A DNA stretch of 63,841 nucleotides, counting the filler, from an uncultured Methanosarcinales archaeon (GTDB lineage: Archaea > Nanobdellota > Nanobdellia > Woesearchaeales > CAYSVS01), in NCBI GenBank assembly GCA_964434475.1. It is 3 parts of 3 records of this genome, joined end to end, with 100 filler letters (N's around TTAATTAATTAA, not from the genome) between each part and the next. Parts side by side here need not be neighbours in the genome. Positions count along the whole stretch, not along the records: positions 1 to 30,792 come from CAYSVS010000011.1; 2 more parts are not named here. One strand, 5' to 3'. Made by a program: the position numbers and the translations under genes. The first letter of the stretch is position 1. Each line of letters opens with the position of its first letter. Shown here one piece after another: positions 1 through 63,841 of the stretch. The notes beneath the pieces were generated by a model. It saw only the letters and a program-made list of their open reading frames with translations. It had not been told where the DNA came from and did not search any database.

Positions 1-134
1 ATTCTCTTTTCTTTTTTTTATTCCTGTATCTGAATTATTTTTTTTCTCCTTTTCGGCTAGTAAATGTTTTACAAATACAATCATAAATGCAATTGCCGAT
101 ATCATTATTCCTATATAAAATATTATTTTTGGGT

Positions 135-461
135 TCATATTGAACTAATTGAATACATTTTTATTAATATCGTGCGAAATGCTCCATATATAATTAATAC
201 ACTAAACCAGGCTATAATTGACCTTTTAATATCATTTTCAAAAACCATATCTCTTACAATTACCAAAACCCCAATAAATAAAAATGCAATTACAACATAA
301 TCAACTATTTTTATCATTCTTCCTATATTATCTGACATTTGTTCTTCAACTCCATATTTAAATCCTGGCTTTGATGACGTTTGAGCATACATTTTTGGAC
401 ATTCATCAAAAAATAAGAGAGTTATAACTAAAACAATTATATATTTATACCTTTGTTTCAT
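135..461 (-). CDS. Pilin-like conjugation protein (TraE/VirB2, DUF4134-like)
   Basis: 108 aa; signal peptide ending MYAQ, two hydrophobic helices separated by DIKRSIIAWF. Confidence 0.45.
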   Translation of the reverse strand: MKQRYKYIIVLVITLLFFDECPKMYAQTSSKPGFKYGVEEQMSDNIGRMIKIVDYVVIAFLFIGVLVIVRDMVFENDIKRSIIAWFSVLIIYGAFRTILIKMYSISSI

Positions 462-620
462 TCTTTTAAGACTTTTCGAATATTATTTTTTTTACGACAA
501 TTATAATCATTTTTTATTTACCCGACAAAAATTCCCTATTTTTATTTTTTTCTATATCCATTTTTTCTATACTTTCGCAGTGCAATTTTTTCTATTGTGT
601 AACGTTTAGTAACTATTTAT

Positions 621-884
621 ATGGAAAATAAAAATATGTTTTTTAGTTATAAAGGAGCTCTATTATTATTAAATCAACATTTACTCGATCAAGATAATTT
701 AGCCGAATTTTGTCGCCAACATAACCTAAGCTATAAAGCTGTAAGTGCAATCAAAAATTTAAATTCTAAAAAAAAATACCCTTTTATTTGTCTTAAACTT
801 TTAAAAATTTTTAATTATAATGTATCTTTAGAAAAATTATTTATTGTTAAATCAAATATCGCAAATCATGGAAACACAAACTAA
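621..884 (+). CDS. Small HTH-like DNA-binding protein
   Basis: LAEFCRQHNLSYKAVSAI resembles a helix-turn-helix. Confidence 0.45.
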   Translation: MENKNMFFSYKGALLLLNQHLLDQDNLAEFCRQHNLSYKAVSAIKNLNSKKKYPFICLKLLKIFNYNVSLEKLFIVKSNIANHGNTN

Positions 885-2610
885 AAACAACTTTCGTCAA
901 CAATTAATTGATATCGAAGATGTTCCTAAATCTATCTATGGTGTTCAACTTTCTGAATCTGATCGAAACCGCCTATCGTATGGTGAATATACTTCTTTGC
1001 TTGAAGATTTATATTTAGATAATGGTTCAGTTAAAGATGGTAAAGTAAAACTTTCTAAAAATAAAAATGGTGAATTGGAGTTTGGCTTTATTTTTCGCAA
1101 TGATCAATTAGAAATTCCTACTGAACTTTTTGGTAAAAAACTTACCAATGAACAAATTGAAAAATTAGACAATGGAAAAACCGTTGCCTTTAAAGATAAC
1201 TTTAACAATGATGTTTTCTTAAAAGTGGATAATGATTTAAACCGGGTTGTTGTTTCTACTTCAAAACAAATCGGCATACCTAATTCAATTGGTAATTATG
1301 AATTATCTCCACTTGAAAAAGAATCCCTGGCCAATAATAAAGAACTAAAAACCCATGTTTTTTTAAGTGAAAACGGTGCTTTTTTAGCCAATGTTTCTTT
1401 AACTGATAACAAAAATGGCATTATCTTTTCAAACATTAAAGCCATTGAAAATAACCAGGTAAGCGATCTTATTGATAAATACAATTCTCCGGATCCATCC
1501 AAACGCATGAAAGTTACACTCGATGATGTTGCTCAGGTTGGTTCAAATGCAATTACCAATAATGATATTCGTAATGAAATTAATGAAATTAATGAATACG
1601 TTAATGATACTAAAACCTTTTCTCAAACTGACATTCAATTAATTTCTAATAAAATTGTCCTTGTTGACCAACAATTAAAAAATCTCTATAATTCAAATGA
1701 TAATTTTTCTTCCGATTTGAAAAATAATTTTTATGATTCAATTAATACCGCTTATACAAAAAGCGGACATGATTTTTTTAAAAATGCTTCCATTTTTAAT
1801 GAACCTAAAAAAGAAAATATTTCTACTCCGCAAAGCGCAACTAACTCATTTTTTATTGTTTCATCGAATCAATCACTCAAAAATAAAACCATCAATAATT
1901 TTGCATCACTTCGTGATGCTCAAAACTTTATTGGTGGTTTTGATGCTCAAAATAAAGATTCTAAAAACAGTCTTTTTATTTTAGAAGCCAAAGACAAAGA
2001 ATTTCATAACGCAATAGCAAATAAGGATTTCAATAAACTTTATAATCTTTCTGAACAAGGCCATAAACCGAGTTCACATTTTGAAAAGTTTATTCACGAA
2101 TCGCCAAACCTTTCCAATGATGAAAAAATTAGTGTTCAAACGATTTTAGGATTTGACTCTGAGCATATTAACGCTATGCAAAAACAGGAACCTAAAACTG
2201 AAAATAATATTACTGCAGAGCATTTTTCTAATAAATATAATACTAAAGATGTTACGCATTCGCCTGATAATAAAGAGTATGATAAATTTTTAATTAAAGA
2301 AACCGATGATAATTTTTATAAGATAACGGCTACGTATAAAAATGGCTCGGAAAATTCAATTATCGTTGATAAAAATGAGAAGCAATTTATCGAAAATAAA
2401 GGCGTTGCGCATTATTATAAATCTTATCAGCTTGATAAAAATAACACAAAAGAAAAAGGTTTAGATAATGCAAAACTAGGCGAAGTAAAAAATGAAAAAA
2501 CAAAACAGATAAAGAAAAATCCTGAGAAACCAAAAAAAGCCAATGATGCTGTAAAAAAAGCAGGACACGGAATTGAAAAATTAGGAAATCAACTGGCTAG
2601 GGATATGTAA
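844..2610 (+). CDS. DUF4099/DUF3945-like conjugative element protein
   Basis: Repeated 'IP.e..G..L...q...L..G' units (IPTELFGKKLTNEQIEKLDNGK; IPNSIGNYELSPLEKESLANNK) and a Lys-rich tail; start may be ATG 868. Confidence 0.6.
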   Translation: MLNQISQIMETQTKNNFRQQLIDIEDVPKSIYGVQLSESDRNRLSYGEYTSLLEDLYLDNGSVKDGKVKLSKNKNGELEFGFIFRNDQLEIPTELFGKKLTNEQIEKLDNGKTVAFKDNFNNDVFLKVDNDLNRVVVSTSKQIGIPNSIGNYELSPLEKESLANNKELKTHVFLSENGAFLANVSLTDNKNGIIFSNIKAIENNQVSDLIDKYNSPDPSKRMKVTLDDVAQVGSNAITNNDIRNEINEINEYVNDTKTFSQTDIQLISNKIVLVDQQLKNLYNSNDNFSSDLKNNFYDSINTAYTKSGHDFFKNASIFNEPKKENISTPQSATNSFFIVSSNQSLKNKTINNFASLRDAQNFIGGFDAQNKDSKNSLFILEAKDKEFHNAIANKDFNKLYNLSEQGHKPSSHFEKFIHESPNLSNDEKISVQTILGFDSEHINAMQKQEPKTENNITAEHFSNKYNTKDVTHSPDNKEYDKFLIKETDDNFYKITATYKNGSENSIIVDKNEKQFIENKGVAHYYKSYQLDKNNTKEKGLDNAKLGEVKNEKTKQIKKNPEKPKKANDAVKKAGHGIEKLGNQLARDM

Positions 2611-2721
2611 TTTCTTTTTAACCTATTTTTTCAACCATTAAACAATAAATTTAAACTTTAATCTATTTTGAAAAAACAGGCACGCATTGAAAATAACTAT
2701 TATCTTTTTAAATTACAAGGT

Positions 2722-2751
2722 AAAAAAGGGAGCTAACCGCTCCTTTTTTTT
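2722..2751 (+). terminator. Intrinsic terminator
   Basis: GGAGC-TAACC-GCTCC stem followed by T-run. Confidence 0.6.
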
Positions 2752-3039
2752 ATTTATTAAAACAAATTTAAAAAGGATAATACGTTATGTTTCTTGGCTA
2801 TTCACACCTATAAAAAATAATAATAATCATTTTTTTTTAAAAACTCTTTTTTTATCCAAACTTTATATAATAATTTTTTATCAAAATTTTCTTTAAATAC
2901 TTTCTTTTTAATTAATCTCGCTGTATTTTTATCGTGCGATAAATTATTTAAAGGTTTAACTATCTTTAAATTGATAACCGGGTTTAAATTCATGTTTCCA
3001 TGATACCCGGTTATCTTATTTTAATTATTTTTTTATTTT

Positions 3040-3070
3040 TTTGCAATAGTATATTTTTTACTATATTTGT
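3040..3070 (+). promoter_or_regulatory. Bacteroidota sigma-A promoter with overlapping palindromic operator
   Basis: TTTG (3040) and TATATTTG (3062-3069); 3047-3070 is 22/24 identical to 5651-5674. Confidence 0.6.
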
Positions 3071-3073
3071 GTT

Positions 3074-3427
3074 ATGAAAGCACAAAAAAATCTTAATGTT
3101 TTTAAAGTCATTTTAAATATACCCGTTGATATTAAAGAATTTTTCAATAACAATAAAAATTTTAATTCCTTTATCAAAAAAGTATTTTTATATTACATTA
3201 CAAATCCTTCCTTGATTCAATACAATCCTGATAATATTTTTTCTCTTGAAAACAGTATATCTGAAACCGATAATTTTTCTTTTTATTTAAATAAAAAAAT
3301 AAAACCAGAATTAAATAACCTAGCATCTTCTAATTTAAGAAGCAATACAAGTCAAAGCAAATTGATTTTATATATCATATATTTAAACCTTAACAAAAAC
3401 GCTAATTATTACCATTTTTTATTATAA
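3074..3427 (+). CDS. Hypothetical protein upstream of rep, possible copy-number/transcription regulator
   Basis: 117 aa ORF between the promoter and rep; C-terminal FSFYLNKKIKPELNNLASSNLRSNTSQSKLIL is RHH-like. Confidence 0.45.
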   Translation: MKAQKNLNVFKVILNIPVDIKEFFNNNKNFNSFIKKVFLYYITNPSLIQYNPDNIFSLENSISETDNFSFYLNKKIKPELNNLASSNLRSNTSQSKLILYIIYLNLNKNANYYHFLL

Positions 3428-3448
3428 ACCTTTAAAATTTATCGTGCC

Positions 3449-4828
3449 ATGAGTGAAGTTATTAAATTACAAAACAGCGATCATACCATAAGATATGATA
3501 CAGAACTTGCTTTTAATGCACTGGCTTTTAAAAAATCATTTAGTTATGATGCATCTTTAATTCTTTCAACCCTGTATTACATTGCTTATAAATATCAACA
3601 TTGTGAATTTAATTATCACTTTATAAATAATAATTTACAGTCTAAAGTTATTCAAACAACAATTGATTTTTTAGACAAAGAAAATTTTAGAATGATTCTA
3701 ATTGATGCTTCGGAATTAAGCAGACTACTAAATATTAAAAGATCAAATTTACTGGCCAATCATCCTTTCCCACAATATTTAATTGATGAATTTTCTGACC
3801 TGGACTTTAAATATAAAAATCTTGAAACCTTTGAAATTAAAAAACTTTATGAATTTATATGTAATACTTCATTCTATGGCCAAAAAAATACATTGAAAAC
3901 CAACCAGGAAAAAGCAGATACTTATCTTAAGAAAAATAAAGAAAAAACAAAGCACAGAAGAAAAGAGAAAAGTATTCTTTTAAATATCGCCCAGGAATCG
4001 TTAATTAATCTTTATAAAGATAAATATACATCCCTGTATGGTAAAAACAGGGTTCATTATAATTCTTATTTAGATAACGCCCTGTATAAAGCTGCCAATT
4101 ATAAATTAAGATTTTTAAACCATACGGAAAAATCAAATTATCATATTGGAGCCACCGGTGGAACCGAACTTTTTAAATCTTTTGAAAAATTCGTTGATAA
4201 AAAAAATAACAATAAAATTTTCTATATTATACATATTACCAAATCTTTTGAAAAAAATCTTAACCGCTATTTTACCATTAAAAATATTTCAATTATTAAT
4301 CAACTTAAAAAACATAATATAGAAATTCTAAGTGATTATGTTCGATCTTCTTATTCCATTGCAATAAGTCATAAGCAAAAGCATTTTTATTCATCATTTA
4401 ACACTTTAAAAGATGTTTTGGGAGTTAATATTCAAAAAGCATCTGATGTAAAATTTAGAATCAATGAATATTTTAAAAAACTAAATGAAATTGATAATAT
4501 CTCCGTAGAGCTTCGATGGATTAAAAAAGATAATCAAAAATACACTTATACTCCGGTACTTCATTTTGACCTGGAGAAAAACAAACACCTTAATAATTAC
4601 GATAACCGAAATAAGGCTTTTGTAAATGAATTAAGACACCTGTTAATTGAATACTTTACGTCAACGTATAAAGACAAAAATCAAAATGAATTTGAACAAT
4701 GGCTGATCAGTAAAGAAAATTATCAATATAAAATTAAAACATTCGATACTCTTTTTGCGCAATACTACCCTAAAACCAAAGAATCCAAAAAAGATTTTTT
4801 CAAAAAACAATTCTTTGGATTTAATTAA
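3449..4828 (+). CDS. Plasmid replication initiator (Rep_3-like)
   Basis: 459 aa; SFNTLKDVLGV...DVKFRINEYFKKLNEI resembles the Rep_3 C-terminal winged helix; followed directly by iterons. Confidence 0.7.
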   Translation: MSEVIKLQNSDHTIRYDTELAFNALAFKKSFSYDASLILSTLYYIAYKYQHCEFNYHFINNNLQSKVIQTTIDFLDKENFRMILIDASELSRLLNIKRSNLLANHPFPQYLIDEFSDLDFKYKNLETFEIKKLYEFICNTSFYGQKNTLKTNQEKADTYLKKNKEKTKHRRKEKSILLNIAQESLINLYKDKYTSLYGKNRVHYNSYLDNALYKAANYKLRFLNHTEKSNYHIGATGGTELFKSFEKFVDKKNNNKIFYIIHITKSFEKNLNRYFTIKNISIINQLKKHNIEILSDYVRSSYSIAISHKQKHFYSSFNTLKDVLGVNIQKASDVKFRINEYFKKLNEIDNISVELRWIKKDNQKYTYTPVLHFDLEKNKHLNNYDNRNKAFVNELRHLLIEYFTSTYKDKNQNEFEQWLISKENYQYKIKTFDTLFAQYYPKTKESKKDFFKKQFFGFN

Positions 4829-4848
4829 TTAACCCCAAAATCATTTTT

Positions 4849-4877
4849 AAAAAGGACCGTAAAAGCGGTCTTTTTTT
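4849..4877 (+). terminator. Intrinsic terminator after rep
   Basis: GACCG-TAAAAG-CGGTC followed by T7. Confidence 0.65.
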
Positions 4878-4897
4878 ATTTAAATACAATTTTCGGT

Positions 4898-5257
4898 TAT
4901 ATAAAACCATAGTGAATATTCCTTTTTTACTCCATCAAAATATAATAAATAACAAATCCGGTTATATAAAACAGTAGTGAATACACTCTTTTAGATATAT
5001 AAAACCGTAGTGAATACTCATTGAGCTATATAAAACCGTAGTGAATAGTAAAGTCAGTTATATAAAACCGTAGTGAATAGCAAAATCGGTTATATAAAAC
5101 CGTAGTGAATACTTATTGAGCTATATAAAACCATAGTGAATAAGCTATGTTTTTTAATCGGTTATATAAAACAGTAGTGAATACAAAAATATGAAATCAA
5201 GCTATCTTATTTAATATTAAATACATAACAAAAATCCGGTTATATAAAACAGTAGTA
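4898..5257 (+). repeat. Iteron array / replication origin
   Basis: Nine copies of TATATAAAAC(C/A)(G/A)TAGTGAATA starting at 4898, 4963, 4996, 5027, 5059, 5091, 5122, 5163, 5241 (last partial); central copies 31-33 bp apart (three helical turns). Confidence 0.85.
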
Positions 5258-5642
5258 CAAATTAAGAAGAGTTTAAGAATAATACTTATTAAGAAAGAAC
5301 TACAGTTTTATATAACGCAAGCTGCTATCCATTATCAACTTTAAAAAAAATAAATAAAAGGTATCTCCGATGGTTTTATACAAAACAAATTTTGATTTAT
5401 TAATGCAAAACAAGTTTTGCAAGATATAAAAATTAAATCTTTTATTAAAAATATAATCATTATATGGTATCAATACATACGTATTGATGATTTAAGCATA
5501 AAAATCTTATAAAAATTAAATCTTCTTTTTAAATACCTCCATTAATAAGATTTTATATGCAAGCCGAAAGGTAAAAAAAATTGGGTGGCGATTTTTTGTT
5601 AATAACTTAGTGAATATTATTGTTTATTTTTCGCTTTTTTTC

Positions 5643-5674
5643 TTGCCTGGTAGTATAATTTATACTATATTTGT
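5643..5674 (+). promoter_or_regulatory. Bacteroidota promoter of the ardC operon
   Basis: TTG at 5643 and TATATTTG at 5666-5673, with palindrome TAGTATAA-T-TTATACTA. Confidence 0.6.
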
Positions 5675-5679
5675 TTTAG

Positions 5680-5900
5680 AAACAATCGGGAATTGTACCG
5701 ATTTTGTTCTTTGACTTCTTGTTTTGCGTGTAACCCTTTGAAACTTAGGTTTGTAGGTCAATGACAGAGCAAACGGGCATTAACAATAAGTCCAAATTGG
5801 CGGGAACAGAAACCGTTCGATTTGCTTTGACTGTTAACAGAGTTGGCAGCTGAAAAATGTTAAACTGGACAAAAGGCGGTTTCAATTGCGTAAGGTTATT
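5680..5900 (+). ncRNA. Putative structured leader RNA with boxA-like motif
   Basis: GC-richer non-coding island; AATCGG/CCGATT hairpin followed by TTGTTCTTTGAC (5704-5715). Confidence 0.4.
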
Positions 5901-5935
5901 TTTTATTTTATATGTATCTAATTATCAACGTTTTA

Positions 5936-5951
5936 CGTTTCACGTGGAACG
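5936..5951. promoter_or_regulatory. parS-like palindrome
   Basis: CGTTTCACGTGGAACG versus the chromosomal parS consensus TGTTNCACGTGAAACA. Confidence 0.5.
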
Positions 5952-6085
5952 TTTTTATATTATTTATTTTAACTTTTTATGATCATATTAGAAAATCAGA
6001 TTTTTACAGATTTTAAAATTTATTATAAATCAGAAAATCAATTAACTTTTATTTTTTATTAAAACCTTTAAAAAAATTTATCGCC

Positions 6086-7069
6086 ATGAAAAAGAAAGAG
6101 AAAAAAGAAAAAAAAGATTTTTACCAGGAAACAACAAACCAAATTATTCATATTTTAGAAAATCACTTAGAAAGTGATAAAATTAGTTACTGGCTGCCCC
6201 CCCTTGAACCTTTTGCTAATAATCCACATTCAAATACTATTTATCAAATGTTTAATCAGCTGCTTTTATCTTTTTATTATCAATCACCTTTTACAGATTA
6301 TAAATTAAACAGGTGGATGACTTTTAAACAGGCGAGCGAACTGGATGCAAAAGTTAAAAAAGGTTCAAAATCTAAACAAATTTATTTTACAAATTATATT
6401 TTTTTAGAAGCGGAAACAGGTTATAATAAAACTCAGTTTTTTAAAAAACTGACTAAAAAAGAACAACAAGAAAAACTAAAAAATAACGAATTTAAAGCCG
6501 TGCCTTTTTTACGTCGTTACTCTGTTTTTAATATTGATGATATTGAAAATTTGCCTGAAAACTTTTATCAATTGCCGGAGCGCAATGTTTTAAAAGGAGA
6601 AAAAAACGAAATTGCGGAGAACATTATTAAAAATATTTCTGCTAATATTTCGTATAAAATGGTAAACAAAGCAGCCAATTATCGAGATATGAATAAAATT
6701 GTTTTACCACCTCGCAAAGACTTTGAAGATGTTGAAACTTTTTATTCAACTGTATTCCATGAGTTAACACATTGGACAGGAGATAAAGCAAGACTTGACC
6801 GAGAAAAAAAGAATTTTAAAGACGATATTAAAAAATACGCTTTTGAAGAATTAATCGCCGAACTTGGCGCAGCTTATTTGTGCGCTTATTGCGGAATTGC
6901 TAAGCCAATAACGGATAACGCCAGTTATATTAAAAATTGGTTACAGGCTTTGAACGATGATAAAAAATTCATTTTAAAAGCTGCCGCAAAAGCTGAACAA
7001 GCAGCTAAATTTATTTTGCTTGATTCTAAAATTATCGATTATTCTGTAAAAGACAAAAATATAAAATAG
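6086..7069 (+). CDS. ardC: ArdC-family antirestriction ssDNA-binding protein (DUF1738 + metallopeptidase-like domain)
   Basis: RWMTFKQA..L...VKKGSK, YSVFN, FHELTHWTG..RLDR, YAFEELIAELGAAYLC, ASYIKNWL. Confidence 0.92.
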   Translation: MKKKEKKEKKDFYQETTNQIIHILENHLESDKISYWLPPLEPFANNPHSNTIYQMFNQLLLSFYYQSPFTDYKLNRWMTFKQASELDAKVKKGSKSKQIYFTNYIFLEAETGYNKTQFFKKLTKKEQQEKLKNNEFKAVPFLRRYSVFNIDDIENLPENFYQLPERNVLKGEKNEIAENIIKNISANISYKMVNKAANYRDMNKIVLPPRKDFEDVETFYSTVFHELTHWTGDKARLDREKKNFKDDIKKYAFEELIAELGAAYLCAYCGIAKPITDNASYIKNWLQALNDDKKFILKAAAKAEQAAKFILLDSKIIDYSVKDKNIK

Positions 7070-7107
7070 CCTTTCTTTTGTTTTTTTGTTTTTCTTTTTT
7101 TTAGGTT

Positions 7108-7144
7108 TAGAAACCGGACCCGGAGAAATCCGGGACGGTTTCTA
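7108..7144. repeat. Intergenic hairpin family, copy 1
   Basis: TAGAAACCG-GA-CCCGGA-GAAA-TCCGGG-A-CGGTTTCTA. Confidence 0.7.
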
Positions 7145-7173
7145 TTTTAATTTTAATATAATTTTTTAACGTT

Positions 7174-7368
7174 ATGAATGATTTAACTTTTCAAGAAAAA
7201 TTTTATATCGCTGCTTTTATTGAGCAGTTTAAAGATTTAGAAATAAATAACAATGATGAATTGAAAAGTATTAAGCGTATTAATGTTTTGATGAATAAAA
7301 AACAACTTGATGCCTTGAAAAAATTTAATTCTATTGTTGATAAAGAAATAAATAAGCTGAAAATTTAA
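7174..7368 (+). CDS. Hypothetical protein
   Basis: 64 aa ORF in co-oriented operon. Confidence 0.55.
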   Translation: MNDLTFQEKFYIAAFIEQFKDLEINNNDELKSIKRINVLMNKKQLDALKKFNSIVDKEINKLKI

Positions 7369-7375
7369 TTAAATA

Positions 7376-7418
7376 CCTGCCTGATTTTTAAATTTCAGGC
7401 GGGTTTCTTTTCTTTTTT
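7376..7418 (+). terminator. Intrinsic terminator
   Basis: CCTGCCTGA...TCAGGCGGG followed by T-rich tract. Confidence 0.55.
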
Positions 7419-7515
7419 AGTTTTCTTTTTTTCTCCTTTTCGGCTGTATTGCCAAAAAAGAAAAGAAACAAAAGAAAAATATTTTATTATTCTGCATTTT
7501 AAAATCTTAAATTTT

Positions 7516-7737
7516 ATGAATCGCTACTCTAAAACAATTAGTAATTCTTCAAGACCGGTAATTGATAATTTAAAAAATAAATTTCGGTTTACTTCTAATC
7601 CCTTTGATGGTAATGGATATCCTTTTAAACAGGCAATTAGTGAATTAAGAAAAGAAGGAATACCTATTGTTTATGATAAAAATATGTGTAGATATTATAA
7701 TAAAAACACTGTTTCTAAAAATTGGAATTATGGATAA
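7516..7737 (+). CDS. Hypothetical protein
   Basis: 73 aa ORF in co-oriented operon. Confidence 0.55.
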   Translation: MNRYSKTISNSSRPVIDNLKNKFRFTSNPFDGNGYPFKQAISELRKEGIPIVYDKNMCRYYNKNTVSKNWNYG

Positions 7738-8062
7738 TCAACTTTCTTTATTTAATGCTCATTTTAAAAATGAAGCAGAAATAAACTATATCAACAATGT
7801 TGTTAATTGTTGGAATGTTATTTTCAGTGGTTGGCGACCTGAATTAAATAAATTTTGCTCACTGAGAAATCTTACTAATTACTGTATTGATGAAAAAAAA
7901 GAGATTTACAGTTATAGTGAACATTGTAAAATTATTAAAATCGAAAACGATATTTTAACCGTTGTAGTTAGTTCTCATTTAAAAGATTATTACAAAAACG
8001 GATTGCGGTTTTTAGTTAATTATTATGATGTTGACCCTTCTTATTCAGATTATTGTTCATAG
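7730..8062 (+). CDS. Hypothetical protein
   Basis: Likely start MDNQLSLF overlapping the previous stop. Confidence 0.5.
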   Translation: MDNQLSLFNAHFKNEAEINYINNVVNCWNVIFSGWRPELNKFCSLRNLTNYCIDEKKEIYSYSEHCKIIKIENDILTVVVSSHLKDYYKNGLRFLVNYYDVDPSYSDYCS

Positions 8063-8069
8063 CGATAAT

Positions 8070-8107
8070 AAAGAAACCGGCCCGGAATTTTCCGGTGCGG
8101 TTTCTTT
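8070..8107. repeat. Intergenic hairpin family, copy 2
   Basis: AAAGAAACCG-GC-CCGGAA-TT-TTCCGG-TG-CGGTTTCTTT. Confidence 0.7.
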
Positions 8108-8156
8108 TATATTTTATTAATTATTAATTTTATAAAACCTTAAAAATATATTTGTC

Positions 8157-8396
8157 ATGGAAAGATTAGAATTATTTATCGATAAATTAAGAAATGCCGG
8201 TTATAGCGTATCAACAAATTGGGAAGTAAAAATAAATGGTGGTAAAATACAAAGCTGTTAAATATGTGGAAATATCGGTTCTGTGAATGTACTATTTCAT
8301 ATTTATTCAGGTAATAATGGATATGAAACGTATGTTCAATCAAAAGGAAATACTTTTGAAAAAGATTTTGAATTGTTACGTGGAATTATTGACTAA
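8157..8396 (+). pseudogene. Small gene interrupted by in-frame TAA
   Basis: MERLELFIDK...KIQSC*ICGNIGSV...LRGIID*; single TAA at 8259-8261, frame stays open for 44 more codons and fills the intergenic gap. Confidence 0.55.
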
Positions 8397-8408
8397 AAAA
8401 CTACAATT

Positions 8409-8927
8409 ATGCAAACAATTATAACTAAAGATTTAAAACAGTATAAACCTGTAACGGGTGGCAGAAATGGTTATCCGGTACCTGAAATTGGTATTTTTAT
8501 CTTTGCTGATTCCTTAGAAGAATTACAGCAATTACAAGAGAAATACAATATAAAAGATTTTTACGCAGCACATTGGAAAGATGGTTGGGATTTTTGTGAA
8601 AATCCTTATAAACTTTTTGTGGAACCTGAAATATGGTTTAAAAATTGCGTGCATGAAGATTTTTTTACGGTTCACGATGATATTAATAATTTTGTTAAAT
8701 ATGAAATTCTTTGGAAACTAGAAGAAGTTGAAACGGAAGAAGAAAAAGAAATCATTTTAAAAGAAGCTTCTGATTTTAAAAATTCTTATAAAGATTATGA
8801 TTTTTTTACCCTTGATCAAGATGGTAATTTTGAAGCGTTTAATTTTTCAACTTCATATCATTATGATACACATCATTACCAACTTGGTATTTTTCTTTCA
8901 AATGAAGAATATGAAATTGTTTATTAA
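8409..8927 (+). CDS. Acidic hypothetical protein (phage/plasmid type)
   Basis: 172 aa; motifs GGRNGYP and HWKDGWDF. Confidence 0.65.
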   Translation: MQTIITKDLKQYKPVTGGRNGYPVPEIGIFIFADSLEELQQLQEKYNIKDFYAAHWKDGWDFCENPYKLFVEPEIWFKNCVHEDFFTVHDDINNFVKYEILWKLEEVETEEEKEIILKEASDFKNSYKDYDFFTLDQDGNFEAFNFSTSYHYDTHHYQLGIFLSNEEYEIVY

Positions 8928-8946
8928 ATAATAATTAAATTTTAAT

Positions 8947-9201
8947 ATGATGAAAAATTCAGCATTACAATTAGCAAAACAGATCGTTAACGATAATAAA
9001 AGTTTTATCGATGGTAACATCGCAGAATACATGATTAAACAACTTGATGCAGATGAAAACAATTTCTATCTATATTTAACAGATGAAGAAATTGAAGAAA
9101 TGAATAACAATCCTACAAGGTGGCACGAACTTGGCGAAGAAGTATATACAATGCTTCGTGATAATTTCGATTTTGACATCGAAGAATTTGAATACTATTA
9201 A
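8947..9201 (+). CDS. Small acidic hypothetical protein
   Basis: 84 aa, very D/E-rich. Confidence 0.65.
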   Translation: MMKNSALQLAKQIVNDNKSFIDGNIAEYMIKQLDADENNFYLYLTDEEIEEMNNNPTRWHELGEEVYTMLRDNFDFDIEEFEYY

Positions 9202-9212
9202 AATGTTTTTTT

Positions 9213-9249
9213 AACAAACCGGTCCTGTAAAATTTCTGGACGGTTTGTT
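9213..9249. repeat. Intergenic hairpin family, copy 3
   Basis: AACAAACCG-G-TCC...GGA-CGGTTTGTT. Confidence 0.6.
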
Positions 9250-9280
9250 TTCTTTTTTTAAACCATTAATTTTTTTAATT

Positions 9281-9454
9281 ATGAATTATTCTGATGAACA
9301 ATTAAAAGGAAAACAAGCTACTTTAAATATTCCATATTTAGGATATACTCAAATTGAATTGATTGAAAAAATTCAATATATGTGGCGGGTAAAAATTTGT
9401 GAATCCGGAAAAGAAATAGAAGTTTATCCGGATGAATTTACTATTAATGTTTAA
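9281..9454 (+). CDS. Hypothetical protein
   Basis: Likely start MNYSDEQLKG. Confidence 0.55.
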   Translation: MNYSDEQLKGKQATLNIPYLGYTQIELIEKIQYMWRVKICESGKEIEVYPDEFTINV

Positions 9455-9468
9455 AACTTATATAAACT

Positions 9469-9900
9469 ATGAAAATTTTATTTATTTGCTTTTTATTGAG
9501 TTTATTCTTTTTGTCATGTGATAAACCTTTAGATGATGAAAGTTTTATTTTTCCTGAAACTGAAAACATTAATTTTGATATTGATACTATTTTTGTTAAT
9601 CAAAATTATTCTATTGATACTTTTTGTTTAAATACTTATGTTTCCGATACTTTAATAAAATTATTTTCTTTCACCATTACAGATGAAAATGATTATTTGA
9701 TTTATAAAAGATTAAATTATTTTGATTCTTTTGAAAAATTAGAAAATTTTAATTTTATTATTGATGAAAACGAATACCAATCTTATTTAAAACTCAATAA
9801 TTCAGAATTATTATTTATTCAAATACGATTAAGTAATAATTATTATGAAGATGAATATTATATTAATTATTTAAATTCAACCCTACCTATTTCCTTATAA
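9469..9900 (+). CDS. Lipoprotein
   Basis: Signal peptide with lipobox FLS-C followed by DKPLDDE. Confidence 0.6.
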   Translation: MKILFICFLLSLFFLSCDKPLDDESFIFPETENINFDIDTIFVNQNYSIDTFCLNTYVSDTLIKLFSFTITDENDYLIYKRLNYFDSFEKLENFNFIIDENEYQSYLKLNNSELLFIQIRLSNNYYEDEYYINYLNSTLPISL

Positions 9901-10051
9901 TTTTTTAAACTCTTTTGTATTAAAATAAATATTGATTTTTGTTTGACATTAATTTTGATGCAAAGGTAACTAACCTGTTTAAAATGAATAATCTTATTTT
10001 TATTTTTCAATTTAAAATCAAATTTTTATGAACTTTAAAAACAATTTAATT

Positions 10052-10825
10052 ATGAAAACGTTAAACTTTATTTTTATCGCAATTTTATCACTTGCTTTTT
10101 TTGCCTGTGAAGAAAACAATGAAAACTACAATTCTTTTAATTCTGCAATTATAAATCCAGAATTAAATTTAATTGAATCTGACTCTACTTATTCTGTTAA
10201 TGATCTGCTTCATTCAAATTCTGAATTAGATATTAACACTTTCAATAAAATTATTATTTACCTGGTTGATAATAATTCTAATGAACGTTTTTATTTAAGC
10301 CATTTATTTGATGCTGATGAACAAATATTAAATTATTCATTTAACATTGAAAATAACGATCTTCTTGAAAAGAAAATTTTTCCTACTAGTATTTATATTG
10401 AAATATTAAATAATAATGATATAACAATCCTTTCAGGATTAATTTCTTTTAAATATCAAGGTGATTATTTAAATGATTTTATTGATTATTATTATAATGA
10501 TTATCCGGTAAATGTTAATTTTCCTGTTTCAGAAATAATTGTTGATGAAGTTTATAATCTTAATGATTATAAAGATTCACTTAATTTTAATAAACCAGTT
10601 TCATTTATTGTTATTAATCTTTATGATTCTGATATGAATAAACTAAATAGTGATATTGAATATTTTAATGATTCATATCAATTTCCTTTTATGCAATTTG
10701 GAATTAATTATAAAACCTACGAAGAATTTAATCCCGCTTTTTATGAATTATTATTTGTTCATTCAATTGATCGTTTTCAGGAATTTATTTTATTAAGCAA
10801 AGTAACTTTGCCTGTTTCTGAATAA
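10052..10825 (+). CDS. Lipoprotein
   Basis: MKTLNFIFIAILSLAFFA-C-EENNE lipobox with acidic residues after the Cys. Confidence 0.65.
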   Translation: MKTLNFIFIAILSLAFFACEENNENYNSFNSAIINPELNLIESDSTYSVNDLLHSNSELDINTFNKIIIYLVDNNSNERFYLSHLFDADEQILNYSFNIENNDLLEKKIFPTSIYIEILNNNDITILSGLISFKYQGDYLNDFIDYYYNDYPVNVNFPVSEIIVDEVYNLNDYKDSLNFNKPVSFIVINLYDSDMNKLNSDIEYFNDSYQFPFMQFGINYKTYEEFNPAFYELLFVHSIDRFQEFILLSKVTLPVSE

Positions 10826-11086
10826 AAACAAAATCCCTGCCTTAAAGGCAGGGAATATTCCATCTTATCACAATTAATAATTACTCCCTTTTGGTACGAT
10901 TAATAACTAAAATTATATTTCAATTCCATCGGGAGTAATTATTTACAATGTTAAATCAACTTGAAAAATTAAAAGAAAAAATAGAAAATAAAATTGAAGA
11001 AAGAGAATTTGATTTTACTATTGAAAGTTTAAATACTTTTTTAGATTAATTTATTTTTTTAATATAACTTTTAAAAAATTTATACC

Positions 11087-11302
11087 ATGAAAACAAAAGC
11101 AAAAAAAATTAAAACCCCTTTAGGTTTTTTTCCGGCTCCACTTAGTCCAGGATTCAAAAAACAAATTGAATCTTTTACCACAAATGAAGAATTATTTGCA
11201 ATTGTTGAACATAACGGATTTATAAACCCTGATGCTTTTAACGAAGTTCTTGCCAGGGATTTATATCCTGAATACATTAAATATAAAGAAAATGATACTT
11301 AA
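11087..11302 (+). CDS. Hypothetical protein
   Basis: 71 aa ORF in co-oriented operon. Confidence 0.55.
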   Translation: MKTKAKKIKTPLGFFPAPLSPGFKKQIESFTTNEELFAIVEHNGFINPDAFNEVLARDLYPEYIKYKENDT

Positions 11303-11594
11303 TGAATTTCAATATAATAATTTAGATGATGCCTTAAAAATGGCTGAAAATCTAAAAGACAATAATAATTATGTTGCTATAATTGAAAGCAACGATTATT
11401 ATGGAAAACTAACTCAATCAAACATTGTTTACGGAAAACAAATTTTTTAATCAAAAACTTTCTGTTATGAGCTTTTTTACAATTATGATTTACGTTATAA
11501 GCATTGCAATTTCAATTAAAGTTATTCAAATAGCTTATAAAATCGGATTATTTATTTTCCGGATCCTTCAAAATATTTATTATTCTTTAAAAAA

Positions 11595-12227
11595 ATGAAA
11601 ACTTTACTATCCTTGTTTGATTATTCGGGTAATTGGTCTTTGCCATACGCCGAAGCAGGATGGAATATTATTCTTTGGGATATAAAACATTCCTGTGATC
11701 TATTTAATACCTTTTCAAATATAGAAAATGCTTGCGCTGACTATTTTTATGAACATATTTTTGATAATTATGGTACTGTTGATGGTATTTTAGCCGCCCC
11801 ACCTTGTACCGATTTTGCATCTTCTGGAGCTCGTTGGTAGAAAGATAAAGATAAAAACGGTTCAACCGCCCAAAGTATTGAATTAGTTTATCAAGTACTA
11901 CGTATTGTTGATTTATGCATGCCCGATTTTTGGGTTTTAGAAAATCCTGTTGGCCGTTTACATAAATTAGTACCCGAATTAGGCAAGCCTGAATTTTTTC
12001 AACCTTATTGGTATGGTGATGCATATACTAAAAAAACAGGTTTATATGGTGATTTTAACTTTCCTGAAAAAACTTACATTGTTGAACCTAAAATTTATAT
12101 TGATAAAAATGGTAAACGTGGCTCCTATTATTGGTATAAACTTGGTGGAAAAAGTGAAAAAACCAAAGAACTAAGAAGTATTACTCCGCTTGGTTTTGCC
12201 GAAGCTTTTTATATGGCCAATCATTAA
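11595..12227 (+). pseudogene. Orphan C5-cytosine DNA methyltransferase with in-frame TAG
   Basis: LSLFDYSG (motif I), AAPPCTDF (IV), WVLENPVG (VI); the two ORFs share a frame and are separated only by TAG at 11838-11840. Confidence 0.8.
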
Positions 12228-12264
12228 ACTTTTAATTCTTTTAATCCTTTATAATTTATCGCTT

Positions 12265-12543
12265 ATGCAAGAAATAAAACTTCTACCAATTGGAAAATCA
12301 GAAATTATTGTCTATAATCTTAATGAACTTTTTGATTTATTTATTGATTCATCTTTTTACTCTGACGATCTTCAAAATGATAAAACTCAATTTATAAAAT
12401 CTTTTTTTGCATTTATTAATTTTCATTTAAATTGTATCGTTTATACACGTTTTGACAGAAAATTTGAAATTGAATTTTTTGAATATTTTAACCTTTATTA
12501 TCATGAAAAATATTCCAAACACAATAACAAGAAAGAAAGCTAA
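12265..12543 (+). CDS. Hypothetical protein
   Basis: Start MQEIKLL preceded by the plasmid's recurring AATTTATCG motif. Confidence 0.5.
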   Translation: MQEIKLLPIGKSEIIVYNLNELFDLFIDSSFYSDDLQNDKTQFIKSFFAFINFHLNCIVYTRFDRKFEIEFFEYFNLYYHEKYSKHNNKKES

Positions 12544-12954
12544 AATTATAATAAAAAAAGCTACGGCACATCAAATTGATGGCTCTAAATTATTGAGAAC
12601 CGATGTTATGCCTTTACCCGATAATGTTAAAAAAATTCGATTCAGATATTTTGATAAATTTGTGAAAGGTAAATTTTTTTGGACTAAATGGTTTAATATT
12701 GAATAAATATGAAAAACAGTATATTTTATGAAATTATTATCCTGGGAGATAATAAACGAATATTTACAACCAATAAAAGCAAAGCGTATTATAATATTTA
12801 TGTACCTTTTTGCAAAGATCATAATTTACAGCCTTATGGTAAAACTAAATTTTCAACAGACATTAAAATAAAATCATTTTTACATCATCAATTTTTAATT
12901 CGAAAAATACCATTCAATCAATTTATTTTTTATTAATTTAAAACTATAATAATC

Positions 12955-13260
12955 ATGAATACTAATTTATTTACTCCAAAATACATTTCAAAAAAGTTTA
13001 AAACACAAAAAGAATTTTATAATTGGCTTAATAACACTACAAGTAAAATAATTACTTTCAAAAATTTAAACCAGGACTTAACTCAAATGTGGATTGCTGC
13101 CAATGGTGAAATATTACATTGTGATTTTCAATCATCTATTTATAATGGAAATTTTATTAATTTAAATAATCTTTCCATATTAAAACCATTAGAAATTTTT
13201 AAAAACGGAAAATGGAGAATGTTAAACGGACTTATAATTGAAAATATTTTAGAAATCTAA
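12955..13260 (+). CDS. Hypothetical protein
   Basis: 101 aa ORF in co-oriented operon. Confidence 0.55.
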   Translation: MNTNLFTPKYISKKFKTQKEFYNWLNNTTSKIITFKNLNQDLTQMWIAANGEILHCDFQSSIYNGNFINLNNLSILKPLEIFKNGKWRMLNGLIIENILEI

Positions 13261-13274
13261 ATTATCAAATAATA

Positions 13275-13478
13275 ATGACCAAAATCAAAACAACAAAATA
13301 CGGAATAATTCATGCATATGCACAATGTGATATATGTAATTGGGATTCTGCATTAAATATTAATGATAAAAACAGAATGCAGAATCTAAGAAACAAAATT
13401 TATGCACATATAAAAAAAACACGCCATTCGGTAACACTTGAAACAGGAAATTCTACTGCTTACGAATTTGAATATTAA
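13275..13478 (+). CDS. Small C2H2-like zinc-finger protein
   Basis: CDIC...HIKKTRH. Confidence 0.5.
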   Translation: MTKIKTTKYGIIHAYAQCDICNWDSALNINDKNRMQNLRNKIYAHIKKTRHSVTLETGNSTAYEFEY

Positions 13479-13493
13479 ACATTAAATATAAAA

Positions 13494-13613
13494 ATGGATA
13501 ATTACGAACGGAACCTGGGTAAATTTCATCTTAAAATGATAATGGTCGGATTAATTGTCCTGGCTATTATCATACTTTTAGATTTACTTGGAGTTATTTC
13601 AATACCAAAATAA
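13494..13613 (+). CDS. 39-aa membrane peptide
   Basis: MDNYERNLGKFHLKMIMVGLIVLAIIILLDLLGVISIPK; ends at the terminator. Confidence 0.45.
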   Translation: MDNYERNLGKFHLKMIMVGLIVLAIIILLDLLGVISIPK

Positions 13614-13639
13614 AAAAGCGGCTAAAAGCCGCTTTTTTT
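13612..13639. terminator. Bidirectional terminator
   Basis: A6-GCGGCT-AA-AAGCCGC-T7 between convergent operons. Confidence 0.75.
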
Positions 13640-13641
13640 GT

Positions 13642-14121
13642 TTAAAACAATTCAGTATTTTTCTTTAATATTAATTTTTTTATTTCCTGTTGATGCTCAT
13701 TAATAAATGTATCTAAAACATTAATCATAAAATTTAATTGACTAATGCCAGCAGCATGAGCAATGGCTTTAGTTTTTTTATTCAAAGTACTGGGAACAGC
13801 CATTGATGTAATTGCTTCGTTATCATACAAATCATTTTTTTTCAAATATTGCTCAAAATCAGACTTACTCCTTTTTGTTTGTTCAGAAGTTTCTTTTTTA
13901 CTTTCCTTTTTTACTTCCTGATTTTCATTATTTTTTTCTCCTTTTCGGCTTTGTTCATTTTCTATATTTTCACGTTGAGTTTCTTCCGGCTCTTTTTTTA
14001 TTTCTTCTTTTTCTTCCGACTTTTCAATTGGATTTTTCAAATTATGAATATCCTTTAATACATTAGCCACGTTTGTTTTTGGCTTTGTATTGGCTCTGCT
14101 TTTTGTTTTTTTTGTTGTCAT
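13642..14121 (-). CDS. ParA partner, DUF3408/RHH-like centromere-binding protein
   Basis: Directly downstream of parA; charged disordered N-terminus, C-terminal ribbon-helix-helix-like segment. Confidence 0.6.
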   Translation of the reverse strand: MTTKKTKSRANTKPKTNVANVLKDIHNLKNPIEKSEEKEEIKKEPEETQRENIENEQSRKGEKNNENQEVKKESKKETSEQTKRSKSDFEQYLKKNDLYDNEAITSMAVPSTLNKKTKAIAHAAGISQLNFMINVLDTFINEHQQEIKKLILKKNTELF

Positions 14122-14124
14122 ATC

Positions 14125-14868
14125 TTAATAATTTTCGGTTTTTATTATCTTAACAATTTCTTTACATAATTGAGTTAATTTTTGTTGATTTTTTTTGTTT
14201 TGATGTTTTAATGGTTTTAATGTAGAAAATTCATCCTGATATGTTTTTCGTGAGTATGTAGTAAAACCATATAAAAAATTAACAGGATATTCATTTTTTA
14301 TTTCCTGAAATTCTTTAAATTGATTTGTATTAGAATCTATTGCATGCAAATACGCATGTATAGTATGCTCAATATTATATTTATCCTTAATAGGAATAAT
14401 TTTTTGAACATAATAAGAATAAAACTTAACAAAACTTTTTAAATCTAAAGAACTTAATCCAGTAGGTATAAATAAATGATTTACAAGTGCATATAATTCT
14501 AACACTCCTTTTTGATCAATAGTACCAGGTAAATCAATAAAAATAAAATCTACATTGCCTTTTAAAGCATCAAGATTCATTATTATTTCATCTACAACCA
14601 TTTTTGGTACTATCTTTTCAATATCTTCCTTATTATCAAAAGGATTTTGAACCCCTATAATTTCAAAAGGATTTATATCCCCGGGATTATTATCCATTTC
14701 ATCATTTCGTATATCTGATAACGAACTTTGATGATCAATATCAATAACACAACATGAATAATTTGTAAAATGATGAATATAATTTGCCACCATAGCTGTA
14801 TCAGTTGTTTTACCAATACCACCTTTTAAACTTGCAATTGAGACGATTTTTGTTTCCTTTAGTTTCAT
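14125..14868 (-). CDS. parA: ParA family partition ATPase
   Basis: Deviant Walker A KGGIGKTT, VIDIDHQ, FIFIDLPG. Confidence 0.9.
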   Translation of the reverse strand: MKLKETKIVSIASLKGGIGKTTDTAMVANYIHHFTNYSCCVIDIDHQSSLSDIRNDEMDNNPGDINPFEIIGVQNPFDNKEDIEKIVPKMVVDEIIMNLDALKGNVDFIFIDLPGTIDQKGVLELYALVNHLFIPTGLSSLDLKSFVKFYSYYVQKIIPIKDKYNIEHTIHAYLHAIDSNTNQFKEFQEIKNEYPVNFLYGFTTYSRKTYQDEFSTLKPLKHQNKKNQQKLTQLCKEIVKIIKTENY

Positions 14869-15080
14869 AAATTTAAAATTTTAGTTATTAATCAATTTAT
14901 TTTATTATAATATTATTTTCTTAATTTTTTATAAATTCTTTTTAATATTTTAAAAGTTATAATATTTATTTATTATTCAAATATATATAATATTTATTAT
15001 ATATCAATTTTATTGTATAAATATTTATTTTCTTATTTATTTCTATATAAATAATATTATTTATTTATAAATTTTATTTT

Positions 15081-15138
15081 TTCTATATTTCTATATTCCT
15101 ATATTTCTATATTCCTATATTTCTATATTTCTATATTT
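15081..15138. repeat. Short tandem repeats upstream of parA, possible centromere
   Basis: About six to seven 8-9 bp units of (T/C)CTATATT. Confidence 0.5.
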
Positions 15139-15382
15139 TATTACTTCTATATGCTTATATTTTCATTTTTTTATATAAATCATATCGTAGCGTAAGCGGA
15201 GATACCTTATTCCTTTAAATAATTTATCGCATAAATCACGTAGCGCAAGCGGAGTGTAATATAATTTCCATTATATATTTATTAGTCATTGATTATGAAA
15301 GAAAAAGGAAAACAAATACAAAATTTTTATAATTTAAAAAATCTTATATATTTGCAATAAAAGAAAGCTATAACAATTTTGT

Positions 15383-15445
15383 GCAAGGTGTGTTTTCGCT
15401 CCCGCAAAAGTTTACACTTTTGCTCACACGAAAACATCCTTGCCC
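15383..15445. other. Origin of transfer (oriT), MOBP-like
   Basis: Nested inverted repeats GCAAGG..TGTTTTCG / CGAAAACA.CCTTGC and GCAAAAGT/ACTTTTGC; CATCCTTGC resembles the RP4-type nick region; directly upstream of mobC. Confidence 0.7.
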
Positions 15446-15498
15446 TTCGCAAGCTCAGGGTGGATTGCTCCCTGTGGTCGCAATGAAAAAAAAGAAAA

Positions 15499-15858
15499 AT
15501 GACAAAAAGAAAGAAAGAAGGAAACAGAGATAAGTCTTATAAAAAAGAAGATGAATTATTAATTTATGAAATTAATATTCGTTATTCAAAAAAACAATTA
15601 GAACAATTACATCAAATGCGACAAACAATTCCATTGAGAACATTTATACGCAAACAAAGTTTAAAAGGAAGAATTGTTAAAATAGAAAGAACGCAATTAG
15701 AAAAAGAATTAATTTCTCAATTAAGAAGAATAGGAATAAATTTAAATCAAATTACAAAACAAATTCATATTTTTAAAGCAAATTCTCAATTTGAAACCCA
15801 TTTAATTGAAATAGAATCTTATATTGAAGAATTGAAAAAAATATTAAAAAAAATATGA
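15499..15858 (+). CDS. mobC: Relaxosome accessory protein MobC
   Basis: QLRRIGINLNQI motif; overlaps relaxase start. Confidence 0.85.
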   Translation: MTKRKKEGNRDKSYKKEDELLIYEINIRYSKKQLEQLHQMRQTIPLRTFIRKQSLKGRIVKIERTQLEKELISQLRRIGINLNQITKQIHIFKANSQFETHLIEIESYIEELKKILKKI

Positions 15859-17255
15859 TAGCAGAAATTAGTCAAATTGATAATTCTTTTACCGGCTCTG
15901 TATATTATAATGAAAAAAAAATTAATAACACATCTATTATTCGTTTTCAGGATAATACTTTTATTGAAAATCAAAACGCAAAAGAATATATTAAATTTTT
16001 TGATGAACACATTTCCAGTAATAGTAATATTCAAAAAAATGTTGGAATGCATATTTCATTAAATTTAACACAAGGAGAATATTTATCAGATGAACAATTT
16101 AAAAATTTAATATATGATTATTTATATGGTATGAATTGGGATAATTCTCCTTATTTAGCATATAAACATAGTGATAAAGAACATTCACATATTCATATTA
16201 TTTTATCTATGGTAAATTGGGATGGAAATAAATTAAATGATTCTTATTATAAATTACGTTCCCAAAAATTATCCAGGAAGCTTGAACAAAAATACAACCT
16301 TAAAATTACATCATACGATCTTTCTGAAAAAGCTAAATTAAATCTTAAAGAATTAAATTTTCGTAAATACTATATTGATAAAGCTATAAAAAAAGCATTC
16401 CGGGATCATGCTGCCAAAGATTTTATTAAAGATTATTTTAAACCCGAAGAATTAAAAAATATTCGATACAATTCTATTACAAATTTAGAATATGAAAAGA
16501 TTTTAGGAAATAATTATGATCATGTTTTATCATTTTTACATCAAAGAAAATATTTTAATTCCATGCTTAAAGATGAATTAAAAAATAAATTAGTTAATAT
16601 ATATAATCAATCGTCAGATATTAATAATTTTTTTGACAACCTTACATCAAATGATATTTATTTTCGTAAAGTTTTTATAAAAGGTAGTCCACGATTTATT
16701 TATGGTCTTAAAGATGATAATTTTTATATTGATGATCGTTCACTTAATAAAGAATTTAAATATGATTATATTACCAATAATAATAATTTGCAATTAAATA
16801 AATTACAATATCATTCAGATGATGATAAAATGACTTTTATACGTAAAAATTTATATTTTTCTGTCCGCAATTCTCCTACATTATCAGTTTTAATTTTTAA
16901 TTTACAACAAAAAGGAATTGAAACCATTTGTTATCAAAATTCAAATGGTATTTATGGTTTATCTTTTAAAATAATGAATGATTCTGACAATTCTGTTTTT
17001 AAAGCAAGTGATATAAGTAAAAATTTATCCTATAATCATATTAAAGAAAACCTACAATTTAATTTTGAAAAATCATCAATTACAGAATTGAAGAATAACT
17101 ATAATCATGTTCCGAATATGGATTATTCAAAACCTATTCCAACATATATTAATAATATACCACCCACATATTCGGGACCTGATCGAGACGAACTTGATAT
17201 TAAAAGGAAAAAGAAAAAAAGAAGAAAAAGAGATAACGATAATATGAACAGATAA
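15855..17255 (+). CDS. Relaxase (MobA/VirD2-like, MOBP)
   Basis: N-terminal YYNEKK, HISLNL and HUH motif HSDKEHSHIHII. Confidence 0.9.
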   Translation: MIAEISQIDNSFTGSVYYNEKKINNTSIIRFQDNTFIENQNAKEYIKFFDEHISSNSNIQKNVGMHISLNLTQGEYLSDEQFKNLIYDYLYGMNWDNSPYLAYKHSDKEHSHIHIILSMVNWDGNKLNDSYYKLRSQKLSRKLEQKYNLKITSYDLSEKAKLNLKELNFRKYYIDKAIKKAFRDHAAKDFIKDYFKPEELKNIRYNSITNLEYEKILGNNYDHVLSFLHQRKYFNSMLKDELKNKLVNIYNQSSDINNFFDNLTSNDIYFRKVFIKGSPRFIYGLKDDNFYIDDRSLNKEFKYDYITNNNNLQLNKLQYHSDDDKMTFIRKNLYFSVRNSPTLSVLIFNLQQKGIETICYQNSNGIYGLSFKIMNDSDNSVFKASDISKNLSYNHIKENLQFNFEKSSITELKNNYNHVPNMDYSKPIPTYINNIPPTYSGPDRDELDIKRKKKKRRKRDNDNMNR

Positions 17256-17734
17256 TGAAAAATATTATTAAAGCAATCGAGACCAGAGCTAAAGAATTAA
17301 ATTTAACTAAAGAAGATTTAGCGATGTATATAGGCATCAGTAGGCCTGGCCTTTTTGCAGCTTTTTATAGAAATGAAAGTCTAAGAGTCAAAGATTTGTT
17401 GACATTAATAGAAAAATTAGATTTAGACCCTATTGATTTATTTCAACAAGAATTAGATTCAAATAAAAATAAAGACAGAAGAATTGATATTGATTCTTTA
17501 AAATATTTACATACTATTGCTAAATTAAAAAATATTGATTCATTACAATTAAAAACAATTCTTAATCCCAACAATAAAAAAAAAAAATTAAACTTAAATG
17601 ATATTTCGTATTTCAATTTATTAGGATTTTGTACTTATTATGATATACCCATTGATCTTTTTTTAAAAAAACAATATAAAAATCAACTTAAAGACATTGA
17701 TATTAAAGATTATATTAAAAATATTAATAATTAA
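17255..17734 (+). CDS. XRE-like HTH protein
   Basis: LTKEDLAMYIGISRPGL. Confidence 0.65.
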   Translation: MKNIIKAIETRAKELNLTKEDLAMYIGISRPGLFAAFYRNESLRVKDLLTLIEKLDLDPIDLFQQELDSNKNKDRRIDIDSLKYLHTIAKLKNIDSLQLKTILNPNNKKKKLNLNDISYFNLLGFCTYYDIPIDLFLKKQYKNQLKDIDIKDYIKNINN

Positions 17735-17746
17735 ATTACAATCAAC

Positions 17747-19690
17747 ATGGAATCACAAAAAAAATATCATTTAAACGACGTTTTAACAATACTTATTAGT
17801 CTTTTTATAATGGTAATCATTTTTGATTTTTTACTCTATACAGGCATCATAAATCCCTTTTTAAATGATATTTTAACTGAAATATCACTAACTTTTAAAA
17901 ATCATGTTCATCAAGAAATAATATTTATTCGTGGTTTATATGTTTTTGTTTTAATCCTGGGTGTTTTATTAATTGAAAGAATTGATATAAGTTCAAAATT
18001 ATCATTATCAAAAAAAAGAGTTTTTCAATTTTTATTTGTAATAATAACTCCATTATTTATTTATGGATATACCGGTTTTTATTATTACGATATTTATCTA
18101 TATCCTTCAATTTTTGTTTCACATATTTTTATTACAACAATTGCCATTTCTCCATTTAAAAATGAATTTAAAAATGAAGATATTTTTGGCGTAAGTAATT
18201 TAAAAAATAAATATCAATTTGTTTTTAAATTAAAAAATAACAAAACCCTGACTTTTCATAATATATTTAGTCATTTTTGGATTGAAGGTGGAACCGGTTC
18301 CGGTAAATCAGATACTTTTTTAAAATTTATGATTAAACAATCGTATGATATGAACCTGGCAGGAGTAATTTACGATTTAGAAGGTAATCCACGCCATGCC
18401 GATTCTCCTATTCTTGGAAGAATAGCATATAAATATTATAAAAACAATAATAATAAAACAGTAAAAAATAATCATTCATTTTTTCATAAATTATTTTTCA
18501 AGAAAAAAGAAAAACCTGTTAAGTTTGCTTTTTTAAATTTTGGCGACCCTACCCGGTCAGTACGTATTAATCCTTTAGCACCACGATATGTTGAAAAAGA
18601 TTCTGATGTTGCTGCTGTTATTAATGGTTTTATGGAAACCCTTTTAAATAAATCGAATAAAAAAGGTGGTCAGAACGATTTTTGGGATAAATATGGCGTT
18701 TCTTATGTTCGAAGTATTGCTTTAAGACTTTATTATTCATATCCACAATATTTAACCCTTCCTCATATAATTTGTTTGGCCACTTATCCTGATGATAAAA
18801 AAATGTTTACCTGGCTTGAACATGATAGAAGAGTACATCAAGATATGGCATCTTTATTAAGTGCTTATAAAGGTGGAGCAAATTCTACTTTGGCAAGTGC
18901 AAAAGTTTCCGGTCAGGTACCTTTATCTGATATGAGTACAGCCGAAGCATTTTGGGTTTTATCCAAAGATGATTTTGATTTAAATGTTACAAATCCTGAA
19001 AACCCATATATTTTAGTTGTTGGTAACGACCCGGATATGTATCGAAGAAAACTTTTTGCCCCGGCAATTAGTGTAATATTTAAAACAATTATGACTAAAA
19101 TGCACCGATCTAAAAACCATCCAGGTATATTTCATTTTGATGAATTTCCATCGGTTAAAGTTTTAAATATTGATCAATTTATGAGTGAAATACGTAAAAA
19201 GAAAATATGCGTAATATTGGGATTACAAGGATATGAACAAGCTAAAGATAATTATGGTGATGAAACTGCTAAAAATATGAAAACTAATTCAAATAATAGA
19301 GCAATTGGAAGAACCGGAAGTGAAGCTACAATAAAATTTGTAATGGATATGCTTGGAGATAAAGAAATGAAAAGCACATCACATACTACAAGTGTTGACA
19401 GCAAAAGTATTAATGAATCTGTAAAAAGAGAAAAAGTTTTACAACCACGATTAATTTCAGCACAAGCTACCGGTCATTTCCTTGGCTGGGTAGCTGATGG
19501 TAAGCCACCATATTTTTTTACTCAATTTAAAAGAGCTAATTTTGAAGGAGAAGCTATACCACAATTTTCAAATTATATTACAACAAAAGATGAAGATATG
19601 AATTATAAAATAATGAATAACTTAGCAGAACATAATAAAAAACGAATTTTAGATGAAGCATATAGTATAATAGAAGATTTTTTTAATTAA
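17747..19690 (+). CDS. Type IV coupling protein (VirD4/TraG-like)
   Basis: N-terminal TM helices, Walker A GGTGSGKS, INPL, Walker B FDEFPS, LGLQGYEQ. Confidence 0.9.
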   Translation: MESQKKYHLNDVLTILISLFIMVIIFDFLLYTGIINPFLNDILTEISLTFKNHVHQEIIFIRGLYVFVLILGVLLIERIDISSKLSLSKKRVFQFLFVIITPLFIYGYTGFYYYDIYLYPSIFVSHIFITTIAISPFKNEFKNEDIFGVSNLKNKYQFVFKLKNNKTLTFHNIFSHFWIEGGTGSGKSDTFLKFMIKQSYDMNLAGVIYDLEGNPRHADSPILGRIAYKYYKNNNNKTVKNNHSFFHKLFFKKKEKPVKFAFLNFGDPTRSVRINPLAPRYVEKDSDVAAVINGFMETLLNKSNKKGGQNDFWDKYGVSYVRSIALRLYYSYPQYLTLPHIICLATYPDDKKMFTWLEHDRRVHQDMASLLSAYKGGANSTLASAKVSGQVPLSDMSTAEAFWVLSKDDFDLNVTNPENPYILVVGNDPDMYRRKLFAPAISVIFKTIMTKMHRSKNHPGIFHFDEFPSVKVLNIDQFMSEIRKKKICVILGLQGYEQAKDNYGDETAKNMKTNSNNRAIGRTGSEATIKFVMDMLGDKEMKSTSHTTSVDSKSINESVKREKVLQPRLISAQATGHFLGWVADGKPPYFFTQFKRANFEGEAIPQFSNYITTKDEDMNYKIMNNLAEHNKKRILDEAYSIIEDFFN

Positions 19691-19709
19691 CCTTTTAAAA
19701 TTTATCGCA

Positions 19710-20882
19710 ATGAAATTTAATATTACTTTTAATCAAATTATTGAATATTATAATGCAAAAATATTTGATAAAACTTCTTTTTCAATTTCTTTTAAAATTA
19801 ATAACAATCAATTTGCTATTTTTTTTGACAGTGAAAACAAAAATAATTTAACACTTTTTTGGATTGATCGTTTACATAAAATTGATCTTTTATGCTTTTT
19901 TTTAATTGTTGAGAATACCTGGGATATTGAATATTTAAAAAAACTTAACAATCAAATTAAATTAATAGAAACAGATAAATTAACATTTGATGATCATATT
20001 TCAATTGATGATTTTTTAAAACATATTGTATCATTAACATCTATTGATTTGGATGATGAAAATGATGAAATAAATTTAAATTTATTTAATACCAATGAAT
20101 TTAAAGATAAAATTTTTCAACATTATAATACCAATGAATATTCATTGCCTTTGAAATTAAATGATGAAATTATTAATTTTTATGATTTCGATATTAATTC
20201 TGATAATGCTAAATTGCGTTATAATAATTATGACGGATATTGGAGCTCAATTAAAAATGAATCGAATAGAGAAGTTTTCGTTTGTTTTAATCCGTTATCA
20301 TCTATTCATTTCTTTTCAAAGGTCTTTACTTCTCATTATTTAATTTTTATTATTAATCAACATTTTAGTATAAAAACTATTGAAGGCATTTTTAATAAAC
20401 TTGATAAATTTCGTTTAATAAATAAAAATTTTACACTTATTTATCATAACAATATTTTTGAATTATTTTCTTTAATTAAATTTCTTCTTTTTTATGCTCA
20501 AAAATATATTCCTTTTTCATTTATATTAGAACACCAGGAATCTTTTAATACAATTTTTTTTCGTGTTAATATTTCATCATCAAAAAATAAAATAATTGAT
20601 TTTATAAAATCTTTTAATAATTTAAATAGTAAATTAATTAATAAATATAAATCACTACTTGAAACATCTCCAAATTTTAATGAAATATTACCTTTTTTTA
20701 ATTTTAATTTTTCAAACTATAAAACAGATAATATAAATTTTTTAGAACTTAAGATACCTTATAAAAAAGAACATTTAATTATTTTTTATGATTCTTTAAT
20801 TGATTTTTTTGAATTTGAAAATTTTATTTTATTAAATTCTGACGAAACTGATGATATAGATAATAAAAATACAACCCTTTAA
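19710..20882 (+). CDS. Hypothetical protein, possibly degenerate TOPRIM-like
   Basis: 390 aa ORF between coupling protein and primase. Confidence 0.5.
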   Translation: MKFNITFNQIIEYYNAKIFDKTSFSISFKINNNQFAIFFDSENKNNLTLFWIDRLHKIDLLCFFLIVENTWDIEYLKKLNNQIKLIETDKLTFDDHISIDDFLKHIVSLTSIDLDDENDEINLNLFNTNEFKDKIFQHYNTNEYSLPLKLNDEIINFYDFDINSDNAKLRYNNYDGYWSSIKNESNREVFVCFNPLSSIHFFSKVFTSHYLIFIINQHFSIKTIEGIFNKLDKFRLINKNFTLIYHNNIFELFSLIKFLLFYAQKYIPFSFILEHQESFNTIFFRVNISSSKNKIIDFIKSFNNLNSKLINKYKSLLETSPNFNEILPFFNFNFSNYKTDNINFLELKIPYKKEHLIIFYDSLIDFFEFENFILLNSDETDDIDNKNTTL

Positions 20883-20893
20883 AATTTATCGCC

Positions 20894-22228
20894 ATGAAAA
20901 AAAAATATGAACCTTTAGACAAGTATAAGATAGATATTAATTTGGCAGAATTTATGATTTTACATGGTTTTTATGAAACTAAAAAAAAATCAACAAAAAA
21001 TCAACCAAGACTAAAAGACCCAATTACCGACTTTGTATATGTTGTTAAAAGAAATGATAAAGGACATTATACTTACTGGTCTCCTGATTATGAAATTGCA
21101 CCTAATAATGATAAAAGTCCAACAATTATTGATTTTGTTGAAGAAAGATATAATGAACCCGGTCAAAGAAAATTAACTTTAGGCCATGTAAGAAAAATTC
21201 TTGATAAATACATGAATAGTAAAAATTATATTCCACCTAAAAAAAGTAAATATAATATACCTGTTGGTGAAAAAATTAATCCTGGTATTATTAATACTCA
21301 ATATAATCAATTATTAAATTTTACTGATCGAACATTTTTACATAATCGTAAAATTAAAGATAAAATTATAGATCATCCATATTTTAAACCAATTATAAAA
21401 AATAAAAAATATGTTGATGATACTCGAAATGAAACCTATATTAATACAGTTTTCACAATGGCTGATCACGAAAGAATAAAAGCTATTTCTATTAAAAACG
21501 AAAAATTTTCTGGTTGTATTGGAAATAAAGCTTCATCTTTTTGTGCCAGTTATAATCGATCACGTAATCTTGATCAATTATATTTAACAGAAAGTATGAT
21601 TGATGGAATGAGTCATTTTCAATTAAATTTTGAAAAATTAAAAAATAAATCTGTAAGATATTTATCTTCGGAAGGAACATTAACAAATGAACAAATTCAT
21701 TTATTATCAAAATCTATAAATATTCAAAAACCTAAAGAACTTATTTTAATTAACGATAATGATTTAAGTGGTAAAATTTTTAATTTGAAAACAATTTGTC
21801 AGCTTGATAATAATATTATTCCTTTATCTGATAAACCATTTTTAAATTCAGCTAAAATTGATTTACATAGAACTGATAAATATAATTGTTATTTAGATAT
21901 TTCTTTTTCTCATAAAAATAAAGTTTTTGGAATACAAAACATTGCTTTACTTTCTGAATATGTTAATAATTTAAATAAAACATTTTCAAATTATACAGTT
22001 GAAGGAAAACCGTTTGAATTGCATATTAATAAAATATCAGATACTTTATCAAATGCACGTATTTATTTTCCTGCTAAAAATCTACATTTAGATGAATTGT
22101 TTAATTTCATTCATAAATACCGATATAATGAACACTCTTTTTTTAAAATAGAAGTACCAAAACTTAAAGATTTTAATGATGATTTAAAAAATATCAATAC
22201 TAATTCCAAAAAAGAAATACTTCGCTGA
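20894..22228 (+). CDS. TOPRIM-domain primase (DUF3991-like)
   Basis: TIIDFV, LYLTESMIDGMSH, INDNDLSG, KDFNDDL. Confidence 0.8.
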   Translation: MKKKYEPLDKYKIDINLAEFMILHGFYETKKKSTKNQPRLKDPITDFVYVVKRNDKGHYTYWSPDYEIAPNNDKSPTIIDFVEERYNEPGQRKLTLGHVRKILDKYMNSKNYIPPKKSKYNIPVGEKINPGIINTQYNQLLNFTDRTFLHNRKIKDKIIDHPYFKPIIKNKKYVDDTRNETYINTVFTMADHERIKAISIKNEKFSGCIGNKASSFCASYNRSRNLDQLYLTESMIDGMSHFQLNFEKLKNKSVRYLSSEGTLTNEQIHLLSKSINIQKPKELILINDNDLSGKIFNLKTICQLDNNIIPLSDKPFLNSAKIDLHRTDKYNCYLDISFSHKNKVFGIQNIALLSEYVNNLNKTFSNYTVEGKPFELHINKISDTLSNARIYFPAKNLHLDELFNFIHKYRYNEHSFFKIEVPKLKDFNDDLKNINTNSKKEILR

Positions 22229-22232
22229 AAAC

Positions 22233-22261
22233 AAAAAAAAGGGTTTTAGGCCCTTTTTTTT
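22233..22261. terminator. Bidirectional terminator
   Basis: A8-GGG..CCC-T8 between convergent genes. Confidence 0.55.
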
Positions 22262-22286
22262 ATCTTTATTATATTTTATGGAACAA

Positions 22287-23441
22287 TTATCTTTCCATGC
22301 CTTTTTTTGCTTTTTGTTTCGGCTCTTTAATTTTTTCCTTAGATTCTTTTGCTTTTTGTTTTGGCTCTTTTGTTTTTTGTTTTTCTTTAAGTTCATTTAT
22401 ATTATTTATGAATGAACCGGCTTTTTTAAAGCTTCCAATATCATACCATTTGTTTTTATAAATAAAATTAATTGCCCCATCTTTTTTAGCCATATTAATA
22501 CCATTATTTTTTAATGACTCTTCAAATTTTTCAAATGTTTTAGGCTTCCTGGTAAATGCTTCATCAATTAATTTTTCTACTTCAACCGACCTTTGTTTTT
22601 CCATATCCCACCCATTACCAACATATTCTTTTGTTGCTTTTTGATGATCATAAAATGATACAGTTAATTCATTTTCTTTGTCTTTTTTAGGAGCAATTTC
22701 TAATACAATATGCTCTTTGTCCGGATTGCTATTTAATAATTTTTCAATATTATTATTTCCATCCTTGTCTTTTTCGGGAATGGATATATTTATTAAATTA
22801 TTATCATCATTGTAAACTGAACGATAAACAAAGGCATTACCCCGAATATTTTCCTGAACAGATAAATTTAAATATCCTTGTTTTGTTAGTTGAGTTTTGC
22901 TTATTTTTTTCTTTTCTAAAAATAAACGCTTAATTTTAAATTTGTTACCATCTTTATCTTCTAACTCAACATCTTTTGCCGAACCAACAATAAAATACCG
23001 ATTTTGAGCTTCTTTTGACCAGGCTTTGGCACCTTTTATATAATCGGTTTCTTTAGTATCACTATTTACCATAGTTTTTATATGATAATCTGCTTTATCA
23101 GCAGTAACAGATTGTTCTTTTTTAGGAGAAGCATATATGATGGTATTTCCTTTTTCATCGGCGCCATATTCTAATAAATTCTTTTTTGGAATATTAATAA
23201 ATAAATCAGCATTGAAATTAGGCTTTTTTGTTTCATCATACGTATTTTGATAAACGGTATGAGTAAATTCTTCTTTATTTTCACTCAATTCTTTTCTTTT
23301 AGATACAGATATCTTAATTATATCACTATCTATTTTTTGAATTTCATCCGCATTTAAAGAAATTCTGTAACCGGGATTACTATTTTCAAATTCTTGATTT
23401 TCCCATGCTACGCCTAAATAATTTGCTTTTTCTGTTTTCAT
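22287..23441 (-). CDS. Hypothetical plasmid protein with internal repeats
   Basis: 384 aa; recurring Y(L/I/V)G.(A/G)W units; Lys-rich tail ending KGMER, typical of mobilization proteins. Confidence 0.65.
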   Translation of the reverse strand: MKTEKANYLGVAWENQEFENSNPGYRISLNADEIQKIDSDIIKISVSKRKELSENKEEFTHTVYQNTYDETKKPNFNADLFINIPKKNLLEYGADEKGNTIIYASPKKEQSVTADKADYHIKTMVNSDTKETDYIKGAKAWSKEAQNRYFIVGSAKDVELEDKDGNKFKIKRLFLEKKKISKTQLTKQGYLNLSVQENIRGNAFVYRSVYNDDNNLINISIPEKDKDGNNNIEKLLNSNPDKEHIVLEIAPKKDKENELTVSFYDHQKATKEYVGNGWDMEKQRSVEVEKLIDEAFTRKPKTFEKFEESLKNNGINMAKKDGAINFIYKNKWYDIGSFKKAGSFINNINELKEKQKTKEPKQKAKESKEKIKEPKQKAKKGMER

Positions 23442-23571
23442 AACGATAAATTTTAAAGGTTTGTTATTAATTAATTTATTATCAATGATAAAAATATATA
23501 ATATTCATTGATTAGACAAATGTTGATAATAAAAAATTATATTATTGTTTTTTCAGGAAAGTTAAATATTA

Positions 23572-23739
23572 ATATTATTTATCTATATTTTCAGGATTAT
23601 GTAAAATTAGAGTAATCATTAAAAGTAACAGCTTCATATTTTGTCTATCTATATTTTTAAGGTTATGCAAAACGATGTTCAATTCTAATTGTTCATCTTT
23701 TTCATTTTGTCTACCTGTATTTTCAAGGTTATGCAAAAC
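23572..23739 (-). CRISPR. CRISPR mini-array B (3 repeats, 2 spacers)
   Basis: 36-nt repeats at 23704-23739, 23638-23673 and 23572-23607 (degenerate); spacers exactly 30 nt. Confidence 0.8.
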
Positions 23740-23851
23740 CTATAACCTTTAATTTTTTTATTAAAAGGTAGTTGCCGAGTAAATAAGCTAATATTTCTCA
23801 GCTTAGGGTGCAAAACCACCCCTTTTATTATTAATTTTTTTCAAAGAACTT
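23740..23851 (-). ncRNA. tracrRNA/omegaRNA-like scaffold, copy B, with boxA-like motif
   Basis: 112-bp near-identical copy of 24471-24582; two hairpins and an anti-repeat. Confidence 0.65.
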
Positions 23852-24172
23852 TTATATAGTTTTTTTTAATTCTTCTGTTAAATAATTTAACATTTCATTT
23901 TTATCTTTAAAATTAACAGGAAACCAAATAAGTAAATTTTCATATTCATCTTCAATTTTTCCAATATCAATAAACCGAACTATTTCCACAAGCTCGTTTT
24001 TTTTATAAATATTTACAAATTTATTTACAATACACATTTTTGTTTCAAGCTCCATTAAATATGAATTTATATCTTCAATATCTAAATCTTGCCATAAATG
24101 TATAAATAAATAATTACTATATTTTTGATACTCCAAAAATAATTCTAACTCAATTTTATTCCAATAATACAT
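23852..24172 (-). CDS. Small acidic hypothetical protein between the two arrays
   Basis: 106 aa; stop codon abuts scaffold copy B. Confidence 0.6.
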   Translation of the reverse strand: MYYWNKIELELFLEYQKYSNYLFIHLWQDLDIEDINSYLMELETKMCIVNKFVNIYKKNELVEIVRFIDIGKIEDEYENLLIWFPVNFKDKNEMLNYLTEELKKTI

Positions 24173-24237
24173 TAATTACATTTTTTCAAATTTATACATA
24201 ACCTTTTATTTGTATGCTAATAATAAGTTCTTCCTGA

Positions 24238-24470
24238 ATTTTGTCTACCTTTTTTTAAGAACATACAAAATTTAATTCTAATAAAAAATATCAAGCAGGG
24301 AGATTTTGTCTACCTATATTTTTAAAGTTATATAAAACCAAATCTTTTTAAAAGTTTATAAATATTCAGTTTTGTCTACCTTTATTTTCAAGGTTATACA
24401 AAACTATGGATATGATCAAGAAAGGTGAAGGTAAGTTTTGTCTACCTTTATTTTCAAGGTTATACAAAAC
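24238..24470 (-). CRISPR. CRISPR mini-array A (4 repeats, 3 spacers)
   Basis: Identical 36-mers GTTTTGTCTACCTTTATTTTCAAGGTTATACAAAAC (+ strand) at 24369-24404 and 24435-24470; degenerate copies at 24303-24338 and 24238-24271; spacers 30, 30, 31 nt. Confidence 0.88.
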
Positions 24471-24582
24471 CTATAACCTTTTGTTTCTTTATTAAAAGGT
24501 AGTTGCCGAGTAAATAAACTAATATTTCTCAGCTTAGGGTGCAAAACCACCCCTTTTATTTTTTAATTTTTTCAAAGAACTT
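24471..24582 (-). ncRNA. tracrRNA/omegaRNA-like scaffold, copy A, with boxA-like motif
   Basis: Minus strand: GTTCTTTGAAA; GGGTG-GTTTTG-CACCC; GCTGAG..CTCGGC; CTACCTTT..AAGGTTATA complementary to the repeat. Confidence 0.65.
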
Positions 24583-25119
24583 TTATTTTATATCTAATTC
24601 TTCATCCAATTTTAACCTACTCATATTTATAGCATGATTTAAATCAGGGTCAGTATTTAATCCACATGAAGAACATTTAAATATTTCCGAATTTACTCTG
24701 TTTTCTTCTTTTTTTCTATCACGTTCACTTTTAAAATCTTCAAATTCTGAAATTTTATATTTCAATTTCCACATATCAAAGAAATGTGTTATTATTCCAA
24801 CAAAATATTCATATAAATTTCTTTCTATTTCTAAATCTATTTCCCAAATCTTTTTTTCTTCTTTAGGTCTATAATTATCATATTGTTTTCCCTGATAAAA
24901 GGAATAATGTTGTTGACTGTATATGCTTAATCGTTCATTAAATTCCCATACTTTTTTATAATCCATTTGTTCACTATATTCACAATCTATATGAAATCTT
25001 AAATAGTGTCTACCAAATTGGGTGATTGGTTTTGTAAAAACGTTAATTTTTGTTATAAATTCCTTATTTTCTTGAATCCACCCAAGATGTTTAAATGTAA
25101 AATCTGCTAAATTTCTCAT
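24583..25119 (-). CDS. Chimeric protein ending in a Cas12f/TnpB-like Zn-ribbon half and RuvC-III
   Basis: C-terminal ENRVNSEIFKCSSCGLNTDPDLNHAINM fits the TnpB/Cas12f pattern NR.....F.C..CG...dAD.NAA.NI; no RuvC-I/II seen. Confidence 0.65.
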   Translation of the reverse strand: MRNLADFTFKHLGWIQENKEFITKINVFTKPITQFGRHYLRFHIDCEYSEQMDYKKVWEFNERLSIYSQQHYSFYQGKQYDNYRPKEEKKIWEIDLEIERNLYEYFVGIITHFFDMWKLKYKISEFEDFKSERDRKKEENRVNSEIFKCSSCGLNTDPDLNHAINMSRLKLDEELDIK

Positions 25120-25129
25120 AATATATTTA

Positions 25130-25777
25130 TTATATTTTTTTAGTATGAGTTTTAAAAGTTACTTCATCAATGGAATATATATAATAATTTATATTTTCAT
25201 CATAATCGATAAATTCAAATACTCCATTCTGCATTTCACACAATGTATCTTTACCGTTACTAATAATATCTCCAACTAATTCTATTTTTACAGCTTCATA
25301 TTCAATTTTCGCCAAAGCAACAATAGCACAACCATATAAAAAAGGATTGGTATTTTCTAAATATTCATAAAATTTTGCTGAACCACTATTCTCTTTTATT
25401 TGTAATGCAATTAATAATTCCTGTTTATTTTCTAAATTAATAATACGCTTTAGCTCATTTTTAATTATTTCATTTTTTATTAAATTTGATGTTCTATAAA
25501 CTCTAAATAACTCAATAATGTAATCTGAATCTTCATCCCTTGCATCTGCTATTTCTTCCCATATATAAGATGGAACTTCAATTCCTGCAAAATACGGATC
25601 ATTTAATATTGCATCAACATAATTTTCAATACTACTATCATCACAAACAATAAAGTATTTTCCATTATAATTAACATAAAGTGATATCTCATCTTTAATC
25701 CAATGAGATTGATAATCACTAACCTTACAATTATATTTATTTTCAAATATTCTTTTAAATTCAGTTGATTTATTCAT
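25130..25777 (-). CDS. Acidic hypothetical protein
   Basis: 215 aa ORF in minus-strand operon. Confidence 0.6.
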   Translation of the reverse strand: MNKSTEFKRIFENKYNCKVSDYQSHWIKDEISLYVNYNGKYFIVCDDSSIENYVDAILNDPYFAGIEVPSYIWEEIADARDEDSDYIIELFRVYRTSNLIKNEIIKNELKRIINLENKQELLIALQIKENSGSAKFYEYLENTNPFLYGCAIVALAKIEYEAVKIELVGDIISNGKDTLCEMQNGVFEFIDYDENINYYIYSIDEVTFKTHTKKI

Positions 25778-25783
25778 AATTAG

Positions 25784-25999
25784 TTATTTTTTATTTTGTT
25801 CGTAATTTTTTAATACTTCACCCAAAGAATTATAAAACTTCTTAAGGTACCTATATATTTCAGGTTTCCATTTTTCGGATAATTCCTGTTTATTATTTTC
25901 TGAAAAACTTTTTCTTAAAGAATCCACAGGAATTTTCATTTCCTTTTCAAGTCCTTTTAGTCGAAAAATGGATTTATATTCTTTTATCCAGTTAAGCAT
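25784..25999 (-). CDS. Small HTH-like protein
   Basis: LKGLEKEMKIPVDSLRK. Confidence 0.5.
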   Translation of the reverse strand: MLNWIKEYKSIFRLKGLEKEMKIPVDSLRKSFSENNKQELSEKWKPEIYRYLKKFYNSLGEVLKNYEQNKK

Positions 26000-26498
26000 T
26001 TTTTCTTCTTATTATACTTAATAACATATTTCTTTCAGCAATTAAATTTGATGTTTGTCTTACTGCTTTTTTTACAATTTCAATTTTATTGTTTTCCATT
26101 AAATATAACAATCCCCAATTACCAGGTATCTCATTTTCTTTTATAAGACCATCAGGACAACAATAAAATCTTAACTCGCCAACTCCCTTTTCAGAATTAT
26201 TTCTGAAAGGTTTTTTACTATCTTGTAAAAAATCACTACGACTTACTTTAACTTCAATCATAACACTATATGCACTATTCCAACCTATCACATCAGGAGT
26301 TTCATTTTCTACCGTAACCATATCAACAGCAATAATAGAACAGTTTGGAACTTTGATGTTTCTTTCGTGCCTTTTAAGCCATTTTAAAGCTTTTAAACAC
26401 AAATTATCATGCTCCTTTCTATCGACCTTCCTTTTTTGCTTTTTTGGTTCTTTTTGAAGTTCTTTTGCCTTATCAACTCTTATTCCCTTTACTCCCAT
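25992..26498 (-). CDS. PD-(D/E)XK nuclease-fold protein (MmcB-like)
   Basis: E.PDVIGW...IEVKVSRSDFLQD.KK...RFYCCP.GLI...E.P..WGLL. Confidence 0.7.
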   Translation of the reverse strand: MGVKGIRVDKAKELQKEPKKQKRKVDRKEHDNLCLKALKWLKRHERNIKVPNCSIIAVDMVTVENETPDVIGWNSAYSVMIEVKVSRSDFLQDSKKPFRNNSEKGVGELRFYCCPDGLIKENEIPGNWGLLYLMENNKIEIVKKAVRQTSNLIAERNMLLSIIRRKNA

Positions 26499-26514
26499 TT
26501 TACAATTTTAAATA

Positions 26515-27489
26515 TTACATTTCAAAAGAATTGTTATCTAAAATATCTTTTATTGATAATATATTTTTAACATTAGAAAAATCTTTAGATATTTTATTTA
26601 ATTTTTGTTTTACAGATTCTAATGATTCAATTTTTATATCAATAGTTCCATCGGGATTAACCCAACCACCATATACATATTCTACATCTTTATCAATTGT
26701 TATTGTTTTATTAAAACTAACTACACCTGAATAATAAGGATGATTTTTTTCTCTTTTTTTAGGATTTTTTTCCAATTTAAACTGAATAACATCTTCATTA
26801 ATTTTATTACCAGGTGATTTAGTATATTTTATATTTTTAGGTTTAGGACCTAAACATAAACGACTAAATAATTCTCTTTTAAAATCAAACTTTATAACAG
26901 TTTTATCTAAACGCTTAACATCAATTAACCCCTTGTCATGTAATATATTTACTTTATTCCATATTCTTTTATTTTTAGAATTACCTTTAAATACTTTATC
27001 ATAAATTAATTTTTTATCGCCTAATTCTACTATTTTATAAAGTATATCAAATGTAGTATCATCTAATTCTTTCCAAAGCTGATTTTCTAAAGCATATTGC
27101 ATTAATTCTTTTCTTTTTAATTCTGCTTTTGTATATTTTACATTAATAGAATTATCTGAATTATTATTTTTTCTTTCACAATCAATACAAAGATCATTCA
27201 TACTTAACTTTTCAAAAAAATTTTGTTGAGAAAAAGCATTTCTAATAATATTGTTACCACAAGAAGTGCATATCCCTACTATAATTTCAGCCCTTGATTG
27301 ATTTACAATTATTTTATCTAATTGCTGATAATTAATATTGTATATCTTACATATTTCTTTTGGAGTTTTTAAAAATGAATTATTTTTAATTTTCCAATAC
27401 TCTTTTATTAGCTTATGATTTACACTAGAAACAGAATTTATTATAATCTTAAATTCATATTTCTTTTTATTATAAATAATTTGTGCCAT
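26515..27489 (-). CDS. Hypothetical protein with Zn-finger and winged-helix-like region
   Basis: CTSC...CIDC; IWNKVNILHDKGLI. Confidence 0.6.
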   Translation of the reverse strand: MAQIIYNKKKYEFKIIINSVSSVNHKLIKEYWKIKNNSFLKTPKEICKIYNINYQQLDKIIVNQSRAEIIVGICTSCGNNIIRNAFSQQNFFEKLSMNDLCIDCERKNNNSDNSINVKYTKAELKRKELMQYALENQLWKELDDTTFDILYKIVELGDKKLIYDKVFKGNSKNKRIWNKVNILHDKGLIDVKRLDKTVIKFDFKRELFSRLCLGPKPKNIKYTKSPGNKINEDVIQFKLEKNPKKREKNHPYYSGVVSFNKTITIDKDVEYVYGGWVNPDGTIDIKIESLESVKQKLNKISKDFSNVKNILSIKDILDNNSFEM

Positions 27490-27879
27490 AAAATAATTAA
27501 TTTATTACATTAATTTTTATCCGTTTTCAAGGGTAAATATAAAATAAATATTTTTATTATCCGCATATACGGATATTTTTTTTAATTTAAAATCATTCTA
27601 TTTGAAAATTTTTTTTGATATGTGAAAATTGAAATAGAAAATTTCTTAGAAGAAAACTAAACACACTTTCCGTAAGTTGAAAAATATAATTATAAAATTT
27701 TTCCTTTGCTATCCCTGAAACAGTCTACTGTTTTAATTTTAGTCCCGGACTAAAATTTATTTATTCACCAGGTATTCACTTAGTCCTTTTTGGAAACTTT
27801 TTTTAGTATAGTTCTTATTATTGTTGTAATAGCTTAGTTTTATATTCTTATGCCTGTTTCCATAATGCGGATATCCCGA

Positions 27880-28473
27880 TTATTCGGAAACTTCATTACC
27901 TTTAAATTCTAATCCTTCATATCTTAAATAACGGTAAAGTGTTGCTTTACTTCTTATTCCAACAGTTTTCATAATATCCTTTATAGATTCTCCTTTGTTG
28001 TATAATGTCAAAGCAGCAGCAGACTTATTTTTAGCTTCTTTTGATAAACCTTTCGGTCTACCGCCTTTTCTCCCCTTTTTTCTTGCAGATTCTAACCCTG
28101 CTATTGTTCGTTCTCTTATAATTTCTCTTTCGTGTTCAGCTAACGCAGAAAATATTGAAAAAACTAATTTACCGTTTGGAGTACTGGTGTCGATCAGGCT
28201 GTCATTTAAACTTTTGAATTTTATACCTTTTTCATTAAACTCGTTAATCAGTTTAATTAATTCCAGAGTAGTTCTACCGAGCCTATCCAGTTTCCAAACA
28301 ATAACCATATCACCTTTCCTTAACTGATTAATCAGATTTATCAGTTCTTTGCGTTCTTTTCGTGTAGACGCTTTTTCTTCAAATATTTTTTCACATCCTG
28401 CTTCCTGAAGAGCTTCCTTTTGAACTTCCAAATTCTGATGATTGGTACTTACCCTTGCATAACCTATTTTCAT
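27880..28473 (-). CDS. Serine resolvase/invertase
   Basis: GYARVST, VWKLDRLGR, ERT..GL..AR..GR.GGRP, C-terminal HTH. Confidence 0.95.
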   Translation of the reverse strand: MKIGYARVSTNHQNLEVQKEALQEAGCEKIFEEKASTRKERKELINLINQLRKGDMVIVWKLDRLGRTTLELIKLINEFNEKGIKFKSLNDSLIDTSTPNGKLVFSIFSALAEHEREIIRERTIAGLESARKKGRKGGRPKGLSKEAKNKSAAALTLYNKGESIKDIMKTVGIRSKATLYRYLRYEGLEFKGNEVSE

Positions 28474-28662
28474 ACTTTACCACTTAATATTATCATAATC
28501 GAGATTATCATCATTCAGTTCCAAATAATATTTATAAATTTTTTCCATTCACCCGGTCTTAATGATTGACCTGATAAATAGAGTAATGCTCTTATATTAA
28601 CATTACTTGTTATATCAAACATAACTTTCAATTCTTGCAGTTTTAATTTATTATTATTTATT

Positions 28663-29448
28663 TCAAAACATCAATCTAAATCCTTTATCCTTCTTTCTGA
28701 ATTTTCTTATTTCAGCTTTATAAAACTTCATTTGCTGTTTGCAAATAAAATTCCTGAAAATAGAAATATCTTCCTTTTTTTCTGTATCGTTTAACGCCTT
28801 AATATATTCTGCTCGATCTTCCGTAAAAACCTTTATCAAAGGTTCTTTATGATACATTTGCACATAATTCATCATTAACCTTGAAGTCCTTCCGTTTCCA
28901 TCGCCAAATGGATGTATATTAACCAGGTTGTAATGGATGTCAGCAGAAAGCTTTAAAATATCATTTCCCTTTACATTATCTATCCTTTTATTAACACTAT
29001 CAACGAGATCATTTAATAAATTTCCTACTTTACTAAAATCAGGAAAATATTTTTGATCAACATAAACTTGTGCCTTTCTTATATCCCCTTTTGATGTGTC
29101 AAAACTACCCGAAATAGTATTTACAACACCACCTGTATTTTTCATTACTTTTTCGGCAACATCCTGAATTAAATCTATACTAATTTTTCTTTTTTCTTTT
29201 GCTACTTCTTTCAGGAATAATAAAGCTTCATAGTGGTCCTTAATCATTAAATGATCTGTTAATGGTTTCCCTTTAGCTGTAATATTTTTATCCAACAATA
29301 ACCTTGTGTCATTTTCAGTAAGTGAGCATCCTTCAATTTTGGTTGAATTATATATAATAGACATCATTGAGAATTTCTCATAATCAATAGCACTCGATAA
29401 ACCATATCTCATGTATCTATTTCTTAATATTTCTAAATCATTCCACAT
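28663..29448 (-). CDS. Fic-domain protein
   Basis: HPFGDGNGRTSR; N-terminal inhibitory-type STKIEG. Confidence 0.92.
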   Translation of the reverse strand: MWNDLEILRNRYMRYGLSSAIDYEKFSMMSIIYNSTKIEGCSLTENDTRLLLDKNITAKGKPLTDHLMIKDHYEALLFLKEVAKEKRKISIDLIQDVAEKVMKNTGGVVNTISGSFDTSKGDIRKAQVYVDQKYFPDFSKVGNLLNDLVDSVNKRIDNVKGNDILKLSADIHYNLVNIHPFGDGNGRTSRLMMNYVQMYHKEPLIKVFTEDRAEYIKALNDTEKKEDISIFRNFICKQQMKFYKAEIRKFRKKDKGFRLMF

Positions 29449-29696
29449 AACACTTAAAATTAATATTCTTCGTAATGATCTTTGGTTTTAATTAACGTTC
29501 ATGATACAATATTAATTAAACTTATTAATAAAACCTATTAATGAAACCTTTTATTTTATATTTTTTTAGATTCCTAATTTTTTCTGAAAGTTTTTTTTAA
29601 CGGTCGTTTTTTAAAACTATTAACCATAAGTAGAAATGTTATTTTTTACTTACTAGAAAACCACCCACAAAACACACATTAATATCATTCCGCTAA

Positions 29697-29752
29697 AAAA
29701 TTTTTTTACCGTACCCGGCCATCAAGTTGAGCCTGGGTACGGAAAAATTTTT
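29697..29752. other. Long GC-rich hairpin (ssi/sso- or terminator-like)
   Basis: AAAATTTTT..CCGTACCC-GGC...GCC-T-GGGTACGG-AAAAATTTT. Confidence 0.4.
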
Positions 29753-30003
29753 CTTTACGCTACATTTTTATTAATAAGTGTTTTTATCCCATGATTAAGG
29801 AAAATGCACAAAATCAAAAATATTTTTGGTCCTATCAATTCTTCAGGAACAAAAATATTTTTTCTTTTAAGCATTTAAAATATATAAAAAATCCACACAG
29901 TAATTTCACTAACCGGATTCACATCTATTTTAATAAAAAAAACCGGAACGCTTTTTACACGAACCGGTCTTTTAAACCAAACCTTAAAATTTAATTCTTA
30001 ATT

Positions 30004-30492
30004 TTAGTCAATCTCTCTTACCCCTTTGTTTCTTCTATCTTTTTCAACTCTTTTTCTTATTTCATCTTTTAACCAATAGCCTTTACTGATAGCTTTAAAT
30101 TCAATGGTAGGAAAATATTTATCCGAAGATTCCATTTTAAAATTTGATAATCCAAAAATTCTTAAAAATAATGGCTCCCGGATAGAATAATCTTTAATTC
30201 GATATAATTCTGTTTCATCATATTTAACATTGAATATTCCACGCTTAAAACCGATTTTATGGTCATATAAAGTATAAGTAATACAATATGTTTCAATTAT
30301 TTTATAAGTACTAATTATAATTAATATAATGGTTAACCACAATGTAATATTAAATTTTTCTATTTTTAGAAGATCATTTATTATATACATATACCGGTTA
30401 AAACCATATAACAATACCAAATTTAATAAATGAATATGTAAATTATTAATTTGTGAAGGACTTCCCTGCCATATTTTTTTTTCTTTTTCCAT
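30004..30492 (-). CDS. Bacterial PH-domain membrane protein
   Basis: IWQGSPS, two TM helices, RGIFN...DETELYRIKD...P...RIFGL. Confidence 0.8.
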   Translation of the reverse strand: MEKEKKIWQGSPSQINNLHIHLLNLVLLYGFNRYMYIINDLLKIEKFNITLWLTIILIIISTYKIIETYCITYTLYDHKIGFKRGIFNVKYDETELYRIKDYSIREPLFLRIFGLSNFKMESSDKYFPTIEFKAISKGYWLKDEIRKRVEKDRRNKGVREID

Positions 30493-30792
30493 TAAAACTA
30501 TTTTATTAATTTTTATTTATTTAGTTATATAACAATACACAAATAATTTTAACCTGTTTTTTTAAATTGTGATTTTTCTTTTTCAATATTAAATAACTTA
30601 TCGACTTTTTTCATCATTTTTTCATCTTTATTAATAATTGATCTGAAAACAGTATCAATTTCACTTATGAGATTAAGGATTGAAATTCTTACCGAAACCT
30701 TAATTACTACATCTTTTATATTATATAATTCTTCCTTATAACAGCCATTATTTTCAGCTATTTTTATAATATTTTCTATTACAGCAATAGGA

Positions 30793-30892
30793 NNNNNNNN
30801 NNNNNNNNNNNNNNNNNNNNNNNNNNNNNNNNNNNNTTAATTAATTAANNNNNNNNNNNNNNNNNNNNNNNNNNNNNNNNNNNNNNNNNNNN
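30793..30892. other. Artificial contig linker
   Basis: N-run with TTAATTAATTAA (stops in all six frames). Confidence 0.97.
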
Positions 30893-30943
30893 TGTTCAAC
30901 TACCTAATTTTTTCGGTTTTTAGAAAAATCTGCACAACTCCAG

Positions 30944-31180
30944 TTAATAAAAAAAGAACTTCCAAATAATCCGTATCAAGGTAGACATCTAGGATTTGAA
31001 TTTTTAAGAGAAAAAAGAATTAAAGGGAAAAGAGTATATTTTTTAATTTATGAGGATTATGTTTTAGTTCTTATGGTTGCGATTGGTAATAAAAAGACTC
31101 AGAAAGAAGATATAAACCAGATTAAAAAGAATCGTGAAGAATATTTTAAATTAATTAAAAACATACCTAAACCAGCTTAA
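30944..31180 (+). pseudogene. 5'-truncated RelE/ParE-like toxin
   Basis: NNPYQGRHLGFEFLREKRIKGKRVYFLIYE...VAIGNKKTQ; no start before an in-frame TAA at 30905. Confidence 0.6.
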
Positions 31181-31335
31181 GCAATTCTTCTAATATGTCC
31201 TTGTGAAGCTTGCTCTAAAGAACGATTTATTGATTTAACAATAGAAGAATCTAAATTTGATAGTGTTTCAACTATTTTTTGATCTTTTTTTAATTCTTTA
31301 TATTCTTTTTGTGAAATACAAACTTGTTTTTCCAT
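31177..31335 (-). CDS. Small antitoxin-like protein
   Basis: 52 aa MEKQVCISQKEYKELKK...SLEQASQGHIRRIA; preceded by archaeal TATA-like TTTATATA; convergent with the toxin. Confidence 0.6.
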   Translation of the reverse strand: MEKQVCISQKEYKELKKDQKIVETLSNLDSSIVKSINRSLEQASQGHIRRIA

Positions 31336-31451
31336 AATACTATATAACCTATATAAGTTATATAAAACTTTCGTTTTACATATTTAAAACCTATTTTACT
31401 CTCAACCAACAGGGATATGTAATATTATTTACTCAATTTTTTTAAAATCAA

Positions 31452-31721
31452 TTATAATGATAACCCAATATTAGATATTTCTTCTCTAATTTTAGTATCT
31501 TCATCTAGGCTTAACATAGAATTATCTAAATCAATGATTATCTGGTCTTTATTCTTCTTATGAAGCATAAACAACAATATGCTCACTCTTAATAAGTCAA
31601 TTACAGTATTTCTAAATTCATCTAATGAACCATATCTTTGTTCATATTTTTGCTTATTTTTATCGCTATTTGAAGAACCATGGGCATATTTGCATCTTAC
31701 ATCATAAGCATCTTTAATCAA
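31452..31721 (-). pseudogene. C-terminal fragment of an Apea-like HEPN protein
   Basis: AYDVRCKYAHG (RxxxxH) lies at the very start of the ORF. Confidence 0.5.
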
Positions 31722-32007
31722 TGAACATAGTTATTATTTGAAAATACCTAAAACCTTTAATCGCAAAAAAGAAAGAATTATATACTTTCTCCAAGAATTA
31801 TTTATATAACAAGAAAGTGCTTTGCTCGACGATAAACTTTACGTTTGGCAGAGGTCAGGGACGTTTTATTTTCTAATATTTTAGATATTAATGACTAAAC
31901 AATCTACTATAACACCAATAAAAGGTACTGCCAAAGAATACCTGATAGTAAGCAGATACAAATGACAATATAATAACAAGTTCAAGATATAATAAAAGCA
32001 CTTTATT

Positions 32008-32466
32008 TTAAAAAACATTATTTTCCAAAAACAAAGAGATAGTCATGTTTTTATTCTTCTTATATCTATCTAAAGCAATCTTTTTTCTTACTTTTCCACA
32101 CATATATTTTCTGCAATCCTCTGGTCGATGTTTATACATAGAACATGCTGCTTTATTGTATTGATCAAAATACAGATGCTTACATCTGCCTATCAATATA
32201 TTTATCTTAATATTTTTAGTTTTATTATCCCATTCTATTGACTTAACAGATTTTATAGATAACCCTATATCTTCAAGCTGTTTGCTATATTCTAGAGCAA
32301 TCTTGTTTTCTACTACTTTCCTGCTTTTGATATAGCCATAGTTCTTAGAGAGGTACTTATAACTGAATCTCTTACTCCATATCATATTTTGACAGCAGTT
32401 ACCGCATCTTTGACAATAATTGTTCTTGTCTACAGATGTTATGATGGAACACCTCCAAAGCAGCAT
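32008..32466 (-). CDS. YkgJ-like cysteine cluster protein
   Basis: CQRCGNCC...C.HL...CSMY.HRP.DCR.Y.C; start uncertain. Confidence 0.75.
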   Translation of the reverse strand: MLLWRCSIITSVDKNNYCQRCGNCCQNMIWSKRFSYKYLSKNYGYIKSRKVVENKIALEYSKQLEDIGLSIKSVKSIEWDNKTKNIKINILIGRCKHLYFDQYNKAACSMYKHRPEDCRKYMCGKVRKKIALDRYKKNKNMTISLFLENNVF

Positions 32467-32634
32467 GAAATAGAGAAATTATACGATGATTTCGGATGCT
32501 TTATCTTTTTACTTGAAAAATGCAATATATACCTTTGCCTCCAGAATCAACAGAAAAATCTTTTTTTAAAAAGTTTATTGTTATACAGAACAATTATCAA
32601 TAGTAATAAATATTAGTTTTGATTTCAACAAAGT

Positions 32635-33456
32635 ATGAAAAGAAAAATATTATATTTCATAATCTTCATTATACTCATAACAGCAGTATTTAACATTGAA
32701 CATATCTACTATTCATTAAAGCCTACTAAACTATCAAACACAACCCTAGAAAGTAATCCTTTAATACTTCTTCATGGATTTAATGCATTTTTTAGTACAA
32801 GTATAGGAGAATTCTCAATGATTGAGATGCAATCAAAGCTATGTGATGATCTAAATTACGAAAATAAAGGGATATATCTAGAGGATATGACCTGTTCGAT
32901 GATAAACGGAAACAAGACAGCCATAAGAGTTTCTTATTATGGTAATATCAATGACTTTGATATCGAAAGATATACAGACAACCTTCAAATAATAGTAGAT
33001 AGAATAAAAAATTGTACTGGCTCAGAAGAAGTTAACATAATAGCACACTCTATGGGCGGAATAGTTACAAGGAACCTTATAGAAAGAGACAAACATTCTA
33101 TTGATAAACTAATAATGCTCGGTACACCTAATCATGGAGGACTTTATGATATAGGTAATATCGCAGACAAATTTGCAAAAGAGTGGCAGTACAATCTTAC
33201 TATAGACTTCATACAATTATCTGAAAATGATGAGTTTATGCAGAATCTAGGAGGATTGAACAAAAACACAGAATATTATACTATAGCAGGAATAATAGAC
33301 AGTAAGGGAGATGGAATAATAGAAAAAGAATCAGTCAAACTAAATATTTCTAAACAACACAAGATAGTCAATTGCTCCCATATAGCACTAAAACATCCTT
33401 CATTATGTCCTGAAGCATATAAAGCAGTAAAAGAAATCTTGAACAATTCAAACTAA
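32635..33456 (+). CDS. Secreted alpha/beta hydrolase (lipase/esterase-like)
   Basis: LILLHGF, AHSMGG, LGTPNHG, DGII, terminal His. Confidence 0.85.
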   Translation: MKRKILYFIIFIILITAVFNIEHIYYSLKPTKLSNTTLESNPLILLHGFNAFFSTSIGEFSMIEMQSKLCDDLNYENKGIYLEDMTCSMINGNKTAIRVSYYGNINDFDIERYTDNLQIIVDRIKNCTGSEEVNIIAHSMGGIVTRNLIERDKHSIDKLIMLGTPNHGGLYDIGNIADKFAKEWQYNLTIDFIQLSENDEFMQNLGGLNKNTEYYTIAGIIDSKGDGIIEKESVKLNISKQHKIVNCSHIALKHPSLCPEAYKAVKEILNNSN

Positions 33457-33702
33457 ACCATCAAAATAATGTCCTAAAGAAGTATAAACTTGCTTTAAAC
33501 AATCTATGTTTTCCCTATGTTTATCTTCTCTTCCTTCTTGATTATCTGTTATATCATCAATACTCTGTGGAGGATTCTGCATAGCTTGTTCAAGTTTTTC
33601 TTTAAAGGATTTATCATTATTAGTTTTATTCCTTTTATAAGGAGGTTCATAGTATCTTTTGTCAGAGATATTATATATGCCATCGATCTTATCTTTGTTC
33701 AT
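33448..33702 (-). CDS. Hypothetical protein
   Basis: 84 aa ORF with upstream TATA-like box. Confidence 0.5.
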   Translation of the reverse strand: MNKDKIDGIYNISDKRYYEPPYKRNKTNNDKSFKEKLEQAMQNPPQSIDDITDNQEGREDKHRENIDCLKQVYTSLGHYFDGLV

Positions 33703-33746
33703 AATATCATACGAAGTAAGTTCTTATTTAAATCTTATGCAGAAGA

Positions 33747-34334
33747 TTAATCTATCACTCTTAGATAATCATATCCTTCTCCTAAATTATTGACAGAGGG
33801 TATCAATTCTTCAAGAATAATCTTATCCAGATTATGTCCCTTTTCTGCAATTATCTTGAAAATTTCACCTTTAGGAATTGATACAGAAAGAAAATCCATT
33901 ATTTCACTTAATTCTTGGCCATTATGAAAATAAGTAATCTTAGAAGAATATTTTTGCGAGATAGACTTGCCGAACATAACCAAAGCAGTAGACGGACACA
34001 CATGAATCCCTCTATCTGCAGCAACCAACACATCCACTTCAAATTGTTTATCAATAACTGGTTTTATTACATTACTATATTCTCTATTGTATCTTTTCAA
34101 AAACCTGTCTCGTAAATCAGAATTACGACTAGATAATATTAAATTGGTGTTTTGATGCAAGCCCCTAATGTCTGATGCATAAGAACATTCTTCATCACCA
34201 TAAAAGATATTTATATATGATTCTTTATTTCTAACAAAATAATCTTTTAATCTTATCAACATATCTGCATGATAAACTTGCAATCTGCTTGCTTTTACTT
34301 TTAAGGTAGTCAACAATTCCATATATAATGACAA
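33747..34334 (-). CDS. Protein with C-terminal HPr-like phosphocarrier domain
   Basis: GIHVCPSTALV...YSSKITY...SEIMDFLSVSIPKGEIFKIIAE aligns by eye with HPr GLHARPAA.LV...F.S.I...KSIMG.MSL....G..I.I.AEG. Confidence 0.55.
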   Translation of the reverse strand: MSLYMELLTTLKVKASRLQVYHADMLIRLKDYFVRNKESYINIFYGDEECSYASDIRGLHQNTNLILSSRNSDLRDRFLKRYNREYSNVIKPVIDKQFEVDVLVAADRGIHVCPSTALVMFGKSISQKYSSKITYFHNGQELSEIMDFLSVSIPKGEIFKIIAEKGHNLDKIILEELIPSVNNLGEGYDYLRVID

Positions 34335-34376
34335 ACAGCATTCACTTATAAACCTTTACCAACCCAAACATTTATA

Positions 34377-35093
34377 ATGATAACCTATAAGAAAGATAAT
34401 ATGTTAGAAAGAGTACAGAAAATAATAAGCAATGCAGGATTTTGCTCAAGAAGAAAAGCTGAGGATCTTATAGAAAAAGGAAAAGTAAAAGTTAACAGAA
34501 AGACAATCACTATAGGTGATAAAGCAGACTCAGAAAAAGATACGATATATATAAACAATAAGCCATTAAAAAAAGAGGAAAAAACATACATAATGCTTTG
34601 GAAGCCAAAAAAAGTAGTTTCTACTTTGCAGGACCCAATGGGCAGAAAGACAGTCAAAGATATGATAAAAAAATTAAAAACAAGAGTTTATCCTATAGGC
34701 AGATTAGATAATATGGCAGAAGGATTATTGCTTATGACCAATGACGGAGATCTTGCTAATCACATAATGCATCCAAGACATAAGATAAAAAAGAAATATC
34801 TTGCAAAAACGAATAAAGAGCTGACAAGAGAACAGTTTGATAGGCTTAAGAAAGGCATTAAACTAAACAAAACATTAGTAAAACCAGATAGATTAGTATA
34901 TTTGGGCGACAGGTTATATGAGATAACTTTGCATCAAGGAATAAATAGAATAGTAAAAAGATTGTTTGAAACATTTGACACAAAAGTCTATGCATTGATG
35001 CGTATACAGATAGGCAATATTAAATTAGAAGGTATAAAAAGAGGACAGTTTAGACATTTGTCTAAAGATGAGATAGATTCTTTAAAGAAATGA
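34377..35093 (+). CDS. rRNA pseudouridine synthase (RsuA/RluB family)
   Basis: S4 domain CSRRKAE; YPIGRLD..AEGLLLMTNDG. Confidence 0.92.
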   Translation: MITYKKDNMLERVQKIISNAGFCSRRKAEDLIEKGKVKVNRKTITIGDKADSEKDTIYINNKPLKKEEKTYIMLWKPKKVVSTLQDPMGRKTVKDMIKKLKTRVYPIGRLDNMAEGLLLMTNDGDLANHIMHPRHKIKKKYLAKTNKELTREQFDRLKKGIKLNKTLVKPDRLVYLGDRLYEITLHQGINRIVKRLFETFDTKVYALMRIQIGNIKLEGIKRGQFRHLSKDEIDSLKK

Positions 35094-36881
35094 TTATTTT
35101 TCTAAAGCCATATCATGCGCTTTGATATATTCATCAGCCAAATTTTTCCAGTCAGCTGATGCAGATAGTTTTTTTGCAGCCATCTTATCCTTTACCCTAT
35201 CCTGCTGCGAATGCTGACTATAGTCATACATAAAATTTGCAAGGTCTTCTATAATATCTTCCTCTTTCTTTTCCATCCTTTCTAAAACATAAATTCCTGG
35301 ATGCTTTTTATCTTCATTATATTGTTTTATATATCTTCCGAATCCTGCCAAATCCGTAGTTACGCTTGGCACTCCTAGAGCAGCAGCCTCCAGTGGAGTA
35401 TAACCCCAAGGTTCATAATAACTTGGAAAAACACCTAGATGGCTGCCTTGCATACACTCATAATAGCTTAAGTCAAGAAGTCCGTCAGCCCCAGTAAGAT
35501 ATGTAGGATAAAATATTACTTTTACTTTGTCATCTTCCTGATTATCCAGTCCAACATCCATCAACGTTTTGAATATTATATCATTTGACTCGTCCAATAA
35601 CTCGTGCGTAACAAGATCAGGGCTTCCTTTTTTTGTAAATCGCATCATCCTTTTCTTTGTTTCTTCTAAAAATTCTTTTTCAAAAACATTCTCCTTTGTC
35701 AACCCTTTTTTTGTAAGTATAGTATATAGTATATCTCTTTTTACTACATCTATCTCATCTTCTAATGCATCCTTGATATCATTAAATATTGTCCTGTTTT
35801 CAACAAGCCATGTTTTCATTCCTCTTATTTTGCTTGGCACCCAAATAAAAGCGAATATAGTTTTTTTTGTATTGTTTTTTTCTTTGAGCTTATCATTTAG
35901 CCTTGCCAATGCTTTTATGTATATGTCAATACCTTTATCCTTGAACTCGTATCTTCCTGCCAAAAAGAAGATCAATGATTGTTTTAAATCAACGCTGTAA
36001 TAAGGAAAGAAATAATATGACAAGAATTCTCTTATCTTGTCTCTTGTTAATCTGTGTTTTATAGATATGTCTTCAAAAGAAGGAAACTTACCTATATCTA
36101 AACCGTTAGGCAATAATATATCTGGCTTTTTTTTCAAAAGATTCTCAGCTTCCATGCCTGTTATTTCAGAAACAGTTGAAAATACGTCTGCATTTAATGC
36201 TGCCTGTTTTTCTGTCTGATACTTGGCAGGAATATGATAATTATATGCTTCCTTTTCAGGATCTATCTTATCCATTATTTCGTAAAGCTCAACATCAGAG
36301 CTTGCTATACTTCTTCCTAATATTGTTGCATGCGTAGTAAAAACAGTCTTAACATTTGAATTTGATTTTTTAAGATAGAGAATCCCATTGCCGCTCAGCC
36401 ATTCGTGGAATTGAGCTACAATCTTTTTGTCTGAAAAAGTATGAGATAATTTTTCAATGACCTTTCCAGCTGCATAAGCCCAAATAAAAGGCTCGTTAAA
36501 CTCATAAGGAGAATTCAAAGTATCAACCTTAAATTCATTCCACATCTCCCCTTTTATCTCGTCAGTTTTTCCTTTGAAATTCTCGAAGTCGATCAGCATA
36601 GTTTCTGGCTCACCTTTTATCAGCCATTTGCCATAATGGATGATTATGCCTTCATTGGCCAATTCGTCGCATAGCTGTTTTATTTCTTCAGGAATAGCTT
36701 CTTCCAAAAATTGTCCTGCAACCTTATCAGCAAAATACGGACCTATGCAAAAATACTTCTTATCCTTATATCTTTCAGAGATCTGCTGTGCTTTTGATGT
36801 TATAACTGTCCAAATTCCACCTACTTTATTGCATATCTCCCAAGAAACTTCAAACAATACATCTGCTTTTGGTTTTACCAT
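35094..36881 (-). CDS. Glycogen synthase (GT3)
   Basis: FEVSWEICNKVGGIWTV, FTTHAT.LGR, GRYEF.DKG.D, PSYYEPWGYTP.E. Confidence 0.92.
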   Translation of the reverse strand: MVKPKADVLFEVSWEICNKVGGIWTVITSKAQQISERYKDKKYFCIGPYFADKVAGQFLEEAIPEEIKQLCDELANEGIIIHYGKWLIKGEPETMLIDFENFKGKTDEIKGEMWNEFKVDTLNSPYEFNEPFIWAYAAGKVIEKLSHTFSDKKIVAQFHEWLSGNGILYLKKSNSNVKTVFTTHATILGRSIASSDVELYEIMDKIDPEKEAYNYHIPAKYQTEKQAALNADVFSTVSEITGMEAENLLKKKPDILLPNGLDIGKFPSFEDISIKHRLTRDKIREFLSYYFFPYYSVDLKQSLIFFLAGRYEFKDKGIDIYIKALARLNDKLKEKNNTKKTIFAFIWVPSKIRGMKTWLVENRTIFNDIKDALEDEIDVVKRDILYTILTKKGLTKENVFEKEFLEETKKRMMRFTKKGSPDLVTHELLDESNDIIFKTLMDVGLDNQEDDKVKVIFYPTYLTGADGLLDLSYYECMQGSHLGVFPSYYEPWGYTPLEAAALGVPSVTTDLAGFGRYIKQYNEDKKHPGIYVLERMEKKEEDIIEDLANFMYDYSQHSQQDRVKDKMAAKKLSASADWKNLADEYIKAHDMALEK

Positions 36882-37102
36882 TCAAGACTACTTATTCAAT
36901 AGTTTATTTAAACTTTTCATACTATTCAAGAGTGATTCATCAATTAGACAAGATAAACAAATTATAAATAGAAAAGTTTATAAAAAGGTTAACACTTGAG
37001 AAAGTTATCAAAAGAGGAATACAAAACTATGAGAAAAGCATTAGATTATACTTGTCAAAAGAAATTAATAAAACACACTTTTCTTATTCGAGGTGGCTGC
37101 TG

Positions 37103-38326
37103 ATGAAAGTGCTTATGTTCGGCTGGGAGTTTCCTCCATTTGCTTCAGGCGGGTTAGGTACAGCATGTTATGGGTTGACAAAAGCTCTTTCTAACCAAAA
37201 CATTGACGTGACATTTGTCATACCAAAGACTATAAATAATTCTAAATCAAAATTTGTCAAATTAAGAGGGTTAGATGGGATAAACAAGATTAAGTTCAAG
37301 CAGATTGATTCTGTAATGCGTCCGTATATGACTGATGAAGAATATCAGGAAAAATTAAAAGAAGAGATAATATTAGGAGAATCAAAAGGAAAAGATATCT
37401 ATGGAAAAAATCTATATGAGGAAGTTTATAGATATGCATTAAAGGCGACAGAAATCGCAAAACAAGAAGAGTTTGATGTCATACATGCCCATGATTGGCT
37501 CACTTATCAGGCAGGAATAAATGCAAAAAAACTTTCTGGCAAGCCTTTGGTAGTGCATATCCATGCAACCGAATACGATAGGACAGGAGATAATCCTAAT
37601 GAATATGTAAGGGATATTGAACAAAGAGGATTTGAAGAAGCAAATCTTATTTTAGCAGTAAGTAATTTCACAAAGAACAGGCTTGTGGATAATTACAGCA
37701 TAAATCCAGATAAGATAAAAGTTGTGCATAACGCTGTCGAATTTAATAAAAATAAGTTTGAACGAAAAGAGAAAGATGAAAAAATTGTTCTTTTCCTGGG
37801 AAGGATAACAATACAGAAAGGCCCAGAGTATTTTGTTGAATCAGCTGCAAAAGCTTTAAAGATAAACCCTAACATAAAATTTATTGTTGCAGGCAATGGA
37901 GACATGATGCATAGGATGATAGAACATGCTGCTTCAAAAGGAATAGGCAACAGTATGCTTTTTGCTGGATTCTTGAAAGGAGCAGATATAGACAGAGCTT
38001 ACCAGATGGCTGATCTATATGTCATGCCTTCAATATCTGAGCCTTTTGGAATTACACCGTTAGAAGCCATGAGAAACGGCACACCCTGCCTGATATCAAA
38101 GCAAAGCGGAGTAAGTGAAGTTATACACCATTGTCTTAAGGTGGATTTCTGGGATATTGATGAGATGACAAACAAGATGCTTGCAGCATTGAACTACAGT
38201 GCATTACACAAAACATTACAGGAAAACGGAAATAAAGAAGTGATGACTTTCAGCTGGGATGATCCTGCAAAAAAATGCGTTGATGCATATAATGATATTT
38301 TGAATGATTACAGAGGGAGTTGTTAA
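37103..38326 (+). CDS. GT4 glycosyltransferase (glycogen-associated)
   Basis: MKVLMFGWEFPP..SGGLG, HAHDWLT, SEPFGITPLEA; GAGGTG RBS before ATG 37103. Confidence 0.9.
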   Translation: MKVLMFGWEFPPFASGGLGTACYGLTKALSNQNIDVTFVIPKTINNSKSKFVKLRGLDGINKIKFKQIDSVMRPYMTDEEYQEKLKEEIILGESKGKDIYGKNLYEEVYRYALKATEIAKQEEFDVIHAHDWLTYQAGINAKKLSGKPLVVHIHATEYDRTGDNPNEYVRDIEQRGFEEANLILAVSNFTKNRLVDNYSINPDKIKVVHNAVEFNKNKFERKEKDEKIVLFLGRITIQKGPEYFVESAAKALKINPNIKFIVAGNGDMMHRMIEHAASKGIGNSMLFAGFLKGADIDRAYQMADLYVMPSISEPFGITPLEAMRNGTPCLISKQSGVSEVIHHCLKVDFWDIDEMTNKMLAALNYSALHKTLQENGNKEVMTFSWDDPAKKCVDAYNDILNDYRGSC

Positions 38327-38364
38327 ATGGTAGATGTATGCTTTTACTTTCAGGTTTATCAACC
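38324..38364 (+). repeat. Direct duplication of the GH57 gene 5' end
   Basis: TAAATGGTAGATGTATG.TTTTACTTTCAGGT..ATCAACC repeated at 38434-38474. Confidence 0.8.
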
Positions 38365-38436
38365 CAGCTTTTTAAGAAAAACCTGGGAAAAACAAGCAGG
38401 ACATTCGCTACGCTCAATCCAGCAAGGTGATAATAA

Positions 38437-39660
38437 ATGGTAGATGTATGTTTTTACTTTCAGGTCCATCAACCTTATAGGATGAAAAGATATAGTGTCT
38501 TTGACATAGGAAAAAACAGCAGCTATTTTGACGATGTAAAAAACAAAGAGATAATGAAAAAGGTCGCAGAGAAATCTTATTTGCCTACAAATAAGCTGAT
38601 GCTTGAAGCGTTAAAAAGACATCCTGAATTCAGGATAAGCTATAGTTTTTCCGGAACTGCATTAGAACAGTTTGAAAAATATGCTCCTGATGTTCTGCAA
38701 AGTTTCCAAAAATTGGTTGATACTAAACAAGTAGAGGTTTTAGATGAAACATACTATCATAGCCTTGCATTCCTTTACTCAAAAAAAGAGTTCGATGAAC
38801 AGGTTAAGATGCATAACAGAAAAATAAAGCAATTGTTCAGCTATAAGCCTAAAGTCTTCAGGAATACTGAACTAGTTTATAACAACGAACTTGCTAATCA
38901 CGTAGAGAAATTAGGGTACAAGGGAATTTTAGCAGAAGGCGCTGACCACATACTTGACTGGAGAAGCCCGAATTTTCTTTATTCCCCTAAAACAACAAGC
39001 AAGATAAAGCTTCTCTTGAAAAACTATAAGCTAAGTGATGATATAGCGTTTAGGTTCTCGAATAAAGGCTGGAAAGAATGGCCTTTGACAATAGACAAAT
39101 ACAGCAGATGGATAAACTCAATGAATGGCAATGGAAACATAATCAACCTATTCATGGACTATGAGACTTTCGGCGAACATCAATGGGAAGATACTGGAAT
39201 ATTTAAGTTTATGAAACAACTGCCAAATGAACTGCTAAAGCATCCTGATAACAGCTTTATAACTCCTAGTGAAGCTATCAGCAAATACAAGCCAGCAGCA
39301 GAACTGGATGTACATAATCTGATATCATGGGCAGATATGGAAAGGGATTTATCGGCATGGCTCGGAAACAAGATGCAGCAGGCAGCTCTGGATTATATCT
39401 ATAAGATTGAGAATATGGTCAAAAGATCAGGAAATAAGCAGATTATAGAAGAGTGGAGAAGATTACAGACCTCTGACCATTTTTACTATATGTGCACTAA
39501 ATACTTTAACGATGGAGATGTGCATAAGTACTTTAACCCATACGACAGTCCTTATGACAGTTATATCGCATTCATGAACATAATGAATGATTTAATGGTA
39601 AGACTCAATAAAACAAAAATACCTAATTTCATACCCAATTCATTTTCAGTTAAAACATAA
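38437..39660 (+). CDS. GH57 alpha-amylase
   Basis: FQVHQP, ETYYHSL, FRNTEL, FMDYETFGEHQ, QTSDHFYYM. Confidence 0.93.
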   Translation: MVDVCFYFQVHQPYRMKRYSVFDIGKNSSYFDDVKNKEIMKKVAEKSYLPTNKLMLEALKRHPEFRISYSFSGTALEQFEKYAPDVLQSFQKLVDTKQVEVLDETYYHSLAFLYSKKEFDEQVKMHNRKIKQLFSYKPKVFRNTELVYNNELANHVEKLGYKGILAEGADHILDWRSPNFLYSPKTTSKIKLLLKNYKLSDDIAFRFSNKGWKEWPLTIDKYSRWINSMNGNGNIINLFMDYETFGEHQWEDTGIFKFMKQLPNELLKHPDNSFITPSEAISKYKPAAELDVHNLISWADMERDLSAWLGNKMQQAALDYIYKIENMVKRSGNKQIIEEWRRLQTSDHFYYMCTKYFNDGDVHKYFNPYDSPYDSYIAFMNIMNDLMVRLNKTKIPNFIPNSFSVKT

Positions 39661-39671
39661 GAGGTGTAAAA

Positions 39672-39935
39672 ATGAAAGTATCTAAAGAAGTACAGGAAGG
39701 ATTTTACCTTGCAGACGGAAGGTATCTTAGAAGTGTTTTGGACCTAGCCAAGACATTGCCTTACATGGATCAAGGATTGTTCAGCCACCATGCAAACGAA
39801 ACAAAGAACGATTTTGCTGAATGGTTGGAAAAATCTGTTGGAGAAAACGAACTTGCAGAAGAATTGAAATGTGCAGGCAGCAAAGAAGAATTCGAGATGC
39901 TATTACTAAGACAAATAATAAAAAGTATGCAATGA
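39672..39935 (+). CDS. DUF5752-like small protein
   Basis: FYLADGR.L.S...L...M....FSHH.N..KNDFA.W. Confidence 0.7.
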   Translation: MKVSKEVQEGFYLADGRYLRSVLDLAKTLPYMDQGLFSHHANETKNDFAEWLEKSVGENELAEELKCAGSKEEFEMLLLRQIIKSMQ

Positions 39936-39938
39936 AAT

Positions 39939-40238
39939 ATGAGAGGTGAAAGTATGAAACAAAACAAGATTTTACAAGACATACACGGCCATTATTGTTT
40001 TTGGATTAATAATGGACCTGTTGTAAAAAATATACAAGAACTACCGAAGGTTCTAAAGAATATGGATAAAGATACCTTCAGTCATCATGTGAACAAAGAA
40101 AAGAACGACTTTGCTAAATGGATTGATGAAGTTATTGGAGACATAGTTTTAGCGAAAAGTTTAAAAAGAGTGAAAAGAAAAGATACATACTTAAGAAAAA
40201 TAGAAACAAGATTAAAAGAGCTGAATAAAGCAAAATAA
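39939..40238 (+). CDS. DUF5752-like small protein
   Basis: FWINNG...KNI.EL...M....FSHHVN..KNDFAKW; start may be ATG 39954. Confidence 0.7.
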   Translation: MRGESMKQNKILQDIHGHYCFWINNGPVVKNIQELPKVLKNMDKDTFSHHVNKEKNDFAKWIDEVIGDIVLAKSLKRVKRKDTYLRKIETRLKELNKAK

Positions 40239-40251
40239 AGGGTGGGGATAT

Positions 40252-41073
40252 TTGGATTTGCTAAAACAAGTTAATAAGGAATATGCATTTATTCTGCAAG
40301 ATGGCAGAAGATTAAATAGCATAGCTGAACTTAAAGCAAGTCTTGCAGACATGGATGATAATATTTTTAGTCATCATGTGAATGACCAAAAGAATGACTT
40401 CTCAAACTGGATTAAAGATATACATAATGATGACAAACTTGCATCTATGCTTGAAGACGCAAAGAACAATCTTGAAGCAGCGAATGCCATAAACAGCAGA
40501 ATAAAAGAGTTAACAACTCCAAAAGTCAAGATAAAAAAAGCTAGAAAAAAACCTTTGAATGAATTGAAAGAACCTCTTGTTATAAAACTTAAGGATAAAA
40601 ATAGCAAGAAGAACAAGGAAAAGATTAAGTTTACTATTGTTAAACAAAAGCTAAATAAACCTAAATTATCTAAAGCAGAAGATATTGTAAAAATTAAAAA
40701 GAACAATAAGATCATCAAAGAAGAAAAAGAACCTGATAATGTAGAGTTTGCAACTGTTCAGGATAAAGGATTATTGGCAAAAACGTTTATGCCTTTTGTA
40801 AAGTTCAGGAATAAGAATAAGAGTATTGATTATGAAAAGTTTAGGCTTGATGTTGATGTAAAACATATAAAAAATAATTCAAGATCAAAATCCACTGCTT
40901 CTGAAAAATCTAAAGAGCCAGATATAAGTTTGGAAACTAAATCAACATCAAAAATAGGAAAACCAATCCATAAATCCAATCATCATTTTATGAGGTGTGG
41001 AGTACATGAATTCTTCAAAGGAATGATTTTAGGATTAATACTTGGCACTATTATCGCATCTATTGTTGTATAA
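40252..41073 (+). CDS. DUF5752-like domain + Lys-rich linker + C-terminal TM anchor
   Basis: FILQDGR.LNS..EL...M....FSHHVN..KNDFSNW; hydrophobic C-terminus. Confidence 0.7.
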   Translation: MDLLKQVNKEYAFILQDGRRLNSIAELKASLADMDDNIFSHHVNDQKNDFSNWIKDIHNDDKLASMLEDAKNNLEAANAINSRIKELTTPKVKIKKARKKPLNELKEPLVIKLKDKNSKKNKEKIKFTIVKQKLNKPKLSKAEDIVKIKKNNKIIKEEKEPDNVEFATVQDKGLLAKTFMPFVKFRNKNKSIDYEKFRLDVDVKHIKNNSRSKSTASEKSKEPDISLETKSTSKIGKPIHKSNHHFMRCGVHEFFKGMILGLILGTIIASIVV

Positions 41074-41235
41074 AGACAGTATAATTTCTATCGAAAAAGG
41101 TTTTTAGCATTATATCATAATAGTGGTCAAAAACTATTTATATATAATTTCTTTCCTTTTTGTAACCACTTGTCAGTTACATTTAAAAAGATGCTACTTC
41201 TTACTACTTTTAGTTATTACAGGATTTGATAAACA

Positions 41236-41385
41236 ATGAAACGAAAAATAAGCATATCAATGGAAGACAGCATCATATCTCTTGTTGAAGAAAAGGTAGA
41301 TGGAGCTTTATTCAGGAACAAGAGCCATATCATAGAATATGCTGTAAGAACATTTCTAGGTGTTAAGAATGATGAAAGAATATAA
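41236..41385 (+). CDS. Ribbon-helix-helix regulator
   Basis: MKRKISISMEDSIISLVEEKV....FRNKSHIIEYAV (49 aa, below ORF-track cutoff). Confidence 0.7.
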   Translation: MKRKISISMEDSIISLVEEKVDGALFRNKSHIIEYAVRTFLGVKNDERI

Positions 41386-41499
41386 ACCATACTTTAAAGA
41401 GCTTAAAAAAAGATACAAAAGCGTAATGAGAACATTACCAAAAGCAGATACAACATATAACCAATATTCTCAATCTATAAATAAAATATTACAGATAAG

Positions 41500-42489
41500 A
41501 TGAACAAAAGCATTAACATCCTCAGGAACCTGAAATATAAGAACGGATTGTTCAGCGCAAGCTCTAAGAAAGTCGATACTGGTTATAATAAAGTCTGGAT
41601 AAGAGATAATATATATGAAGCTATTGGCTTAGAGCACGCAGACATTAAAGAAGCATTGAAAACATATCATGCATTACTTAACATTCTTATAAAACACGAA
41701 GATAAGATAGATTGGGCAATCAAAGAAAAGCCTGATGCTGCATTTAAATATATACATCCAAGGTATGATCCAGATACCATGAAAGAAATATGGGAAGAAT
41801 GGGGAAACAAGCAGAATGATGCTATAGGTGCTTTATTGTTCAAGATAGGAGAGATGCTTGAAAAAAACTTGAAGATTATCAGAGGAATAGACGATTACAG
41901 AATTATACAGAAACTTATCATTTATCTTGAAAGTATAGAATATTGGCATGATCAAGACAATGGAATTTGGGAAGAGAATGAAGAAGTACATGCTTCAAGC
42001 ATAGGTGCATGTGTTGCTGGATTAAAAAAGCTAAGCAAGTATTTTCATATTCCTCATGGATTGATAGAAAAAGGCATAAAAAAATTGAACATACTTCTAC
42101 CAAGGGAATCTATCACCAAAGAGGTTGATCTAGCGTTATTATCATTGATCTATCCTTTTAATATAGTCGATAAAAATCAAAGAAATGCAATATTGCAGAA
42201 TGTTGAAAATAAATTGGTAAGAAACAATGGCGTAATTAGATATATTGGAGACCAATATTATAATAAGAAAGGAGAAGCTGAATGGTGTTTTGGTTTTCCG
42301 TGGCTTGCGATAATATACAAGAAGCTTGGAAACAAAGAAAAATATAGGTTTTATATAAATAAAACACTATCTGTAATGAATAAAAAAGGAGAACTGCCTG
42401 AACTTTATTATGCAAATTCAAAAAACTACAATGAAAACTGCCCTTTAGGCTGGGCTCAAGCATTGTACATCGTAGCTAAGAAGATATGA
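41500..42489 (+). CDS. GH15 glucoamylase-like protein
   Basis: Y.KVWIRD, QNDA.G, D.GIWEE, G..RY..D.Y, ELPE, PLGWAQA. Confidence 0.88.
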   Translation: MNKSINILRNLKYKNGLFSASSKKVDTGYNKVWIRDNIYEAIGLEHADIKEALKTYHALLNILIKHEDKIDWAIKEKPDAAFKYIHPRYDPDTMKEIWEEWGNKQNDAIGALLFKIGEMLEKNLKIIRGIDDYRIIQKLIIYLESIEYWHDQDNGIWEENEEVHASSIGACVAGLKKLSKYFHIPHGLIEKGIKKLNILLPRESITKEVDLALLSLIYPFNIVDKNQRNAILQNVENKLVRNNGVIRYIGDQYYNKKGEAEWCFGFPWLAIIYKKLGNKEKYRFYINKTLSVMNKKGELPELYYANSKNYNENCPLGWAQALYIVAKKI

Positions 42490-44239
42490 TGTCATCAATC
42501 AATTCTATAAACATCGCATTGCTCCATGCCTGACATAAACAACCCTGGCTTTTTAATTTATCTGCACTGCTAAGTTCTGCGTGATGTCCCAGTAATCCTT
42601 TCCATAATATTTCATAAGCACTTGCTTGAATAATATTGTCTATCTGTTTTTTGAACTTCTTTTTATCTATCTTATTCATGACTATAGCGGCTAAGTTGTT
42701 TATCCAGAACCAAGAATCTCCTCTATGATACGAATCTGTATTCTCGCCAGTATGGTGTTTTTTGAACAGCTTATTTGATCTGTCTATAGTAGATAATCCT
42801 CCCCAATTAAACCAAAGTTTAGGAAGTATTTTTGATATGCAAGCAATCCATTCTGTTTTTGTCAGTAATTCAGGATATATGTATGCTGCGATAAAGACAT
42901 TTGGCCGTACAGTTGAATCTTTTAATCCATCGTATAGATAGTTGTTATTGAAAAAACATTTTTTAACTTTTTTTCTTAAATTATATTCAAGTTCAAGATA
43001 TTTCTTATCTTTTGTCAGTTTATAGGCAAATTTATACATAGCTAATCTTAATGCTTGTATCTCAATCCTTATGCCTTGTCTTGTATCTTTTTCACCAGTA
43101 TCCATCCAGGTTTCTAATTTATAGTTCACAGCAAAATCATCTTTTGAATGATATTTGAGCAATAATCCTATAGATTGTTTCAATTGTTTTTTTACAAACT
43201 CTTTTTCTTTTTTATTCAGTTTGGTCTGACTTAATCTAAAAAAACTCCAACCAACACCATCTGCACTCGCATTCGGTTCTCCATTGTAATGGTGCAGTCT
43301 TATGTTGGGAATCCTTCCATCTGGTAATATGTTTTTGATCTGTTCTAGCAATATTTCTTTGTTATGTTTTACATCTAAACAGGATATAGCTTCATCTCTT
43401 GTCCAAAACTGGAAAAACCAAGGCAAGCCTGCAAAGATGCCAAAATCACTTTCTACATCAGATACTAATGAGTTCAATGAATGTTTTGCGCAAGCATAAG
43501 CAAATCGTATATTTTTATCTTCTATTTTATCATTAAAACATGTCTCACTTTTCTTCTTTTCCATATTTTTAATCTTATCAATATTTTTCTTAACAGACAT
43601 TATATTTTTCTTAGCTTTCTCCTTTTCAAAATCTGCTGAAATCAATATCTTGTCAGAATAGCATTCCAATACTTTGAATACATACCTTGAATACGGCGCA
43701 GAATTTCTATTTCTATCTAAAGAATAATCCTCTTTTATCCATTGTTTAATATGCTTTTTTTCATCACAATAAATCGCAACATACAAATCATATTCATTTT
43801 TTCCCTGGCTTGAATCTTCCTTGTTATCTGTTTTTTTACTGAACTTAACTATAACAATATCGTCTTCTTCAATCACATCATAATATCTTCCAAACTCTCT
43901 GTTATCATAGCTTTTTTTTATGTCAAGAAGTATTGATAAGTTTGTTTTCTTGTCTGTTTCATACACTAGAGAATTTTCATACAAAAGGAATGTTTCAGTA
44001 AATGTCTTCCTTTTTCTTTTGATCATATTAAGACTACTGTTGATTTCTTCAATAGGCTCTTCATTCCTTATGTCTGACATTATCTTATACATATCATCAA
44101 AATAAAGATATAATCCTTGATATCTTGACTTAGGACTACCAAGATAACAATATCCTCCTTTATTATTTGACAAAAGAAATCCTATAGGATCTGCCTTATT
44201 TCCTATGCTTTTGCCTGAAATAGAATAATTTATTCTCAT
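42476..44239 (-). CDS. Amylo-alpha-1,6-glucosidase (glycogen debranching enzyme)
   Basis: AGLPWFFQFWTRDE, TWMD, RPN, YHRG..W.W, GC..QAWS. Confidence 0.88.
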   Translation of the reverse strand: MRINYSISGKSIGNKADPIGFLLSNNKGGYCYLGSPKSRYQGLYLYFDDMYKIMSDIRNEEPIEEINSSLNMIKRKRKTFTETFLLYENSLVYETDKKTNLSILLDIKKSYDNREFGRYYDVIEEDDIVIVKFSKKTDNKEDSSQGKNEYDLYVAIYCDEKKHIKQWIKEDYSLDRNRNSAPYSRYVFKVLECYSDKILISADFEKEKAKKNIMSVKKNIDKIKNMEKKKSETCFNDKIEDKNIRFAYACAKHSLNSLVSDVESDFGIFAGLPWFFQFWTRDEAISCLDVKHNKEILLEQIKNILPDGRIPNIRLHHYNGEPNASADGVGWSFFRLSQTKLNKKEKEFVKKQLKQSIGLLLKYHSKDDFAVNYKLETWMDTGEKDTRQGIRIEIQALRLAMYKFAYKLTKDKKYLELEYNLRKKVKKCFFNNNYLYDGLKDSTVRPNVFIAAYIYPELLTKTEWIACISKILPKLWFNWGGLSTIDRSNKLFKKHHTGENTDSYHRGDSWFWINNLAAIVMNKIDKKKFKKQIDNIIQASAYEILWKGLLGHHAELSSADKLKSQGCLCQAWSNAMFIELIDDIISS

Positions 44240-44374
44240 TTTACCTCTTTTTTAGAATATTAAGAAAACAGGATATATAAATTTAGCTTTTTTACGGCTA
44301 AGATCTGTTAATCGTGCAGAAATAATTTACACAACATATATGTACATTTGCCAATTATATATAATATTTATTTT

Positions 44375-44872
44375 CTAAGGCACCCTATTTAGATGTTTGA
44401 TCAAATAATTCTCGCCTTTGCTATTTATCTTCGCGGGTTTTTTTGTATTCACTACTTTCTCTTCTTTTTTATTTGCTTCTTTTCCGACATAGAAAGCATC
44501 TCCTTTGATACGCTTAAAAGCCTCTTCAAGTTTAGCAGGATCTGCTTTTTTCGGTTTCCACATCATATCAAGATTATCCTTATCATTCCTTGCTACAACA
44601 TCAATGCAAACCTTTTCATGTTTTTGACCTGATCCAACACCATTATTGACAATAATATTAGTGCCTTGCGCTTTTAATCCTTCAAACAAAGCAGTAGCAG
44701 CATAACTAGCCACAAAAAACATATGCTGTACAAGTTCATCATCCATATCTTCTAATGTTTTAAAATCCTTTTGCGGATATACTTGAATATGGCCTAAAGC
44801 TGCTGGCTTTTCTGCTAAAATTACATAGCAGAGCGCATCTTCATACAATTGTTCAATATTATCTTCTGCCAT
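44375..44872 (-). CDS. Degenerate HIT-fold protein
   Basis: LYED, P..LGH, GTNIIVNNG..SGQ retained but the HxHxH motif is replaced by KVCIDVV. Confidence 0.7.
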   Translation of the reverse strand: MAEDNIEQLYEDALCYVILAEKPAALGHIQVYPQKDFKTLEDMDDELVQHMFFVASYAATALFEGLKAQGTNIIVNNGVGSGQKHEKVCIDVVARNDKDNLDMMWKPKKADPAKLEEAFKRIKGDAFYVGKEANKKEEKVVNTKKPAKINSKGENYLIKHLNRVP

Positions 44873-46027
44873 CAGCCAAATAACCTCGCAATATCATCTA
44901 AGCTAACGCCTTCTTTAGGTTTTTCTTTATCTTTATCATCTTCATCATCAGAACTTTCTTTTTCATCGATATCTTCATCACTATCTTCTTCACTTAATTC
45001 ATTATCATCACTATCTTCTTCACTTAATTNNNNNNNNNNNNNNNNNNNNNNNNNNNNNNNNNNNNNNNNNNNNNNNNNNNNNNNNNNNNNNNNNNNNNNN
45101 NNNNNNNNNNNNNNNNNNNNNNNNNNNNNCTTCTTCACTTAATTCATTATCATCACTATCTTCTTCACTTAATTCATTATCATCGCTATCTTCTTCACTT
45201 AATTCATTATCATCACTATCTTCTTCATCTAATTCATCTTTAACAGAATTCTCATCATCAGATTCTTTTTGCTCTTCAAGTTTTTCTTTTTTATCTTTAT
45301 CTTCTGATTCTTCCACATCTTCAAAATCTGCTTCTTTTACACCAGTAAAATGCTCTACAATCTCATCAAAATTAACATTGTCAAACAACGCCTTTAGTTG
45401 AGCATTGCCAGGAATTGCCTGCTTCAATGTATCTGGCTTTGTCTTAATCAACTCAATAATCTGCGGATTCTGTTCTAATATCTTTATTACCTGTTCTTTA
45501 GACATCTTTGGCATTGCTTCTTCTTTGCCTTCAATAGGATGTTTCTTATAGAATTCCTGAAGCATCAAAGGCAGATTATGCTTGAGCATTTCCTCTAATT
45601 CTTTTAGTTTAACTTCATCTACTTTGTTTTCTTTAAGATTCAATCCACTTACACCATCGCCTTTCTCTCTAGGAATTATATGCACCATAAAATGCGCAGA
45701 CTGTTGTCCTGCTGCTGCTCCATTAGCTATAAACACATTAGTTCCAGTCATAAGCAATGACTTTTTCAGAATCTTAGACATATCTCTGACAATCTTGAAT
45801 AAGTGCCTGAAAGTATCCTGTGGAATCAGCGGCATTATAGGATAATGTTCTTTAGGCATGACAAGACAATGGCCTTTGTTTGCTGGATTTATATCTAGAA
45901 TAGCTATTACCTTATCATCTTCATACACTTTTTTTGAAGGAATCTTTCCAGCGATTATCTGGCAAAAAGGACATTGTTTCTTCTGTTGTTCAATAATCTT
46001 CTTCTGCTCAGGTGTTAATTCTGCCAT
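44872..46027 (-). CDS. HIT family hydrolase with acidic repeat tail (spans assembly gap)
   Basis: CPFC.I, VYED, DINP.NKGH, AGQQSAHFMVHIIPR; (EEDSDDNELS)n on both sides of the N gap. Confidence 0.85.
44975..45236. repeat. 30-bp coding tandem repeat, unresolved (100-N gap at 45030-45129)
   Basis: TTCTTCACTTAATTCATTATCATCACTATC units flank the gap. Confidence 0.85.
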
Positions 46028-46060
46028 AATATCACTAAAATATCTTATATTTTAAAAACT

Positions 46061-47257
46061 TTACCTAACATCTTTCTTGACAATCTGTCCAGGCAGTGTT
46101 GTTGTGCTAGGCCAGAACTTTCTTCCTGGATAGATGCTTGTGTGTATGCCAGTATGCACATTCTCAGCGATTATAGTTCCGAATTTTCTTCTTTCGCTGT
46201 CTATCATCCTGTCTTTTATCTCTGTCTTTACATTAGCATTATCATGGCGTAAATTGGCAGTTATAGTACCAGCACCCATGTTGCTGTTGTTTCCGATTAC
46301 ACTATCTCCCAGATAAGAAAGATGACCAACATTTGTATTATCCATTATCACTGAATTCTTTATCTCAACAGCATTGCCTATCTTACAGTTATTACCTATT
46401 GTAGTGGCTCCCCGGATATAACAATTAGGACCTATGTTACAGTCTTCTCCAAAAACAGCAGGCCCTTCAATATAAGCTCCCTTCTTAATCAGCGTACCTT
46501 GGCCAACATAGACATTTCCTTTTATTATCGCTCCTTTTTCTACATCACCTAATATAGTAGATTTATCCATGCTTTCAAGAATTACTTTATTAGCATCTAG
46601 CAGATGCCACGCATATCCTACACTCAACCAATATCCCTTTACTTCTATACATTTTACATTGTCTTGTTTACTAAGCATCAACAATGCGTCTGTTATCTCG
46701 TATTCTCCTCTTGCGCTTTTTTTTATATCAAACTCAAAAATATTCTTGTCCAGAACATACATTGCGCAGTTTGCCAAGTCAGAGATAAACTCCTGAGGCT
46801 TTTCTACCAGATTATTAACATAATTATCCTTATCAACAACAAACACACCAAACCTTTCTGGGTTTTTTACCTTTTGCACTAAAACAGAATATTTATGCTT
46901 AAGACATTCTTTGATATCTTTCTCATGATAAAGGTCATCACCCATCATAAGTATGAACTTATCCTTCAACAATCCTTTACAGCACTTTACTGCATCATAC
47001 GTTCCTAACTGCTTTTTCTGCTCAACATACTTTATCTTAATACCGCCATATTCATTGCCAAGATAATCGATAATCATCTCTTTCTTGAATCCTACTACAA
47101 TTATCACTTCATCAACAAGTCCAACAAGTTGATCAAGATTATGCTCTAACAATGATCTATTAGCTACTTTCAACAAAACTTTTGGAACATTTATTGTCAA
47201 AGGCTCTGTTCTTGTACTTTTTCCAGCGGCGAGAATTATAGCTTGCATCTTATTCAC
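46061..47257 (-). CDS. glmU: Archaeal-type bifunctional sugar-1-phosphate nucleotidylyltransferase/acetyltransferase
   Basis: ILAAGKSTR..PL...PK, VEKP, RGEYEITD, hexapeptide repeats, HLSYLGDS. Confidence 0.88.
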   Translation of the reverse strand: MNKMQAIILAAGKSTRTEPLTINVPKVLLKVANRSLLEHNLDQLVGLVDEVIIVVGFKKEMIIDYLGNEYGGIKIKYVEQKKQLGTYDAVKCCKGLLKDKFILMMGDDLYHEKDIKECLKHKYSVLVQKVKNPERFGVFVVDKDNYVNNLVEKPQEFISDLANCAMYVLDKNIFEFDIKKSARGEYEITDALLMLSKQDNVKCIEVKGYWLSVGYAWHLLDANKVILESMDKSTILGDVEKGAIIKGNVYVGQGTLIKKGAYIEGPAVFGEDCNIGPNCYIRGATTIGNNCKIGNAVEIKNSVIMDNTNVGHLSYLGDSVIGNNSNMGAGTITANLRHDNANVKTEIKDRMIDSERRKFGTIIAENVHTGIHTSIYPGRKFWPSTTTLPGQIVKKDVR

Positions 47258-48611
47258 CTATCTCCTTTTTTATCACATTTGCAATTTTTTTTGCATATTT
47301 ATTGACCTTATCCTCATCTTTTCCTTCAACCATAACTCTTGCTTTGTCCTGAGTTCCAGAGTATCTGACCAACACTCTACCTTCATCACCTAAAGCAAGT
47401 TCAACATCCTCAATAGCTTTCTTTGTTTCCATAAGCTCAGACAAATCCTTTTTTTCCTTTACATTAACATTTATCAATATTTGAGGATATTTTGTCATGA
47501 CTTTAGCAAGTTCAGACAATTTTTTATTTGACTTTCTTATTATATTCAATAACTGTAATGCACTTATTATACCATCCCCTGTGCTTGCATAATCAAGAAA
47601 AATCATATGGCCGGATTGCTCACCGCCAAAATTATAATTATTTTTTCTCATCTCTTCAACAACATACCTATCTCCTACTTGAGTCTGTATCGGGTTGATA
47701 TCATTCTCTTCAAGACATTTCTTAAGGCCAATGTTGCTCATCACTGTTGCCACAACAGCATCGTTCTTCAGTTTGCCCTGCTTTTTCATCTCTAAAGCAC
47801 ATATAGCCATTATCTTGTCTCCATCCACTTCATTACCTTTTTCATCGACAACTATAACCCTATCAGCATCTCCGTCCAACGCAATCCCAATATCGCAATT
47901 ATGTCCAAGCACAGCTGCTTTAACAACATCAGGATGCTGGCTTCCACATTCTTTGTTTATGTTCAACCCGTCTGGCTTATTGTTCAATGTAACTATATCA
48001 GCCCCCAGTTCCAAAAATACCAATGGCGCAATATTATAGGCAGCACCATTAGAGCAATCTAATGCTACCTTTATTCCTTTCAAAGATTCATTGTTTATAC
48101 TGCTCTTAGCAAACTCAATATATCTTCCGTTCGCATGATCAATCCTTTCAGCTTTTCCTATATTCTCTCCAAGTATATTTGAATTATCAAGATCATCTTC
48201 AAGTATCAGTCTCTCTATCTCTTCTTCAATACAATCAGGCAGCTTAAAGCCGTTGTGATCAAATATCTTTATGCCGTTGTCTTCTGCAGGATTATGGCTA
48301 GCACTTATAACTATACCAGCATCACCATTCAAACTTCTTGTCAGATGTGCTATAGCTGGCGTAGGCATAGGTCCAGTAAGTATAGCTCTGCCGCCCATCG
48401 AAGTTACACCAGAAGCTATAGCATTTTCAAACATATAACAGCTTAATCTTGTATCTTTGCCTATAACAATCCTTGGCTTTTTGTTTTTTTTGTTCAATGC
48501 TTTAACTACAGCTTTTCCAACCATTAACGCTATATCAGCAGTCATGGGATAAATATTTGCTTTTCCTCTTATACCATCTGTACCAAATAATTTTCTTGCC
48601 ATTTCATTCAC
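47250..48611 (-). CDS. glmM: Phosphoglucosamine mutase
   Basis: FGTDGIRG, ISASHNP, DGDADR, GGEQSGH, RYSGT. Confidence 0.95.
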   Translation of the reverse strand: MNEMARKLFGTDGIRGKANIYPMTADIALMVGKAVVKALNKKNKKPRIVIGKDTRLSCYMFENAIASGVTSMGGRAILTGPMPTPAIAHLTRSLNGDAGIVISASHNPAEDNGIKIFDHNGFKLPDCIEEEIERLILEDDLDNSNILGENIGKAERIDHANGRYIEFAKSSINNESLKGIKVALDCSNGAAYNIAPLVFLELGADIVTLNNKPDGLNINKECGSQHPDVVKAAVLGHNCDIGIALDGDADRVIVVDEKGNEVDGDKIMAICALEMKKQGKLKNDAVVATVMSNIGLKKCLEENDINPIQTQVGDRYVVEEMRKNNYNFGGEQSGHMIFLDYASTGDGIISALQLLNIIRKSNKKLSELAKVMTKYPQILINVNVKEKKDLSELMETKKAIEDVELALGDEGRVLVRYSGTQDKARVMVEGKDEDKVNKYAKKIANVIKKEIGE

Positions 48612-49251
48612 CTAATTTATCAAGTAATCCTAAATTTATTTCTCTTAATGATTTTATTATCCTATCTGATTTGGAAAAATCCTCATGCATAGTCCACTTA
48701 TTAGGCACTGCTATCGCCTTTATTCCTGCCTTTTTTGCAGCTTCTATGCCTGCTGAAGTATCTTCAACAACAACACATTCCTTTGCATCTAAATTTAGTT
48801 TTTTAAGTGATGTAAGATAGACTTCAGGATTTGGCTTTCTTTCCTTGCAGTCATCAAAGGTTGTTATCTTGTCAAATACATCATTTAGTTTGTAGATATC
48901 CAAAAAAATATCAACAACATCTCTCGGTGAAGATGTAGCTAAAGCGATCTTCATATTATTATCTTTAAGATTTTGCAGCAGTTCTTTTGCTCCATCAGCA
49001 AGACTTATGTCTTTATACAAACTCATGAAAATCTCAATATGTCTTTTGACAAACTTGTTTCTATCAAAATCATACTTTTTCTGCAGAATCTTCGAAAAAT
49101 CTTCAGGATGCCTTGGAACTATCATATTCTTATCTTCACCATTAAGCTCTATACCTTGTTCTTTCATAGCACCTGTTGCTGATTTTAAATTCATCTCTGG
49201 AACATTTATCAATAACACACCGTCAAGGTCAAATATCATTGCTTTTATCAT
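48604..49251 (-). CDS. HAD family phosphatase (beta-PGM-like)
   Basis: FDLDGVL, ATSS, KPNPEVY, VEDT. Confidence 0.9.
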   Translation of the reverse strand: MIKAMIFDLDGVLLINVPEMNLKSATGAMKEQGIELNGEDKNMIVPRHPEDFSKILQKKYDFDRNKFVKRHIEIFMSLYKDISLADGAKELLQNLKDNNMKIALATSSPRDVVDIFLDIYKLNDVFDKITTFDDCKERKPNPEVYLTSLKKLNLDAKECVVVEDTSAGIEAAKKAGIKAIAVPNKWTMHEDFSKSDRIIKSLREINLGLLDKLGE

Positions 49252-49856
49252 ACCTCTATCCCTCTTTTTCTAAAATCTTTTATCAACTGCTGCTTGTTCT
49301 TAAAAAGTATAGCATCTATACCTGCAGACTTAGCGCCTTTTACATTATGCAATTTATCATCTATAAAGATTATATCTTTAGGCTTTACCTTTAGTTTATT
49401 TATCACATATAAATAGATATTCTTGAATGGCTTTTTCATCCCTATTAAATTGCTCATGAACAAAGGCTTGAAATGCTTGAACAATCCTCTTTTTTTATTG
49501 TATATATATTGGGGATATATCGTATTTGACAAAGCACCAACAATGTATCCTTTTAATCTGAGCTTATCCACAAGCTTAATCATATCCTTATCTATCTTCG
49601 CTATCTTTTGATAATACTCATCCCATATCTTATGCAATGGTTTGCCTTTTTTCTTAACATGCAAATGAAATCTTCTAGTATGTTCTTTTCCGGTTATATT
49701 GCCTTTTTCCCAAGGCCTTAAGCTCTTCCGTACAATCGTTTTTACATCTGCGCATTTCAATCCATATTCATCTGCAATCCTATGATAAATAAGCTCATCT
49801 GTTCTTGTAACTACTACGCCGCCGATGTCAAATAGTATTATCTTTGTATCTCTCAT
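49248..49856 (-). CDS. HAD family phosphatase (YihX-like)
   Basis: FDIGGV, LSNT, KKP, FIDD. Confidence 0.88.
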   Translation of the reverse strand: MRDTKIILFDIGGVVVTRTDELIYHRIADEYGLKCADVKTIVRKSLRPWEKGNITGKEHTRRFHLHVKKKGKPLHKIWDEYYQKIAKIDKDMIKLVDKLRLKGYIVGALSNTIYPQYIYNKKRGLFKHFKPLFMSNLIGMKKPFKNIYLYVINKLKVKPKDIIFIDDKLHNVKGAKSAGIDAILFKNKQQLIKDFRKRGIEV

Positions 49857-51610
49857 TTTACAGTTACACTCTTCGCTAAGTTTCTAGGCTTGTCTGGATC
49901 GCATTTTCTCTCCAATGCTAGATAATACGCCAAAATCTGTATAGGTAATATCATTGTTATAGGATCAGCATCTCCAGCACTTGGTACATTGATGAAATGA
50001 TCAAACACTTCATTATTCTTACTATCTATTCCTACAATATATCCTCCTCTTGCTTTTATCTCCATCGCATTGCTGATAATCAATTGTCTTGTATCATCAG
50101 TTGATAAGCAAATTACAGGTAGATCTTTCTCTATCAATGCTATTGTTCCGTGTTTCAATTCACCACCAGCAAATCCTTCTGCATGGATGTAAGTAACTTC
50201 CTTAATCTTCAAAGCCCCTTCTAAAGAACTTGGAAAAGCTAAATCTCGTCCAATAAGAAACATATTTCTGCTGTCTTTAAGTTTTTTGCCTAATTTCTTT
50301 AAATTTTCTATATTATCATCTATCAATTTAGGGATGTTTTCTATAGCTTTGTTGATCATCTCTTTGCCTTCTTCAAATTTATTAGCAACTGCATATGCCA
50401 ACATTGTCATTATAGCTAATTGACTAGTATAACTTTTTGTGCTTAGCACACAAATCTCTGGCCCTGCATTCATCATTATGCTATGCTCTGCAAGCCTTGT
50501 CAATGTAGAACCCATCACATTTACTACAGAAATAACTTTTGAATAATGTTTTTTCGCTATCTTTACAGCATCTAATAGATCAGCAGTCTCTCCACTTTGG
50601 CTCACTGCAATTATCAAACTATCTTCATTCAAGAAATGCTCGTAATTTCTAAATTCACTCGCTAATACAACATTGACATGCTTATGCGCAACCTTGCTGA
50701 AAAGATAAGAAGCACTAATACAAGCATGATAGCTTGTTCCACAGCCAACAAAAAAAACACCTTTTGCTTTGTTTATCTCTTCAGCGATATTCATAAAAAA
50801 TTCAGGATCCTGTTCAATAGCTAATTTCACAGTATGTTTCTGTTCATTTATCTCCTTAAGCATAAAATGAGGATAACTACCTTTTTTTGCCTGTTCTATG
50901 CTCCATTCTATATTATCAATATTTTTCTCTATCTCTTTATTATCATCTATCTTGGATATTGAATATCCCTTATCATCCATAAAACCAAACTCACCATCAT
51001 CAAGATATATAACCTTATTAGTATATTCTAAAAAAGCAGGAACATCGCTTGCTATAAAATTAGAATTTTCACCTAACCCCAATATCAAAGGCGAACCTCT
51101 TCTTGCAAAATAAAGCTTATTATCTTCTTTATTCAATACAACTATAGCAAAACTGCCCTGTAATTTAAGTAAAGTTTGCCTAAAAGCTTCAGAAAAATCA
51201 TAATCATGCTTCATATAATACTCAATATATATAGGAATAACTTCAGTATCTGTTTCTGATTTAAAATTAAACCCTTTTGTGATCAGTTTTGCTTTTAACT
51301 CTTGAAAATTCTCAATAATGCCATTATGAACAACAGCTATGTTATTATCATTGCTAAGATGAGGATGTGCATTTACTTTTGTCACACCACCGTGTGTGGC
51401 CCAGCGAGTATGTGCGATAGCAATGTTTGAATTTGGCAATTCAACCTTTTTTACTGTTCCAATCTTACCTATATTCTTAAAAACATTGATATTGTCTGTC
51501 TTATTCGCTATACCAAAGCTGTCATAGCCTCTATATTCTAAACTCTTCAACCCTTTTAATACTACGTTATTAGCATTTCTTTGTCCTATGTATCCTAATA
51601 TTCCGCACAT
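49853..51610 (-). CDS. glmS: Glutamine-fructose-6-phosphate aminotransferase
   Basis: MCGI, HTRWATHG, HNGIIEN, SQSGETAD, PRNLAKSVTV. Confidence 0.97.
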   Translation of the reverse strand: MCGILGYIGQRNANNVVLKGLKSLEYRGYDSFGIANKTDNINVFKNIGKIGTVKKVELPNSNIAIAHTRWATHGGVTKVNAHPHLSNDNNIAVVHNGIIENFQELKAKLITKGFNFKSETDTEVIPIYIEYYMKHDYDFSEAFRQTLLKLQGSFAIVVLNKEDNKLYFARRGSPLILGLGENSNFIASDVPAFLEYTNKVIYLDDGEFGFMDDKGYSISKIDDNKEIEKNIDNIEWSIEQAKKGSYPHFMLKEINEQKHTVKLAIEQDPEFFMNIAEEINKAKGVFFVGCGTSYHACISASYLFSKVAHKHVNVVLASEFRNYEHFLNEDSLIIAVSQSGETADLLDAVKIAKKHYSKVISVVNVMGSTLTRLAEHSIMMNAGPEICVLSTKSYTSQLAIMTMLAYAVANKFEEGKEMINKAIENIPKLIDDNIENLKKLGKKLKDSRNMFLIGRDLAFPSSLEGALKIKEVTYIHAEGFAGGELKHGTIALIEKDLPVICLSTDDTRQLIISNAMEIKARGGYIVGIDSKNNEVFDHFINVPSAGDADPITMILPIQILAYYLALERKCDPDKPRNLAKSVTVK

Positions 51611-51722
51611 TTTATTTTACCTTTTTTAATTCAAAAGACAAATAAGAAAGGAAAAGCTTATATATAATAGTTACTAAAATAATTATAATACCACTAAAAA
51701 TATAATTATAAAGGTTAGATAA

Positions 51723-52637
51723 GTGTTCGTATTGGACAAAAGACAAGACGGCAATTATTCATTGCCTGTTAAAGAGATTAAACTTGAGAATATCAAAGCA
51801 CTGAGCAGCAAATTAGCACAGAAGATAATTAAAAGATTAGCTGACAAACCCAATTATCCCAAAAAACTTGCCAAAGACTTAAAAGAGCATGAGCAGAAAA
51901 TATACTATCACATAAGAAAACTTGAAGATTCAGGATTTATCAGAAGATTAAAATCAGAGACAATACAAGGCGCTACAGCCAACATATACACGTTATGTGA
52001 AGACAGTTTTATGTTCAAATTTAATCCTTTGAAATTATCCCAAAAATTAGCTACAAAAGAAAACACAAACGATTATCTTAAGCCTTTTATCAAGGACGGC
52101 AAGCTAAATTGCTTAATTATTGTTGGAAGTCCAGATCCACATGGTCCAGACAAAGCAAGAAGCAGGGATGGTTATTATGGCATGGACCTTGCTTTATTCT
52201 TAGGAACTCACCTGAATTATGTTCCAAGCTTAAATGTCATGCTCGACACAGAGACAAGGCAGGAAGATCTAGAAAACAACAATTTAATATTGTTAGGCGG
52301 ACCAGTAACAAACAAGATCATGGAAAAATTTAACGACAAACTGCCCATCAGATTTGAGCAAGGAAACATAAAAAGCAGCATAAGCAACATAATATATCAT
52401 AATGATGAAAATGCATTGATAGTCAAGTCCATTAATCCTCATAACAAAGAAAAAAGAATATTGGCAATAGCAGGCAAAAGACATTCTGGCACAAGAGCTG
52501 CAATTATAGCTTTCTTAAAGCACTTTAATTCCATAATAACAGGCAACAGATATAATGAAAAGATAAACGCAAGAGTGATAGAAGGAGTTGACTTAGATAG
52601 CGATGGAACAGTTGATGATGTAGAGTTTTTGGAATAA
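51723..52637 (+). CDS. ArsR-like HTH regulator divergent from the glmS operon
   Basis: YPKKLAKDL..HEQKIYYHIRKLE..G; C-terminal NLILLGGPVTN domain. Confidence 0.8.
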   Translation: MFVLDKRQDGNYSLPVKEIKLENIKALSSKLAQKIIKRLADKPNYPKKLAKDLKEHEQKIYYHIRKLEDSGFIRRLKSETIQGATANIYTLCEDSFMFKFNPLKLSQKLATKENTNDYLKPFIKDGKLNCLIIVGSPDPHGPDKARSRDGYYGMDLALFLGTHLNYVPSLNVMLDTETRQEDLENNNLILLGGPVTNKIMEKFNDKLPIRFEQGNIKSSISNIIYHNDENALIVKSINPHNKEKRILAIAGKRHSGTRAAIIAFLKHFNSIITGNRYNEKINARVIEGVDLDSDGTVDDVEFLE

Positions 52638-52669
52638 AATTTATATACTTCTGACACCTAGATAAAACT

Positions 52670-53557
52670 ATGGATGTTGAACATATCATAAGGATAATAG
52701 AACAATACGGGCAATTAGACCAAATAGATGAAAAAAGCGTGTTATTGATACTGGATAAAATCAAACATATTTTTGCAAATGAACAGCAAGTTATAGATAT
52801 TCCTAATCACAAGAATACAGTATTCGTAGGAGATACACACGGCGATTATTCTGCATCCATAAAAGCAGTGAAAAATTATCTAGATAACGAACACCATCTT
52901 GTTTTTTTAGGAGATTATGTGGATAGAGCACAAATACCTTATGGAGATATAAGAAACATACTATACCTTTTCTGCAAAAAAATACAGAATAAAAATCTAA
53001 TTTTATTAAGAGGAAACCACGAGGACGCAAAAGTCAACATTGCATATGGTTTCAGAGAAAATGTTTTGGAAATATGGCCAAATCTGATAAATAAATTCAA
53101 TGATGTTTTTACATATATGCCTTTATGCGCAGTCAGCGGCAAAGTTATTGCTCTGCACGGAGGACTGCCTAAGATAAACAACCTTAAAGAGATAAACAGC
53201 ATACCTAAAGGCCATAATTACTACCATAATGATATCCAAGACCAAATACTATGGAATGACTGCGCAAATTCAAGATCAAGAATATTGGAAAAGAACAATA
53301 GAGGCATAGACACTTCTATAATATACGGAAGAAAATACTTTAACGAGATAATGGAAAAGATATACAAAAATATTTTGATCAGAGCTCACGACAGCCAGAA
53401 CAAAGGAACAATGTATGATGACAGATGCATAACATTATTCACAGCAGAGAGGTTTGTCAATATGGGCATTAAAGGAAGGCACATAGTGAAAAAAGACAAC
53501 AAAGGCATAAGACTGATAGATTTAGACTCAAACGAAATTCTTAAGAAGATAGAATAA
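52670..53557 (+). CDS. PPP-family Ser/Thr phosphatase-like metallophosphoesterase
   Basis: GDTHG, GDYVDR, LRGNHE, HGG, LWND, RAH. Confidence 0.9.
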   Translation: MDVEHIIRIIEQYGQLDQIDEKSVLLILDKIKHIFANEQQVIDIPNHKNTVFVGDTHGDYSASIKAVKNYLDNEHHLVFLGDYVDRAQIPYGDIRNILYLFCKKIQNKNLILLRGNHEDAKVNIAYGFRENVLEIWPNLINKFNDVFTYMPLCAVSGKVIALHGGLPKINNLKEINSIPKGHNYYHNDIQDQILWNDCANSRSRILEKNNRGIDTSIIYGRKYFNEIMEKIYKNILIRAHDSQNKGTMYDDRCITLFTAERFVNMGIKGRHIVKKDNKGIRLIDLDSNEILKKIE

Positions 53558-53599
53558 CATACCAAAGATTTAAATTTAAACTATAATTCATACAATATT

Positions 53600-53839
53600 A
53601 TGATGCTTATGAAAAAAGAAGATATAAAAGAATTCCAAAAACAGCAGGATTATTTTTGTTCTAACCTAGATGACATCATAAACAAATACGGCGAAGAGAC
53701 ATTCGTAGGAATATTCAAAAATTCGGTTGTCGATTATGATAAAGATTTTCATAGTATTAACAGAAGGATGCGAAGAGATTACCAAGGCAAGATATTTTAT
53801 CTAAACAAACCTAGTTCTTATACAAAGGGAAAAGAATAA
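53600..53839 (+). CDS. DUF5678-like small protein
   Basis: F..NL..I..KY.E.FVGI....VVD.D.D. Confidence 0.6.
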   Translation: MMLMKKEDIKEFQKQQDYFCSNLDDIINKYGEETFVGIFKNSVVDYDKDFHSINRRMRRDYQGKIFYLNKPSSYTKGKE

Positions 53840-53863
53840 GAAATAGTTAATTATACTCCCTAA

Positions 53864-56170
53864 TCATATCTTTGTACCATATATGAAAATTTCCTCCTTG
53901 AATAGGTATTTTTTTCTTAGATATTTTGCATCCAATTTAGCTTTTCTGAATAATTCAAGCACTTTTTTTCTATCTTCTGTAATCAAGGCATTAGGAGTTA
54001 CATTTACAAAATGATTGTGTATATAAAAACAAAATCGTGCATTCTTTGCCATTGCTTTTCTTAAATGAACAAGAAACTCAGGGATGTCTTTTATGTAGCC
54101 TAATGAATTTTTAGAAAGAAAAACATCAACATTCTTGACTTTTTCAGGCAGCATCCAGCTTTTCCTGTACATTATCTCTATCTTATCTTTATAGTGATCA
54201 GGAATTTTTTCTTTAAACACCTTAATCTCTTCTTTAGATTTATCTACAGCAAATATTTTTTTGAACTTGACATTGTTTCTTATCAGCTGTCTTGTAAATC
54301 CGCCTAGGCCACAGTCATAATCTAAAACAATAGCTTTTTTCTTTACAGGCATCAATCTCAATATCTGTCTAAACAATGGCTTTGGTAAAGGCGTTCTATG
54401 ATAATAATGATATATCTTTGCCATAAGATTCTTTCTAATGGTGATATACTTAGGCTCATAAAAAATCTCTATTGCAAAATACGCAGGGATGCCGAATAAT
54501 ATCAATGACCCGGATATCCTTAATAGGTCTAAAGCACCATGAGTTTCATTGATAAACATCCACAATAAAAAGAACATGAACACAGCTGTAACAAAAGGTC
54601 CTATTTTTCCAAAAGGTGCTTTGAATGCACGAGGAATATCTGGTTTTTTAAACCTTAATATAGATACGCTTAACAAAACTGCAGAATATAATATCAATAT
54701 TAAAGGTATTAACAGATGCAATAATGTTTCATACGATCCAGAGCCTATATAGACCAATAAAGATATGATAAATACTTGAAAAATGATAGATACATAAGGG
54801 CTCTTGTATTTTGGATGTATCTTTGCAAACTGCACAAAAAAAAGCTTGTCTTCAGCCAATGCCATCAATAATCTTGGAGCTGTTACTATCCAAGAAGCTA
54901 CAGCTCCTATTATAGACGCTGCAACAAGTATAGTGAAAATAATAGTGCCTGCAGTGCCAAAATACAAGCTGCCCAAATCCTTTAATGGCGCAGCAGATGC
55001 ACCATATTTCTGCCAAGGCATAGCGCCCATAGCTGTAAAAGACAATAGCAATGCGAATAATGCAATTATGACAGTTCCCAATATCAACGCTTTAGGCATC
55101 ACTTTTTTAGGGTTCTTTGTCTCTGCTGACAAAAATATAGCACTCTCCCATCCAAAAAATGTTTCTGCTATAAAGAATATGGCCAGCAGAATATTCATAG
55201 TAGGAAAGACAAAGAAAGGAGTAAAATTATCTAGATTTATATGAAAAAATCCAGGAACAATTATAGATGTTATCGTAACCAAGGTTATCAATGCAAAAGT
55301 TACAAGCATATATGTTGATGTCTGCATCCCTCTATAAGCTACAAAATTAAAGACAAGCACTAAAGCTATAGCTATAGGAACATAGAATTTTGAATATTGT
55401 ATAGGTATCATATATTGCAATGCACCAAGCAAAAGCATAGATATAGTCACGCTTCCTGCTATAGACGTAGTCCAGCCAATGACAAAACTCCAAAATCTTC
55501 CATATGTTTGTTTTGCGAATTCATAAACACCGCCAGCCTTCGGAAACATTGAAGTCAATTCTGAGAAGCACATCGAGATGTATATAGATATAGCTGAGAG
55601 TATAACCCAAGATACTAAGGAAGCAGGCCCTGCATGCTTTGCTCCTGAAGCTGTCAAGAACCATATTCCTGTACCCATTATAGAGTTGATGGTTACAAGC
55701 AGGATAACCTTAAAACTTAGCACACCTTTCATCTGCTTTTCATGCGGCTGCTTTTTTCTTATTTCAGCTTTTTTAATGTGCTTATGCATCCTAAGAAATC
55801 TCGGAAGCCTTAGTAATCTTACAAATCTTGCATACCTTGCAAATCTTGCAGCTCTTGATAATACTCTTACCCCTCTTAATGCTCTTGTGAAGGTAAGATA
55901 TTCTACCCCTAAAAATATGTAATTAAAAGGGATAGTTGCAATTATATCCAAATAATGTTTTTTTACATAAGGAATAAATTTAGGCGTTTCAAACCACCTA
56001 TAGTATAGATCAACAGCAAATATTGTTATTACAAGTATGTCAAAGATATCTATATATAAAGAATAGGCAGTCAAATCATAGAATAGTTCAGCTATAGTCA
56101 AGGTAAGAAGCAGTACCAATGCTGGCGGAATTATTGCCTGTATAAAATTGTCTAATTTATTCTTTACTAT
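53864..56170 (-). CDS. Voltage-sensor-like domain + APC amino-acid permease + SAM-methyltransferase-like domain fusion
   Basis: N-terminal S1-S4 pattern with Arg every third residue; APC motifs INSIMGTGIW, P.AGG.Y, FFGWE, E.KNP, PR.F..P; C-terminal VLDYDCGLG; frame open to an ATA at 56170, 7 nt after GAGGTG. Confidence 0.85.
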   Translation of the reverse strand: MVKNKLDNFIQAIIPPALVLLLTLTIAELFYDLTAYSLYIDIFDILVITIFAVDLYYRWFETPKFIPYVKKHYLDIIATIPFNYIFLGVEYLTFTRALRGVRVLSRAARFARYARFVRLLRLPRFLRMHKHIKKAEIRKKQPHEKQMKGVLSFKVILLVTINSIMGTGIWFLTASGAKHAGPASLVSWVILSAISIYISMCFSELTSMFPKAGGVYEFAKQTYGRFWSFVIGWTTSIAGSVTISMLLLGALQYMIPIQYSKFYVPIAIALVLVFNFVAYRGMQTSTYMLVTFALITLVTITSIIVPGFFHINLDNFTPFFVFPTMNILLAIFFIAETFFGWESAIFLSAETKNPKKVMPKALILGTVIIALFALLLSFTAMGAMPWQKYGASAAPLKDLGSLYFGTAGTIIFTILVAASIIGAVASWIVTAPRLLMALAEDKLFFVQFAKIHPKYKSPYVSIIFQVFIISLLVYIGSGSYETLLHLLIPLILILYSAVLLSVSILRFKKPDIPRAFKAPFGKIGPFVTAVFMFFLLWMFINETHGALDLLRISGSLILFGIPAYFAIEIFYEPKYITIRKNLMAKIYHYYHRTPLPKPLFRQILRLMPVKKKAIVLDYDCGLGGFTRQLIRNNVKFKKIFAVDKSKEEIKVFKEKIPDHYKDKIEIMYRKSWMLPEKVKNVDVFLSKNSLGYIKDIPEFLVHLRKAMAKNARFCFYIHNHFVNVTPNALITEDRKKVLELFRKAKLDAKYLRKKYLFKEEIFIYGTKI

Positions 56171-56579
56171 ACTGAAACACCTCTTTTTTATTTCTTTTTA
56201 TATTTGTTATTTTTAAATATTTCCATTATGCCAACAGACATTTTCTTGTTCTCAATACTATCTGTTTTGTTTTTCATAACTACAGAGATGGATGATTCAT
56301 CTTCTGATTGTATAAAATATGAATTAGATAAAGAACAGCAAGTTTGATATGATTGCAGACAAACTTACAAAAGCGTACATAACAAGCGCGAAAGATGAAA
56401 ACCTCTTCCAGCGATATCAGATTTACAGGCGATTACATGACAATAAAGGCAAACGCATCTTATGTCCTGTGATAAGCGTGTACAGTACGACTTAAAAATA
56501 TCTAAATAACGTTTTAGATGTAATGTACAACAAGATGTAAAGTACAACCAAAACATTTAAATAATAGTTTAAAGTTATA

Positions 56580-56927
56580 ATGTACAACATGAATGAAAAA
56601 GAAAAAATACTTGAAGAAAATTTAGAAGAATATTTTTCATTGGCTATTAATGCATTTAATACAAAGAAGTATAATAGTGCAGCCACATTATTTTTTAAAT
56701 CTATAGCTGCGTTATGTGATATATTCATTCTTAAGAATTTAGGATATGTTCCATCATCACATTCGAATAGATTTAGAATTTTAGAAGATAAGTTTCCAGA
56801 GATATATACTATTGCAGACAGAGATTTCCCATTTTATCAGGATAGCTATACCAAAAAGATGGATAGAGAATCTGCGGAGTTGCTGAAGGAAGATGCTGAA
56901 AAACTTAAAAAAATTGTTGGAATCTGA
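56580..56927 (+). CDS. HEPN-domain protein
   Basis: Y...A..A......N.A..L.FK...PSSHSNRF; paired with MNT. Confidence 0.7.
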   Translation: MYNMNEKEKILEENLEEYFSLAINAFNTKKYNSAATLFFKSIAALCDIFILKNLGYVPSSHSNRFRILEDKFPEIYTIADRDFPFYQDSYTKKMDRESAELLKEDAEKLKKIVGI

Positions 56928-57453
56928 GAAAAAAGATAATACCATTTTTGATATAATCATATATGGTTCTTTTGTCAAAGGAAAGCAAAAATCTAATGAT
57001 ATAGATATTGCTGTGATATTCCTATCTGGCACACTTAGAGAAAGATTAGATAAAATTCAAAATATTAAAACAAAACTAAATAATATAACTATTAAGATTG
57101 ACATCAAGCAGATTCTGTTGAAAGAATTATTTGATCCTGCTTTTTTCAATAGGACAGGAATAATTAACGAAGGCATTAGCATCTTTAAAAATATGAAATT
57201 CTGCGAAACTTTGGGTTATAAGGCTTGCACATTATTCTGGTATAATCTTAAAGGATTAAAACATAAAGATAAGGTGAAATTTAATTATATCCTTGCTGGA
57301 AGAAATACAAAAGGAATACTTGAAGAATTTAATGGTATGCGGCTTGCCAACGGAGCAGTGAAAATACCTGTCGAAAACAGCATTGCTTTTGAAGATATTT
57401 TAAAGGCGAATAATGTTAAATTTGACAAAAGCAATATTCTCGAAGAGATCTGA
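56893..57453 (+). CDS. Minimal nucleotidyltransferase (MNT) with extra C-terminal domain
   Basis: IIYGSFVKGK..SNDIDIAV. Confidence 0.8.
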   Translation: MLKNLKKLLESEKKDNTIFDIIIYGSFVKGKQKSNDIDIAVIFLSGTLRERLDKIQNIKTKLNNITIKIDIKQILLKELFDPAFFNRTGIINEGISIFKNMKFCETLGYKACTLFWYNLKGLKHKDKVKFNYILAGRNTKGILEEFNGMRLANGAVKIPVENSIAFEDILKANNVKFDKSNILEEI

Positions 57454-57496
57454 TTCTCAGTTAATTTTATAAGAACGTATAGCTTAATAACTGATT

Positions 57497-58237
57497 ATGA
57501 CATTAGATGATGTTATTGAAGATTGTAAAACAGGATTAGTTACAGGAATGGCTTATGCGATGATTACAGCTGCGTTTTTGGGCGGACCCAAGCATGTAAA
57601 ACCTTTATACAGTGCAGAGAACTACAAACAAAAAACAAAGATAGAGCAGATAACAACTTCTGAGATTGAGACATACATGTCTATGAAAACCTGCGAAGAA
57701 ATTCTTGCAGGCACTGATGTTAAATATGCAACATATCAAGGCAGAGGAAGGACTGATCTGCACAAACTTCTTAAGACAGATAAACCAGCGATGGTATTGT
57801 TTTATTCAAATAAGCCAGGCAGTTTAGGTGATGAATCTTTTTCAAAAAGAGACGCAATAATTTTTAGAAAATTAATTGAAAAATATGGTGACAAGATTAA
57901 TTTTGTGTGTTATAATAGAGAAGACAACATAAACGCAAAAAAAACAAGATATGATGGAATGGCTACAGATGATAAGCTTTATGGAAATTCATTTATGCGT
58001 CCTTCAATCGTCATGTTTTCATATTTTGATTTGCTTAAAGGCGAGACTCCAGAAAAGAATGACGGCAAACTAAAGCAGATAGATATATTGAGAGGGGGTC
58101 CAAAGAACATAAATTATTTAAAAAAATGGATGAAAAATCTTCCAAGTTATTGGATAAACCCATTATTAATTCAACCTAATGAAAAATATATATATTTATT
58201 TAAAAATACAGATAATGTAACTAAAATAAAATATTAA
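57497..58237 (+). CDS. Membrane-anchored hypothetical protein, thioredoxin-fold-like
   Basis: N-terminal hydrophobic segment; KPAMVLFY...KL..KY..KINFV; no CxxC. Confidence 0.55.
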   Translation: MTLDDVIEDCKTGLVTGMAYAMITAAFLGGPKHVKPLYSAENYKQKTKIEQITTSEIETYMSMKTCEEILAGTDVKYATYQGRGRTDLHKLLKTDKPAMVLFYSNKPGSLGDESFSKRDAIIFRKLIEKYGDKINFVCYNREDNINAKKTRYDGMATDDKLYGNSFMRPSIVMFSYFDLLKGETPEKNDGKLKQIDILRGGPKNINYLKKWMKNLPSYWINPLLIQPNEKYIYLFKNTDNVTKIKY

Positions 58238-58251
58238 AAAAGAGGTTTATT

Positions 58252-58524
58252 ATGAACAAAAAGAAGATTAGTTTAATATTTCTAATTATAATAATAATAT
58301 TTTCAAATATAGTTATTTCTAATGATGATGACCCTTTTGGCGGCGGTGACGGAGTTACAAACAAATTCAACCAAGAAGAATTCACCAACGCTCTATCTGA
58401 TCCTGAAGCTACTGCAACAATCCCAGAAGGCGCAACATACACAAGCCCATCAGGAGAAACTTATGAAGGTCCTGGTGAGATGAAAGGTGGAAAGTACACC
58501 TACAATGACAAACTTTATCTATAA
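58252..58524 (+). CDS. Secreted hypothetical protein, possibly truncated
   Basis: Signal peptide; GAGGT RBS. Confidence 0.5.
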   Translation: MNKKKISLIFLIIIIIFSNIVISNDDDPFGGGDGVTNKFNQEEFTNALSDPEATATIPEGATYTSPSGETYEGPGEMKGGKYTYNDKLYL

Positions 58525-58602
58525 TCTTCTTCTACGACACATAACTAAGTTTCCCTATGAAAAAGGAAACATTTATATATTATTTACCTATTAATAATAC
58601 TT

Positions 58603-59910
58603 ATGGATACTGAAAAAATAAAAAAACATTTACTAAACTTTCAAAAAACATCTTTTGATAGCGCGATTGAAAGAGAAGTATCTCTAGGAGATTCAAAAAA
58701 AATACAGACAGTTATAGGTGCTAGAAGAACTGGGAAAACTTATTTGTTATTTAACAAAATCAAAGAATTGGAAAATAAAGGCATAAAACGATCGCAAATC
58801 ATATATATTAACTTTGAGAATCCTTTATTGAATGATATATCTTACAAAGAAGTAAAAGAAGTCATTAAAATATATTGGTCTTTGTTTCCAGAAAATATTG
58901 AAAAAGAACTGTTTATATTCATAGATGAACCTCAAGTAATAGACCAATGGGAATCTGCAATACGAGACCTATATGATAACTTAAAATGCAGAATTTTCAT
59001 AACAGGATCTTCTTCAAAATTACTAAGTAAAGAGATAGCAACCAGTTTAAGAGGAAGAGCGATTTCTATATATCTTGTTCCACTATCCTTTAAAGAATTC
59101 ATTAAATTTAAAGGTCAAAAATACGAATTAAATAAGTTAACCACCAAAGACGAAGCAAGAATAATTAATATGTTCAGAGAATATCTAAGATACGGGGGTT
59201 ATCCAGAAGTAACGCTTGAAAAAAACCCAATAGATAAATTGAAAATACTGAAAGATTATTTTGAACTTACTATCTACAAAGATTTAGTTGACCGATATAA
59301 GATAAATAATACAAAATTAATAAAATACCTAATAAATTCGCTTGTTTCTTCAGTATCAAAAGACATTAGCTTAAACAAGACATTTCTTAATTTTAAATCT
59401 CAAGGTCAAAAAATAAGTAAAAATACCTTATATGAATATTTTAGCATGCTTGAAGACTCATTTTTCATATTTACCACAAAAAAGCATAATTATTCAATAA
59501 ACAAAGAAGAACAAACTATGCCAAAAATATATCTAGATGATGTTGGATTTTTAAATCTATTTTCTATTGAAGATTACGGAAAAAGGATGGAAAATATAGT
59601 ATATCTGGAATTATACAGAAAAATTAACAAAAAACCATTGATTAAAATAAATTATTGGAAATCAAAAGATGGAAAAGAGGTTGATTTTATTGTTTCTGAA
59701 GCTAAAAAAATTGTACAAATAATACAAGTATGTTATTCTTTGAATAATAATAGTACAAAAGAAAGAGAATTGAAGTCCATAATAGAATGCGCAAAACAAT
59801 TCAAGAAAAAGAATGCAACAATAATAACTAATGACTTTGAGGATATACAAAATATTGAAGGAATTAAAATAAGATATATTCCTTTGTGGAAATGGCTGTT
59901 AATGAATTGA
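58603..59910 (+). CDS. AAA_14 ATPase with DUF4143 domain
   Basis: GARRTGKT, FIDEPQ, ITGSSS, LRGR, GGYPE, KIY..D.G, EVDF. Confidence 0.92.
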   Translation: MDTEKIKKHLLNFQKTSFDSAIEREVSLGDSKKIQTVIGARRTGKTYLLFNKIKELENKGIKRSQIIYINFENPLLNDISYKEVKEVIKIYWSLFPENIEKELFIFIDEPQVIDQWESAIRDLYDNLKCRIFITGSSSKLLSKEIATSLRGRAISIYLVPLSFKEFIKFKGQKYELNKLTTKDEARIINMFREYLRYGGYPEVTLEKNPIDKLKILKDYFELTIYKDLVDRYKINNTKLIKYLINSLVSSVSKDISLNKTFLNFKSQGQKISKNTLYEYFSMLEDSFFIFTTKKHNYSINKEEQTMPKIYLDDVGFLNLFSIEDYGKRMENIVYLELYRKINKKPLIKINYWKSKDGKEVDFIVSEAKKIVQIIQVCYSLNNNSTKERELKSIIECAKQFKKKNATIITNDFEDIQNIEGIKIRYIPLWKWLLMN

Positions 59911-60032
59911 ATTCTCAGTAAACTTTATAAATATAAAGACTTTAAAATATATAATAAAAAGAGGTTCTAGATATTTGATTTGATTATTAATTGCATAATG
60001 ATCCTGCAAACATCTATTTCAAGAAATCAAAA

Positions 60033-60132
60033 NNNNNNNNNNNNNNNNNNNNNNNNNNNNNNNNNNNNNNNNNNNNTTAATTAATTAANNNNNNNNNNNN
60101 NNNNNNNNNNNNNNNNNNNNNNNNNNNNNNNN
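60033..60132. other. Artificial contig linker
   Basis: N-run with TTAATTAATTAA. Confidence 0.97.
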
Positions 60133-60157
60133 TGTGCAATTAATCTAAAAAGCTAAG

Positions 60158-60370
60158 CTAAACAGCAATTATGCAAAGTTCTCTTAATAATATCATTACA
60201 CCCAAAGAATGTTCATATCTCGTTACTGTTTTACCTTCTATTGCATATTGAGAAGCACCTGCTTGATTTATTCCCTTTAGTCTTTGAATGGGTTTGGAAT
60301 TAATCAGTTCAATTAAAATAGGTTCTTGAATTATAGTTCTACCATATACTCTGTCGTTAATGTTCATCAT
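60158..60370 (-). pseudogene. Truncated HD-domain phosphohydrolase
   Basis: DRVYG...QRLKGINQ.G...TRYEHSLGV, then a stop before the HD motif. Confidence 0.7.
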
Positions 60371-60437
60371 AAAATTATAAAAAAGGTAATTTTAATAAAT
60401 CTTGTGGTTAGCCCTCAATTTTTTTAGTAAAAATTCG

Positions 60438-60515
60438 ATTGCAATTAACATCGGGCTAATTCCTGTTAGTTTCTTTTCCCATACGAAGTGTGGGAAAATT
60501 GCGTCCGTAAAGTTT
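60438..60515. repeat. Conserved structured intergenic element, copy A
   Basis: Homologous to 62154-62228 with a covarying 7-bp stem. Confidence 0.7.
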
Positions 60516-60621
60516 ATATTTTGGCTAATTATAGAAAGCGAAGCGATACTATCTATTTTAGTTTTTAGGCGGGAAGAAAACGAAAGATTTATATATTTCT
60601 AGTTATATATACTTATATAAC

Positions 60622-60888
60622 ATGAAAGCAAAACAAATTTTACACTATCCGCAATTGGACACGGTACTTATGGTAGAGGAATTTATCAAATCACACGGCG
60701 GAGAATATAAAAAAAGAAGCTTGTGGGAAAATCTACCTAAAAAGATGATGTATCAGACTTTTTGTGTTATTTTTGATTATCTTTTAGATTCTCATAAAAT
60801 TGCAGTGGATAAAGAAGGTAAAATTTGTTGGATTTGGAATCCTAAACTGGTAAAAAAATATCTTGCGAGGACTGATTTAGGAAGATGA
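60622..60888 (+). CDS. Putative antitoxin (winged-helix)
   Basis: YPQLDTVLMVE...LW..LPKKMMYQT; ATGA overlap with the toxin. Confidence 0.65.
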   Translation: MKAKQILHYPQLDTVLMVEEFIKSHGGEYKKRSLWENLPKKMMYQTFCVIFDYLLDSHKIAVDKEGKICWIWNPKLVKKYLARTDLGR

Positions 60889-61214
60889 AATCTACAATTA
60901 GATTTGCAGAAGAGAAACTTAAAGCAACTCTTAAGAAATTAAAGAATTCTAAAACAGAAGATCAAAAATTGTATAAATGGATTGATCGAGCTCTCGATGA
61001 TATTGAGAATGATGCATTTTGTGCGACACAAGTTCCAAAGAGACTAATACCTAAAGAATACATTCAAAAATATGGTATCGATAATCTTTGGAAATATGAT
61101 TTACCAACTGATTGGAGACTTCTATATTCTATTGCGAATCATGAAGTAATTGTTGTTTCTATCATAATTGAATGGATGCCACATAAAGAATACGAAATAA
61201 AATTTAAGTATTAA
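60885..61214 (+). CDS. RelE-like toxin
   Basis: IPKEY.......NLWKYDLP..WRLLYSI...H.EY. Confidence 0.75.
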   Translation: MKSTIRFAEEKLKATLKKLKNSKTEDQKLYKWIDRALDDIENDAFCATQVPKRLIPKEYIQKYGIDNLWKYDLPTDWRLLYSIANHEVIVVSIIIEWMPHKEYEIKFKY

Positions 61215-61252
61215 TTTTTTCTTCACGCCTTATTTTTTAAGCCAAAATATAA

Positions 61253-61284
61253 ATTGATTATAACATTAGGATCCTTGTTATACG
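61253..61284. repeat. Short TAAC...GTTA cassette boundary site
   Basis: TATAACA-TTAGGATCCT-TGTTATA, same core as copies A and B. Confidence 0.55.
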
Positions 61285-61345
61285 TTTTTTCTGCAAGAAA
61301 AAATCGCGGAATGAAATGGAGCGACAGTATGACGCAAGGGGCACA

Positions 61346-62107
61346 TTACACTCGTTTGAAATATTCTTTTGAAACCCATTTGCCAAAATTATTAAGAATT
61401 AAGGTCGCACTATTCCTATCTGGCGATTTGCTTTTAGCCATTTTCAAAACAGCATTTATTTGTTGCTTTTTTTCTGGATAGTGTTTAGTAAAAATTTTTG
61501 TCATTTCATCAAGATCAGTAGTCCAATAATTTTCATCTTCCATCACGATAGAGAAAGCCGTTCTGATAATCTTTTTCATTATTGATTTTATTTGAAGTTT
61601 AGCATCTTCGGAATTTGCAGATTTTATCTTTTTACTTGCGTCATCAATGTTTTTATCAACATCTGAATGCAAATTTCTAGCTAATTTTTTTGTTGGGCTA
61701 AACTTCATTTCTTTTTGAAAAAGATTATTTCCAAAAATTTTCACGCTTAGAATTGTGAGAAAAAATCTCCAACCGAAAGCTTCTTTGCCTCGAAAAACTT
61801 CATTTTTGTAAGTGATAGCAAAACCAACTTCTCTGAATGCTTTTTGATACTTTTGTGAAAGTGAATTTTCTAATTCTTTTAATTGAGTTTTGAATTTTAG
61901 TGTTGGTTTTGTTTTTAGAACTACAACTATATCTAAATCAGAGGTTGGAGATTTTGCTTTCCCTGTAGCAACACTTCCATACAAATAAATGCTGTGAATC
62001 TTATCAGAAAATTTCAGCAATTCAGATTTTACATCTTTTACAATTGGTTTATATTTTGCTGAAACTTTTTTGAGTGCGACCTCTTTTTTAATGTAAATGG
62101 GTTTCAT
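61346..62107 (-). CDS. Nucleotidyltransferase domain protein
   Basis: SIYLYGSVATG.A....SDLDIVVV. Confidence 0.85.
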   Translation of the reverse strand: MKPIYIKKEVALKKVSAKYKPIVKDVKSELLKFSDKIHSIYLYGSVATGKAKSPTSDLDIVVVLKTKPTLKFKTQLKELENSLSQKYQKAFREVGFAITYKNEVFRGKEAFGWRFFLTILSVKIFGNNLFQKEMKFSPTKKLARNLHSDVDKNIDDASKKIKSANSEDAKLQIKSIMKKIIRTAFSIVMEDENYWTTDLDEMTKIFTKHYPEKKQQINAVLKMAKSKSPDRNSATLILNNFGKWVSKEYFKRV

Positions 62108-62153
62108 ATTTTAAAAATAAACTTTGAAATATATAAATGTGCCCCTGAGTAAT

Positions 62154-62228
62154 ATTGCGTATAACATCGGGGGCCCTGTTATGCTCTCAGACCCTACGCA
62201 GTGGGGTCTGATTTCGTCCGAAAAGTTT
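62154..62228. repeat. Conserved structured intergenic element, copy B
   Basis: Homologous to 60438-60515. Confidence 0.7.
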
Positions 62229-62364
62229 GCCCCCAAGCGTTCTATTAATACTTAAGTTGCTAGAAAAAGAAGCAAGGAAGTGCCCGCTGTTAGGTATTTA
62301 ATACTCATTAATTAGTAGTAACAAATAGAAAAGTTTATAAAGTAGATGTTTTACTATTATATTC

Positions 62365-63219
62365 ATGGGAAAATCACATATAGAATTACATGTTCATCCA
62401 TTTTTAGGTAAAAATTCTTTAGTTGATGTAGTTGAAGCTATGAAAAATACAAGCTTAGATATTCTTGCATTAGAATCACTTGATGGTTCATTATATGCCT
62501 ATGTTGTAGCAGAAGCTAAAAAAGCTTACCCACAGTCACAAGATGATTCTGCTGGAGTAAGACTTCCAAATGGAAGATATCTACTTAATGCTAGAGAGTA
62601 CAATACACGTAAAGGTTTTCATGTTTTAACAGTGGGATATTCTTTAGATACAGCAAATCCACAAACAGAGATTAGAAGAGTTATTGATGCTGGATTAGAG
62701 AATGGAGCTTTAATTCTTTTAGATCATCCATTTATAGATAATGGAAAAACAAAGACAGCAGGTCATATTTCTGAACATATGGAACAAGAATTAGAGAAAT
62801 TATGCAAAGAATATTCAGGACAAGTGACTTTAGAATGGAATGGATATTGTATTCCATGGATGAGACAAGCATTAAAACATGGATTAAATGCAGGTGGTTT
62901 TGACATTAAATATCATGATGTAAATCAAAGAGCCGAAGAATTGTCAAAATCATTAAGTGAAGAAGGATATAATGTTCCAGTTTTGGCAGATACTGATTTA
63001 CATGCAAGAACAAAAAGACATTTACAACATATGGGAACAGCAAGAATAGTTACTGATATTCAAGGAAATTCTGGAAAAGAAGTTGTTGAATCTATGAGGC
63101 GAAATATTTTTGATGGTAAATATGAGAATGTTAAGCAATATGTAAGTTCTTTACATTTACTTGAAGCTTTTTGTGTTCCTATTTTAATGCCAAATCAATT
63201 CCATAAACCAAGAGCTTAG
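62365..63219 (+). CDS. PHP-like metal-dependent phosphoesterase
   Basis: ELHVH, FHVL.VG, LDHPF, LEWNG, DTDLH. Confidence 0.7.
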   Translation: MGKSHIELHVHPFLGKNSLVDVVEAMKNTSLDILALESLDGSLYAYVVAEAKKAYPQSQDDSAGVRLPNGRYLLNAREYNTRKGFHVLTVGYSLDTANPQTEIRRVIDAGLENGALILLDHPFIDNGKTKTAGHISEHMEQELEKLCKEYSGQVTLEWNGYCIPWMRQALKHGLNAGGFDIKYHDVNQRAEELSKSLSEEGYNVPVLADTDLHARTKRHLQHMGTARIVTDIQGNSGKEVVESMRRNIFDGKYENVKQYVSSLHLLEAFCVPILMPNQFHKPRA

Positions 63220-63746
63220 ATAAAATCAGAAATCTTATGTTTTATTTCCTCGTGCCAAAGCCAACCTAATAATATTACTGCATCTAATGCTTCTAGAATA
63301 TTTGGTAAACTAAAATAAGTTATTATATGAATTTTCCATGCTTGCATTGAGAAAGGGAATAACCACATAATGCCTTCATACCTTCCACCACCAATAAAGT
63401 AATCTAAAAAGATATGTAATAATATTGCGAATGTTGCTACATAAAAATATGTTGCTTGCTTATGTTTTTTCTTTTTCCATAGGATTATAGCAGGAATCAA
63501 GAATAAAAATGCAAAGAATGGAGTGTGTGTTATTCCCCCATGCTGTAATAAAGATGAAACATTAAAATTGAAAAAATTTGCAACCATTCTTACTACGATG
63601 TCAATATCAGGTAAGAGTCCAAAAAATCCTGCAAGAAAAATAGTGTGGATCGTAAAATATTTTTTGTGTTTTGTGACATAATCTCTATATAAATCCACTA
63701 TGATGATGCTGGTTAAAATATGAGTTACTGCTAATGGCATATTCAT
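63216..63746 (-). CDS. YdjM-like membrane metal-dependent hydrolase
   Basis: TH, LLPDID, HGGITHT, HIFLD, LFPF. Confidence 0.85.
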   Translation of the reverse strand: MNMPLAVTHILTSIIIVDLYRDYVTKHKKYFTIHTIFLAGFFGLLPDIDIVVRMVANFFNFNVSSLLQHGGITHTPFFAFLFLIPAIILWKKKKHKQATYFYVATFAILLHIFLDYFIGGGRYEGIMWLFPFSMQAWKIHIITYFSLPNILEALDAVILLGWLWHEEIKHKISDFI

Positions 63747-63841
63747 TATTAATTAAATTAAATGTTTATTAATGTTTCTAAAGAATCTGGAGTTGTGCAG
63801 ATTTAAACTCTAGCCTTGGCTAAACCTCTAAATATTGCCTC

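Follow-up and report, generated by a model that had tools for sequence, protein, structure and literature searches.

Two guide-RNA cassettes of probable type V-F origin and a cas12f gene remnant on a contig resembling a mobilisable element

The window, by which the whole 63.8-kb stretch of DNA analysed here is meant, consists of concatenated contigs, as indicated by N44-TTAATTAATTAA-N44 joiners at positions 30793-30892 and 60033-60132. The features described below lie on the contig occupying positions 1-30792, which encodes a relaxase, a coupling protein, MobC, ParA and ArdC and, from this sequence content, looks like a mobilisable element of 30.8 kb; the circularity check found no terminal overlap between the ends of its 30,792 bp. 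Among sequencing runs, one DNA run of a microbial mat metagenome matched the stretch and no RNA run did; the contigs of the DNA run carried the sequence unchanged, broke at the duplicated parts and presented no alternative form.

A repeat search of the window revealed a 151-nt direct repeat present twice at 94% identity (23705-23855 and 24436-24586), with 10 differences over 152 aligned bases. Within the unit, 4 nt that contain a stop codon precede a 112-nt segment, which is followed by the opening 36-nt repeat of a CRISPR mini-array; each copy heads one such array (Table 1). The two 112-bp segments described in the first-pass annotation are therefore real, both being contained in this duplicated unit, and each does start directly after the stop codon of a minus-strand ORF, as had been reported. 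The surrounding genes form a run of co-directional minus-strand ORFs, and no plus-strand gene runs into the cassette site.

Table 1. Coordinates of the two cassettes and adjoining reading frames, counted along the window
Feature	Position	Strand	Details
Array A	23572..23739	minus	repeats 23704-23739, 23638-23673, 23572-23607
Array A spacers	23674-23703, 23608-23637	minus
Guide-RNA scaffold A	23740..23851	minus	fold and models R1, R2; motif 23839-23849; hairpin 1 23805-23822; hairpin 2 23774-23802; anti-repeat 1 23764-23771; anti-repeat 2 23741-23749
P0002	23852..24172	minus	106-aa ORF, no family match
Array B	24237..24470	minus	repeats 24435-24470, 24369-24404, 24303-24338; degenerate fourth near 24237-24273
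Array B spacers	24405-24434, 24339-24368, 24273-24302	minus
Guide-RNA scaffold B (tracrRNA-like)	24471..24582	minus	fold; R1 153 bits, R2 104.8 bits; GTTCTTTGAAA motif 24570-24580; hairpin 1 24536-24553, loop 24542-24547; hairpin 2 24505-24533; anti-repeat 1 24495-24502; anti-repeat 2 24472-24480
P0001	24583..25119	minus	chimeric 178-aa ORF; residues 135-178 from Cas12f
cas12f 3'-end remnant	24592..24711	minus	C-terminus of the ORF 24583-25119; second CxxC of the zinc finger and RuvC-III motif

In both arrays the repeats are 36 nt long with a start-to-start spacing of 66 nt, and the spacers of one array differ from those of the other. Array A holds three repeats and two spacers, and array B four repeats, the last very degenerate, and three spacers. 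The decay of the repeats away from the segment, noted at first pass, is borne out by the number of differences from the array B consensus, which rises from 0, 0 and 5 to 13 in repeats B1 to B4, the first two of which are identical and intact, and from 3 and 5 to 11 in A1 to A3. The search for spacer targets proposed in the same annotation yielded nothing convincing in phages or plasmids, and no PAM was derived. The best matches of the spacers of both arrays had E values of 5e-3 to 1 and were judged to be due to chance, occurring in Lactococcus, Borreliella, Listeria, Staphylococcus and other unrelated, AT-rich hosts. Within the window no target with seven or fewer mismatches was present, and five matches had eight. 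Outward degeneration of the repeats and the lack of a spacer target in these searches were both counted as signs of decay.

The reading frame that ends at cassette B is a chimera. Its product, P0001, gave an E value of 6.7e-5 with the PADLOC Cas12f model and 18.5 bits with Pfam PF07282, under the cut-off of 26.3, and a phmmer search among 1.84 billion representatives returned two proteins only, P0001 itself and P0005, a 438-aa Cas12f homologue (PF07282, E 2.4e-18) which aligns to residues 135-178 alone; residues 1-134 had no detectable relative in that search. By BLASTP, residues 137-178 matched the C-terminus of P0005 at 38 of 42 positions, and tblastn of P0005 against the window placed its residues 397-436 here at 90% identity (E 6.7e-18), the sole match under an E value of 4. 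The cas12f trace in the window thus amounts to 120 nt, the last 40-42 codons of the gene. The description of the cassettes as cas-less holds insofar as the window has no intact cas gene, the same tblastn search having recovered no whole cas12f effector gene in the 63.8 kb, but cassette B retains the 3' codons of one, and therefore the effector-less state arose by gene loss. The absence of cas12f refers to the window, and the possibility that the gene lies elsewhere in the genome was counted against the view that the locus is a relic. As for cassette A, the duplicated unit contains or adjoins the stop codon and last codons (..EEL..) of P0002.

P0005 is most similar, among proteins of solved structure, to Al3Cas12f (9nzo, E 1.8e-58) and to a nuclease-deactivated Cas12f (9n9c, E 2.9e-53), and scored far lower against LaTranC and TnpB-like chains than against Cas12f. 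The position of the RuvC-I aspartate is occupied by asparagine in P0005, a substitution shared by 5 of the 13 aligned proteins of the nearest effector clade. The locus of P0005 itself was absent among those recovered by the metagenome, genome and viral scans.

On the minus strand the scaffold folds at -37.8 kcal/mol (z -4.4), against -28.8 on the plus strand, and this minus-strand fold shows the hairpins proposed at first pass as well as both anti-repeat helices, the latter 8 and 9 bp long in scaffold B. The structure is compact, with about 90 nt from hairpin 1 to the first repeat, and Rfam returned six weak matches to unrelated families, all far under their gathering scores. A pseudoknot beside the guide is established for TnpB and Cas12f guides, and here the loop of hairpin 1 can form one with the 3' end of the repeat. 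All seven differences between scaffolds A and B over 112 nt fall at unpaired positions of the minus-strand fold, in agreement with the earlier observation that they are confined to loops and linkers. With about 57 of 112 positions paired, simple arithmetic on the fold and the comparison puts the chance of seven out of seven near 0.007, which suggests that the fold has been under selection since the duplication and is compatible with continued use.

Related loci were sought with covariance models, the first of which (R1) was built from the segment and first repeat of both window copies and of one related locus, L001. R1 matched 44 times among 91 sources at E<=1, and R2 likewise 44 times among 92 sources at E<=0.01; all of these matches share their strand with a cas12f homologue, the neighbouring genes being cas12f or dead-cas12f. 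In the 15 loci matched by R1 at E<=0.001 the order is invariably gene stop, scaffold, array. The stop codon lies 5-18 nt ahead of the model start in every case, and the final 36 nt of the match are a repeat recurring every 65-67 nt in 2-9 copies. Cassette B follows the same order, with the stop codon at 24583-24585, then scaffold B, then the array from 24470. The scaffold abuts the first repeat in 15 of 15 loci that keep their effector gene, and this layout is therefore standard for one Bacteroidota Cas12f clade rather than the mark of an omegaRNA-to-CRISPR intermediate, as had been suggested.

The guide-scaffold family is rare. Across a sample of 151 Bacteroidota genomes R2 matched the centre genome only, and in each of five genomes with an intact locus it found exactly one scaffold and no orphan copies. 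An exact degenerate pattern of the repeat had no match in the genome, metagenome and viral contig collections, and the region as a whole gave none among plasmids by blastn; a degenerate scaffold pattern, whose fixed spacer length may not fit even the window, was likewise without a match in viral contigs.

The predicted pairing is preserved across relatives in 88.4% of 627 cells, against 36-49% when the partners were slid, with changes on both sides at 24 of 40 pairs, though the alignment used for these counts was fitted to the nested helices of the model and favours them; none of 500 shuffles reached any of five pairing measures. The anti-repeat helix 4 is paired in 95.0% of cells and shows both-side changes at four of eight pairs, upholding the proposed pairing of the anti-repeat with the adjoining repeat. 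The pseudoknot, which lies outside the model and is free of this bias, is paired in 95.3% of cells and doubly changed at three of six pairs, reading GTTTTG/CAAAAC in the window, GTTGGA/TCCAAC in L001 and GTTTCA/TGAAAC in L005. The covariance search advocated at first pass has therefore recovered homologues beside cas12f, and covariation backs the proposal of a scaffold of the Cas12f/TnpB kind with a guide-adjacent pseudoknot. On the gene strand, 73 cells hold G-U as opposed to 13 with A-C. Fold, G-U excess and co-orientation with cas12f genes together support the minus strand, as originally proposed, as the probable coding strand of the RNA.

Among described systems, the Al3Cas12f / Cas12f-MG119 group is close to the window, in view of the match of P0005 to Al3Cas12f and of the three Alistipes loci (L097, L119 and L121) matched by R2. 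In the Al3Cas12f work (PMC13186708) the tracrRNA was taken from the intergenic DNA that separates the gene from a minimal array, and the validated tracrRNAs in its supplement open, by eye, as the scaffolds of the window do, with a G-rich hairpin, a short linker and a second hairpin. The window differs in having two tandem cassettes without an effector gene, while its nearest effector, P0005, has the asparagine at RuvC-I, and the window repeat resembles the repeats of L004 and L005 more than it does the Prevotella/Alistipes type.

These two loci point to the nuclease-dead Cas12f homologues, since they encode truncated proteins with glutamate at RuvC-I and lysine at RuvC-II; their repeats are the nearest to those of the window, with a common GTTCTTT-AAA start, and R2 has further matches in Sphingobacterium and Chryseobacterium loci. 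In L005, where the Cas12f is dead and truncated and the repeats are the most similar to those of the window, two scaffold-plus-repeat cassettes stand in tandem, the second of which repeats the last codons of the gene. According to PMC13472631, which treats a CRISPR-array-associated cluster as well as dCas12f-sigmaE, dead Cas12f genes adjoin CRISPR arrays, putative guide RNAs were found through covariation directly upstream of the arrays, and the homologues use single guides with a 3' guide, proposed to derive from repeat-spacer units. The dCas12f-sigmaE system was nevertheless rejected, as neither a sigma factor nor a dcas12f gene lies beside the guide: Pfam on 57 ORFs returned no sigma factor, Cas12f family or HTH partner, and by Pfam and tblastn the window is without dcas12f, rpoE or an HTH partner. 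Furthermore, the window has arrays of 30-nt spacers instead of single 14-16-nt guides, and its stump still has the zinc finger and RuvC-III, both of which are missing from the truncated sigmaE-type proteins. TnpB omegaRNAs of IS200/IS605 elements resemble the cassettes in the position of the scaffold, which follows the 3' end on the gene's own strand, and in the 3' location of the guide. They were rejected as well, because the guides of the window are arrayed, in sets of two and three spacers rather than at a transposon end, and the nearest proteins are Cas12f; moreover, no IS ends or tnpA are present in the window.

The type V reading of the cassettes is right, and very probably each is a Cas12f guide scaffold with its array, encoded on the minus strand. 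Read on the plus strand, the sequence could be a Cas9-style single guide (spacer, repeat, anti-repeat, hairpins, terminator) or a Cas13b/Cas9-type array with a plain leader or trailer, and two terminator-like sites on that strand, where 0.1 were expected, speak for it. So does the repeat format, 36-nt repeats with complementary ends and 30-nt spacers, which is typical of Cas13b arrays too. We read the terminator-like sites as hairpin 1 and the A-rich 5' stretch viewed from the opposite strand; the A-run of that stretch is missing in Prevotella-type relatives. The weaker plus-strand fold, the lack of any plus-strand gene entering the site, the Rfam result, the G-U excess and above all the orientation of the 44 matches and the place of the segment between cas12f stop and array make a plus-strand origin highly improbable. 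A Cas13b (type VI-B) or Cas9 (type II) array was rejected, since the related repeats and scaffolds found all adjoin cas12f homologues and not Cas13b or Cas9; a repeat family confined to the latter two had been named in the first-pass annotation as a refutation.

The most likely reading is that of a recently orphaned type V-F locus. Each cassette would represent the RNA component of a type V-F CRISPR-Cas12f locus and lie on the minus strand, as a tracrRNA-like scaffold of roughly 110 nt joined directly to a short array, in which the hairpin-1 loop is predicted to pair with the repeat's final six bases and form the pseudoknot beside the guide, and hairpin 2 and two anti-repeat segments, pairing with the repeat, would complete the structure. 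Intact relatives encode the guide RNA a few bases past the cas12f stop; in the window the effector gene has been lost, leaving only its last 40-42 codons in cassette B fused to unrelated sequence, and cassette A seems to be a further, tandem cassette from that locus, an arrangement with a precedent in L005. Read-through from upstream minus-strand ORFs may still transcribe the cassettes, which, unless Cas12f is supplied from elsewhere, would be inactive and decaying. To the full statement, an orphaned type V-F relic with guide cassettes lacking a present function, we assign a probability of about 0.5. The two intact leading repeats of array B and the unpaired scaffold differences were counted against it.

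The same two observations favour a possible but more tentative explanation, in which the identity is unchanged and selection keeps the effector-less cassettes on a mobile element, where they would load a Cas12f, maybe nuclease-dead, encoded by the host or a co-resident element, so that the complex targets competitors or silences genes as a Cas12f counterpart of viral mini-arrays. The different spacers of the two arrays and the mobilisation genes of the contig agree with it, and the cassettes are likely transcribed because they lie inside the run of co-directional ORFs. The asparagine at RuvC-I in the nearest clade fits binding without cutting, and a review (PMC11656645) describes mobile-element mini-arrays that use host effectors, with V-F enriched on plasmids. 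On the other side stand the organism, for which no partner effector is known, the lack of a protospacer in the window, phages or plasmids, the stump, by which the locus formerly had its own effector, and the single scaffold, with no orphans, in each of the five genomes with an intact locus. In its stronger form, that a mobilisable or conjugative element deliberately carries guide-only cassettes to commandeer a Cas12f whose gene lies elsewhere in the cell, maybe one from the RuvC-I-Asn clade, whose members may bind but not cut, and so to silence or attack rival elements or host genes, the explanation is unlikely. By analogy with phage single guides and RNA anti-CRISPRs, the scaffolds could instead be decoys that soak up host Cas12f and protect the element. 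Phage-encoded single-guide RNAs reported to sequester Cas9 (bioRxiv 10.64898/2026.06.01.729453) and repeat units reviewed as RNA anti-CRISPRs (PMC11656645) would be the models, and the contig is mobile-element-like; multi-spacer arrays with 30-nt spacers are, however, needless for a pure decoy, and the stump indicates descent from a complete locus, leaving this explanation improbable. Precedents for effector-less CRISPR parts on mobile elements share the short array, the scaffold without an effector and the kind of contig, but in the same two sources they concern other types, namely Cas9 (phage single guides) and host class 1 systems (archaeal mini-arrays), and the window differs in the gene stump that shows loss.

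Raw sequence alone proved enough to recognise a guide scaffold of the Cas12f type together with its pseudoknot and anti-repeat, and this scaffold is tied to a clade that comprises Al3Cas12f editors as well as nuclease-dead Cas12f regulators and whose biology was described only in 2026. The compact scaffold together with P0005 (438 aa, RuvC-I Asn) may interest engineers of small Cas12f tools. The unusual point is the missing effector gene and not the layout of the cassettes: this is a natural case of the RNA half outliving the protein half on a mobile element, with scaffold divergence at unpaired positions only. If no partner effector exists, the locus would be a snapshot of V-F decay; if one does, it would exemplify guide-only hijacking for Cas12f, and the commandeering explanation, if true, would make it the first instance in type V-F of a CRISPR effector parasitised by guides only.

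The two cassettes on the first contig of the window are guide-RNA units of Cas12f type, read and folded on the minus strand, and they descend from a locus that carried cas12f. A repeat search of the window recovered a two-copy direct repeat of 151 nt at 94% identity, flanked by a family of 36-37-nt repeats at 66-nt spacing. In minus-strand order, each unit runs from an ORF stop codon through a 112-nt segment to a mini-array, comprising three repeats and two spacers in A and four repeats and three spacers in B. Mismatches to the array B consensus number 0, 0, 5 and 13 in B1-B4 and 3, 5 and 11 in A1-A3, so that the repeats degenerate with distance from the segment. The first-pass annotation had described both the doubled segment with its mini-arrays and this outward decay, and on both points it was accurate. 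The exact window repeat had no match in any of the collections searched. Beyond the last degenerate repeat of array B, a stretch weakly resembling the 3' portion of the scaffold and the start of a repeat (local alignment score 41; shuffle mean 26.2, sd 4.3, maximum 45) may be a third, decayed cassette beneath the start of the ORF that precedes cassette A.

Coordinates of the features discussed, counted along the window
Feature	Position	Strand
Cassette contig	1-30792	
Run of co-directional ORFs containing the cassettes	29448 down to 22287	minus
Cassette A	23572-23851	minus
151-nt direct repeat, copy in A	23705-23855	
GTTCTTT(G/A)AAA motif, cassette A	23839-23849	
ORF whose stop opens unit A	23852-24172	minus
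Candidate third cassette	~24178-24232	minus
Cassette B	24237-24582	minus
151-nt direct repeat, copy in B	24436-24586	
GTTCTTT(G/A)AAA motif, cassette B	24570-24580	
ORF whose stop opens unit B (P0001)	24583-25119	minus
cas12f stump	24592-24711	minus
168-aa protein, PHROG 631	25992-26498	minus
Resolvase/invertase	27880-28473	
Fic-domain protein	28663-29448	minus
Joiner	30793-30892	
Middle contig	30893-60032	
100-N gap	45030-45129	
Joiner	60033-60132	

The ORF upstream of cassette B encodes a 178-aa protein (P0001) with the C-terminal sequence CSSCG...DPDLNHAIN, in which the Cas12f1-like TNB domain PF07282 scores 18.5 bits, under the cut-off of 26.3, and to which the PADLOC Cas12f models match at E 6.7e-5. 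A phmmer search among 1.84 billion representatives returned two proteins, P0001 itself and P0005 (438 aa), which aligns to residues 135-178 of P0001 only and is identical to it at 38 of 42 positions by BLASTP. P0005 contains PF07282 (E 2.4e-18); its best solved relative is Al3Cas12f (9nzo, E 1.8e-58), it matches a chain named 'nuclease-deactivated Cas12f' (9n9c) at E 2.9e-53, and AsCas12f-type chains come next, with Un1Cas12f1 more distant. On these matches P0005 is a Cas12f homologue. When it was compared with the whole window by tblastn, the single real match covered residues 397-436 at 90% identity, within P0001. The contig had been taken to be devoid of cas genes, which holds for an intact cas12f and fails for this stump. 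The remnant is broken in the middle of the zinc finger and fused to sequence without known relative, and the ORF upstream of cassette A ends in a few codons (..EEL..) resembling the end of the stump. Judged from this remnant, the cassette locus formerly had its own effector gene.

The scaffold has homologues beside such genes. In the metagenome contig L001, about 100 nt separate the gene of a full-length homologue from a 36/30 array downstream on the same strand, and this intergenic stretch aligns with the 112-nt segment. A covariance model of scaffold and first repeat (R1), built from the two window copies and L001, gave 44 matches at E<=1 in 91 sources, while its rebuild from the 18 best matches (R2) gave 44 at E<=0.01 in 92 sources. 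All matches in the fetched loci lie on the strand of the cas12f homologue, and both window matches lie on the minus strand, that of the stump. All 15 loci with R1 E<=0.001 have the stop of the cas12f homologue 5-18 nt ahead of the model start, and in each the final 36 nt of the match are a repeat recurring 2-9 times at 65-67-nt spacing. Among the matches are loci of Prevotella, Bacteroidales and Alistipes whose proteins have the Asp-Glu-Asp catalytic triad, the loci L004 and L005 with truncated, catalytically dead proteins, and sigma-factor-linked loci from Sphingobacterium and Chryseobacterium. Homology identifies the 112-nt segment as the guide scaffold belonging to this clade of Cas12f. The family is rare, being present in one of 151 sampled Bacteroidota genomes, the centre genome itself.

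On the minus strand, the segment and first repeat are predicted to form two hairpins and one long nested helix, where the adjoining repeat pairs with two separate parts of the segment, at -37.8 kcal/mol (0 of 200 shuffles as good) versus -28.8 for the plus strand. In an alignment of 18 sequences that was fitted to the nested helices, and hence favours them, standard pairs occupy 88.4% of 627 cells, versus 36-49% with the 3' partners slid by 1-3 columns; changes on both sides occur at 24 of 40 pairs, and none of 500 shuffles matches the observed value on any of five measures. The pseudoknot between the loop of hairpin 1 and the final six bases of the repeat is not part of the model, so that its covariation constitutes an independent test: it is paired in 95.3%, with double changes at three of six pairs (GTTTTG/CAAAAC in the window, GTTGGA/TCCAAC in L001, GTTTCA/TGAAAC in L005). 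The hairpins, anti-repeat pairing and pseudoknot proposed from the sequence alone are thereby reproduced, as is the minus-strand reading, which is further borne out by 73 G-U versus 13 A-C cells on the gene strand. Two terminator-like sites occur on the plus strand where 0.1 were expected. They are read as a by-product, since they coincide with hairpin 1 and the preceding A-rich stretch, Prevotella-type relatives are without the A-run, and among the ORFs no plus-strand gene runs into them; they may nonetheless stop antisense transcripts.

The first-pass annotation had also proposed an omegaRNA-to-CRISPR intermediate, which published layouts do not support. PMC13186708 describes Al3Cas12f and the MG119 family with a tracrRNA between gene and minimal array, and single guides made by shortening the tracrRNA at its 3' end and the repeat at its 5' end; compared by eye, the parts of the validated tracrRNAs shown there follow the order seen in the window scaffold. 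According to PMC13472631, a nuclease-dead Cas12f cluster adjoins CRISPR arrays, upstream of which covariation pointed to putative guides, sigma-factor-linked proteins have single guides, and the omegaRNA is proposed to have divided into a crRNA and a tracrRNA that subsequently collapsed again. It is therefore normal in this Cas12f clade for the scaffold to abut the first repeat, and the arrangement is no special intermediate.

The cassette contig, of about 24% G+C and with ends that do not overlap, encodes a MobA/VirD2 relaxase, MobC, a TraG/VirD4-type coupling protein (with only 10 relatives), ParA, an ArdC-like anti-restriction protein, DUF3945 and DUF3408 proteins, a Toprim protein, a resolvase and a Fic protein, and because of this content it looks like a mobilisable or conjugative element. 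The Fic-domain protein matches the candidate defence families PDC-S04 (E 2.1e-27) and SoFic (E 1.4e-23) in PADLOC and is adjoined by the resolvase/invertase gene, a region that resembles a small island of defence or cargo genes on the element. The 168-aa protein matches PHROG 631 (E 3.1e-43), a family of unknown function, and has a weaker match to a PHROG with the annotation DNA repair protein, with no Pfam family above threshold. The joiners (N44-TTAATTAATTAA-N44) mark the window as several contigs. The middle contig carries housekeeping genes, among them a GlmS whose named relatives are all DPANN archaea (Woesearchaeota, Diapherotrites, Nanoarchaeota); it also encodes an S_layer_C and HTH protein. 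The conjugation genes of the cassette contig are of bacterial type and the Cas12f relatives mostly Bacteroidota. The bin is either a mix of organisms or a DPANN-like genome with a bacterial-type mobile element.

As the cassettes lie inside a run of co-directional minus-strand ORFs, read-through would yield a transcript in which the scaffold is accompanied by repeat and spacers. In such a primary transcript the first guide would be attached to its scaffold, guides further along would depend on a scaffold in trans and, with no Cas12f in reach, the guide RNA would be left without a partner. We give a probability of about one half to the cassettes being a recently orphaned relic, for which the main points are the cas12f stump, the outward repeat decay and the failure to find a spacer target. 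It is possible, but less probable, that the cassettes are kept for use with a Cas12f supplied in trans. The main argument for continued use is that A and B, which differ at 10 of 152 aligned positions, differ within the 112-nt segment at seven positions, all unpaired in the minus-strand fold; with about 57 of 112 positions paired, the chance of this is about 0.7% by our own arithmetic. A role as decoy is improbable, and any other present state takes the remainder. Mobile elements with effector-less CRISPR parts of other types (mini-arrays, single repeat units) and an enrichment of V-F on plasmids are reported in a review (PMC11656645), and phage single-guide RNAs for Cas9 in bioRxiv 10.64898/2026.06.01.729453; word searches of a limited library found no published account of effector-less Cas12f scaffold-plus-array cassettes.

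The closest counterparts of the window repeat are in L004 and L005, whose proteins end near P0005 residue 379 and carry Glu at the RuvC-I and Lys at the RuvC-II position. In both loci (L004, 2440-2636; L005, 1865-2295) the first repeat is merged with the scaffold, its 5' end being overlapped by anti-repeat 1. L005 has two scaffold-plus-repeat cassettes in tandem, the second repeating the gene's last codons and the motif GTTCTTTAAAA, which overlaps the stop codon there; both window copies have GTTCTTTGAAA in its place. The motif GTTCTTT(G/A)AAA stands at the 5' edge of all five subgroup cassettes (window A and B, L004, L005 twice), overlaps the gene stop codon in L004 and L005, and is found in none of the Prevotella-type loci compared. 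Cassette A is best read as the probable second cassette of a tandem locus, in which case a single deletion of the effector gene would account for the whole picture. The RuvC-I Asp is replaced by Asn in five of 13 aligned proteins (P0005, P0006, P0007, P0008 and P0104; locus L082); these are full-length, 36-59% identical to P0005, and keep the RuvC-II Glu, the zinc finger and the RuvC-III Asp. This clade, to which the lost window gene can be compared by its C-terminus alone, may bind DNA without cutting it, and may correspond to the array-associated dead Cas12f cluster of PMC13472631.

Follow-up and report, generated by a model that had tools for sequence, protein, structure and literature searches.

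What does an open reading frame of 178 codons (ORF178) represent, when its tail resembles the end of a Cas12f protein and two guide-RNA cassettes follow it on the same strand: the remnant of a lost effector, or a small protein that works with these RNAs? A first-pass annotation of this DNA had left both options standing. From the sequence comparisons given below, we regard it as probable that the ORF178 locus, which sits on a mobile element, is what decay or recombination has left of a Cas12f-type locus.

The window (the whole stretch of DNA that was analysed, 63,841 nt) opens with the contig in question at positions 1-30792 (30,792 nt, G+C ~25%), which is one of the 148 contigs of a 97%-complete metagenome-assembled genome (MAG) of ~1.5 Mb. 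The contig ends without overlap, and is not circular by that test. Genes for DUF3945, ArdC, ParA, DUF3408, MobC, a MobA/VirD2 relaxase and a TraG/TrwB coupling protein, as well as for Toprim and Fic proteins and a serine resolvase, mark it as a putative Bacteroidota-type conjugative or mobilisable element; transfer genes are absent from it. The anti-restriction gene ArdC is on the same element as the cassettes. The locus lies in the cargo part, in a minus-strand gene row of ORF168, ORF71, ORF215 and ORF178, where ORF178 starts 10 nt past the stop of ORF215. Neither an effector nor adaptation genes lie nearby, so this is not a complete CRISPR-Cas locus; no sigma-E or HTH partner is present on the contig among the ORFs scanned, and no TnpA or IS ends were seen. 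The MAG has Cas1-Cas2 at one site only, on a GC-rich contig of 2.2 kb that also has an unrelated 30-nt repeat and is probably foreign to this organism. ORF178 itself (24583-25119, minus strand, 178 aa) divides into three features:

24712-25119, minus strand: codons 1-136, unrelated to Cas12f/TnpB (no detectable relative by sequence, profile or fold)
24586-24711, minus strand: Cas12f-family 3' gene stump, codons 137-178 (identity to protein P0002, and profile matches)
24583-24585, minus strand: stop codon, placed where the P0002-type protein also has its native stop (the alignment reaches the last residue of both)

When ORF178 was searched with phmmer against 1,835,955,588 representative proteins (E<=0.001), there were two matches, itself and P0002, the latter with E 5.1e-11 and with aa 135-178 on 395-438. 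By BLASTP, 38 of the 42 residues at 137-178 are identical to P0002 397-438 (90%), a similarity that we judge to be far beyond chance. The first-pass annotation, which had read the last 40 aa as a Cas12f/TnpB relic with the second CxxC and RuvC-III, was right in this respect, and its limits for the relic (24583-24705, junction near 24705) fall within two codons of the homologous stretch with its stop. Against a family profile of eight sequences (A3), hhalign gave a probability of 96.6 and E 6.3e-10, aligning only 131-170 on 380-419. Four profile collections each match ORF178 in the tail only, where the Cas12f/TnpB model is matched at its far C-terminal end: Pfam PF07282 Cas12f1-like_TNB (E 0.0023, 18.5 bits, below the cut-off of 26.3; aa 143-166 on 38-60 of 60), NCBIfam Cas12f2 (E 0.0021, 16.9 bits, below the cut-off of 450; aa 133-171 on 485-520 of 524), PADLOC Cas12f PDLC01699 (E 6.7e-5; aa 137-169 on 359-391 of 399) and the PHROGs transposase phrog_12300 (E 2.8e-4). 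ORF178 as a whole is under the curated family cut-offs of PF07282 and Cas12f2. A lack of any TnpB/Cas12 profile match, named beforehand as speaking against a relic, is not what these searches returned, and the assignment of the stump as a genuine Cas12f/TnpB-family C-terminal fragment is supported by them.

The only cysteines of ORF178 are C46, C149 and C152, which make a single CxxC (C149-S-S-C152). The RuvC-III motif (D-x-N-x-A-x-N) follows this pair as D157-P-D159-L-N-H-A-I-N165, where MAFFT and hhalign both align D159-L-N-H-A-I-N165 with the relatives' NADxNAAxNI, and the protein ends in ...KEENRVNSEIFKCSSCGLNTDPDLNHAINMSRLKLDEELDIK. The four-cysteine TNB zinc ribbon with two CxxC pairs is not formed in ORF178, as C149/C152 stand alone. 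P0002 has its first CxxC (CSKC) immediately ahead of the part that matches, where ORF178 reads DFKSERDRK; this puts the breakpoint inside the zinc ribbon, between one half and the other, at ~24711. In a single-sequence AlphaFold model of ORF178 (mean pLDDT 63.9), the stump region has a pLDDT of 46-53.

For aa 1-136, phmmer found no match in the 1.84e9 representatives, a word-index search over 5.8 billion clustered proteins (81 candidates of 97-312 aa) returned only ORF178 itself, and the best hhalign result against profile A3 was P 0.46. ORF178 has no RuvC-I aspartate (G-x-D-L-G strand), since aa 1-136 do not align with A3 and MAFFT places no residue there; the RuvC-II glutamate region is absent from ORF178 by MAFFT and hhalign, and residues 1-136 have no first CxxC, all in agreement with the earlier observation that the first ~135 aa lack these elements. 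The model has an alpha/beta domain (residues 10-60 and 90-125 at pLDDT 70-90), for which Foldseek against the PDB found nothing at E<=0.001; the best VIA wide result for ORF178 was Z 6.6, under the stated background of 7-8, and the best Atlas score was 0.77. Three assignments were considered and set aside: a hidden RuvC, for which MAFFT paired QHYSFYQGKQYDNYRPKEE with the family's WSYYELQxMIEYKAKK and hhalign stayed at its P of 0.46; an RNase-H-like fold, found by title in ~1/3 of the best 50 Foldseek rows, yet with E 0.1-0.7 and rmsd 15-20 Å; and a GHKL-type ATPase domain, which was top-ranked by VIA wide, but with the Z below background. In viral contigs, ORF178 had one 20-aa match, seeded on the search pattern and disregarded, and a neighbour search with ORF215 found none. 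The open frame comprises 191 codons, and in 100 shuffles of the contig the longest stop-free run was 96.9 codons on average and 131 at maximum; because the frame is longer than any of these and begins 10 nt after ORF215, the N-terminal part is probably coding.

The intact parent, which the first-pass annotation proposed to look for, has a counterpart in P0002 (438 aa), recovered by phmmer. P0002 scores 66.5 bits with PF07282, 148.7 bits with guided_TnpB (cut-off 100) and 1.8e-89 with PADLOC Cas12f, and in the PDB it matches 9nzo_B, 'Cas12f effector' (E 1.8e-58), and 9n9c_A, 'nuclease-deactivated Cas12f' (2.9e-53); judged by these matches, it is a complete TnpB/Cas12f-family member with the full domain set. 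It is a singleton from one 38-kb JGI contig (38,062 nt), and P0003, the relative nearest to it, has 57% identity. Among the 119 further relatives listed, of 1175 at E<=1e-30, most are ~360-370 aa long and without PF07282, i.e., dCas12f-like, and the named ones among those listed are Chitinophaga, Sphingobacterium and Arsenicibacter. P0002 belongs to a Bacteroidota clade adjoining the nuclease-dead dCas12f proteins that have been published. Six-frame searches of the MAG with P0002 and profile A3 found only the stump and no effector, so no other frame conceals the lost gene. Among the genomes of the order that were searched for Cas12f, there were generic TnpB-like matches only (4 of 100 relatives).

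Downstream of ORF178, on the same strand, there are two cassettes that are 94% identical over 151 nt (24436-24586 and 23705-23855). Both follow one plan: an A-rich linker, stem 1 (GGGGUG...CACCC), stem 2 (GCUGAG...CUCGGC), stem 3, the sequence ACAAAAC and a 30-nt spacer, with stem 3 made of two anti-repeat segments and the first 36-nt repeat. The features, in the direction of the gene, are:

24554-24582, minus strand: A-rich linker common to both cassettes (GTTCTTTGAAAAAA...), inside the 151-nt duplication
24494-24553, minus strand: cassette A scaffold, stems 1 and 2 (RNA fold and covariance model)
24435-24493, minus strand: cassette A stem 3, with anti-repeats CUACCUUU and AAGGUUAUA and the first repeat (24435-24470), ending in ACAAAAC before the guide (fold, repeat coordinates)
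24238-24434, minus strand: mini-array A, with spacers at 24405-24434, 24339-24368 and 24272-24302, repeats at 24369-24404 and 24303-24338 (2 changes), and a degenerate 34-nt repeat at 24238-24271
23852-24172, minus strand: ORF106, of no family, whose final ~8 codons (from GAAGAATTA, ~23852-23878) show homology to the Cas12f tail preceding cassette A (cassette alignment)
23704-23851, minus strand: cassette B, with linker, stems 1-2 (23763-23822), anti-repeat and first repeat (23704-23739) (duplication, fold and covariance model)
23572-23703, minus strand: mini-array B, with spacers at 23674-23703 and 23608-23637, a repeat at 23638-23673 and a degenerate repeat at 23572-23607

Array A is a CRISPR array by its 36-nt repeats at a spacing of 66 nt, of which two are identical (A1, A2), one has 2 changes and one is degenerate, while array B has three repeats, the last degenerate. 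For cassette A, the folding energy is -37.8 kcal/mol on the minus strand (z -5.0) and -26.6 on the plus strand, and cassette B folds at -33.9 kcal/mol (z -4.3); both scaffolds retain all three stems, with two stem-weakening changes in cassette B. A Cas9-like reading of the plus strand was also considered, as stem 1 plus a T-run is terminator-like there (2 sites, with 0.3 expected), and was ruled out because the scaffold of the relatives is in the sense of the gene, the minus strand folds better, and the G-U pairs fit the minus strand only. Rfam has nothing near gathering scores over 23300-25200, the two-repeat pattern has only chance matches in the genome contigs (2 loci) and in the viral contigs (2 loci), and the window scaffold was not found in 60 relatives. 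As to spacer targets, the MAG has only 14-16-nt partial matches, at chance level for its composition, 300 further genomes of the order have none, and the spacers of array A have no target in 72,556 plasmids or 50,697 phages.

Support for the cassettes as guide RNAs comes from related loci. Scanning metagenomes with P0002 yielded 508 candidate stretches; 85 of them were confirmed as relatives and 80 kept; in 5 of these 80 loci a scaffold comes after the gene, joined to a repeat array in 4 of the 5. The relevant loci are:

L032: a 469-aa GVDLG protein, a homologous scaffold, and an array of six full repeats plus one that is truncated
L041: a 409-aa protein that reads GVAFG and whose RuvC-III is degenerate, followed by scaffold and array
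L037: gene, then scaffold
L035 and L036: a 365-aa protein with the C-terminal sequence ...GISVIVL, followed by the scaffold closest to that of the window; in L036 the cassette is present twice in tandem

The order of gene, scaffold and array, which the first-pass annotation had compared with compact type V loci, is therefore seen in these relatives, and the conserved structured scaffold 3' of an effector gene, on its strand and with the guide at the 3' end, is that of the dCas12f/Cas12f single-guide clade. A covariance model made from the two window copies alone found L032, L035 and both L036 copies with E 6.6e-7 to 3.4e-4; after one iteration these were at E 1.9e-15 to 2.8e-13, all downstream of the effector gene and on its strand. 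In the resulting alignment, which consists of six sequences fitted to the model, some of them close kin, 92.5% of cells are paired against 78.7% in shuffles (0 of 500 reach the observed value), and six pairs have compensatory changes on both sides (2 of 500 shuffles); slid controls pair at 29-51%. G-U pairs at columns 1-18 and 25-49 alternate with Watson-Crick pairs and fit only the gene-sense strand. Homology and covariation thus show scaffold, repeat and downstream spacer as a predicted natural single guide in the gene's sense. A second covariance model did not reach the scaffolds of L033, L034, L037 and L041 at E<=0.01; these loci (two copies in L033) have the same two-stem plan with a wholly different stem-1 sequence, as found with a hand-written pattern only. 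The L035/L036 repeat matches the window repeat at ~29 of 36 positions (counted by hand), and their 365-aa protein can be aligned over its full length, from end to end, with 9n9c_A (E 1.7e-83), which we take to be the published dCas12f. The genes upstream of L035 have no similarity to those of the window. A GTTCTTTAAAA string, similar to the window linker, precedes the scaffolds of L035 and L036.

The homology between cassettes A and B begins at GAAGAATTA, ~24 nt short of the stop codon in ORF178 and in ORF106 alike, so the copied unit would have taken in the very end of the gene; farther upstream of GAAGAATTA the similarity is at chance level (score 18, shuffle mean 19.2). ORF106, which has no match in Pfam, NCBIfam, PADLOC or PHROGs, therefore appears to end in Cas12f tail codons as well. 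As this second junction keeps ~8 tail codons, at least two separate breakpoints would be needed rather than one in-frame deletion. Consequently, of the earlier proposal that the effector was deleted in frame and its RNA module kept and duplicated, the retention and the duplication (94% identity) are confirmed, and the single in-frame deletion is not; the effector may have been deleted in place, or a piece with its 3' end and the RNA module may have been copied in. Taken broadly, this earlier proposal was right. An in-frame join has a prior of 1 in 3 and is no evidence of selection.

Compared with known systems, the stump aligns with the end of the TNB zinc ribbon and the RuvC-III helix of type V-F Cas12f (9nzo/9nzr, 7l48 Cas12f1, 7c7l Cas14a.1), and the window shares with these the order of gene, RNA and array. 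Unlike them, ORF178 has only 42 of ~440 residues, without WED, REC, RuvC-I, RuvC-II and first CxxC, and its scaffold is fused to the first repeat instead of being a separate tracrRNA. TnpB with its omega-RNA (IS200/IS605; guided_TnpB) is of the same superfamily by the P0002 score, and has likewise a scaffold 5' and a guide 3' near the 3' end of the gene, whereas the window has a repeat-spacer array and no transposon end. The closest scaffold and repeat relatives (L035/L036) follow a 365-aa protein like nuclease-dead dCas12f (PDB 9n9c). In PMC13472631 (Nature 2026), dCas12f proteins have C-terminal truncations, and single gRNAs of 85-105 nt are encoded directly after the gene; the paper also describes gRNAs in tandem, vestigial arrays, and a separate dead-Cas12f cluster next to CRISPR arrays. 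Set against that description, dCas12f loses the C-terminus, whereas the window keeps the C-terminus only, and the window scaffold has an extra anti-repeat segment, unlike the dCas12f gRNAs. The window cassettes belong to this RNA class, nearer its CRISPR-like end because of the extra anti-repeat and the regular arrays. With the orphan and mini-arrays and repeat-like RNAs on mobile elements (PMC11656645, PMC9071438, PMC10651486 and bioRxiv 10.1101/2023.03.03.530964), the window has in common that its arrays are short, lack cas genes and lie on a transmissible element; it differs from them in having a gene stump that documents the lost effector and in the full scaffold that each array has of its own.

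We propose that illegitimate recombination, with its breakpoint between the two CxxC pairs, gave rise to the ORF178 chimera, in which 42 Cas12f codons and the stop would be read in frame from 136 codons of unrelated cargo. Translation of the stump would be passive read-through with no working domain, because it cannot form the ribbon and has no RuvC-I, RuvC-II, WED or REC. The RNA side would have been retained as two tandem scaffold-array cassettes in the sense of the gene, and since there is no effector in the recovered genome, they are most likely remnants in early decay, with cassette B and the distal repeats already degenerating. We conclude that the cassettes are in all likelihood orphaned and the stump a passive remnant. 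Some observations run counter to decay: the frame kept to the native stop and the 90% identity to the protein of another record could reflect constraint rather than youth, and the intact three stems and the identical A1 and A2 fit maintained function as well as a recent event.

In a second reading, the stump is a relic and the cassettes would be working guides without an effector of their own, programming in trans a Cas12f or dCas12f of the host or of another element, in element competition or gene regulation. We consider this unlikely. All three scaffold stems in both copies, the identical A1 and A2 and the regular 66-nt spacing speak for it, and so do the tandem gRNAs and vestigial arrays that are functional features of related dCas12f systems (PMC13472631) and the mini-arrays described on mobile elements (PMC11656645, PMC9071438), but no effector of the family was found in a 97%-complete MAG, no convincing spacer target was found in the MAG, in the 300 genomes of the order or, for array A, in plasmids and phages, and the distal repeats and cassette B are degrading. 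Given 148 contigs and a contig that is not circular and without transfer genes, an effector may lie in a stretch of the element that is missing from the assembly, or on a different replicon. It is similarly doubtful, in our estimate, that guide cassettes without an effector survive and spread on conjugative elements and are used by the effector of the recipient or of a co-resident element, in which case the stumps before both cassettes would mark the copied unit. If the cassettes do work in trans, the mobile element would be one that carries guides only and supplies just the programme. That the cassettes are RNA decoys (RNA anti-CRISPRs), soaking up the Cas12f of a recipient during conjugation, seems very unlikely to us. 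Although the element is transmissible, has the ArdC anti-restriction gene beside the locus, and repeat-mimicking RNAs of mobile elements are described (PMC10651486), described decoys are solitary repeats, in contrast to the full scaffolds and regular spacers here, and the genomes searched in the order have no Cas12f beyond the generic TnpB-like matches.

The two remaining explanations concern the protein and the junction. The new small guide-associated protein of the first-pass annotation, whose retained tail would hold the scaffold RNA, is not supported, and we hold it to be highly improbable: no chimera of this kind and no N-terminal homologue was found in the 1.84 billion representatives, or in the 5.8 billion clustered proteins at 97-312 aa, half a zinc ribbon cannot chelate zinc, and the tail is modelled at the pLDDT of 46-53. 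Such a protein would be favoured by the in-frame fusion that runs to the native stop, by the place of the gene in an operon-like row just before the scaffold, and by the equally in-frame entry of ORF106 into tail codons, but two in-frame joins have a prior of ~1 in 9. An assembly chimera of a Cas12f locus and an unrelated contig, also foreseen by the first-pass annotation as a reason to abandon the relic, is a natural concern for a metagenome assembly, as the de Bruijn graph is broken close by at the repeated cassettes, and the Logan pieces are short between 24375 and 24678. These breaks are inside the duplicated cassette and not at 24711, and one Logan contig of 6075 nt spans the junction (24652-25900 and beyond, with 60 nt on the stump side) with 0 differences and an equal depth of 8.57 on both sides. 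Logan contigs with this stretch come from one run only, a microbial-mat metagenome that is probably the source sample of the MAG, and none from an RNA run, so that the contig is a second assembly and not independent data. The assembler that produced this MAG did not create the junction, and an assembly chimera is hardly credible.

As it stands, the locus is an ordinary remnant. If our preferred reading of a decayed Cas12f-type locus is correct, it would be a clean, datable example of the decay of a miniature type V system on a mobile element, in which the gene is reduced to a stump of 42 codons and the RNA cassettes persist and duplicate. The parent of the stump may already have been a DNA binder and not a cutter, as P0002 lacks the RuvC-I aspartate and has GMNLG where active relatives have GVDLG. 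P0003-P0005 also have Asn at this position (GMNLG, GMNIG and SMNLG), and P0002-P0005 all keep the zinc ribbon and RuvC-III. This small full-length Cas12f-like clade with Asn for the RuvC-I Asp (P0002-P0005), standing beside the truncated dCas12f, may outweigh the stump in interest.

All four full-length Cas12f-like proteins P0002–P0005, of which P0002 (438 aa) is the closest known relative of the Cas12f gene stump in ORF178, carry Asn in place of the RuvC-I Asp (GMNLG, GMNIG or SMNLG), while the zinc ribbon and RuvC-III are retained; identity to P0002 within this group is 39–57%. In the similarity ranking, nuclease-dead Cas12f (dCas12f)-like proteins of approximately 360–370 aa come directly after P0002–P0005 among the matches listed. 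Judged from these sequences, it is possible that P0002–P0005 represent an intermediate state.

Metagenome loci with relatives of P0002 contain the following features:

L036:1897-2294 and L035:2484-2670, a 365-aa dCas12f followed by scaffold-plus-array cassettes, the protein being an end-to-end match to PDB 9n9c
L041:2750-4450, a 409-aa relative, followed by a scaffold, five 36-nt repeats and one truncated repeat
L033:5747-5802 and 7371-7427, scaffold-like elements of two stems each on either side of a 459-aa gene, one upstream and the other just past its stop

The cassettes of L036 form a tandem pair, as do the two in the window. Upstream in L035, HNH-like and VRR-NUC-like ORFs were recognised by reading the translations, and these genes look phage- or element-like; no sigma factor stood out on the short contigs of L035 and L036. 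In the 409-aa protein of L041, RuvC-I reads GVAFG and RuvC-III is degenerate; the locus resembles the cluster of dead Cas12f next to CRISPR arrays that PMC13472631 mentions.

In plus-strand orientation, the scaffold's stem 1 followed by a T-run scores as an intrinsic terminator at both scaffolds of the window (2 found vs. 0.3 expected), and this element might also stop convergent transcription. The relevant positions, together with the partner of a self-match in the flank of array B, are:

window 23806-23821 and 24537-24552, plus strand, terminator-like stem 1 and T-run
window 12054-12073, partner of the 20-nt match, inside the ORF at 11919..12227 of the same element as array B

The 20 nt at window 23547-23566, which lie at offset 6–25 after the degenerate repeat that ends array B, are identical to 12054-12073 (E 2.3e-5), with a roughly estimated chance of such a match of about 0.003. 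It is doubtful that they act as a self-targeting guide, since the repeat is badly degraded and the match begins 5 nt away from it.

At least two MAG contigs are joined in the window; contig C11, which carries the stump and both cassettes, ends at 30792, and adjacency across this position carries no inference. The G+C content is approximately 25% in C11 (window 1-30792) and approximately 32% in window 30793-63841. Genes of the cargo region include:

window 28663-29448, minus strand, Fic protein (PADLOC PDC-S04 and SoFic models, 2.1e-27)
window 25992-26498, minus strand, ORF168 (phrog_631 match, 3.1e-43)

ORF168 also shows weak similarity to an Hjc-like nuclease. These matches suggest a defence or anti-defence flavour of the cargo region.

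Elsewhere in the MAG, the top PF07282 match (C26:6266-6370, 23.7 bits, under the cut-off) is a 49-codon frame that covers only the middle of this ribbon model, and the profile search of the MAG with the eight-sequence Cas12f family profile A3 gave no match to it; the frame probably encodes a small zinc-ribbon protein unrelated to the family. A further repeat array, with cas genes, lies on a separate contig:

L016:1-2201, GC-rich 2.2-kb contig C112 of the same MAG, Cas1-Cas2 pair and an array of a 30-nt repeat (GCCTTAATCGAACCAATGTGGGATTGAAAC)

This repeat is unrelated to that of the window, and the contig probably belongs to a different organism within the bin.
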